Assembly (NCBI GenBank): GCA_964461325.1
Contig: CAYWTW010000001.1
Location: forward strand, 1-29,568
Reading direction: 5' to 3'
DNA from: an uncultured Candidatus Saccharibacteria bacterium
Lineage (GTDB): Bacteria > Patescibacteriota > Minisyncoccia > Phycocordibacterales > JACOZG01
Length of the DNA: 29,568 nt
Positions within the stretch are counted from its first letter, which is position 1, and every line of letters starts with the position of its first letter. The position numbers were made by a program, and so were the translations under genes. The notes beneath the pieces were generated by a model. That model ran no database searches. It worked only from the letters and a program-made list of their open reading frames with translations, and had not been told where the DNA came from. Of this stretch, positions 1 to 29,568 are shown piece by piece.

Positions 1-144
1 CTCAATCAGCCCAGTTTTACTGCACAACTGTGTCTAGTATATGGGGTACCTGCCATGTCCTGGTCTAGCGCGGGTTTTGTCGCAAGATAAATACCGCCGA
101 ATAAAATTCAGGAATGAGAGGACATAGGCCTTCACGGGCAGTAA

Positions 145-228
145 CCCTCAAGTTCCGGTGCCGCGGACGGGAACGGACAATATCTCGACTCGGACGGTAA
201 CCGCGTCAACGTCGGCAACTTCGATGCG
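145..228 (+). repeat. DGR template-repeat (TR)-like fragment, 3'-truncated
   Basis: Frame 1 reads ...ADGNGQYLDSDGNRVNVGNFDA with four AAC codons (172, 199, 208, 217). This resembles CPR DGR template repeats (recalled pattern, not searched). It abuts an RT fragment at ~228. No matching VR is visible in the window. Confidence 0.65.
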
Positions 229-437
229 GGTATGTTGCTTTGCCGCACCATCGAATTTTGCGTTCCAAAACCAAGAGACGAATGTTCAGAAAATTGGGCG
301 AAAAAATCAAACAACGAGAAAACGGGTTAATTAATGAGGATAATTTTAAGGCCACGCTCGATTCTTATTTGGGCGTTTTGTGCCATTGTAATAGTTACCG
401 TTTAGCCGAAAATATACGGAATTCGGGGTGGGGTTGA
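228..437 (+). pseudogene. C-terminal fragment of a DGR-type reverse transcriptase
   Basis: From 228 the frame reads GYVALPHHRILRSKTKRRMFRKL...ATLDSYLGVLCHCNSYRLAENI, matching the (FL)GY motif and the thumb-region SYLG..H motif of DGR/group II-like RTs. The YxDD core and N-terminus are absent, and the in-frame sequence upstream of 228 is not RT-like. Confidence 0.75.
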
Positions 438-462
438 CCCTGTCACTCGCGAGTGACAGGGT
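437..462. repeat. 26-bp perfect palindrome (ACCCTGTCACTCGCGAGTGACAGGGT), REP-like
   Basis: Self reverse-complementary by inspection. It overlaps direct copies of GGGTTGACC at 431-439 and 459-467. Confidence 0.9.
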
Positions 463-490
463 TGACCGATTTTCCGCCGTGCGCTAGGAT
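462..490 (+). promoter_or_regulatory. sigma70-like promoter for the rpsS block
   Basis: TTGACC (462-467), a 17-bp spacer, then TAGGAT (485-490); the rpsS ATG is 9 nt downstream. Confidence 0.6.
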
Positions 491-499
491 GTGCGGGCT

Positions 500-850
500 A
501 TGACTCGATCATTGCGCAAGGGGCCGTTCATCGACCCCCGCCTGTTAAAAAAGATTGCCGGTCGCAAACCGGCCGAGGCGGGTGTTGTTAAAACTTGGTC
601 TCGAGATTCGCAGATTAGCCCGGAAATGGTCGGGTTTACGTTCGGCGTGCACAATGGTCGCGAGCACAAGCCGGTTTTAGTGACGGAAGAAATGGTCGGG
701 CATCGCTTAGGAGAATTCTCCCTCACGCGCAAGTTCGTGCGTCATGGCGGTAAGATGCAGAAGGAGCTCGAACAAAAGAAGCGCGAGGCCGAAATCAACG
801 CCGCTAAAACAGCGCGCGAGGCCGGCACCGGCGCCGCCGCCAAGGCCTAA
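500..850 (+). CDS. rpsS: 30S ribosomal protein S19 with C-terminal extension
   Basis: [12 protein letters not shown]...KTWSR...VHNG...[14 protein letters not shown] at 500 preferred over GTG at 491. Confidence 0.97.
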
Positions 851-864
851 ACGATTTGACAATC

Positions 865-1248
865 ATGAAAGCCCTGCTTAGCAATTACCGTCAGTCTCCG
901 CGCAAAGTCCGTTTGATGGCCGATCTCGTGCGCGGACGTTCGCTCGAGACGGCTGACCGCCTCCTCCAGTTTACGGTTAAGCGGGCCGCCGCGCCGTTGC
1001 GCAAATTGCTGCGGTCGGCCGCCGCGAATGCCGGTCCCGAGGCCGCGGCCGCCACCAACCCGCCGTCGGAGCTGTTTGTGAAGAATATTACCGTCAATTC
1101 CGGTTTGGTTTATCGGCGGTTCCATCCCGGCGCTCATGGTCGAGCTTACCCCATCCACAAGAAGACGAGCCACGTGGAAATTGAGTTGGGACGCCGGCCG
1201 ATCAAAGAAACCGCGGTTAAAATCAAGCCGAAAAAAGTTAAAAAATAA
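865..1248 (+). CDS. rplV: 50S ribosomal protein L22
   Basis: RQSPRKVRLMADLVRG...RAYPIHKKTSHVEIEL; ATG at 865. Confidence 0.96.
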   Translation: MKALLSNYRQSPRKVRLMADLVRGRSLETADRLLQFTVKRAAAPLRKLLRSAAANAGPEAAAATNPPSELFVKNITVNSGLVYRRFHPGAHGRAYPIHKKTSHVEIELGRRPIKETAVKIKPKKVKK

Positions 1249-1249
1249 C

Positions 1250-1906
1250 ATGACTCATACCGTTCATCCTTACGCCCATCGTTTGGGTATCATCCGAGAT
1301 TGGCGCTCGCGCTGGTTTGGCCGCCGCGGCCAGTACCAAGATTTTTTGCGCGCCGACGTCTTGCTCCGCGATTATTTGGAGAAGCGCCTACGCGGTTTGT
1401 TCGTCGCGGGGGTGGAGATTGAGCGGGGGCGCGACTCGATGCGTTTGCTCGTCCGTTCGTCTCGCCCGGGAATGATCATCGGGCGGGCGGGCGAAGGTTC
1501 CAATCGTCTGAAAGATGATGTTTTAAAATTTTTGCGTCGCCACCGCGCGCCGCTGGCTCGTGATTTTCGTCTAGACATTGAAGAAGTTAAAAATCCGGAA
1601 ACCGAAGCCGCGCTTTTGGCTCAGATGGTGGTCGAAGGATTGGAGCGGCGGATGCCGTTCCGGCGCGTTCTAAAACAGATCGCCGAGAAGGCGATGGCCC
1701 AGCGCCAAGTGGCTGGCGTGCGTCTGGAGGTCTCCGGCCGCCTGGGGGGCGCGGAGATCGCCCGTACCGAATGGATTAAACGCGGCCGTTTGCCGCTCCA
1801 AACCTTTCGCGCCGACGTTGATTTCGCCCGCGAGAAGGCCCTGCTTTCCTACGGAGTGATTGGCGTGAAGGCCTGGGTCTATCGCGTGGAGGAAACCAAA
1901 AAATAA
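1250..1906 (+). CDS. rpsC: 30S ribosomal protein S3
   Basis: MTHTVHPYAHRLGII, PGMIIGRAG KH motif, SGRLGGAEIARTE, LQTFRADVDF; ATG at 1250. Confidence 0.97.
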   Translation: MTHTVHPYAHRLGIIRDWRSRWFGRRGQYQDFLRADVLLRDYLEKRLRGLFVAGVEIERGRDSMRLLVRSSRPGMIIGRAGEGSNRLKDDVLKFLRRHRAPLARDFRLDIEEVKNPETEAALLAQMVVEGLERRMPFRRVLKQIAEKAMAQRQVAGVRLEVSGRLGGAEIARTEWIKRGRLPLQTFRADVDFAREKALLSYGVIGVKAWVYRVEETKK

Positions 1907-1908
1907 AC

Positions 1909-2328
1909 ATGTTGTTGCCTAAAAAAGTTAAACACCGCAAGTGGCACACGATGCGCCGCAATCCGCTACGGGCCAAAATCGAGACTCGTGGTCTCGAGGT
2001 ATCTTTCGGCTCTTTTGGGTTAAAGGCGCAAACGGCCGGGCGCTTGCGCTCCAATCAGATTGAGGCGGCACGCAAAGTCATCGTTCGCGCGACGCGCAAG
2101 GGCGGCAAGATTTGGATTCGAGTATTCCCGGATAAACCCTACACGGCTAAAGCGGCGGAGGTGGGCATGGGCAAGGGCAAGGGCGATCCGCAGGGTTATG
2201 AGGCTCTGATTTGGCCGGGCCGTATTATTTTTGAGTTGGATGGCGTGGCCGCGGAGGAGGCGGAGTCGATTTTGCGCCAAGCTGGTTCGAAGTTGCCGTT
2301 TCGGACCTCCGTCGTGGAGCGGCATTGA
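1909..2328 (+). CDS. rplP: 50S ribosomal protein L16
   Basis: MLLPKKVKHRK...NQIEAARK...IWIRVFPDKP...MGKGKG. Confidence 0.97.
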   Translation: MLLPKKVKHRKWHTMRRNPLRAKIETRGLEVSFGSFGLKAQTAGRLRSNQIEAARKVIVRATRKGGKIWIRVFPDKPYTAKAAEVGMGKGKGDPQGYEALIWPGRIIFELDGVAAEEAESILRQAGSKLPFRTSVVERH

Positions 2329-2336
2329 TTTTAATT

Positions 2337-2531
2337 ATGGCTCGCGCTAAAACTAAGGTTCCCACCGATTGGCCCGCCGTTCTCCGCGAAAAACAGGAGG
2401 CCTTGCGCCGTTTGCGGTTTGGCGGCGCCGGCGCTTCTAAGGTGACCAATGTTCGAGCGATTCGGCAATTGCGAAAGGAGATCGCTCGCCTGCTTGGTCA
2501 GCGGCCGAAAGGAGAGTCGGAAAATAAATAA
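2337..2531 (+). CDS. rpmC: 50S ribosomal protein L29
   Basis: LRRLRF...IRQLRKEIARL, in the canonical position between rplP and rpsQ; ATG at 2337. Confidence 0.9.
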   Translation: MARAKTKVPTDWPAVLREKQEALRRLRFGGAGASKVTNVRAIRQLRKEIARLLGQRPKGESENK

Positions 2532-2779
2532 TGAAAACTGAAACAAAAAAATTAAAGGGCCATGGCGTCCTCGAGGGGGTCATCGTCTCGACCAAAATGG
2601 CGAAGACGGTTGTGGTGGAGGTGAGCCGTTTTGTCCGCCACCCGCGTTATGGCAAATTTTTGCGCCGGTCTAAGCGTTACTTGGCTCATCACGAGGGGGA
2701 GCCTTTGGCGCTCGGCGCTCGCGTCCGCATCAAGAGCGACCGGCCGCGATCGCGAAATAAGCACTTTATCGTCATATGA
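2531..2779 (+). CDS. rpsQ: 30S ribosomal protein S17
   Basis: LEGVIVSTKMAKTVVVEV...HPRYGK...RPRSRNKHF. Confidence 0.96.
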   Translation: MKTETKKLKGHGVLEGVIVSTKMAKTVVVEVSRFVRHPRYGKFLRRSKRYLAHHEGEPLALGARVRIKSDRPRSRNKHFIVI

Positions 2780-3147
2780 TTCAACCGCGCTCAATCGTCA
2801 AAATCGCAGACAATACCGGGGCAAAAATCGGCCGGATTTTCCACGTGCTGGGAGGCACGGGCCGCCGCTATGCCCAGATCGGCGACAAGGTGGTAATGTC
2901 GATTCAAGTGGCGGAACCGAAGAAAGCGATTAAGAAACATCAGGTGGTGCACGCGGTAGTGGTGCGTCAACGCCGCCCCTTCCGCCGGCTTGACGGTTCT
3001 TACGTCCGCTTTGACGATAATGCCGTGGTGATTATTGAGAAAGACAAATTAGAGCCAGTGGGAGCGCGGATTTTCGGTCCGATGCCGCGCGAACTGGTTG
3101 AACGCGGCTATCAAAAAATCGCGTCTTTGGCGCCAGAGATTGTTTAA
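2776..3147 (+). CDS. rplN: 50S ribosomal protein L14
   Basis: MIQPRSIVKIADNTGAK...VRFDDNAVVII...KIASLAPEIV. Confidence 0.98.
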   Translation: MIQPRSIVKIADNTGAKIGRIFHVLGGTGRRYAQIGDKVVMSIQVAEPKKAIKKHQVVHAVVVRQRRPFRRLDGSYVRFDDNAVVIIEKDKLEPVGARIFGPMPRELVERGYQKIASLAPEIV

Positions 3148-3158
3148 ATCACGAAACC

Positions 3159-3464
3159 ATGTGGCTTAAAAAAAATGACAAAGTTGTTGTGCTGGCGGGA
3201 GCCGAACGCGGCAAAACGGCTAAAGTCGAACGAGTTTTGCCGGAGAGCGAGCGGGTCTTGCTTGAGGGCGTTAATTTGAAGCAACGCCGCGTGCGGCCAC
3301 GCCGCCGTGGCGAGAAGGGTCAAGTGGTGGCGACGGCCGCGCCCGTTCACGCTTCGAACGTCGGTTTGTGGTGCGAGACGTGCCGTCGAGCCATTCGTCC
3401 GGCGGCGCGTTTTGATGGCGATAAAAAGATTCGAATTTGCCGGCGCTGCGATCGGGCTCTTTAG
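3159..3464 (+). CDS. rplX: 50S ribosomal protein L24
   Basis: KKNDKVVVLAGAERGK KOW motif, VLLEGVN, PVHASNV; carries CETC...CRRC. Confidence 0.95.
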   Translation: MWLKKNDKVVVLAGAERGKTAKVERVLPESERVLLEGVNLKQRRVRPRRRGEKGQVVATAAPVHASNVGLWCETCRRAIRPAARFDGDKKIRICRRCDRAL

Positions 3465-3475
3465 AATTTAATTTT

Positions 3476-4009
3476 ATGACACCCCTTAAACAAAAAATCG
3501 TTGAGATTCGGCCCCAATTGGCCAAAGCTTTAGGCCGGCAAAATCCATTGTCGTTACCGCGCTTGATTAAGGTGGTGGTTTCGGCTCGGACCGGCCGACA
3601 ACGTGATAAAGCGCGCCAGGCTTTGGTAGCCGACCGCTTGGCGAAAATTACTGGTCAGAAGCCGGCGCCCGCCGTGGCGCGGCAGTCCATCGCTTCCTTC
3701 AAATTACGCGAAGGGGAGACGATTGGTTGGCGGGTAACTCTACGTGGAGCGCGGATGTATCACTTTCTTGACCGCTTATTCAACATTGCCGTGCCGAGGA
3801 CGCGCGATTTTCGTGGTTTTGACGAGAGCGGCGTCTCGTCTACCGGAGTTTTGACACTGGGCTTTCGGGAACACATTATCTTTCCGGAGACGTCTAACGA
3901 AGAACTAAAAGACGTTTTTGGTTTGTCGGTTAGTTTGGTGACGACGGCCAGGGGCCGGGTCGAGGCCTTAGAGTTTTTCCGTCTACTGGGTTTGCCGTTT
4001 AAGCATTAA
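3476..4009 (+). CDS. rplE: 50S ribosomal protein L5
   Basis: PRLIKVVVS...ITGQKP...ARQSIASFKLREG...VTLRG...PRTRDFRG; ATG at 3476. Confidence 0.97.
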   Translation: MTPLKQKIVEIRPQLAKALGRQNPLSLPRLIKVVVSARTGRQRDKARQALVADRLAKITGQKPAPAVARQSIASFKLREGETIGWRVTLRGARMYHFLDRLFNIAVPRTRDFRGFDESGVSSTGVLTLGFREHIIFPETSNEELKDVFGLSVSLVTTARGRVEALEFFRLLGLPFKH

Positions 4010-4058
4010 GCGAAATTGACGAAGACCAAATTTATTGCTAGCATCGTCGAACAATCTT

Positions 4059-4244
4059 ATGGCTAAACAATCAGTCATCGCGCGAGCGGCCAAAACGCCC
4101 AAATGGAGTACCCGAATTGTGCGGCGCTGTTTCCGCTGTGGTCGGGGTCGAGGATTTATGCGCGATTTTGGCCTTTGCCGGATCTGTTTTCGTGAGTTGG
4201 CCAATGATGGCAAAATTCCCGGCGTCAAAAAATCTTCTTGGTAA
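4059..4244 (+). CDS. rpsZ: 30S ribosomal protein S14 type Z (zinc-binding)
   Basis: [10 protein letters not shown]...RCFRCGR...[10 protein letters not shown]...IPGVKKSSW with two CxxC motifs; ATG at 4059. Confidence 0.96.
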
Positions 4245-4259
4245 ACCCACTTTGTTTTC

Positions 4260-4655
4260 ATGATTAATAATCCAATCACTGATTTCGCCAATCGTTTAAA
4301 GAACGCCGCTTTAGTAGGGCGGAAAGTGGTGGTGACGCCCTATTCCAATCTCCGTTTGGCGGTGGCGGAGCTTTTGCAACGTGAAGGATATTTAACCAAG
4401 GCGGTGGTTCGAGGGCAGAAAAATAAAAAGTTTTTAGAAGTGGAACTCGCCTTTAAGGAGCCGGGGATTGCTCGTCTCACCGGGGTTCAGGCCTGGTCTA
4501 AGCCGTCGCGTCGGACTTATCTCGGGCGCCAAGCCCTGTGGCCGATTCGTCGCGGCCGCGGCCGTTTGATCGTTTCCACCTCCCGTGGCGTGATGACGGG
4601 CGAAGAAGCGCGTCGCGCCGGTGTGGGTGGTGAGGCGTTATTTGCCATCTGGTAA
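4260..4655 (+). CDS. rpsH: 30S ribosomal protein S8
   Basis: NPITDFANRLKNA...SKPSRRTY...IVSTSRGVMTGEEARRAGVGGE. Confidence 0.97.
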   Translation: MINNPITDFANRLKNAALVGRKVVVTPYSNLRLAVAELLQREGYLTKAVVRGQKNKKFLEVELAFKEPGIARLTGVQAWSKPSRRTYLGRQALWPIRRGRGRLIVSTSRGVMTGEEARRAGVGGEALFAIW

Positions 4656-4658
4656 ACC

Positions 4659-5198
4659 ATGTCACGCTTAGGCAAACAAATTATCAATGTGCCAACCGAG
4701 GTCAAGGTTGAGGTCGGCAATGGGCGAGTGGTCATGCGTGGTCCGCGCGGCGAGTTAACTCGTGTTTTCAAGCCGGAAATCAATATCACGCTGGAGTCTG
4801 GCGGGGGGCTTAAATTGGTGCCGCGCCAGTCATCGCTTGATAATCGGGCACTTTGGGGTACCTACGCGGCCCATCTGAAAAACATGATTAAGGGGGTAGT
4901 TAGCGGTTTTGAAAAAAAGCTTTTGCTCGAGGGGGTGGGCTATCGCGCCGCGCTTGAGGGCAAAAACTTGAAGATGAATCTGGGCTTTTCTCATCCGGTG
5001 GTGATGGCTATTCCCGAAGGTTTGGAAGTCAAGATTGATAAGGGTTTGATGACCATCACCGGTCAGGATTGTGAGCTGGTCGGGCAATTCGCGGCGCGCG
5101 TTCGAGCTCATCGCCCACCCGAACCATATAAGGGCAAGGGTTTTCGTTACGAGGACGAGATTATCCATCGCAAGCAGGGCAAGAAGGTGGTGGCTTAA
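4659..5198 (+). CDS. rplF: 50S ribosomal protein L6
   Basis: MSRLGKQII...GVGYRA...LGFSHPV...[10 protein letters not shown]. Confidence 0.98.
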
Positions 5199-5211
5199 GC
5201 TGTTTTTATTT

Positions 5212-5601
5212 ATGGCCTCAAACAAAAAAAAATCGTCAGAGACCAGGGCTAGCCGTCGGGCTAGCCGAGCGCGCCGCGTGCGGGCGCGCGCCCGCGGAAC
5301 GGCGAGCCGGCCGCGGCTGGCGGTGTTTCGCTCCAATCGAGCAATCTACGTTCAATTGATCGATGACGAGCGCGGCGTGACTCTCGCGGCCGCGGATAAT
5401 CGCGCTTTGGGGAAGAAAGCGGTGGCGCCGGCTGATTACCCGGGTCGGCGGGGGCAGGCCTTTTTGGTTGGTAATCTGGTGGCCGAACGAGCCTTGGCTA
5501 AGAAGATTAAAGCCGCGGTTTTTGATCGGGCGGGTTATCGTTACACAGGACGGATCAAAGCTTTGGCCGACGGCGCGCGCGCCGGCGGCTTGCAATTTTA
5601 A
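5212..5601 (+). CDS. rplR: 50S ribosomal protein L18
   Basis: [20 protein letters not shown]...[27 protein letters not shown]; ATG at 5212. Confidence 0.97.
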
Positions 5602-5603
5602 TT

Positions 5604-6149
5604 ATGGCTACGGAAGTAACAAAAAAGACAACTGATAATCGCAATAATGCCGGCGCGTCGCGACGGGGTTTTGGCGGCCGCGGCGGTCGGCCGTCGCGGG
5701 GCGGGGCTGATCGGCGCGAGTCGGATTTGGCTCATAAAATTTTAGCGATTCGACGAGTCACGCGGGTGGTGCGCGGTGGTCGGCGATTTAGTTTTTCCAT
5801 TGTTTTGGTGGCTGGCGATCGCCGCGGCCGGATTGGTCTCGGGGTGGGCAAGGCGAGCGACATTGCTCTAGCGATTGAAAAGGCGCTTAATGGCGCCCGG
5901 AAAGACCTGACCTCTTTGTCGCTCAATAAAAATCAGACCCTGCCCCACGAAGTTAGAGCTAAATTTGGCTCGGCTTTGATCGAAATTAGGCCGTCGCCCG
6001 GGCGAGGCTTGGTGGCCGGGAGTTCGGTGCGGGCGGTGCTTGATTTGGCCGGCATCCGGGACGTCAGCGCCAAAATTTATTCTCGCAGCAAAAATCAACT
6101 TAACAACGTGCGAGCGGCTCTCAACGCCCTGCGCTCTATCAAAGTTTAA
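5604..6149 (+). CDS. rpsE: 30S ribosomal protein S5
   Basis: IRRVTRVVRGGRRFSFSIVLVAGD...GLVAGSSVRAVL...SKNQLNNVRA. Confidence 0.97.
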   Translation: MATEVTKKTTDNRNNAGASRRGFGGRGGRPSRGGADRRESDLAHKILAIRRVTRVVRGGRRFSFSIVLVAGDRRGRIGLGVGKASDIALAIEKALNGARKDLTSLSLNKNQTLPHEVRAKFGSALIEIRPSPGRGLVAGSSVRAVLDLAGIRDVSAKIYSRSKNQLNNVRAALNALRSIKV

Positions 6150-6153
6150 TTAT

Positions 6154-6591
6154 ATGCAACTACATCAATTACAACCCAGGACCAAACGGCCAGCGGCCAG
6201 GCAGATTGGCCGTGGTGGCAAGCGCGGAACAACTTCCGGTCGGGGCACGAAGGGCCAAAAGGCTCGCGCTGGGCACCGGATTCGCCCAGAAATCCGCGAT
6301 CAAATCAAAAAATTGCCCAAATTGCGCGGACACGACTTTGGTCTCGGCCGTCTGGCGTCTCGGGCCGCGGTGGTCAAATTGGCCCGTCTGTCCGTTCTCC
6401 CCGCGACGGAGTTGATTACCCCGGGAGTTTTGCGCGCCGCGGGCTTGATCCCCGCCGTGTCTCGGCGCGCGCGGATAAAAATTTTATTCGATGGCACCAA
6501 GCTAGACCGGGCTTTGCGCTTGCGCGGTTGCGCGGTTTCGGCGGCGGCGCGGGCGGCGATTGAGCAAGCCGGTGGCCAGATTTCGGCCTAA
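6154..6591 (+). CDS. rplO: 50S ribosomal protein L15
   Basis: GRGGKRGTTSGRGTKGQKARAG...KLPKLRG...SAAARAAIEQAGG; ATG at 6154. Confidence 0.96.
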   Translation: MQLHQLQPRTKRPAARQIGRGGKRGTTSGRGTKGQKARAGHRIRPEIRDQIKKLPKLRGHDFGLGRLASRAAVVKLARLSVLPATELITPGVLRAAGLIPAVSRRARIKILFDGTKLDRALRLRGCAVSAAARAAIEQAGGQISA

Positions 6592-6596
6592 ACCCC

Positions 6597-7871
6597 ATGT
6601 GGCAAAATTTTATTAAAAAGATTCGTTTAGTCTGGCAGGAAGGAACCCTGCGCCGACGCCTGTTGTTCGTGCTTTTGATTTTGGCCCTTTTCCGGCTGGG
6701 AGCTTCAATACCAATTTCCGGCGTTGATCCGGTGGCGCTTGGCCGCTTGTTCGCTTCGAGCCAATTTTTGGGTTTGCTCAACATTTTTTCTGGCGGCGGT
6801 TTGGAAAATCTCTCAATCGTGATGTTGGGCGTTGGACCATATATTACGGGCTCGATTGTTATGCAACTGCTCACCGTGATGTTCCCGTCTTTAAAAGAGT
6901 TGTATCAGGAGTCTGGCGAACTGGGACGCAAGCGTTTTGCTCAATACGCGCGCCTGTTAACGGTTCCGCTCGCGGCCATCCAAGGTTTGGGTTTGCTCGC
7001 GTTGCTTAAAAGCCAAGGACTATTGCAAAACCTGACGGCGTTTCAAGAGACGACCAATATTATCGTGATTGTTGCTGGTTCGGTTTTGCTAATGTGGCTT
7101 GGCGAGTTGATCAACGAATACGGCATCGGCAATGGTGTCTCCTTAATTATCTTTGCCGGCATTGTCGCTAGTTTGCCCACGGCTCTAACTCAATTAATCG
7201 CCACTTACGAGCCAGCGCAGATTCCTCTTTATCTAACTTTTCTGGTTGTCGCCTTGCTGACGGTGGGGGGTGTAGTATTCGTAACCGAGGCCGAACGGCC
7301 AATTCCCGTCACTTACGCCAAGCAAGTGCGCGGGGCGCGGATGTACGGCGGGATGTCGACCTATTTGCCTCTGCGCCTCAATCAAGCGGGTGTAATGCCG
7401 ATTATTTTCGCTCTGTCCATTTTGCTTTTTCCGCGGCTGGTTTTTGATTATTTGAGCCGGATTGATCAAGTTCAAATCAGCCAAGCGGCGCTTTGGTTGC
7501 GCGACCTGATCGACAATATGTGGTTTTATTCAATCGCTTATTTCCTGCTGGTTTTTGCCTTCACTTATTTTTATTCAGCCATTACCTTTGATCCGCAGTC
7601 GATTGCTAGCAATTTACAGAAAAGTGGCGCTTTTGTTCCCGGGATTCGTCCTGGTCGACCGACCACCGATTATTTGACGCGGGTGGTTACCCGCCTAACT
7701 TTGGTCGGCGGGCTCTTTCTCGGTTTGATTGCCTTGTTGCCGCTAATCATCCAAGGCGCGACGGGGATCGGAGCTCTGGCGATTGGCGGTACGGGGTTGC
7801 TCATTGTCGTTTCGGTTGTTCTCGAATTGGTTAAACAAATTGATAGCCAATTATCGATGCGCGAGTACTAG
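6597..7871 (+). CDS. secY: preprotein translocase subunit SecY
   Basis: SIVMLGVGPYITGSIVMQLL, GIGNGVSLIIFAGI, GVMPIIFA, FVPGIRPG, GGTGLLIVVSV; about 10 TM helices. Confidence 0.98.
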   Translation: MWQNFIKKIRLVWQEGTLRRRLLFVLLILALFRLGASIPISGVDPVALGRLFASSQFLGLLNIFSGGGLENLSIVMLGVGPYITGSIVMQLLTVMFPSLKELYQESGELGRKRFAQYARLLTVPLAAIQGLGLLALLKSQGLLQNLTAFQETTNIIVIVAGSVLLMWLGELINEYGIGNGVSLIIFAGIVASLPTALTQLIATYEPAQIPLYLTFLVVALLTVGGVVFVTEAERPIPVTYAKQVRGARMYGGMSTYLPLRLNQAGVMPIIFALSILLFPRLVFDYLSRIDQVQISQAALWLRDLIDNMWFYSIAYFLLVFAFTYFYSAITFDPQSIASNLQKSGAFVPGIRPGRPTTDYLTRVVTRLTLVGGLFLGLIALLPLIIQGATGIGALAIGGTGLLIVVSVVLELVKQIDSQLSMREY

Positions 7872-7876
7872 CCACG

Positions 7877-7885
7877 TGCTAGACT
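7877..7885 (+). promoter_or_regulatory. possible extended -10 element upstream of adk
   Basis: TGcTAGACT at 7877-7885, 11 nt before the ATG at 7897. Confidence 0.35.
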
Positions 7886-7896
7886 AGAGGCGAAAC

Positions 7897-8493
7897 ATGC
7901 CCCACCCCCACACCTTCATCTTTATGGGACGCTCGGGATCGGGCAAGGGCGTCCAGGTCCGGTTGCTTCAAGATTGGTTGACTCGACAGGAACCGGTTTG
8001 CCCGACGATTTACATTGAGACGGGCAATTTGCTCCGCCAGTTTGTGCGCGAAGAAGACAGTTGGACGGCTAAGCGCGCGGCCGAAATAATGGGCCGCGGC
8101 GGCCGTTTAGCCGATTTTCTGCCAGTTTCGATTTGGTCGCGCGAGTTAGCCGCTCGTTTGGACGGCCGCGACGCCCACCTGATTTTCGACGGCGTGGCCC
8201 GCTCCCTGAACGAAGCCAAGACTTTACAGACCGCGCTTGAGTTTTATGAACGAATTAAGCCGACCGTCGTTTATTTGAATATTTCGGCCGCGGTGGCGGC
8301 GGCCCGGTTGGCCGGGCGCGGTCGAGCCGATGACGCCAAACCGGAAAACAATTTAGCTCGCCAGCGTTGGTTTGACGAAGCGGTGGCGCCGGTGCTCGAT
8401 TATTACCGGCAGGAATCCTTTTACCGCTTTCTCGAAATAAACGGCGAACAGTCTGAAACAGCGGTTCACGAATCGATCGTTCGTGCTTTATGA
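7897..8493 (+). CDS. adk: adenylate kinase-family nucleoside monophosphate kinase (short, LID-less type)
   Basis: P-loop GRSGSGKG, IETGNLLR, FDGVARSLNEA, GRADD; canonical position after secY. Confidence 0.8.
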   Translation: MPHPHTFIFMGRSGSGKGVQVRLLQDWLTRQEPVCPTIYIETGNLLRQFVREEDSWTAKRAAEIMGRGGRLADFLPVSIWSRELAARLDGRDAHLIFDGVARSLNEAKTLQTALEFYERIKPTVVYLNISAAVAAARLAGRGRADDAKPENNLARQRWFDEAVAPVLDYYRQESFYRFLEINGEQSETAVHESIVRAL

Positions 8494-9281
8494 GCGAGAG
8501 GCGGCCAAAAATAATTAACCGACCCCAACCCAAAAACCCGACGGACTTAGCGATTCTGGTGGAAGGCGGCCGGCGTTTGAGTGGGGTGATTAAGGCGTTG
8601 GTTGATGCCGCTAAGCCCGGCGTTCGTACCAAAGACCTCGATGGGTTGGCCCGTCGGCTCATCGCCGAACTCGGCGTTGAGCCGGCCTTTTTGAATTATC
8701 AACCGGCCGACGCGCGTCGGCCTTTCCCGGCCGCGCTGTGCGTCTCGGTCAATGACGAGGTGGTTCACGGTATCCCGGGCGATCGCGAGTTGCTGGACGG
8801 CGATTTGGTCAGTCTCGACCTTGGTTTGCGCCACGAGGGTTTGTATACCGATATGGCGGTAACCATTTCGATCGGCGAACCGACGCGACCGGCCCGCCGA
8901 CTACTCAAGGCTACACGCGAGGCGTTGAGCGCGGGTATTCGAGCGGCGCGTCCGGGGGCGACGGCGGGTGATGTGGGGGCGGCCGTCCAGGCGGTAGCGC
9001 GGCGTTACGGTTTTGGTTTGGTGCGCGAGCTTGGCGGTCATGGCGTGGGCTACGCCGTTCATGAGCCGCCGCTGATTCCCAATTATGGCCGGCCGGGCCA
9101 GGGGCCGCGGTTGACTCCCGATTTAGTCATCGCGATTGAGCCAATGCTCGTCTTGGGCGACGAAGCGGTTGATTGGGCCGCGGATGGTTATACCGTGCGC
9201 ACTAAGGACGGGGGATTGGCTGCTCACTTCGAGCACACGGTGTGGGTAAGTCCTGATGGTCCCAAGATTTTGACCGCTTAA
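8490..9281 (+). CDS. map: type I methionine aminopeptidase
   Basis: CVSVNDEVVHGIP, DLVSLDLG, TDMAVT, GHGVGYAVHEPP, IAIEPM, AAHFEHT. Confidence 0.97.
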   Translation: MSERRPKIINRPQPKNPTDLAILVEGGRRLSGVIKALVDAAKPGVRTKDLDGLARRLIAELGVEPAFLNYQPADARRPFPAALCVSVNDEVVHGIPGDRELLDGDLVSLDLGLRHEGLYTDMAVTISIGEPTRPARRLLKATREALSAGIRAARPGATAGDVGAAVQAVARRYGFGLVRELGGHGVGYAVHEPPLIPNYGRPGQGPRLTPDLVIAIEPMLVLGDEAVDWAADGYTVRTKDGGLAAHFEHTVWVSPDGPKILTA

Positions 9282-9290
9282 TTTTTGCGA

Positions 9291-9296
9291 TATAAT
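9291..9296 (+). promoter_or_regulatory. -10 box directly upstream of ndk (leaderless arrangement)
   Basis: TATAAT at 9291-9296, 6 nt before the ATG at 9303. TTGACC at 9270-9275 gives a short 15-bp spacer. Confidence 0.55.
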
Positions 9297-9302
9297 TGTT
9301 TT

Positions 9303-9908
9303 ATGAAACATCCTAAAGCTGAACGGACTTTGGTTTTGATTAAGCCCGATGGTGTGCAGCGGACGCTGATTGGCGAAATTGTTGGTCGTTACGAGCGTCT
9401 TGGTCTCAAATTGGTTGGTTTAAAAATGTTGGTTCCAGATTCGAAGATGGTGGAGGCGCACTACACGCTTGACCCGGAGTGGCGCCGTTTGACCGGCGAG
9501 AAAAGAGTTAAGGCGGCGCGCGAACGAGGGGAAAAACTGCCGACCGAAGATCCGTTTGAGATTACCGCCGTGATTTTGGAAAAATTGAAAAAATATTTAG
9601 CAAGCGGACCGGTCGTGGCCATGGTCTGGCAAGGAGCCAACGCCGTGTCGATTGTTCGTAAGATTACCGGGGGGACAGAGCCGTTATCTTCCGACGTGGG
9701 AACAATCCGCGGCGATTTCGTTCTCGATTCTTACGCTTTGGCGGACAATGACGCTCGAGCTGTTCGTAATTTAATCCACGCCTCGAGTTCGACCAAAGAG
9801 GCCGAAGCCGAGATTAAGCACTGGTTTCGTCCGGACGAAATTATCAGCTACCGCCTTGTCCAAGAGCAAATTCTCTATGATGTTAATCTTGATGGGATAT
9901 TAGAATAA
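9303..9908 (+). CDS. ndk: nucleoside diphosphate kinase (long form)
   Basis: ERTLVLIKPDGVQR, SGPVVAMVWQG, GTIRGDF, RNLIHAS with catalytic His; ATG at 9303. Confidence 0.95.
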   Translation: MKHPKAERTLVLIKPDGVQRTLIGEIVGRYERLGLKLVGLKMLVPDSKMVEAHYTLDPEWRRLTGEKRVKAARERGEKLPTEDPFEITAVILEKLKKYLASGPVVAMVWQGANAVSIVRKITGGTEPLSSDVGTIRGDFVLDSYALADNDARAVRNLIHASSSTKEAEAEIKHWFRPDEIISYRLVQEQILYDVNLDGILE

Positions 9909-9931
9909 AAGCTAACCCCCGCCGTTGTTTT

Positions 9932-11116
9932 CTATTCCGTATCCCTGATTCTCAAAGCATAGAGCATTGTCGCAAGCATTAGCAGACCAAGGGGAACGAA
10001 AACGTAGCGCAGGTCAAACCAAAAGAGAAAGGCGCTGACCAGCGTGGGAGCGAGAAGATAGGCGAGAGGCTGGGTATCGCGCGAGAGGGCGAGTGCGGCC
10101 GAATCACCCGGCCCAATTTGTTTGAAAAAATAAGTTTCTTTCATAATCTCCACGCTGGCCGCCCCGACTCGCGTTAGGAAGAGCAGAGTGCCGATGAGCC
10201 AGAGATTGGTCGTGGCGTTAAGCCAGGTTAAACCGAGAGTGAAGGCGCCGGTGATGGCGAGACCGGCGAGCAGGATTTCTTTTTCTCCTGTTTGCCGATC
10301 GGCGACGATCCCGAGGGGCCACTCGAGCAAGAGAAAGGCCAGGAGCATTATCGAAAACAGAAGGCCGATGGTCGACCAAGGTAGGCCGAGGGCGCGGAGA
10401 TAGAGCGGCGAGTAGATAACCATGACGGCATAAAATAAATTTAGAACCAGGTCGATGACTAAAATCCGCCGCAAGTTGAGAGCCGAGCCGGCGCGCGCCC
10501 GCCAGAGGCGGGCGAGAGTTTGCAGAGGTTGATACCGTTGTCGGCGCGTGGCGAGGTCGCCCTCAAGGCGAGCGAAAGTGATCCAGCCGAGAGGAAGGAG
10601 GGCGCCGAGCGCCGCCCAGTAGACGACGCGGAAACCGTATTGGCCAGCAAGGGATCCGGCCAGCCACGGCGCGATGACCCAAGCAAGGTTGGCGACGGTC
10701 AGGAAGAGTCCACGGACGGCCCCGGTGTGTGAGTTTGTCGTGACGGTTTCCAAATAGAGGTCTAAGTTGAATCGCAGGAGCAAAACTGTAATTTGAAGCC
10801 AAATGAAAGCGCCAATGAGGAAGGCCGACCATTGAAACCAGACTAGTCCAAGTAGACCGAGCGCGTTGAGACCGATGACGATGAGACTGAAACGCCTCAA
10901 TCCCAATCGCTGAATTAGAATTGGCGCCCACCACAGAGCGACGAAGCTTAAAGCCGAGGCCAGGGCGTAAAACCAGCCAATTGATTGTTCGGACACGAAT
11001 TGGCCGAGAAAGCTCGAACCAATATAGATTGGCAGGGCGACGTGGAGGGCGAGAAAAAATGAGGCTAAATAGGCGTAATGACGTCTGATAATTTTGGGGG
11101 CTAACGCCGCGCTCAT
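9932..11116 (-). CDS. MFS transporter
   Basis: 394 aa, about 12 hydrophobic helices, motif A-like LGIVADRQTGEK and QRLGLRR. Confidence 0.85.
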   Translation of the reverse strand: MSAALAPKIIRRHYAYLASFFLALHVALPIYIGSSFLGQFVSEQSIGWFYALASALSFVALWWAPILIQRLGLRRFSLIVIGLNALGLLGLVWFQWSAFLIGAFIWLQITVLLLRFNLDLYLETVTTNSHTGAVRGLFLTVANLAWVIAPWLAGSLAGQYGFRVVYWAALGALLPLGWITFARLEGDLATRRQRYQPLQTLARLWRARAGSALNLRRILVIDLVLNLFYAVMVIYSPLYLRALGLPWSTIGLLFSIMLLAFLLLEWPLGIVADRQTGEKEILLAGLAITGAFTLGLTWLNATTNLWLIGTLLFLTRVGAASVEIMKETYFFKQIGPGDSAALALSRDTQPLAYLLAPTLVSAFLFWFDLRYVFVPLGLLMLATMLYALRIRDTE

Positions 11117-11125
11117 AATTTAGAA

Positions 11126-12973
11126 TTAAACCTCGATTAACACAGGCAGAACGATCGGGCGGCTTTTGGTTTTCTGGAACAAGAAGCGGCCAATGTCTTC
11201 GCGGACGATGTTTTTTACATAATCGAAGTTGATGGGGTGCATTTTGCTCGTTGCCTCCTCGATTTTTTTCTTGGTCAGCTGGCGGACGGAGCGGAGCAAG
11301 TCTTGCGACTCTTTCAGGTAGACGAAGCCGCGGGAGATGATGTCGGGCGATTTAATGACTTGGCCGGTCTGGATATTGACGAGGGCGATAATCACGAAGA
11401 TGCCTTCTTGAGCAAGCATAACGCGGTCGCGAACCACCACTTCCTTGACGTTGTTTTGGCCTAAGCCGCCAACCATCACGAGATCTTTGGGCGCTGTTTC
11501 TGGTCGACTCGCGATTCGTTCGCCGTCGGCGCTAATCTCCACGACCATGCCGTTGTCGGGGACGATGATGTTTTGCTCGGGCATGCCGAGCTCCATCGCC
11601 AGATCGGCGTGGACCCGCAGTTTTTGATGCCAGCCGTGAATGGGGATGAAGAATTTCGGTTTGATTTTGCGATGTAGCCATTCGATTTCGCCACGATTGC
11701 CGTGTCCGGAAGAATGGATGTAAACCTCGGAAGTGCGGTAACTGATAATTTTGGCCCCCTGGCGCGCGATGTTGTCTTTAAGTTTTTGGACCATGATCTC
11801 GTTGCCTGGAATGATCGATGAAGAGAGCAGAACCGTGTCGCCTTTTTTGAAGCGCAAATATTTGTGAGTTTTGGTGGCGATGCGCATTAACGCCGCGAAT
11901 TCTTCTCCTTGGGCGCCGGTGGCCAGAATGACCATTTTGTTCTCCGGGTAATTGGCCGCTTCTTGGACCGAGATGATGGTACCCTTTTTAACTTTGAGTA
12001 AGCCGGCCTTTTCCGCGACCTCCACGTTGGTTTTCATGCTTCGGCCTTCGACGACGATTTTGCGACCAAACTCTTCAACGAAGCCGATGATTTTAATCAT
12101 CCGCTCCAGTTGGGAGGCAAAAGTGCCGATAAATAAGCGGCCCTGGATGTTTTTTATAATCTCGCGGATGTTTTTGTGGGTTTCTCGCTCGGGAATGGAA
12201 AATCCGGGATTTTCGATATTAGTGGAATCGGTCATGAGCAGGAGAGTGGGCTCGCGGTCGAAGATGCCGTAGCGCTTTTCTTCTTCGGCTGTCGGCTTGC
12301 CATTGACTCCGTCGAGGTCAAGCTTGAAGTCGCCCGGATTGACAATCATTCCATATTTGGTGTCGATGATGACGCCGAAAGAGTCAGGAATGGTGTGCGT
12401 CACGCCAAAAAACCTGACGGAAATTTCTCCGAGCTTTAACTTGCTGTCATTTTCAACGATTACCAAATTAAGAGGCGATAGATGCGGAAATTCATCCATT
12501 CGTTTTTTTATGAAAAGCGAAGTGAGGTTGCGAGTATAGAGCGGGGGATTGCCGATTTTCGGCATGATGTAGGGAATGGCGCCGGTGTGGTCGAGGTGGC
12601 CGTGAGTGATAATCACGCCGCGAATCCGATCCTTGTTTTGTTCGAGGTAGGTGGCGTCCGGAATGATGTAATCGATGCCTGGCGTGTTTTCCGTCGGGAA
12701 AGCCAGACCCATGTCGATCACGATGATGTCATTATCAATTTCGATCGCCGTCATGTTTTTGCCGATCTCCTCCACACCGCCGAGGGGAATGATTCGAATC
12801 ACCCCCGGCTCGATTTTCGGCACGCGTTTAATGTTTTTGGGCCCAGTTCCGGCGCCCAGATGGCTGGGCCGGCGCGGTGGCGGGCGGCGGCGTGAGCGTG
12901 ACGGACCGCGGCCCCGCGGTGAGCGCGGACGATTGTCGCCCGGCTGGCTGTCGTTATTGGTAGTAGGTTTCAT
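11126..12973 (-). CDS. rnj: ribonuclease J
   Basis: IIPLGGVEEIGKNM, ITHGHLDHTG metallo-beta-lactamase motif, GDFK, DSTN, IHSSGHG, PIHG, RPIVLPVLIEV. Confidence 0.96.
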   Translation of the reverse strand: MKPTTNNDSQPGDNRPRSPRGRGPSRSRRRPPPRRPSHLGAGTGPKNIKRVPKIEPGVIRIIPLGGVEEIGKNMTAIEIDNDIIVIDMGLAFPTENTPGIDYIIPDATYLEQNKDRIRGVIITHGHLDHTGAIPYIMPKIGNPPLYTRNLTSLFIKKRMDEFPHLSPLNLVIVENDSKLKLGEISVRFFGVTHTIPDSFGVIIDTKYGMIVNPGDFKLDLDGVNGKPTAEEEKRYGIFDREPTLLLMTDSTNIENPGFSIPERETHKNIREIIKNIQGRLFIGTFASQLERMIKIIGFVEEFGRKIVVEGRSMKTNVEVAEKAGLLKVKKGTIISVQEAANYPENKMVILATGAQGEEFAALMRIATKTHKYLRFKKGDTVLLSSSIIPGNEIMVQKLKDNIARQGAKIISYRTSEVYIHSSGHGNRGEIEWLHRKIKPKFFIPIHGWHQKLRVHADLAMELGMPEQNIIVPDNGMVVEISADGERIASRPETAPKDLVMVGGLGQNNVKEVVVRDRVMLAQEGIFVIIALVNIQTGQVIKSPDIISRGFVYLKESQDLLRSVRQLTKKKIEEATSKMHPINFDYVKNIVREDIGRFLFQKTKSRPIVLPVLIEV

Positions 12974-14645
12974 CTCTAAAATTTGGCCAAACTCTTTCCG
13001 TGTCTATATACCAACGATAAACATCGCGGAAGCGGTCTGACGGTGAATTAATAATTTGTAAATTAAGGTTTTTAACTTGCGGCGGCGCGGCGTAGATGAA
13101 TTCCGGAGCGTAGAGGAAGACCGCTGGCTGCTCCTCAACAATCAATCCAGCCGCTTCGTCATACAGGGCGCGTCGTTCGCCCTCTCCGGTAGTTTGACGA
13201 GCTTTGGCTAGGAGCTCGTCCGTTTTCAGGTTGGCGTAGAGGGCCAGGTTTGATCCTGGGTCGAGACGTTGTGATGAATGCCAGAAGGGGAAGAGATCTG
13301 ATTCTGGCCCTAACGCCAAACCAAACAAGAGGGCGTCGTATTTGCGCGGTCTGATGATGTTTAAGTCGAGATCGCCCCGATCAAACACCAACACGTCGAC
13401 TGCCGTTCCCAAATCTGTCCACGTCTGTTTCAGCCAAGCGGCTGTTGCTTGCAATTCCGGCGTGTTGCCAGTGCTTAGAGTAAAGCGCAGTTCGATTTTT
13501 TTGTCTGCTTCGCCGCGGGTTAGGATACCGGTTGATTCCTCGGTTGTCCAGCCGCTAGTGCTTAGCTCGTCCCGGATTTGGCTGACGAGGACAGAGCTTT
13601 CGGTGCTCGTCGCGCTCAGGCCTGGCCCAAAAGCCGTGTCGGTGGGCCGCGGGCCAGATACTGGTTGGCCAAAGCCGTGTAAAACCTGGCTGATCAAGCT
13701 TGATCGATCAAGGCTTTGGCTTAAGGCCCGCCGGATCTCTTCGCGAATGAAGAGCGGCGCCTGATTTTGATTAAAAAAGACGCCAAAAATTCTGGAGAGC
13801 GTGGCGGTGACGAGTAATCGGCCTTCGGCCCGCCAACGTTTGGCTGGCGCTGGATCAGGGCTCGCCAAGCTGTCGATCTCGCCCTGTTCGTAGGCCGTCA
13901 TTAATTCCGTCTCACTTTGGAAAAAGCGCAGATTGATTTTTTTAATTTTTGGTTTGCCGAGAGCAAATCCAGAAAACGCTTCTAGCTCGTAGCGTTCAAC
14001 TGTGGCCGGGCTATCGGTTGACCAGCGGGTTTTTTTTAGACGAAACGGGCCACTGCCGATGGCGAGAATGTTACGTTCGCTGAAAGCCATCGTCTCGGCC
14101 GGTTCTGCCGACCAAAGATGGTTTGGTATCAGACCGATGGTGGTTTGATAGGGGAAAAGCGGATTAGCCTGGCGCAATTGAAAACTGACCGCGTTTTCTC
14201 CGACAGTCTCCGCGACCACCCCCTCCCAAGCGCTGAAACGCGGGCTCTTTAAAATTGGGTTTTGAATCAATTTAATTGTCTCGATCACGTCTTGAGCGGT
14301 TAGAGGATGGTTGTCGTGCCAAGTTAATTCTGGTTTGAGGGTAAAGGTGTAGGTTAGTCCGTCCTCCGAGACTTGATAGCTCTCGGCCAAATCGGGGATC
14401 AATTCTCCCGCCGAATTAAGTCTCAATAGTCCGGAAAACAGCAGGGCGACTAAGTCATTGTCTGGTTCGGAACTGGCGAATAAGGGGTTAACAAAACGCG
14501 GCACTCCCACCAGTCCCTCGGTGAAGCTGCCGCCGCTAGTCGGGGTTTCCACTAGATAAAGACGGTTGAGCGCCCACAACAATCCCGCTCCACCAATAAT
14601 CAAAGCAATCAAACTGCCGGCAAACCACCAATAGATTCCTCTCAT
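12954..14645 (-). CDS. ABC-type peptide/nickel substrate-binding protein (SBP family 5), membrane-anchored
   Basis: N-terminal TM helix; LLFSGLLR...PDLAESYQVSEDGLTYTFTLK, WHDNHPLTAQDV, IGSGPF, IRRALSQSLDR. Confidence 0.9.
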   Translation of the reverse strand: MRGIYWWFAGSLIALIIGGAGLLWALNRLYLVETPTSGGSFTEGLVGVPRFVNPLFASSEPDNDLVALLFSGLLRLNSAGELIPDLAESYQVSEDGLTYTFTLKPELTWHDNHPLTAQDVIETIKLIQNPILKSPRFSAWEGVVAETVGENAVSFQLRQANPLFPYQTTIGLIPNHLWSAEPAETMAFSERNILAIGSGPFRLKKTRWSTDSPATVERYELEAFSGFALGKPKIKKINLRFFQSETELMTAYEQGEIDSLASPDPAPAKRWRAEGRLLVTATLSRIFGVFFNQNQAPLFIREEIRRALSQSLDRSSLISQVLHGFGQPVSGPRPTDTAFGPGLSATSTESSVLVSQIRDELSTSGWTTEESTGILTRGEADKKIELRFTLSTGNTPELQATAAWLKQTWTDLGTAVDVLVFDRGDLDLNIIRPRKYDALLFGLALGPESDLFPFWHSSQRLDPGSNLALYANLKTDELLAKARQTTGEGERRALYDEAAGLIVEEQPAVFLYAPEFIYAAPPQVKNLNLQIINSPSDRFRDVYRWYIDTERVWPNFRDETYYQ

Positions 14646-14686
14646 TTAATTTAGATTTAGATAATGTCCGGCTTCTGACTGTTGAT

Positions 14687-14917
14687 CTACAAAAACAAAG
14701 ATACGGCGGCGCTTAGAAAGAAAATGATCCCGAGGATGATCGTTGTTACAAAGAGAGTTTTTTCTAGGCCACGGCGTTGATAAGTAACACCTCCCGATCC
14801 AGACCCGCCGAAAGCGCGCCCCAAAGAGGCGTCGCTTTGCTGGATCAGAATCGCCGCTACCAAAACTATCGACACCACGATTTGCACCCAAGGTAGGACG
14901 GAAGTCAAAATCGACAT
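14687..14917 (-). CDS. secG: preprotein translocase subunit SecG
   Basis: QIVVSIVLVAAILIQQ...LGRAFGG...RRGLEKTLFVTTIILGIIF; ATG at 14917. Confidence 0.9.
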   Translation of the reverse strand: MSILTSVLPWVQIVVSIVLVAAILIQQSDASLGRAFGGSGSGGVTYQRRGLEKTLFVTTIILGIIFFLSAAVSLFL

Positions 14918-14925
14918 TTGAGTTG

Positions 14926-14934
14926 ATTGTAACA
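14926..14934 (-). promoter_or_regulatory. extended -10 element for secG
   Basis: Minus strand TGtTACAAT, 8 nt before the ATG at 14917. Confidence 0.5.
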
Positions 14935-14983
14935 AAATTGACTTAACCACGCAAGCGCAAACTCTCTCGCGCTCTTTTTGCCC

Positions 14984-14992
14984 TTATCCACA
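14984..14992 (+). promoter_or_regulatory. single perfect DnaA box (TTATCCACA)
   Basis: Exact consensus in the divergent secG / surface-protein intergenic region. Confidence 0.4.
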
Positions 14993-15014
14993 AGAGCGAA
15001 ATCGTATTTGCGGG

Positions 15015-15020
15015 TATAAT
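15015..15020 (+). promoter_or_regulatory. -10 box upstream of the giant surface protein gene
   Basis: TATAAT 9 nt before the ATG at 15030. Confidence 0.5.
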
Positions 15021-15029
15021 TGAAAGTAA

Positions 15030-18000
15030 ATGGAAACAAAATCTGGTGCCCTTTCCGTGGCCGGGGCGTTTTTAGCCGTAATTTTATTCGTCGTGGCGAT
15101 TTGGGCGGGGACCTTCATTCCCTTGGAGGATCTAGTCAGTTTGCAAACCGGTCGTCAGTTGGCTCAGGTCGGCAATCAAGATCAAACAGTGGTTTTAACG
15201 CCCGAAGCAGACGCGGCCGTACGGAGCGGTAGTCATCAGTCCGCCAATTTTGGCACGGGAGCCGAATTGGGGATTATCCAGAGTGGCGGCGATTGGAACA
15301 TCCAGCCATATTTGCGTTTTAATCTTTCTGGTATCAGCGGCAACCTTGTTTCGGCCCGTCTCCGTTTTTATGTTTCCGATGGCGACGACGATGCTTCGCC
15401 AAAACCAGTTAGTTTGTCAGTCGTTAACGACGACAGCTGGGGGGAAACGACGCTCACTTGGCAGAATAAACCGGCGACGGGTAACACTATTGCGTCCATT
15501 ACTTTCGACGCGGCGGATGACGTTTACACCTCGTGGTTCGACGTCACGAGTTATCTTCAAAGCGAGCTTGCCGACGGTCGCGCGTCTTTTAGTCTTACTC
15601 ACAGCAATGGGGGCAATTACGTTGGTTTGGCCTCGCGCGATGCCGGCCATCCGGCCGAATTGGAGGTTGTTTACAACTCCGGCACCCAGACTCCGGCAAC
15701 CTATGTTTTGAATACTTCCGCTTCGCCTTCGTCTGGCGGTACCGTCAGCTTGAGTCCCAACCAATCGAATTATCAAGATGGAACCACCGTCGCTCTTACC
15801 GCCGTTCCCTCTACAGGTTACCAATTCGACAATTGGTCGGGCGATCTTTCCGGCGTCACCAATCCGGCCACCCTGACCATGAGCGCCAACCGCTCGGTAA
15901 TAGCCAACTTCAGCCAGATTCCCGGTCAAACCGGCGGCGGGACCCTTGGTAGTAATAGCGGTTACGATCTGGCTTGGTCTACTTATTTGGGCGGCTCCAG
16001 CGAAGAAACCGCGCGGGATGTGGTGACCGATGCCGCCGGCAATGTTTATATTACCGGCGGGACCGGGTCAGCTAATTTTTCACCACTGCTGAACGCGGCG
16101 CAGACGACTTTTGGTGGCAACCACGATGTTTTTGTAGCCAAATTTAATGCCAGTGGCTTGCCGCAGTGGTCGACCTATTTGGGTGGTCCAAATTATGACC
16201 GAGCTTACGCGATCGAGCTGGATGGAGCCGGCAACGTTTACGTGGCTGGCCGAGCGGGGCGCAATTTTCCGGTGACAGTCGGCGCTCTTCAGGGCAATTT
16301 TGCTGGCGATTCTAATCCCAACAGTAATTATGGCGATCAAGATGGTTTTGTCGCCAAGTTTAATAATGCCGGACAGCGTGTGTGGGTTACTTACTTAGGT
16401 GGACCGGATCGTAGTTTTATCCGCGACATCGACGTTGATTCTTCCGGGAATGTTTACGCGGTGTTGACTGATGTTTCGCAGGCTAATCCCTACGCCGCGT
16501 CAGGCGCTTATCAATCAAATGTTTCGGGTGGAGCCAATGGTTTTGTCGCCAAATTAAACTCAAGCGGCAATCAAGTATTGTGGGGGACTTACGTCGGCGG
16601 CGCGTCCAGCGGAGTTGGTTTTGGCACGCCGTCCATCAGAGTAACCGGTTCGGGCGAGGTGGTGGCGATGGGGACCAGTAATTACGCCGGAGACCCGGTT
16701 AGTCCGGGCTTGCGGGCTCACGCTGGCGGTTTGGATATGTATGTCATCAAACTAAGCGCCGACGGACGAACGCGGCGCTGGTCGACCTATCTTGGCGGCA
16801 ACGGAGATGAGTTTTCCGAGACGCACGCTTTGGCGCTTGATAACGCCGACAATGTTTACGCCGCTTTTACCACGCGGTCGAGCAATATGCCGGTGACGGG
16901 TGGCGTTTTTCAACCAGCTTTGGGCGGTATTGCCAGCACTGGTAATTACAATGGCGATGGTTTCGTGGCTAAGTTGAACGGCTCGAGCGGCGCGTTGGCG
17001 CAAGCGACTTATCTCGGGGGTTCGAGTGGTGAAGGTTTGGAGGGGGTGGGGGTTGATAGTTCCGGCGAGGTCTACGTGAGCGGCGGGACTTTCTCTGCCA
17101 ATTTTCCGGTGACCAACGACGCTTATCAGAGTAGCCGTCGCGGTGAGTCTGATTGGTTCGTTGGCAAATTATCTAGTGATTTTTCAACTTTACTTTATTC
17201 CACCTATCTTGGGGGCACGTCTAATTGTGCTGGTAGCGGCAAGGTAGTCTGTGATTACGCTCGCGGTTCTTACGTAACCAATAGCGGCGATTTTTATGTC
17301 GTCGGTCATACCAATTCGAGCAACTTTCCCACGGTCGGTGCTTATCTGGCCGCCAACCCAAGCGGCAGTAACGTTAACACGGCCGCGGTGCTTAAGGTGT
17401 CTACCGGCGGTGTGGTTACTCCGCCGACCAGTTATACGATTAACGCTTCGGTCTCCGGCGGGAACGGTTCGATTAGCCCGAGCGGATCGGTTAATGTGTC
17501 GGCGGGAGGCTCGCGGACGTTTACTTTTTCTCCCGCTGGTGGTTACGTAGTCACTTCGGTTTTAATTGATGGGGCCGCCGTCAATCCAACCCCGTCTGCC
17601 AGTTACACTTTCTCTAACGTAACCAGCAATCGATCGATTGTGGTAACCTTCGCCTCGGCTTCTCCTCAGACCGTTTCTCTTACTGCCTCTGCTTCGCCCG
17701 CCAACGGCGGGGTCGTCAGTCGTAGTCCTAATCTGGCGAGCTACTCGCTCGGCACGGTGGTGACTCTGACCGCTACTCCCGCCGCCGGTTACCAATTTGC
17801 CGGTTGGTCTGGCGCCCTATCCGGTTCGATTAATCCGGCGACCGTTCTTCTGGATCAAGATCGGAGCGTGACGGCCAATTTTAGTTTAGTGACGACGGGC
17901 GACCCCCTGGTTCTACGTTTGGAATATAACGATGTTTCGAGCGACGGCCAAACAACCGATGCTTCGGTTTACGGTAATCATGGAGTTTGTGCTGGCGCCG

Positions 18001-21000
18001 CTTGCCCCAACTATTTGGCGTCTGGTAGCGAAGATAATTCTGGCACTTATCAATTCGATGGCACAAGCGATGTTATATCTTTACCGGATAGCGTTAGCTT
18101 GCGACCAACTCGTGATTTGACGATCGCGACTTGGATTAATTTTGATTCTGTGAGCGGCCAACAGGCGATTATCAGTCGTTTGACGAGTAACGGTTTTGCC
18201 TGGAGTTTGGCCACGCACTGGCAAAATCCACGCGAATTTTATCTCGCCCTAGATAATGATGGCGCGTCTCCCGGTTATTTCGCGACCTCGGTGGGCGCCA
18301 ATTTGCAGGCGAACACCTGGTATCACCTGGCCGCGGTTTTTGATGGCAATTCAGTGGTGCTCTATAAGAACGGTCAACCTCTTTCCACGGCGACGACGGG
18401 AACCAGACCGGCGAGTTTGTATACCGGCACGGCGATTCCGCGAGTTGGGGCCTTTGCTTCATCTGGCTATTTGGCCGGCCGTTTGGACCGGACCAGGGTT
18501 TTTGCTTCCGCTTTAAACTCGTCTGAAGTTGGGGTTTTGGCGCAAACGTCCACGGGCTCGCTCGACGTAACGCCGCCGACCGTGTTGATTGTCAGTCCGG
18601 CCCCTAACGCTAGTCTATCTGGCGCGGTTAGCCTGTCGGCCGCGGCGGCTGATACGGGTTCGGGGATTGCCTCCGTTCGTTTCTTGGTTGATGGCGCAGT
18701 TATTGGTCAGGATTTGGTTACTTCGCCCTATGTGACGGTTTGGAATACGGCGACGGTGAATAACGGCGGGCATCAACTAACCGTCGAAGCTCGCGATGTG
18801 GCTGGCAATTTGGCGACGAGCGCGCCGGTCAACGTGATCGTTAATAATCTCCAAACCGTCGGCGCGATTACGCCGAGCTTGGTGGCCTCGAGGATTTCCG
18901 GCGCGGCTCCGCTGTCGGTGTTTTTCGACGCCACGGGAACGACGCATAGCAATCCAGTCATCCGGCCTTTCCACGACCTTGAATATCGTTGGAGTTTCGG
19001 TGATTCTACCAGCGGCGTCTGGAGCACCACTGGTCAAAGTCGCAACGAAGCAATTGGCGCTCTGGCCGCTCACGTGTTCGAAAAACCGGGGAATTACAGC
19101 GTGGTTTTAACGGTGACCGACAATCAGGGCGATACCAAAACTCGTTCCACGACGGTGAGCGTGAGTGCGCCAACGAGCGGCGCCTGCTATTCGACCAGTG
19201 GTAACTTTAGCGGCTGCCCGACCGGCTTACAGCAAGTTACGACCTCGCAGATCAGCGGCAATGGATTTTATCGCCGCGGCGAGACCTTTACCCGCACCGG
19301 TAATTTGAGCAATGTTACTTTCCTCGGAGCTTTTGGTACCGGTCCTCGGCCGCGCCTCGTCTTCAGCGGCGCGCCGCAGGCGATTGGGACCAAGGATAAG
19401 ACTCTGGTCATGGGGTTGGAAATTGTTGGCGGTGGCTACGTCATTAGCGGCGGCGGCCTCAATGCCGAGCATCTGTTCGTGGTGGATAATGTGTTCCGCG
19501 ACTTTACGACTTATGCCATTTACAAGGCGCCGTTTAGCCGTTCGCCGGAACGGGCGGCCGAGTATAACGCTTTCGTCGGCAATAGTTTTGATACTGCCTC
19601 GGCTAGTGAGCACGGCATTCGAACTTATATTGCCAAGTCTTACATTGGTCACAACCGGATTGAGGGCAACTATTATCGCGGCACGAACATTAAATTCGTT
19701 GGCCTTGGTTGTGTTGACGGCTCAAATGATTACAACATCATTGCCGATAATTATTTCAGTCATCGCGCGGCCCAAGGCGCCATGTTGTCGATTGGTTCGG
19801 GCGATGCCGGGCACGTCAACTGTTCTAAAGATTTGATTGTCGAACGAAATATTTTCGATAATCCGGTGGCCGGTTGGCCCAAGGCGGCGATGGGCGCGGG
19901 TACGACGTTCGAACGAGTCACCATCCGCAACAATGTCGGCCGCGAGATGTCTCACTTTATCAGCAATACGGGAGAAGCGGGCGGGACTTATCCGGATTGG
20001 AAGATTTATAACAATTTGTTTTACAACTCGAATCTTTTCCCGGAGGGATATTACTTCCTGCTCTCGAAGGGAGCGATGCCAAATCTCGAATTGCGCAACA
20101 ACATCGTCCACGCTTTCGGCGGTAGCACGCGCATCGGTGTTGAATTGCAAAAAGATACGCTCGCGAATATTACCGAAACTAATAACCTTTGGTACGGCGA
20201 TTTCCAAACCCTCTTTAATTTAAGCGGAACTAAATACTCTTTCGCTCAATGGCAGGCGGCGGGCCAGGGAGCGGGAAGTTCAGTCGCTAATCCTCAATTG
20301 GTTCAACCGGGATCCGGTAACTTTACTTTAAATTCCAACAGCCCCGCGATTGATCAAGGTTTTGCTGTTCACTCGGTCGTCGACGATCTTGACGGCAATT
20401 ATCGTCCCCATGACGGTAATAATTCCGGCACCAGCGAGTGGGATATCGGCCCTCACGAGTTTGGCTCGACAGGCGGCGGTAATCCCGATCCTGGCGTGAC
20501 GACTTATACCATCACTATCAATTCGGGGGTTAACGGCACAGTCACTCCCGGGACGGTTACTCTAAACGCTGGCAGTAATCAAACCTTCACGATTGTTCCC
20601 AACAGCGGTTATCAGATTACTAACGTAATTATTGATGGCGCGCCGGTTGGACCCGTAACCCAATATCAGTTTTCCAACCTGCAGTCCAATCACCAACTTG
20701 ATGTTATCTGGAGTTCGATTGTGCCGATTGATAACGTTCCTCCCGTTATTTCCGGCGTCGGCGCGTCGGGAATCAGTCAAACTGGCGCGACAATCAGTTG
20801 GCAAACCGATGAACCGGCGACGAGACAGGTGGAATACGGTTTTACCACCGCTTATGGCCAGCAGACGGTTTTCGATAGCAGTCTTCGGACTAGCCACAGT
20901 GTTGTGTTGAGCGGATTAACGCCGGGCGTGACTTACCACTTTCGAGTTAGTTCTCGTGACGCGATTGGCAATTCGGCGCGGTCGATTAACTTTACTTTCA

Positions 21001-22292
21001 GCACCCAACCGAGCCCGGTACCCGATCAAACCTCTCCCGGCGCTGTCCAGAACCTAACTGCTGTTTTAGGCGGCGCGGGGATTACTTCGACCCTGCTTAG
21101 TTGGAATGCTCCGGCTCAAAATGGCGCCGATCAAAATTCCGGTCCCACGTCTGGTTATGATCTCCGGTATTCTCTAGCGCCACTTAGCGAGGCCAACTGG
21201 CCGAGCGCGCTGGCGGCGACCGGCGAGCCGCCGCCGAGCGCCCCCGGCTTATCCGATCGCTACACTCTGGTTGGTCTAACTCCCGACACGGTTTATTATG
21301 CGGCGCTTAAGTCGGTTGATGCCGCGGGCAATGTTTCGCCTCTGTCTAACGTGGTGTCTTTCAAAACTTTGCCGCTCGATCCGATTCCACCCAATCTCCC
21401 CGGCGGTGGAGGCAGCGGCTCGTCGGATTCTAATCCGTCGAACTTCGCTCTCGGTGCCCGAGCTTTGCCCGGTCCCAGCCAGGCGATTATCAGTTGGACT
21501 AAACCAACGGATTCTAACTACGTCCGTACGTTGATTGTGCGAAGCGACAAAGCCTTGACGACGAGCCAGCTTAGCACTCAAGTTCCCGAACAGATTTCCG
21601 GCGCGCGAGTGGTTTACGAGGGCGACGGCCAATCCTTTACGGACACCGGTTTAACGGCCGGTCGAACTTACTATTATGGCGTTTTCGCCTATAACAAGGC
21701 GCGCCGGATGAACGCCGGCCAAGGGTTGTCGGTCAAACCGCTAAAAGCGGGTGATGGCCAACACAATGACCTAACACCGATTGATAGTGCTGAAAATAAT
21801 TTGATAGCTGGTGCGGTCTCTTCTGTAAACAACTGCGTCACCACGCCAGTAAACATTGCCGCGCGCGCGGTGGTGGGGCCATTTGGGGTTGGTCTTACTT
21901 CGCCGCAAGTGAGGATTCTGCAGGAGATGCTCGCCACGGACCCTACGCTCTACCCGGAAAAGGTGGTAGATGGATACTACGGCCAAGCTGTGATTCGGGC
22001 GGTACAGCGTTTCCAGGACCGGCAAGGTTTAGTCCGGAGCGGTAGCCCCGAAACGACGGGTTATGGTTTGGCTGGGCCACGGACGCGGCAAGAGCTCAAT
22101 CGCGTTTTGGGTGTGGCGCGCGTGGCAGAAACCGTTGTTTGTCCGTCCGCATCGGGAAGTATCGACTCGAGTTTGGGCGCTAATCCTCTTTCCGTTAGTC
22201 CTTTTGATTGGTCGGGAATAATCGAGCGCTTGCGCCAAGCCCTGCGTCTTTTCCTGTCTCGTCTGTCCGCGCTGATTCTCTGGTGGAGTTAA
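15030..22292 (+). CDS. 2420-aa secreted/surface multidomain protein (DNRLRE/CBM96-like, InlB-B-type repeats, SBBP beta-propeller, LamG, Big, PKD, beta-helix, FN3, peptidoglycan-binding domain)
   Basis: N-terminal hydrophobic anchor; PEADAAVRSG...YLRFNLSG...LRFYV; repeated (W)STYLGG; LTATP.AGYQF.GWSG repeats; WYHLAAVFDG...LYKNG; SGAAPLSVFFDA...HVFEKPGNYSVVLTVTD; SPAIDQG...DLDGNYRP...DIGPHE; WQTDEPA..QVEYG; VRILQEML...DGYYGQAVIRAVQRFQ. Confidence 0.9.
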   Translation: METKSGALSVAGAFLAVILFVVAIWAGTFIPLEDLVSLQTGRQLAQVGNQDQTVVLTPEADAAVRSGSHQSANFGTGAELGIIQSGGDWNIQPYLRFNLSGISGNLVSARLRFYVSDGDDDASPKPVSLSVVNDDSWGETTLTWQNKPATGNTIASITFDAADDVYTSWFDVTSYLQSELADGRASFSLTHSNGGNYVGLASRDAGHPAELEVVYNSGTQTPATYVLNTSASPSSGGTVSLSPNQSNYQDGTTVALTAVPSTGYQFDNWSGDLSGVTNPATLTMSANRSVIANFSQIPGQTGGGTLGSNSGYDLAWSTYLGGSSEETARDVVTDAAGNVYITGGTGSANFSPLLNAAQTTFGGNHDVFVAKFNASGLPQWSTYLGGPNYDRAYAIELDGAGNVYVAGRAGRNFPVTVGALQGNFAGDSNPNSNYGDQDGFVAKFNNAGQRVWVTYLGGPDRSFIRDIDVDSSGNVYAVLTDVSQANPYAASGAYQSNVSGGANGFVAKLNSSGNQVLWGTYVGGASSGVGFGTPSIRVTGSGEVVAMGTSNYAGDPVSPGLRAHAGGLDMYVIKLSADGRTRRWSTYLGGNGDEFSETHALALDNADNVYAAFTTRSSNMPVTGGVFQPALGGIASTGNYNGDGFVAKLNGSSGALAQATYLGGSSGEGLEGVGVDSSGEVYVSGGTFSANFPVTNDAYQSSRRGESDWFVGKLSSDFSTLLYSTYLGGTSNCAGSGKVVCDYARGSYVTNSGDFYVVGHTNSSNFPTVGAYLAANPSGSNVNTAAVLKVSTGGVVTPPTSYTINASVSGGNGSISPSGSVNVSAGGSRTFTFSPAGGYVVTSVLIDGAAVNPTPSASYTFSNVTSNRSIVVTFASASPQTVSLTASASPANGGVVSRSPNLASYSLGTVVTLTATPAAGYQFAGWSGALSGSINPATVLLDQDRSVTANFSLVTTGDPLVLRLEYNDVSSDGQTTDASVYGNHGVCAGAACPNYLASGSEDNSGTYQFDGTSDVISLPDSVSLRPTRDLTIATWINFDSVSGQQAIISRLTSNGFAWSLATHWQNPREFYLALDNDGASPGYFATSVGANLQANTWYHLAAVFDGNSVVLYKNGQPLSTATTGTRPASLYTGTAIPRVGAFASSGYLAGRLDRTRVFASALNSSEVGVLAQTSTGSLDVTPPTVLIVSPAPNASLSGAVSLSAAAADTGSGIASVRFLVDGAVIGQDLVTSPYVTVWNTATVNNGGHQLTVEARDVAGNLATSAPVNVIVNNLQTVGAITPSLVASRISGAAPLSVFFDATGTTHSNPVIRPFHDLEYRWSFGDSTSGVWSTTGQSRNEAIGALAAHVFEKPGNYSVVLTVTDNQGDTKTRSTTVSVSAPTSGACYSTSGNFSGCPTGLQQVTTSQISGNGFYRRGETFTRTGNLSNVTFLGAFGTGPRPRLVFSGAPQAIGTKDKTLVMGLEIVGGGYVISGGGLNAEHLFVVDNVFRDFTTYAIYKAPFSRSPERAAEYNAFVGNSFDTASASEHGIRTYIAKSYIGHNRIEGNYYRGTNIKFVGLGCVDGSNDYNIIADNYFSHRAAQGAMLSIGSGDAGHVNCSKDLIVERNIFDNPVAGWPKAAMGAGTTFERVTIRNNVGREMSHFISNTGEAGGTYPDWKIYNNLFYNSNLFPEGYYFLLSKGAMPNLELRNNIVHAFGGSTRIGVELQKDTLANITETNNLWYGDFQTLFNLSGTKYSFAQWQAAGQGAGSSVANPQLVQPGSGNFTLNSNSPAIDQGFAVHSVVDDLDGNYRPHDGNNSGTSEWDIGPHEFGSTGGGNPDPGVTTYTITINSGVNGTVTPGTVTLNAGSNQTFTIVPNSGYQITNVIIDGAPVGPVTQYQFSNLQSNHQLDVIWSSIVPIDNVPPVISGVGASGISQTGATISWQTDEPATRQVEYGFTTAYGQQTVFDSSLRTSHSVVLSGLTPGVTYHFRVSSRDAIGNSARSINFTFSTQPSPVPDQTSPGAVQNLTAVLGGAGITSTLLSWNAPAQNGADQNSGPTSGYDLRYSLAPLSEANWPSALAATGEPPPSAPGLSDRYTLVGLTPDTVYYAALKSVDAAGNVSPLSNVVSFKTLPLDPIPPNLPGGGGSGSSDSNPSNFALGARALPGPSQAIISWTKPTDSNYVRTLIVRSDKALTTSQLSTQVPEQISGARVVYEGDGQSFTDTGLTAGRTYYYGVFAYNKARRMNAGQGLSVKPLKAGDGQHNDLTPIDSAENNLIAGAVSSVNNCVTTPVNIAARAVVGPFGVGLTSPQVRILQEMLATDPTLYPEKVVDGYYGQAVIRAVQRFQDRQGLVRSGSPETTGYGLAGPRTRQELNRVLGVARVAETVVCPSASGSIDSSLGANPLSVSPFDWSGIIERLRQALRLFLSRLSALILWWS

Positions 22293-22308
22293 GATAATTA
22301 ACGCCTGA

Positions 22309-22336
22309 TTGACAGCCGGCCGGCCGACTGTATAAT
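22309..22336 (+). promoter_or_regulatory. sigma70 consensus promoter for groESL
   Basis: TTGACA (22309-22314), a 16-bp spacer, then TATAAT (22331-22336). Confidence 0.75.
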
Positions 22337-22373
22337 TGCTGGCACTTTAACCGGTAATTTTTATTATTTTTAT

Positions 22374-22703
22374 ATGAAAAAGAAAACCAAGACAGAAAAA
22401 GCTTTTAAGCTTCGTCCATTGGGCGACCGCGTAGTCGTGGCCCCCGTTTCCGAATATGAGCGGGAGGGCCAATCAGCGAGCGGTTTGATCATCCCAGATA
22501 CGGTCAATAAGGAGAAATCAGAAGAAGGCCGAGTGGTGGCCGTGGGTGACGGCCGTCTTGGCGATGATGGCCAACGGATCCCAATGTCGGTAAACGTGGG
22601 CGACCGCGTGCTTTTTGCCAAGTATGGGCCCGATGAGGTTAAGGTGGACGGGCAAGAGTATTACATTATGAGCGAATCGCACATTTTGGCGATCATTGAT
22701 TAA
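22374..22703 (+). CDS. groES: co-chaperonin GroES
   Basis: [10 protein letters not shown]...GLIIPDT...GRVVAVGDG...[12 protein letters not shown]...ESHILAII. Confidence 0.98.
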
Positions 22704-22720
22704 TTAAAAAACACGAGCTT

Positions 22721-24394
22721 ATGGCAAAACAAATTGTTTTTGGCGATCAAGCGCGGCTTCGTTTGAAAGCCGGAATTGATCGGGTGGCCGATGCCGTCCG
22801 TATCACCATCGGCCCCAAGGGAAGGAACGTCGTTTTTGATAAGGGGTATGGTGCGCCGACGATTACGAACGATGGCGTGTCCATCGCCAAGGAAATTACC
22901 TTGGCCGACAAGATTGAAAATATGGGGGCGGAAATTGTCAAAGATGTCGCTTCCAAAACCAACGATGCCGCCGGTGACGGCACGACCACGGCGGTGGTTT
23001 TGGCTCAGGCGATCAGCGAGGCCGGCTTCCGCAAGACGACGCTCGGCGTGAACGCCATGGGGGTACGCTTGGGGATTGAGGCCGCGACCAAGGCCGCGGT
23101 GGAGGTTTTGCGGGGGATGGCTAAACCGATTAAAGATAAGCATGAGATCAAGCAGGTGGCGACGATTTCGGCCGAATCTGAAGAGTTTGGGACGATTATC
23201 GCCGAGGCGATCGACAAGGTGGGCAAAGACGGCGTTGTGACCGTCGAAGAGTCTCAATCGTTTGGCGTGGAATCTGAATTGGTGGAAGGTATGCAGTTTG
23301 ATAAGGGTTACGTTTCGCCTTACATGATTACCGACGCCGACCGGATGGAGGCCGAGTATCATGATCCGCTGATTCTCATCACGGACAAAAAAATCAGCTC
23401 GATTAAAGACATTCTCCCCCTGCTTGAGAAACTGGCTCAAACCGGCAAGAAAGAGCTCGTCATCATTGCCGAAGATATTGACGGCGAGGCATTGGCGACG
23501 CTGGTGGTCAATAAATTGCGCGGCATCTTCCACACTTTGGCGGTGAAGGCTCCTGGTTTTGGTGATCGACGCAAAGAGATGCTTCGGGACATCGCGATTT
23601 TGACCGGCGCGCAGGTGGTGAGCGAGGAAGTGGGGATGAAATTGGAAAATGTGACGTTAAGTGATCTGGGCCAAGCCCGTCGCGTGATTGCCTCCAAAGA
23701 CACCACGACGATTGTGGGTGGTAAGGGCAAAAAAACCGACATCGAAGACCGCATCGGCCAGATTAAGAAAGAAATCGAAGTGTCTGATTCCAATTATGAT
23801 AAAGAGAAACTTCGCGAGCGCTTGGGCAAGCTCTCGGGCGGCGTCGCCGTCATTCGCGTGGGCGCGGCGACCGAGTCGGAAATGAAGTATAAAAAATTGA
23901 AGATTGAAGATGCCGTGGAAGCGACTAAGGCGGCGATCGAAGAGGGAATTGTGGCGGGTGGCGGAGCCGCGTTGATCCGCGTCGCGACGAAGTTGGCCGG
24001 CAAGAAATTGCCGCCGTCTTCGCCCGACATCGCGCACGAATTTTCCGTCGGAGTGGAAATTTTGTTGAAAGCGCTGGAGTCGCCCTTGCGCCAGATTGCC
24101 ATCAACGCCGGTAAAGAGGATGGTTCTGTTGTGGTAGAGGCCGTCAAGAAATCAACCGGCACGGCTGGTTACGACGCCAACGCCGACAAAATTATTGATG
24201 ACATGTTCGCGGCGGGTATCATCGACCCGGTCAAAGTAACGCGCACGGGATTAGAGCGAGCGGCTTCAGCCGCGGCGATTTTGCTTACCACGGAGGTGGC
24301 GATTAGTGATGAGCCGGAGGAGAAGAAAGAGGGTGGCGGGGCTCATCAGCACGGCGGACCGATGGGTGGCGGAATGGGAATGGGGGACTACTAA
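22721..24394 (+). CDS. groEL: chaperonin GroEL
   Basis: [54 protein letters not shown]-rich tail. Confidence 0.99.
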
Positions 24395-24740
24395 AAAAGC
24401 CGGCGCCGATGGCGCCCAACAGATCAAAAACTAAGTCAAGGCCGGTATCCTCGAGATAGCCGGCCTTGCTCGTTAACGTCAAACCAAACCAGAGTTCATA
24501 GAGTTCCCAGGCAACCCCAACAGTGAGGATGATGAGCAATAAACGCGACCAACCAAGAGTTAGATTCAATTGTCGGCCAAGCCAGATGGCGACGAGACCA
24601 ACCCAGAGTCCGCCGAGTAAGTGCAAGACGATGTCGTACCACCAGAGGAGCCAGTAATAATGACGTTCCAAACCCAAAAAATGGAGTCCGGCGATCAACA
24701 GGATTAAGGCAAAAATTTGCCGGATTGTTGGTCTAAACAC
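24303..24740 (-). CDS. small multi-TM membrane protein (VanZ/DUF2238-like motifs)
   Basis: [12 protein letters not shown]...WELYE...[13 protein letters not shown]; GTG start at 24740 lies 6 nt after a minus-strand TATAAT (24752-24747). Confidence 0.7.
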
Positions 24741-24795
24741 CCGCCGATTATAGCTTATGGTATAATCTCGGCATACTAGACTAAACGTAAAATTT

Positions 24796-25557
24796 ATGGA
24801 CGAAAATTTGAACCAAAAATCGGATTTCTTCACCACTCCCCGTGGCCGCTACGTGGTCGCTGGCATTCTTGTCACCGCCGCGCTCGGGATAGCGGTGTGG
24901 GTATCGGTGGGAACAATAAAACCCATGACCCAAAGAGCTCCGGCATTATTTTATCAAGTTAAGCTGTCTCTTAATCAGGGGATTGTTGATCTGCCACCTT
25001 ATGCTTTTGATTTTAATTATGGCCAATCTAATCTGGGTGATCATTTGCTCGATGTTCTTGAAATTTCTCCTTCACCGGTTAAATCGACTTATCGAGACAA
25101 GATTGTTGTAATGGTTTACGATAAATTTAATAGCATTCCGCCGCGTTCTTCTTATCGTTTTCTCCCAACTAATCTTTTGGTGTTGTTTGAACCAAACGCA
25201 AATATAAATTTGGCTCCGGGTATCTATAAAAATAATCACCTTACGGCTGAGGTATATAAAGCTGACGAAAGCTTGTTGCCGTTCGTGCAAGATTCTAGTT
25301 ATTGCGAGAAGGATACGGATTGTTCTGTGGGGACAAATTTTTGTAATTACGGCTCATTCAACAAATATCACGTGTATGCCGAAGGCTGGGGTTGCGAGGG
25401 CGTGCATTATCCTCAAGAGGGGGATAACATCGAATTGCAATCATTGTGTGAGTATCCTAATTATCCCAGATTTGAATACTCCGATTCTCGTTGTTTAGAA
25501 AACAAATGTGTAGCACAAGGACGTACGATGACTTGTGACGGCACTTTGCCAATTTAA
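24796..25557 (+). CDS. hypothetical membrane-anchored protein with Cys-rich C-terminal domain
   Basis: One N-terminal TM helix and 8 Cys in the last ~85 aa; TATAAT at 24761-24766 upstream. Confidence 0.75.
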   Translation: MDENLNQKSDFFTTPRGRYVVAGILVTAALGIAVWVSVGTIKPMTQRAPALFYQVKLSLNQGIVDLPPYAFDFNYGQSNLGDHLLDVLEISPSPVKSTYRDKIVVMVYDKFNSIPPRSSYRFLPTNLLVLFEPNANINLAPGIYKNNHLTAEVYKADESLLPFVQDSSYCEKDTDCSVGTNFCNYGSFNKYHVYAEGWGCEGVHYPQEGDNIELQSLCEYPNYPRFEYSDSRCLENKCVAQGRTMTCDGTLPI

Positions 25558-25597
25558 TATTTGGTTATCCTCTCCACCTTTAAATTTATTAAATAAG

Positions 25598-25606
25598 TGT
25601 TAAAAT
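25598..25606 (+). promoter_or_regulatory. extended -10 element for lemA-htpX
   Basis: TGtTAAAAT, 9 nt before the ATG at 25616. Confidence 0.5.
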
Positions 25607-25615
25607 AGGGTCACC

Positions 25616-26179
25616 ATGTTAATCATATACATAATTTTAGCAATCGTAGCGGTGATCGCCTTGTGGTTGATCGCCGTCTATAACGGTTTCGTCAAGATTA
25701 AAAATCAAGCGGCCGAAGCCTGGGCCGATATCGATGTCCAGTTGAAGCGCCGTTACGATTTGATCCCGAATTTAGTAAATACGGTTAAGGGTTACGCCGC
25801 CCACGAGCAGGGAACTTTCGACAAGATTACCCAAGCGCGCACCATGGCGATGCAAGCCGGAACAGTGAGTGAAAAGGGCAATGCCGAGAATATGCTCACC
25901 GGGGCGCTTAAGTCGCTTTTTGCCGTAGCCGAGAGTTACCCCGACCTTAAAGCCAATCAAAATTTTTTGGAGCTCCAGCGCGAACTATCCGACACGGAGA
26001 ACAAGGTTCAGGCCGCGCGCCGCTTCTACAACGCTAATATCCGCGACTTTAAGATTAAACTTTCCGCCTTCCCATCCAATCTCGTCGGCAGTATGTTTGG
26101 TTTTAGCGCGCCGGAATTTTTCGAATTAGCGGAAAACCAAAAAGCGGCCGCGGCCGAGCCTGTTAAGGTGCAGTTTTAA
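25616..26179 (+). CDS. lemA: LemA family protein
   Basis: WADIDVQLKRRYDLIPNLVNTVKGYAAHE...YPDLKANQNFLELQ...ARRFYN. Confidence 0.96.
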   Translation: MLIIYIILAIVAVIALWLIAVYNGFVKIKNQAAEAWADIDVQLKRRYDLIPNLVNTVKGYAAHEQGTFDKITQARTMAMQAGTVSEKGNAENMLTGALKSLFAVAESYPDLKANQNFLELQRELSDTENKVQAARRFYNANIRDFKIKLSAFPSNLVGSMFGFSAPEFFELAENQKAAAAEPVKVQF

Positions 26180-26188
26180 TCTCTTTCG

Positions 26189-27082
26189 GTGGCTGCCAAC
26201 TTCTATACTCACCGGAACGCCAACACCCGCAAAACGTGGTTGTTGATGACCATTTTTTTGGTGGTTGTGGTGTTGCTTGGGTGGCTCTTTAGCCAGGTTT
26301 GGAACAATCCGGCCATTCTCTACGGCGCTGTCGTTGTTGCCATTTTCACCAATTTTTTCAGCTACTGGTATTCGGATAAATTGGTGGTGGCGATGACGGG
26401 CGCGCGGCCGGCCAGCCGCGAAGAGTTTTTTGACCTCTACACGATTGTGGAGAATCTCTCCATTACCGCTGGTTTGCCAAGGCCTAAGGTCTACGTTGTG
26501 TCTGACCCGGCGCCCAATGCCTTCGCGACTGGCCGCGACGAGCGTCACGCCGTGGTGGCCGTGACGACGGGTCTCCTCCAAATTTTGAATCGAGTGGAAC
26601 TGGAGGGCGTCATCGCCCACGAGCTCTCGCATATCGGCAACCGCGACATGCTCGTTTCGACGGTGGCCGTCGTGCTTGTGGGTTTTGTGGCCATCGTGTC
26701 GGATCTCTTTCTCCGGTCGCAGATGTTTGGTTGGCGCGGACGCGACAACAATAGTCGTGCCGGCGGCGTGCTAGCCATTATCGCGCTCGCGGCCGCTCTC
26801 TTGGCGCCTCTCGCGGCCTCGCTTATCCGCCTGGCCATCTCGCGCCGGCGCGAGTACTTGGCCGACGCTTCGGGGGCCTTGCTCACGCGTTATCCGGAAG
26901 GATTGGCGAGCGCGTTGCGCAAAATCAGCCAGTCAAGCCAGCCCCTGCGTCGCGCCTCCAACGCCACGGCGCATCTTTTTATCGCCAATCCGTTTGGCGG
27001 TCGTCGGAGCACATTGGTCAACCTTTTTATGACTCATCCGCCGGTGGAAAAGCGTATCGCCGCCCTGCTCGGTTCGCGCTAG
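26189..27082 (+). CDS. htpX: M48 family zinc metalloprotease HtpX
   Basis: PNAFATGR, HELSH zinc motif, SRRREYLAD, THPPVEKRI; GTG start. Confidence 0.95.
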   Translation: MAANFYTHRNANTRKTWLLMTIFLVVVVLLGWLFSQVWNNPAILYGAVVVAIFTNFFSYWYSDKLVVAMTGARPASREEFFDLYTIVENLSITAGLPRPKVYVVSDPAPNAFATGRDERHAVVAVTTGLLQILNRVELEGVIAHELSHIGNRDMLVSTVAVVLVGFVAIVSDLFLRSQMFGWRGRDNNSRAGGVLAIIALAAALLAPLAASLIRLAISRRREYLADASGALLTRYPEGLASALRKISQSSQPLRRASNATAHLFIANPFGGRRSTLVNLFMTHPPVEKRIAALLGSR

Positions 27083-27092
27083 AATATTACTA

Positions 27093-27653
27093 ATGCTCCT
27101 GACTGACCGTTTGATCGCCCAGACGATTCTGCCGCTTTTGCCCGGCCGGGTCGTCCCCAACCACGTGACGGTTTTCCGTTTCGTTCTTATCCCACCGGTC
27201 ATTCTGCTGCTCTACTTTGATTACCGTCTCGTTGGATTGATTCTTTTTGTTATCGCCGCCTTCTCCGACGCCGTTGATGGGGCGCTCGCGCGGACGCGTC
27301 AGCAGATTACGCAATGGGGGACGCTCTACGACCCTCTGGCCGACAAATTGCTCGTTAGCTCCGTCGTCGCGCTCGTTGTCACGCAGATGATTGGCTGGCG
27401 TCTGGCCGTGGCCATCATCGGGATGGAGTTTTTAATAATTTTAGGCGCCCTGTATTATCAGAAAAAAGAGGGCCGGATTGTCTCGGCTCATCCGGCGGCC
27501 AAGTTCAAGATGGTTTGCCAATCCGTGGGCGTCTCTCTGCTTTTGCTCCATCTCGTTTGGCCGGTGGCGGGACTCCTCGCCGCGGCCTATTATCTGCTCT
27601 GGGCCGCGGTGTTCCTCGCGCTCATTAGTTTTTTCATTTACCAGTCAATTTGA
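27093..27653 (+). CDS. CDP-alcohol phosphatidyltransferase (PgsA-like)
   Basis: PNHVTVFR, SDAVDGALAR...GTLYDPLADK signature, AKFKMVCQ. Confidence 0.92.
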   Translation: MLLTDRLIAQTILPLLPGRVVPNHVTVFRFVLIPPVILLLYFDYRLVGLILFVIAAFSDAVDGALARTRQQITQWGTLYDPLADKLLVSSVVALVVTQMIGWRLAVAIIGMEFLIILGALYYQKKEGRIVSAHPAAKFKMVCQSVGVSLLLLHLVWPVAGLLAAAYYLLWAAVFLALISFFIYQSI

Positions 27654-27674
27654 TGGTAAAAGTTGCGTCGGTGC

Positions 27675-27693
27675 CAGATAAAGCGGTATAAAG
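27675..27693 (+). repeat. 19-bp direct repeat copy 1 (CAGATAAAGCGGTATAAAG); GIY-YIG 3' remnant
   Basis: Identical to 27973-27991. TTGCGT also sits 12 nt upstream of both copies (27663 and 27961). Confidence 0.9.
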
Positions 27694-27700
27694 AGGTGAT

Positions 27701-27735
27701 GGAAGGGTGGCAGAGAGGTCTAATGCGCACGCTTG
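27701..27735 (+). pseudogene. tRNA-Ser-like 5' half (acceptor 5' strand, D arm, 5' anticodon stem)
   Basis: 29/35 identical to the 5' part of the tRNA at 28030. It is interrupted in the anticodon loop, and no complementary 3' half (GCGTG...CCCTTCC) was noticed downstream. Confidence 0.75.
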
Positions 27736-27770
27736 ACCACCGCCTACGGCGGGGTCCCGCCAAAGGCGGG
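27735..27770. repeat. twin GC-rich hairpins (GACC-A-CCGCC-TAC-GGCGG-GGTC; CCCGCC-AAA-GGCGGG)
   Basis: Direct base-pairing inspection; both have 3-nt loops and share a CCGCC/GGCGG stem. Confidence 0.85.
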
Positions 27771-27786
27771 AAAAGCTTAGAACGCG

Positions 27787-28044
27787 TTTATTGTCTACAT
27801 TATTCAAAGTCAAACCACCGGCCGGTTTTATGTTGGTATGACCAGCGATTTGACGGAAAGATTGATTCACCACAACAGTGGGGCCAATCGCTCGACTCGT
27901 AATCGTGGACCATGGCGAGTTGTTTATAAAGAGATTCTATCAACCAAACGAGAGGCTTGGTTGCGTGAACGACAGATAAAGCGGTATAAAGGTGGTGAGG
28001 CGTTCAAGCGGTTGATCGCCGACAAACGTGGAGGGTTCGCATAG
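27787..28044 (+). CDS. small GIY-YIG nuclease; no canonical start codon upstream of the GIY motif
   Basis: FIVYIIQSQTTGRFYVGMTSDLTERLIHHNSG...TKREAWLRERQIKRYKG. In-frame TAG at 27778-27780, then AAC GCG TTT. The track's ATG at 27838 lies after the VYI/YVG motifs. The stop codon lies inside the tRNA. Confidence 0.85.
   Translation, partial: FIVYIIQSQTTGRFYVGMTSDLTERLIHHNSGANRSTRNRGPWRVVYKEILSTKREAWLRERQIKRYKGGEAFKRLIADKRGGFA
27973..27991 (+). repeat. 19-bp direct repeat copy 2 (inside the GIY-YIG 3' end)
   Basis: Identical to 27675-27693. Confidence 0.9.
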
Positions 28045-28114
28045 AGGTCTAGTGCGCTCGCTTGGAAAGCGAGTATGCTGCAAGGCATCAAGGGTTCGAA
28101 TCCCTTACCCTCCG
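28030..28114 (+). tRNA. tRNA-Ser(GGA)
   Basis: Acceptor GGAGGGT/ACCCTCC, discriminator G, anticodon arm CTCGC-TTGGAAA-GCGAG, long variable arm, T arm AAGGG-TTCGAAT-CCCTT; CCA not encoded. Confidence 0.96.
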
Positions 28115-29568
28115 CATTGACAACCTGTTAGTTTTGATGACCCACTTGCTCTAGTTTGAGCTGTGACCCACAAAGCTAATATAGGTTGATGAAATATTAT
28201 TTTTCTGGTCGCTTAAATTAAGCAGAGATAATTACCCTGAACGGGAGTTCGTAGGTTTCCAGCAAATAGTGATCCGTAATACCTAGGAGCTTCTTCTGCT
28301 CGTCACTCATTCGAGCCTTGGATACACCTGGCTGAACTAGGTGTACGTTCATTCGGAACTCCATAACTTCGCTCATGCGACTTATCTTCTCAAGAGTCTT
28401 TTGATCACCTTTTTCAAAACGATCAACTTCCTGTCCGTTGTGTTTAAGTGGGTTCCTTCGGAGTAAGTGAGTAAAAAGTTTCTCGGCACTTTCTTTCCAG
28501 TACGCACTTCTTTGAACCTGTCCGCACACGACATAGAGATCTCCTATTCTCGCTCCTGGATTTGCATCACTTGAGAATTTGCAGTGATACAAATCAACTT
28601 CAATGTACTTATGAGTTCCATCGACAGTCCTGATAGCAACAACATCTGCCACCTCTCCTGAGCCGTCATCGTTAAAGACAACCTCGTAATCTTCAGCGAT
28701 GAGCTTCTGTATGACTTTGTATTGAATGGAATCCTGACTCTTATTCACTCCTTGTGATTCAGCTTGGATGTCAGTACCTTCCCAGTCCCAGACTTCAACC
28801 TTGTTGTCGGCAATCGCAGGAGGAGTCTCGTTCAACTCAATATATGTATTGCCTTCTAGAGAAGAGCCGTCAGCAAACCAGAAGACAGGAGGATTGTCGT
28901 TAAAAAACTCAACAAGCGGATTCTCTCCGCGATAAAGTATCTTTGCTTCATCACGAGTAGTCTTGGAGAATGTATAGGTCTTGTTGTCGCCATTTTCCTG
29001 AAGAGTCAGCTCGAAATCTGCGGTGATATCTCCGGACTTTATCGAGAACTCTAAATCACCGGCATCACTAACGTTCTTGAGCTCGATATCAGCAAAGTGA
29101 AGCGGTACTCTTGTGCCGCCAATCATGAACACAAAATCAGTCTCCGGTTGGAGATAAAACATCTCTGGCCAATCAATGCGCACTGGAACTTTGGCTGGCC
29201 GTACGCCGATTATTTTCGGCCTGAGCGTACCCTTCAAAACCTCATCAGGGTCAATGGTGTCATCGAGAACCTTTGTTCCAATATAATCGAACCAACGCAC
29301 CAGCGCGTCAATGTTGATTACTCGACGAGACCATATTCTTCCCTTACGAGAACATCCTATTGAAGTTCTTGCACCTCTCTCGTAGCCCGCGCCGAACATA
29401 TTAGACTTGATTGATGTCCGTTTCAGTAGCTCATCCAAGCCTGCCTCCACATCAGATCCTGCTTGCATTGTGTAACGGATCAGTCTACCGATCTGCTTTC
29501 TGAGACCGACATTGTAAAGCTTTAATCTTTTTACGCCCGCAAGAGATCGGAATACAGCATCGTCCTGT
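28115..29568. mobile_element. probable left edge of a tRNA-anchored genomic island
   Basis: Composition shifts abruptly just after tRNA-Ser, and a foreign-looking nuclease gene converges on the tRNA. No integrase is seen in the window. Confidence 0.45.
28218..29567 (-). CDS. C-terminal part of a large protein with a PD-(D/E)XK-like nuclease domain (probable helicase-nuclease fusion); 5' end beyond the window
   Basis: The frame stays open from the window edge (QDDAVFRSLAGVKRLKLYNVGLRKQIGRLIRYT-MQAG...). Motif FNDDGSGEVADVV...LYHCKFS...DLYVVCGQ. Two sampled 60-nt lines are 25/60 GC each, below sampled housekeeping lines (30/60 and 42/60). The helicase half is inferred, not seen. Confidence 0.7.
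   Translation of the reverse strand, partial: QDDAVFRSLAGVKRLKLYNVGLRKQIGRLIRYTMQAGSDVEAGLDELLKRTSIKSNMFGAGYERGARTSIGCSRKGRIWSRRVINIDALVRWFDYIGTKVLDDTIDPDEVLKGTLRPKIIGVRPAKVPVRIDWPEMFYLQPETDFVFMIGGTRVPLHFADIELKNVSDAGDLEFSIKSGDITADFELTLQENGDNKTYTFSKTTRDEAKILYRGENPLVEFFNDNPPVFWFADGSSLEGNTYIELNETPPAIADNKVEVWDWEGTDIQAESQGVNKSQDSIQYKVIQKLIAEDYEVVFNDDGSGEVADVVAIRTVDGTHKYIEVDLYHCKFSSDANPGARIGDLYVVCGQVQRSAYWKESAEKLFTHLLRRNPLKHNGQEVDRFEKGDQKTLEKISRMSEVMEFRMNVHLVQPGVSKARMSDEQKKLLGITDHYLLETYELPFRVIISA

Follow-up and report, generated by a model that had tools for sequence, protein, structure and literature searches.

Remnant of a diversity-generating retroelement, probably inactivated by a deletion, upstream of rpsS in an uncultured Candidatus Saccharibacteria bacterium

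Diversity-generating retroelements and their inactivated forms

The prototype diversity-generating retroelement (DGR), that of the Bordetella phage BPP-1, is ordered mtd-avd-TR-brt and includes: (i) a template repeat (TR) that is rich in AAC, (ii) Avd and (iii) a reverse transcriptase (RT) with an I/LGxxxSQ motif. Priming of cDNA synthesis in the Bordetella DGR takes place downstream of the TR, from where synthesis enters the TR at its 3' end. The element from which the locus described here would have descended had the same component set. It is of a type that differs from the BPP-1 DGR in that avd lies between the TR and the RT gene on the opposite strand, the element is cellular and not phage-borne, and the target protein has no Pfam match; the copy itself is very probably dead.

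In one survey, 90% of the CPR DGRs are reported to have architecture B3, TR-(avd)-RT (Wu et al. 2018, PMC5758913). The leader, TR and RT tail of the present locus are homologous to, and collinear with, cassettes of this kind in the related genomes G027, G059, G005, G020 and G018, and the genome that carries the locus (G000) itself holds two intact B3 cassettes, on contigs C41 and C9. By contrast, the copy studied here is without avd, the catalytic part of the RT and the TR 3' end, and neither a VR nor a target gene is found for it in the assembly.

Inactivated DGRs are common: Wu et al. (2018, PMC5758913) set aside more than half of their candidate DGRs because of premature stops, truncation or a poor match of TR to VR, and the present copy is one more such case. 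In Treponema denticola, isolates retain target genes without the RT and TR (PMC4891356). The mutagenic core was lost by ordinary decay there, as it is here, whereas the present locus keeps a TR stub and an RT tail, has lost the target and has a breakpoint that is mapped to a few bases.

The locus at the 5' end of the window

The window, which is the whole stretch of 29,568 nucleotides that was analysed, covers contig C1 from its start to 29.6 kb. The genome comprises 583 kb in 46 contigs, and its assembly graph was built with 55-mers (k=55). The relatives of its ribosomal proteins put it among the Patescibacteria/CPR, close to lineages of Parcubacteria type. The features at its 5' end are as follows.

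1-55, minus strand: left inverted repeat, of the TG...CA type, at the outer end of an IS3-family element, from its identity to C12:2633-2579
56-182, plus strand: conserved non-coding leader that precedes the TR in intact DGRs of the same type, from alignment to relatives
183-227, plus strand: first 45 nt of a TR, the three variable codons of which are all AAC, from near-identity to the starts of the TRs at loci L004 and L005
226-233, no strand: putative deletion junction, where TR identity ends and RT identity starts, GC/GGGT being assignable to either side
228-437, plus strand: last 69 codons and stop of a DGR-type RT (thumb/C-terminal region) without the catalytic core, from phmmer and tblastn
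437-462, no strand: perfect 26-nt palindrome directly 3' of the RT stop, with GGGTTGACC on both sides as direct repeats, from a self reverse-complement match
462-490, plus strand: promoter-like TTGACC-N17-TAGGAT, 9 nt before the rpsS ATG
500-850, plus strand: open reading frame of rpsS (ribosomal protein S19), the first gene of the ribosomal cluster in the window

AAC triplets lie at 172-174, 199-201, 208-210 and 217-219. The frame that opens at 145 reads ...GAADGNGQYLDSDGNRVNVGNFDA (given also as ...GQYLDSDGNRVNVGNFDA), while the frame that opens at 201 reads ...CGYVALPHHRILRSKTKRRMFRK...SYLGVLCHCNSYRLAENIRNSGWG*, with the stop at 435-437. From 228, the peptide GYVALPHHRILRSKTKRRMFRK...SYLGVLCHCNSYRLAENIRNSGWG is in a frame other than the AAC-rich reading, and the two readings meet at 227/228. 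A first-pass annotation had described an AAC-rich segment that runs into a different-frame peptide at about 227-228, and a check of the sequence returned its coordinates, frames and stop as they had been claimed.

Leader and template repeat stub

A DNA search of 60 related genomes with window positions 1-490 returned three long matches: 97-227 at 83% identity to G027:C40 (L004, E 7e-34), 99-225 at 80% to G059:C3 (L005, E 8e-27) and 98-224 at 73% to G005:C8 (L006, E 1.5e-14). All three end at 224-227. Shorter matches in related genomes (84-91%) are limited to 182-230, and every match ends at 224-230. In all three of the long matches, window positions 97-182 align directly upstream of the TR, and a weaker alignment of the leader continues back to about 64. 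The stub of the TR is 45 nt long and represents about 37% of a 118-125-nt repeat.

In G059 and G005, the long match is placed between the target gene and an opposite-strand avd-like gene, which is followed by the RT gene. When the TR is compared to the VR of the target gene, 21 of 34 mismatches (L005) and 18 of 27 mismatches (L006) are at TR adenines, both counts being taken over whole local alignments with ends in unrelated flanks. Because the mismatches are mostly at its own adenines, the repeat that the window matches is the TR of a TR/VR pair. The earlier assignment of 145-228 to a TR is thus borne out by the long homology to the TR and leader of three relatives and by the template (AAC) state of the variable codons, and the homology to the TR together with its specific leader (73-83% over about 130 nt in three relatives) marks the segment as a DGR remnant. 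Two details of that assignment are revised. The AAC codons at 199, 208 and 217 do belong to the TR, but the one at 172 is part of the conserved leader that precedes it, the TR proper beginning near 183. Similarly, 145 had been taken as the left limit, but alignment to relatives extends the DGR-derived sequence to at least 97 and probably to about 64.

The leader includes a near-invariant block at window positions 99-127 (GAATAAAATTCAG..GAGAGGA.ATAG), which is noted in several genera some 60-80 nt upstream of the TR (L004, L005, L006). The block may act as a promoter or belong to a structured portion of the DGR RNA.

Reverse transcriptase tail

The right half of the locus is related to the C-terminus of DGR-type RTs. 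A phmmer search of 5.8 billion proteins with the 228-437 peptide returned nine RVT_1 proteins (E 8e-15 to 3e-8, 51-57% identity), with E 8e-15 to 3e-13 for RVT_1 proteins of 310-355 aa. In tblastn, the corresponding tails of the G020 and G027 RTs were 51% identical to it; the best-matching RT tails in the family are those of G020, G018, G027 and G005. The named relatives are from Nomurabacteria, Saccharibacteria, other Patescibacteria and one Nanoarchaeia genome. The tail aligns solely to the last ~70 residues of RTs of 310-355 aa, starting at a conserved G-Y-V-x-x-P-H-H-R, and the full-length RTs to which it aligns all carry the DGR-typical G-N-L-T-S-Q. In relatives, such RTs adjoin a bAvd-like gene and TR/VR pairs with mismatches at TR adenines. 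The peptide had been attributed to a DGR RT at first pass, and its alignment to the C-terminus of G-N-L-T-S-Q enzymes in this genomic setting confirms the attribution; the order and strand of the TR stub and RT tail are those of G027:C40.

Pfam returned nothing for the two peptides, the tail (69-78 residues) among them, or for the 5' open frame. The RVT_1 homology had to come from phmmer and tblastn because the tail is too short for the Pfam RVT_1 model. Of the components of a functional DGR RT, the catalytic motifs ([I/L/V]GxxxSQ and YxDD) are not present in the tail, which aligns downstream of all of them.

Deletion junction and lost interval

Identity to the TR ends after ...TTCGATGC (227), and identity to the RT starts from GGG TAT GTT, which encodes the G-Y-V of the RT motif. 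The breakpoint is placed only within 226-233 because short strings are common to both sides. In G027:C40, the points that match window positions 227 and 228 are 503 and 1849, which are collinear and 1345 nt apart; in the C41 cassette of the same genome as the window, the gap between the two halves is likewise collinear and about 1270 nt. The gene order of the intact relatives and of the intact DGRs of G000 is target/VR, TR, avd (minus strand) and RT. Thus, the interval that is missing by comparison to intact relatives includes the 3' two-thirds of the TR, the whole of the opposite-strand avd gene and the first ~265 codons of the RT. It had been proposed that one deletion removed the TR 3' end and the RT catalytic core; both are absent, and the flanking halves are collinear with G027:C40 at the 1345-nt spacing. 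The proposal is amended in one respect, as avd, situated between the TR and the RT on the other strand, was probably removed as well. A microhomology mechanism was considered for the breakpoint, in that TCGAT and GGGT occur on both sides in G027; this genome is a relative and not the ancestor, and no mechanism is claimed.

Window positions 56-437 are, with high confidence, a dead DGR of the TR-(avd)-RT architecture typical of CPR bacteria, collapsed by a deletion of about 1.3 kb. The ancestor would have had a complete cassette (a target gene with VR, the leader and TR, avd on the opposite strand and an RT gene directed into the promoter region of rpsS). The deletion would then have joined TR nucleotide ~45 to RT codon ~265 and, in doing so, taken the TR 3' end (with the cDNA priming and homing signal), all of avd and all catalytic RT motifs. 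Either before or after this deletion, an IS3-family element would have landed some 42 nt 5' of the recognisable leader; the target gene is missing from the assembly. What is left is predicted to be non-functional, with a template stub that could not be reverse-transcribed and an RT tail that could not polymerise, while the terminator-like palindrome and the rpsS promoter downstream presumably still work. One point that speaks against a dead element is the reading frame of the tail, which remains open over 69 codons.

Partner parts and other DGRs of the genome

The other parts of the element were sought throughout the G000 assembly. No VR was found for 182-227, even when each adenine could match any base and as many as 6 other substitutions were tolerated; weak blastn matches on C37 and C27 (query 1-500) were rejected as VRs, the mismatches not being adenine-specific and the matches being ascribed to chance. 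No homologue of the target proteins of relatives was detected in the assembly. The expectation that a VR-bearing target gene might remain elsewhere in the genome is therefore not upheld, neither VR nor target homologue being found in the assembly. No avd is present in window positions 1-500, and tblastn of G000 with three Avd queries gave matches on C41, C9 and C18 only; the avd and RT core of this copy are not found elsewhere in the assembly, the C18 match being to a stub.

Two apparently intact B3-type DGRs are present in the genome. The cassette at C41:2726-5354 (L047) has a bAvd-like gene on the opposite strand, a 335-aa RVT_1 RT and a 118-nt TR/VR block with 25 mismatches, all of which are, by eye, at TR adenines. 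The cassette at C9:211-1839 (L050) has an RT and avd, and no VR was found for it in the assembly. The TRs of both are unrelated to the stub at 183-227. As the stub is without its 3' end, it is not expected to be a usable template. Thus, the idea that an intact DGR could act on the locus in trans is implausible.

A second collapsed DGR is located at C18:12332-14166 (L048). It has a target gene with a VR (~13480-13305) and a full TR (~12980-12810), and 20 of 31 TR/VR mismatches are at TR adenines, counted over a local alignment that runs into unrelated flanks. Of avd, only the C-terminal half (12573-12773, plus strand) is left, and it abuts the last ~100 RT codons (12646-12332, minus strand), the divergent 5' ends of avd and the RT gene having been deleted.

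The genome thereby offers a natural series of two live cassettes, one collapsed cassette with a TR and a diversified VR, and one with neither. The series could serve to show how fast target genes disappear or become frozen after loss of the mutator. The window locus reveals no new mechanism; it is a clean example, mapped to a few bases, of the way in which a reduced CPR genome loses a DGR. Annotation should not label short RT tails or AAC-rich stubs of this kind as DGRs or RT genes.

Flanking sequences

Window positions 1-55 are 100% identical to C12:2633-2579 of the same genome. The C12 element (L049, 2579-3773) is 1195 bp long, with TG...CA ends, terminal inverted repeats that match at 14 of 15 positions, an orfA that matches HTH_Tnp_1 and an orfB that matches rve (E 1e-22). 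The assignment to the IS3 family (HTH orfA, DDE (rve) orfB and TG...CA inverted repeats) is made on this copy; the window differs in holding just the terminal 55 nt of the element. The contig begins here because window positions 1-55 are a repeat, and its start exactly one 55-mer inside the repeat places the junction of the insertion sequence and the DGR leader at 55/56. The IS3 end cuts the locus about 42 nt upstream of the recognisable leader (97). The genome has the 1195-bp element at two or more sites, and no obvious target-site duplication surrounds the C12 copy.

On the 3' side, palindromes related to that at 437-462 are noted on contigs C20, C23, C24 and C2 of the same genome. The palindrome is absent from the corresponding locus of G001, a genome of the same genus, where a single TTGACC forms the -35 box; for this reason, it may be a small inserted repeat element or, alternatively, a terminator. 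An Rfam search of window positions 1-600 gave sub-threshold noise on the palindrome only. TTGACC-N17-TAGGAT is the sole promoter-like site in window positions 1-900. G001 keeps both hexamers and the 17-nt spacing, and the -10 box is inside a block (479-520) that is 100% identical.

The gene rplB is not upstream of rpsS in G000 and is instead at the end of another contig, C27; it is also on another contig in G001, is absent within 8.8 kb in G016 and is not upstream of rpsS in most of the family. Insertion of a DGR between rplB and rpsS was rejected as a simple explanation of the break, given this placement of rplB in G000, G001 and G016. The break, common in the family, is attributed to rearrangement or a long insertion. 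More widely, most of the family and many Paceibacteria have a broken or enlarged rplB-rpsS junction (L015-L044, L056-L135), with gaps of 100 to more than 1600 nt, or no rplB within 1.5 kb, and with varied inserted content.

The same locus in related genomes and competing readings

Ribosomal protein genes have been noted inside five CPR DGRs (Wu et al. 2018, PMC5758913). Of the relatives, G001 has a stub of an RT tail just upstream of the same promoter and rpsS, and this stub is the positional orthologue of the tail in the window. It is 71% identical over window positions 301-439 (blastn) and is alignable from about 268. In the G001 stub, the frame meets a stop that precedes the G000 stop by 13 codons, and a 1-nt indel lies close to the end; the left edge differs from that of G000, and there is no piece of the TR. 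Four-fold degenerate sites of rpsS, rplV and rpsC are 47% identical between G000 and G001. At 71% versus 47%, the tails have not drifted freely since the two genomes split. The simplest reading is that a complete DGR was present at the locus in the common ancestor and would have been lost late and independently in each lineage.

Beside the RT stub of G001, and inverted relative to it, is a gene for a 296-aa protein (L046:8864-9751, minus strand), the N-terminus of which resembles the DGR target of G005 (pairwise E 5e-8) and the C-terminus of which is weakly VR-like. From this likeness, the gene may be a frozen former target. G000 has no homologue of it.

In G016, of another genus, an intact DGR ends 25 nt before rpsS. 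Because its RT is of the C9 type, this DGR may be an independent arrival. The intact DGR of G027, which has the closest TR match, was rejected as an orthologous locus; a gene for a dockerin-repeat protein is instead upstream of rpsS in that genome.

The collapse is ordinary gene decay. RT-core deletions are noted in two independent cases in G000, and a third, differently bounded, is at the same locus in G001. It is possible, and on balance doubtful, that such deletions are a recurrent and perhaps favoured route to permanent DGR silencing, in which the lost RT would have been gated by a (GA)n tract (described below) and the tail and leader kept as a regulatory region of the rpsS operon.

The tail identity of 71% at a locus where the neutral sites of adjacent genes are 47% identical fits late independent deletions and would also fit some retained function. 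The tail could, for example, code for a small protein. Alternatively, the DNA of the tail could, together with the palindrome and promoter, regulate an rpsS operon that has been cut off from rplB; the open frame of the tail in G000, the promoter-like site directly after it and the lack of the normal gene upstream of rpsS are in keeping with such a role. However, conservation after the G001 stop is similar to that before it, which argues against shared selection on a protein, as do the stop itself and the 1-nt indel, while the mix of synonymous and non-synonymous change fits an RT that worked for most of the divergence time. The palindrome, moreover, is absent from G001. Retention of the stub for a function is thus considered improbable, and late, independent loss of a working DGR is preferred.

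The junction could also be an artefact of assembly, such that the true genome has an intact DGR of which about 1.3 kb was skipped. The locus is close (170 nt) to a contig end that coincides with the boundary of a repeat, the assembly is in 46 contigs at k=55, and a search of metagenome and genome collections for the exact 36-nt junction found no other public assembly that has it. A de Bruijn chimera, however, requires a k-mer in common, and 97-227 and 228-437 each occur only once in the assembly; there is also no orphan contig with the missing avd or RT core among the tblastn matches described above. The sister species G001, assembled independently, also has only a tail stub at this position, and the differently placed RT-core deletion on C18 demonstrates that such collapses occur in G000. 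A chimeric junction is very unlikely on these grounds, and the deletion is taken as real.

A fusion of a target gene to the RT, in which the AAC-rich piece would be the 3' end of the target gene (a VR), would account for the match of 183-225 to the VRs of relatives at 84-87%. This similarity is limited to the repeat, whereas the similarity to TRs extends 85 nt upstream into the TR-specific leader. The leader reads GAADGNGQ, like the GAMDGVGQ that precedes the C41 TR of the same genome and unlike the sequence before the C41 VR. In addition, the three variable codons all read AAC, which is also the state of the TRs; at these codons, L005 and L006 carry substitutions in their VRs. It is, therefore, scarcely credible that the piece is a VR, and its origin from a TR is retained.

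That the tail stems from a non-DGR RT (retron, group II intron or defence-associated) beside an unrelated AAC-rich sequence is extremely improbable: one database match is labelled at source as 'Retron-type reverse transcriptase' and the peptide alone has no Pfam match, but all aligned full-length relatives carry G-N-L-T-S-Q, the closest RTs in related genomes adjoin bAvd-like genes and TR/VR pairs, and the adjoining sequence is independently identified as the TR of the same DGR type.

A (GA)n tract in related RT genes

The DGR RT genes nearest to the window tail (L137-L140, L166-L217) have a perfect (GA)10-35 tract at a fixed position just before G-N-L-T-S-Q. The pattern is noted in 52 loci of CPR and DPANN genomes, and the literature library that was searched gave no paper on a (GA)n tract in DGR RT genes. 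Both halves of the gene are complete and open in 37 of the loci (median 203 and 155 codons), and in 31 of these 37 they are out of frame (20 at +1 and 11 at +2), the remaining 6 being in frame. The RT genes of G018 and G020 have flanks that are nearly identical and of equal length, with an in-frame (GA)14 in the former and an out-of-frame (GA)15 in the latter. From these sequences, the tract looks like a slipped-strand on/off switch.

Follow-up and report, generated by a model that had tools for sequence, protein, structure and literature searches.

A GIY-YIG nuclease gene nested between partial and intact copies of a tRNA-Ser gene: a candidate selfish cassette of bacterial tRNA genes

What is a small nuclease gene without a recognizable start codon doing between a broken and an intact copy of the same tRNA gene? 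The question arises near the right-hand end of the window, the whole stretch of 29,568 nucleotides analyzed here, which belongs to a CPR-like genome of 0.58 Mb. There, an insert of 376 bp (~0.38 kb) separates a phosphatidyltransferase gene from tRNA-Ser(GGA). The original prediction described in this interval a nuclease remnant with a 19-bp repeat, half of a tRNA-Ser, twin hairpins, a GIY-YIG gene and an intact tRNA, all of which were found in the positions proposed for them (Table 1).

Layout of the tRNA-Ser(GGA) locus

Table 1 Features of the tRNA-Ser(GGA) locus (window coordinates).
Feature	Position	Strand	Basis
CDP-alcohol phosphatidyltransferase gene, left flank	27093..27653	+	Pfam PF01066, E 7e-29
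GIY-YIG 3'-end remnant (38 nt) of a second gene, would encode ..QIKRYK..	27662..27699	+	Repeat match
Orphan tRNA-Ser 5' part, positions 1 to ~35, ending in the anticodon	about 27700..27736	+	Similarity to intact tRNA
Twin-hairpin module, inside the orphan's anticodon loop	27737..27771	+	Hairpin positions; conservation in relatives
Hairpin 1, CCGCC-TAC-GGCGG	27740-27752	+	
Hairpin 2, TCCCGCC-AAA-GGCGGGA	27755-27771	+	
Resumed anticodon-loop/stem letters AAAGC and short leader	27772..27789	+	Comparison with relatives
GIY-YIG nuclease frame, single domain, 84 residues from ATT	27790..28044	+	PF01541
tRNA-Ser(GGA), intact, native type	28030..28115	+	ARAGORN; Rfam tRNA, 56.3 bits

The GIY-YIG remnant lacks about 31 nt ahead of the tRNA part and carries one copy of an exact 19-nt repeat (27675-27693, identical to 27973-27991), itself nested in a longer repeat of 32 nt whose copies (27662-27693 and 27960-27991) are 84% identical. 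That the repeat encodes QIKRYK, from the clade's most conserved motif (RERQIKRYKGG), is sufficient alone to account for its conservation. A promoter within the repeat was also considered and rejected: a strict sigma-70 scan returned none, TTGCGT-18-TATAAA failing its criteria, and a dual role is not excluded. The orphan tRNA part is identical to the intact tRNA (28029-28064) at 29 of 35 positions (83%) and agrees equally well (29/35) with tRNA-Ser(GGA) in a Saccharimonas cassette; its acceptor strand pairs incompletely with the native 3' strand. The hairpin module directly adjoins the break in the orphan. The leader that follows contains an in-frame stop (TAG, 27778-27780), after which the nuclease frame is open from 27781 to 28044, its own stop codon (TAG, 28042-28044) lying 15 nt inside the intact tRNA, whose first 15 nt encode the last residues of the nuclease and the stop. 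The segments 27400-27879/27908 and 27860-28115 were recovered, with 0-1 differences, in independent Logan contigs of two runs that belong to different studies. The layout is not an assembly artefact, a possibility that the original prediction had wished to see examined, though no single Logan contig spans the whole unit.

The frame matched PF01541 over residues 4-68 (54.8 bits against a cut-off of 22.6, E 1.2e-14). The 85-codon GIY-YIG gene first proposed was thus recovered as an open frame with the expected domain, but not as a gene with a canonical start: the N-terminus offers no ATG, GTG or TTG, and ATT at 27790 is the sole option, giving 84 residues. The first ATG of the frame lies at 27838, and starting there would cost the first beta strand. 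An ATG is found at the homologous place in 9 of 10 close relatives examined, and the missing ATG together with the divergence of the orphan suggests that the window copy is decaying. The frame retains the catalytic residues, namely the Tyr of GIY, the Tyr of YIG, the Arg and the metal-binding Glu, and Y3, Y14, G16, R24, H28, E60 and K64 are invariant among 28 aligned relatives. The AlphaFold model (pLDDT 87.6, order E-E-H-E-H-H) has a three-stranded sheet packed by helices in one domain that covers nearly all 84 residues, its nearest PDB folds being those of the UPF0213 proteins 1zg2 and 1ywl, Slx1, the I-TevI core and the UvrC N-domain; 1zg2 also matched in sequence (E 1.4e-6). No separate DNA-binding domain was detected by Pfam or in the AlphaFold model; the protein consists of the catalytic core alone.

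Familiar residents of tRNA genes and familiar hairpin-bearing elements were sought in the unit and rejected. Rfam, Pfam and the open reading frames agreed with the original prediction that it holds no self-splicing intron, extra DNA-binding domain or integrase. For a tRNA group I intron, an Rfam E-value scan of 27400-28400 returned contiguous tRNA only and no intron family. An integrase-borne island was set aside since the unit has no integrase ORF and the repeat copies the 5' part of the tRNA, not the 3' part, and a REP/RAYT or IS200/IS605 element since there is no HUH/Y1 transposase, the sole protein being the GIY-YIG nuclease.

Empty sites and recurrence of the layout

The insert is absent from the same site elsewhere. 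In a genome of the same genus (G001), the flanking gene is followed after a 31-nt spacer, against 376 in the window, by a tRNA-Ser(GGA) differing at 2 positions, and in run X2 an empty allele with the same 31-nt spacer was present at depth 18 beside the filled allele in the same metagenome; runs X1 and X2 come from sludge communities in which the organism occurs. No small GIY gene was found in the G001 genome, which has single cassette-free tRNA genes at Trp, Ser-TGA and Ile-TAT too, giving empty sites at four loci; at the Trp locus it misses exactly the 298-nt cassette. The phosphatidyltransferase gene stands upstream of tRNA-Ser(GGA), without an intervening GIY gene, in G001, G007, G013, G027 and G029. 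A metagenome scan with the flanking gene yielded relatives only ~45% identical, none with a GIY gene there.

In the window's own genome, every one of the six small GIY-YIG genes lies no more than 150 nt (<=150) from one of 26 tRNA/tmRNA genes (P ~6e-10), and partial tRNA duplicates accompany all four tRNAs that a GIY gene adjoins, the 21 others having none. At four loci of this genome the nuclease stop codon falls within the tRNA. Together with the empty sites and the recurring layout described below, this adjacency supports the central proposal of the original prediction, namely a stand-alone nuclease-plus-hairpin unit at tRNA genes that keeps a functional tRNA; both the empty sites and the enrichment beside tRNA genes had been put forward as its checks. 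The paralogues in this genome are old and diverged, with 30-35% identity to the window protein, and there is therefore no sign of recent transposition within it; proteins of other phyla reach 64%, which speaks for horizontal spread. At C11, a GIY gene and a complete tRNA-Ile(TAT) whose acceptor stem is foreign are enclosed by two fragments of the native tRNA, both interrupted by hairpins; one of these fragments appears chimeric in the T arm. This arrangement, known to us only as sequence, may reflect recombination inside the tRNA and is counted as support for the selfish-cassette reading set out below.

The layout is not confined to this genome. Among 61 loci from many named phyla, roughly two in three GIY genes adjoin a tRNA on their own strand and have a 5' or 3' orphan on the other side (orphan-GIY-tRNA or tRNA-GIY-orphan); for about one third of the relatives, no tRNA could be detected within 2 kb. 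The closest relatives (Saccharimonas, Ignavibacteria, Zixibacteria and a gammaproteobacterial MAG) stand at tRNA-Ser(GGA) with the same twin module. On a tree of 98 proteins, 30 changes of tRNA isotype were counted against at least 39 in shuffles, and 10 changes of layout against at least 15; nuclease clades track particular types of tRNA and of layout. In two of the three syntenic pairs examined, none of which includes the window's own copy, the cassette is better conserved than its flanks and appears younger: cassette and flank identities were 94% and 75% for L050/L051, 98% and 84% for L051/L052, and 79% and 76%, barely higher in the cassette, for L050/L052. In a further pair (L072/L084) the cassettes are 92% identical and the flanks unrelated. 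Since L050 and L051 bear different phylum names yet have 75%-identical flanks, the taxonomic labels of MAGs may be unreliable. Searches of phage and plasmid collections gave no homologue at E 1e-6.

Candidate explanations for the nested gene

We consider it likely that the gene belongs to a selfish cassette residing in a tRNA gene and spreading by recombination within the tRNA sequence, triggered by the nuclease; this mechanism is inferred, not shown. In the cassette, which is widespread, horizontally spreading and apparently undescribed, a short leader joins twin GC hairpins to a single-domain GIY-YIG gene, and part of the host tRNA is present as a copy. Topologically the whole lies within a tRNA gene, one part of which is left as a hairpin-interrupted orphan; the cassette-side copy completes a working tRNA, and the host therefore loses nothing. 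Filled alleles retain the intact tRNA as well as the native junction upstream, disruption being limited to the orphan's loop. The cassette would pass between genomes by homologous recombination, for which the conserved tRNA sequence flanking it on either side would serve as portable homology, and the nuclease might promote the transfer by introducing a cut or nick, either in the tRNA loop or immediately 5' of its own hairpin. Neither cleavage nor transfer nor expression of the cassette was observed, and insertion and the roles of nuclease and hairpin are inferences. A more specific claim, that this is a distinct, undescribed element of ~0.3 kb whose hairpin-guided GIY-YIG nuclease homes into tRNA-gene loops across phyla, carrying a displaced tRNA segment or a whole replacement tRNA as repair patch and portable homology, seems to us evenly poised between right and wrong.

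The 376 bp of the window look like an old, partly decayed copy of the cassette or a tandem pair of copies. A first cassette may have been joined by a second through reinvasion or unequal crossover, and most of the first could later have been deleted, with its 3' end and the following tRNA part remaining. Of the originally proposed repeated insertions leaving tandem scars, the tandem remnant exists, but repeat insertion is only one reading of it and duplication followed by deletion is the alternative. In the window the intact tRNA is native and the orphan diverged, the reverse of the simplest model in which the cassette brings the new half; this would need later gene conversion or a deleted-tandem history. 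Moreover, any stretch of up to ~36 nt from the empty allele still occurs in the filled one, and classical homing immunity is therefore left unexplained.

The hairpins admit a different account, which we regard as unlikely but still to be reckoned with. The protein could be a hairpin-guided nuclease of single-stranded DNA of the Ssn type, domesticated or selfish, whose dispersed cognate hairpins happen to land in tRNA-gene loops that are single-stranded; the tRNA duplications would then be secondary, selected to replace copies that a hairpin insertion had killed, and the nuclease gene would not be homing. Ssn nucleases are single-domain GIY-YIG proteins of ~94 aa, encoded by genes flanked by hairpin repeats, and cleave only single-stranded DNA, a few nucleotides 5' of the hairpin (PMC11893778). 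Hairpin 2 and the Neisseria NTS have in common a 6-bp stem (TCCCGC/GCGGGA); CCGCC-N2-5-GGCGG hairpins are ~12-fold over-represented in the window's genome (40 observed, 3.2 expected), most of them distant from GIY genes; and the module sits in the D or the anticodon loop depending on the cassette, all of which would suit such an enzyme. The published degenerate SRM motif, however, has no match in the window and 4 in the genome, none near a GIY gene, and the twin module occurs only once in that genome. The module recurs, conserved, in 13 cassettes from CPR, Ignavibacteria, Zixibacteria and a gammaproteobacterial MAG. Six of its 11 pairs retain pairing with both sides altered, and in relatives AAAGCGTG resumes after it, ~10 nt ahead of the ATG. 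Across phyla, the nuclease gene, the module and the orphan stay together, whole cassettes appear younger than the DNA around them, and in the window's genome partial tRNA duplicates are confined to GIY-bearing loci, all of which counts against the Ssn-type account.

We give very little credence to a host-beneficial gene, that is, a nuclease co-transcribed with tRNAs and useful, for example, in repairing or maintaining highly transcribed tRNA loci or in defence, with orphans as by-products of local recombination. Such a role would accommodate the constant orientation of the GIY gene, always on the strand of the tRNA and usually a few nucleotides away, the position of the orphan at the native promoter-proximal place in the Trp and Ser-TGA loci, and the tmRNA-GIY synteny that recurs in five related genomes. 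It is at odds with copy numbers of 0 to 8 small GIY genes among close relatives, including none in a genome of the same genus, with a similarity across phyla (up to 64% identity to the window protein) exceeding that among the paralogues of one genome, with the decayed and tandem copies found among relatives, and with the lack of a start codon in the window copy. Least tenable of all is an ordinary local rearrangement, by slippage duplication and deletion or as an integrase-island scar with the nuclease unrelated: the 3' end of the tRNA is indeed a variable island junction (GC is lower after 28115 and contigs of four runs diverge there) and unequal crossover could yield the tandem remnant, but what is duplicated are 5' halves, which face away from the island, the 0.38-kb unit lacks an integrase, and dozens of unrelated genomes show this layout again with a homologous nuclease and hairpin, so that this explanation survives only for the local history of the remnant.

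If the selfish-cassette reading is true, tRNA genes would have a third type of guest besides introns and integrase-borne islands, a 0.3-kb cassette that spares the tRNA by partial duplication, and thus a route without intron or integrase to colonizing the most conserved genes without killing them. The cassette would appear to cross phylum boundaries with the tRNA itself as homology, and the tRNA-Ile locus suggests that it can swap a host tRNA for a foreign one. Part of the large family of tiny, Ssn-like GIY-YIG nucleases, whose biology is to our knowledge unknown outside Neisseria, would gain a natural role, and the expansion of GIY-YIG nucleases in ultra-small CPR genomes would be explained. 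Many annotated 'broken tRNA' fragments would be accounted for, and the cassettes would be a lead to pairs of nuclease and hairpin with new specificities for single strands.

Comparison with known systems

The literature search turned up no account of bacterial GIY-YIG genes lodged within duplicated tRNA genes. The statement, made with the original prediction, that no characterised system with this layout was known needs to be qualified, as a related system, Ssn nucleases with hairpin repeats, has been described in a paper that is silent on tRNA genes (PMC11893778). The Ssn family with its NTS/SRM repeats is the closest known system. Its members were defined as single-domain proteins of <150 residues with cd10448 as top CDD hit, or with blastp E <1e-10 to SsnA CAX49033.1 over 75% of the length (PMC11893778), and the window protein, single-domain with 84 residues, fits the size and domain part of this definition. 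Both are GIY-YIG proteins of ~85-95 residues without a DNA-binding domain, and in both an oriented GC hairpin accompanies the gene. In SsnA of Neisseria meningitidis, mutation of Y6, Y17 or E64 abolishes cutting (Chenal et al. 2025, PMC11893778), and the invariant Tyr, Tyr and Glu of the window's clade match the spacing of these residues. The start of the module right at the orphan break is compatible with the cutting anatomy of Ssn, in the absence of biochemical data. Unlike the Ssn repeats, the hairpin of the window is a twin module on the upstream side only, and the cassette is nested between an intact and a partial tRNA, whereas the word 'tRNA' is absent from PMC11893778.

T4 SegB, which lies in the tRNA gene cluster, and the other free-standing GIY-YIG homing endonucleases of T-even phages (PMC2330249) resemble the cassette in that the gene stands alone beside tRNA genes. 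They are likewise present or absent between relatives, a feature of homing genes seen here at a conserved site in the four G001 loci and in the empty allele from the same metagenome, and their spread is attributed to break-induced copying in which the flanks are co-converted. Seg endonucleases differ, however, in acting between co-infecting phages, and their systems have neither a partial tRNA duplication nor a hairpin module. Seg proteins are also more than twice as long as the window protein and have a separate DNA-binding region.

REP/RAYT and IS200/IS605 systems also combine a small gene with GC hairpins that are possibly read as single-stranded DNA, and short GC hairpins are over-represented in the window's genome; the enzyme of the cassette, in contrast, is a hydrolytic GIY-YIG nuclease, which can cut strands but is not expected to join them. 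In fungal mitochondria, free-standing endonuclease ORFs insert at gene ends together with a partial duplicate of the gene end, and Allomyces mtDNA has GC-rich double-hairpin elements, hairpins of a kind that borders mobile ORFs. By analogy, the host gene would in both cases be spared by a carried replacement for the displaced part; the mitochondrial targets are organelle protein-coding genes, and the nucleases differ in family and size.

Nuclease gene and layout of the locus

The window is contig C1 of a CPR-type genome (G000; 583 kb, 46 contigs), in which a small GIY-YIG nuclease gene lies between an intact tRNA-Ser(GGA) and a partial tRNA duplicate (hereafter the orphan) interrupted by a twin GC hairpin (the module). 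The layout originally predicted for this cassette was accurate and all of its elements could be located. It is not an assembly artefact, as 27400-27879/27908 and 27860-28115 are matched with 0-1 differences by Logan contigs of two runs, which come from different studies. In X2, a public sequencing run containing the window's organism, C replaces A at 27817 (Thr to Pro in the nuclease frame), a strain variant inside the cassette.

Features of the cassette locus in the window
Feature	Position	Strand	Remarks
CDP-alcohol phosphatidyltransferase gene, stop TGA	27651-27653	+	
Remnant of nuclease-gene 3' part	27662-27699	+	32-nt repeat of the downstream gene's last conserved part, 84% identity, 19 nt exact
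tRNA orphan	27701-27735	+	Copy of tRNA positions 1-35, 29/35 identical
Twin GC hairpin module	27737-27771	+	
Resumed anticodon loop and stem, AAAGC	directly after module	+	
In-frame TAG 5' of GIY-YIG frame	27778-27780	+	
GIY-YIG frame	ends at TAG 28042-28044	+	Pfam
tRNA-Ser(GGA), intact	28030-28115	+	

The protein matched the Pfam GIY-YIG family with 54.8 bits, and Tyr, Tyr, Arg and Glu were invariant in an alignment of its relatives. Its predicted structure (pLDDT 87.6) has the strand-strand-helix-strand-helix-helix order of the GIY-YIG fold, the closest solved structures being UPF0213 proteins, Slx1, the I-TevI catalytic domain and the UvrC N-domain. The window nuclease is a bare GIY-YIG catalytic core with no space for a DNA-binding domain. 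Regarding the proposed 85-codon gene, the frame was confirmed but a canonical start was not: no ATG, GTG or TTG occurs near the N-terminus, only an ATT at 27790, and ATG occupies the homologous start position in nine of ten close relatives examined.

Empty site and island junction

The anticipated empty site was found in G001, a genome of the same genus, in which a 31-nt spacer separates the same flanking gene (protein 75% identical) from a tRNA-Ser(GGA) with two differing positions; the corresponding interval of the window measures 376 bp. Synteny of the gene and tRNA-Ser(GGA) without an intervening GIY gene was also detected in four more relatives. Judged from these sequence comparisons, the window cassette is an insertion. 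An empty allele with exactly the G001 spacer occurred in X2 at depth 18 alongside the filled allele; it belongs to a G001-like organism and therefore does not represent within-species polymorphism.

The surroundings of tRNA-Ser(GGA) also varied in other ways. In a relative, the syntenic tRNA has a different small GIY-YIG gene some 100 nt 3' of it (G007:C9:8602-8992) and was thus colonised from the other side. At a syntenic locus of G013 (L041, 2040-2060), the first base of tRNA-Ser(GGA) falls within the phosphatidyltransferase stop TAG, and ORF-tRNA overlaps are therefore not specific to cassettes in these compact genomes. Directly 3' of the window tRNA begins a block of lower GC (28116-29568; 0.447 vs 0.534 for the window) with an ORF on the minus strand that spans at least 449 aa and has no Pfam match. 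At exactly 28115 the contigs of four public runs diverge into different sequences, which marks the tRNA 3' end as a variable island junction, distinct from the cassette on the 5' side.

Related cassettes in the same genome and across phyla

All six small GIY-YIG genes of G000 adjoin a tRNA or tmRNA gene (chance ~6e-10), the enrichment that the original prediction had proposed to test. Four of the frames extend 9-22 nt into a tRNA on their own strand (Ser-GGA, Ser-TGA, Ile-TAT and Trp), and all four loci have an orphan of the tRNA 5' part upstream of the nuclease gene and one or two GC hairpins directly after the orphan; none of the other 21 tRNAs of G000 had a partial duplicate within 700 nt. 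A search of G001 for small GIY genes found none, and its Trp, Ser-TGA and Ile-TAT loci are single tRNA genes without cassette, with exactly the 298-nt cassette missing at the Trp locus relative to G000. The Trp and Ser-TGA orphans occupy the native, promoter-side position.

The most telling locus is Ile-TAT (L004, C11:6269-6692), where the native tRNA, with the acceptor stem of G001, persists only as two overlapping fragments, both broken by the palindrome TCCGCCGCGGCGGA. The nuclease gene lies between them, together with a complete tRNA-Ile(TAT) whose acceptor stem differs, and the right-hand fragment seems to be chimeric in the T arm. Such an arrangement would be the expected trace of recombination within the tRNA sequence with a foreign donor, and a cassette-borne tRNA-Ile(TAT) with a foreign acceptor stem has apparently taken the place of the host one. 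A second occurrence of the Ile-cassette palindrome (14 nt) lies at C3:16815. Hairpins of the type CCGCC-N2-5-GGCGG number 40 in G000 (3.2 expected), and four hairpins with GNRA-like loops, possibly a structured RNA, cluster within 600 nt at C9:18289-18880.

Identity to the window protein is 30-35% for its G000 paralogues and up to 64% for proteins of other named phyla. Relatives were found, among others, in several CPR groups, Omnitrophota, Ignavibacteria, Zixibacteria, Acidobacteria, Bacteroidota and Lentisphaerae, in one Synechococcus and in one gammaproteobacterial MAG; searches of phage and plasmid collections found no homologue. In the 61 loci of these relatives, roughly two in three GIY genes adjoin a tRNA, always on the same strand, in two layouts: 5' orphan, nuclease gene and intact tRNA, or the mirror order of intact tRNA, nuclease gene and 3' orphan. 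The duplicated part is bounded on one side by a tRNA end and on the other by a point in the D, anticodon, variable or T loop. In the mirror layout the GC hairpin adjoins the orphan or stands for one of its arms; an identical 16-nt hairpin, TCCCGGCTCGCCGGGA, replaces the anticodon arm of 3' orphans of tRNA-Val in a Chthonomonas MAG (L064, 2238-2257) and tRNA-Ala in an Acidobacteria MAG (L065, 2244-2264). A third layout was seen at L002 of G000 (C4:1083-1503), where the GIY gene is convergent on tRNA-His and a 15-nt inverted repeat (CCCACACCTATGTTT) on both flanks covers the tRNA 3' end. A tmRNA-linked variant, with the gene 140-306 nt downstream on the same strand, is conserved in five related genomes (L001, L010, L015, L017 and L018) without a detectable partial duplicate.

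Across a tree of 98 proteins, changes were much rarer than in shuffles both for tRNA isotype (30 vs at least 39) and for layout (10 vs at least 15), a test that is descriptive only because related rows share labels. The window protein belongs to a well-supported clade made up mostly of Ser, Tyr and similar cassettes. Its nearest relatives are located at tRNA-Ser(GGA) and share the 35-nt twin module, which has the same position except in three cases where it is in the D loop; double changes preserve the pairing at 6 of its 11 pairs. The window and a Saccharimonas cassette are 87.5% identical in orphan plus module, the nuclease genes of the two being too diverged for a blastn match. Cassettes were much more conserved than their syntenic flanks in two pairs (94% vs 75% and 98% vs 84%); the difference was small in a third (79% vs 76%; L052 and the Ignavibacteria cassette L050), and in other pairs the cassette alone was shared. 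Tandem and decayed arrays also exist (e.g. L099, L066 and L098).

Proposed mechanism, history and known systems

At the level of sequence, these comparisons demonstrate a dispensable, patchily distributed and horizontally spreading unit, flanked by an intact tRNA on one side and by a partial copy of it on the other, with a conserved hairpin at the break. The empty site and the recurring layout support in substance the proposal of a mobile nuclease-plus-hairpin unit at tRNA genes, the mechanism being inferred. Conserved tRNA sequence on both sides would provide homology valid in almost any genome, and we therefore infer that homologous recombination could place a copy of the cassette in an empty tRNA gene, with one intact tRNA ensured by the duplicated part. 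The nuclease is presumably the source of the break or nick. The Ssn nucleases, which are characterised relatives of comparable size, bind an oriented hairpin on ssDNA and cleave the strand a few nt to its 5' side (PMC11893778); by analogy, the cut here would fall at the orphan/module junction, the point of the tRNA break. Two difficulties remain for this mechanism: an intact target sequence persists in filled alleles, and the intact tRNA of the window is of the native type, with the orphan a mosaic (29/35 identical to the native tRNA and likewise to the foreign type).

The remnant, which lies directly 5' of the orphan, is best read as the putative tail of an earlier cassette, whose downstream tRNA would have become the present orphan; that cassette may have originated by reinvasion or unequal crossover and been mostly deleted later. 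The missing start codon and diverged orphan suggest that the window copy is decaying.

No description of a GIY-YIG gene nested in a duplicated tRNA was found in the searchable literature. T4 SegB is much larger than the window nuclease and differs from the cassette in having neither tRNA duplication nor hairpin. This free-standing GIY-YIG homing endonuclease is encoded in a tRNA gene cluster (PMC2330249). The Ssn family has been described together with its hairpin repeats, in a report that nowhere mentions tRNA (PMC11893778); the published SRM repeat motif has no match in the window, and hairpin 2 of the window and the Neisseria NTS repeat have a 6-bp stem in common. The chances that the cassette is a new class of mobile element seem to us evenly balanced, and we class it among Ssn-like nuclease/hairpin systems or free-standing homing endonuclease genes.
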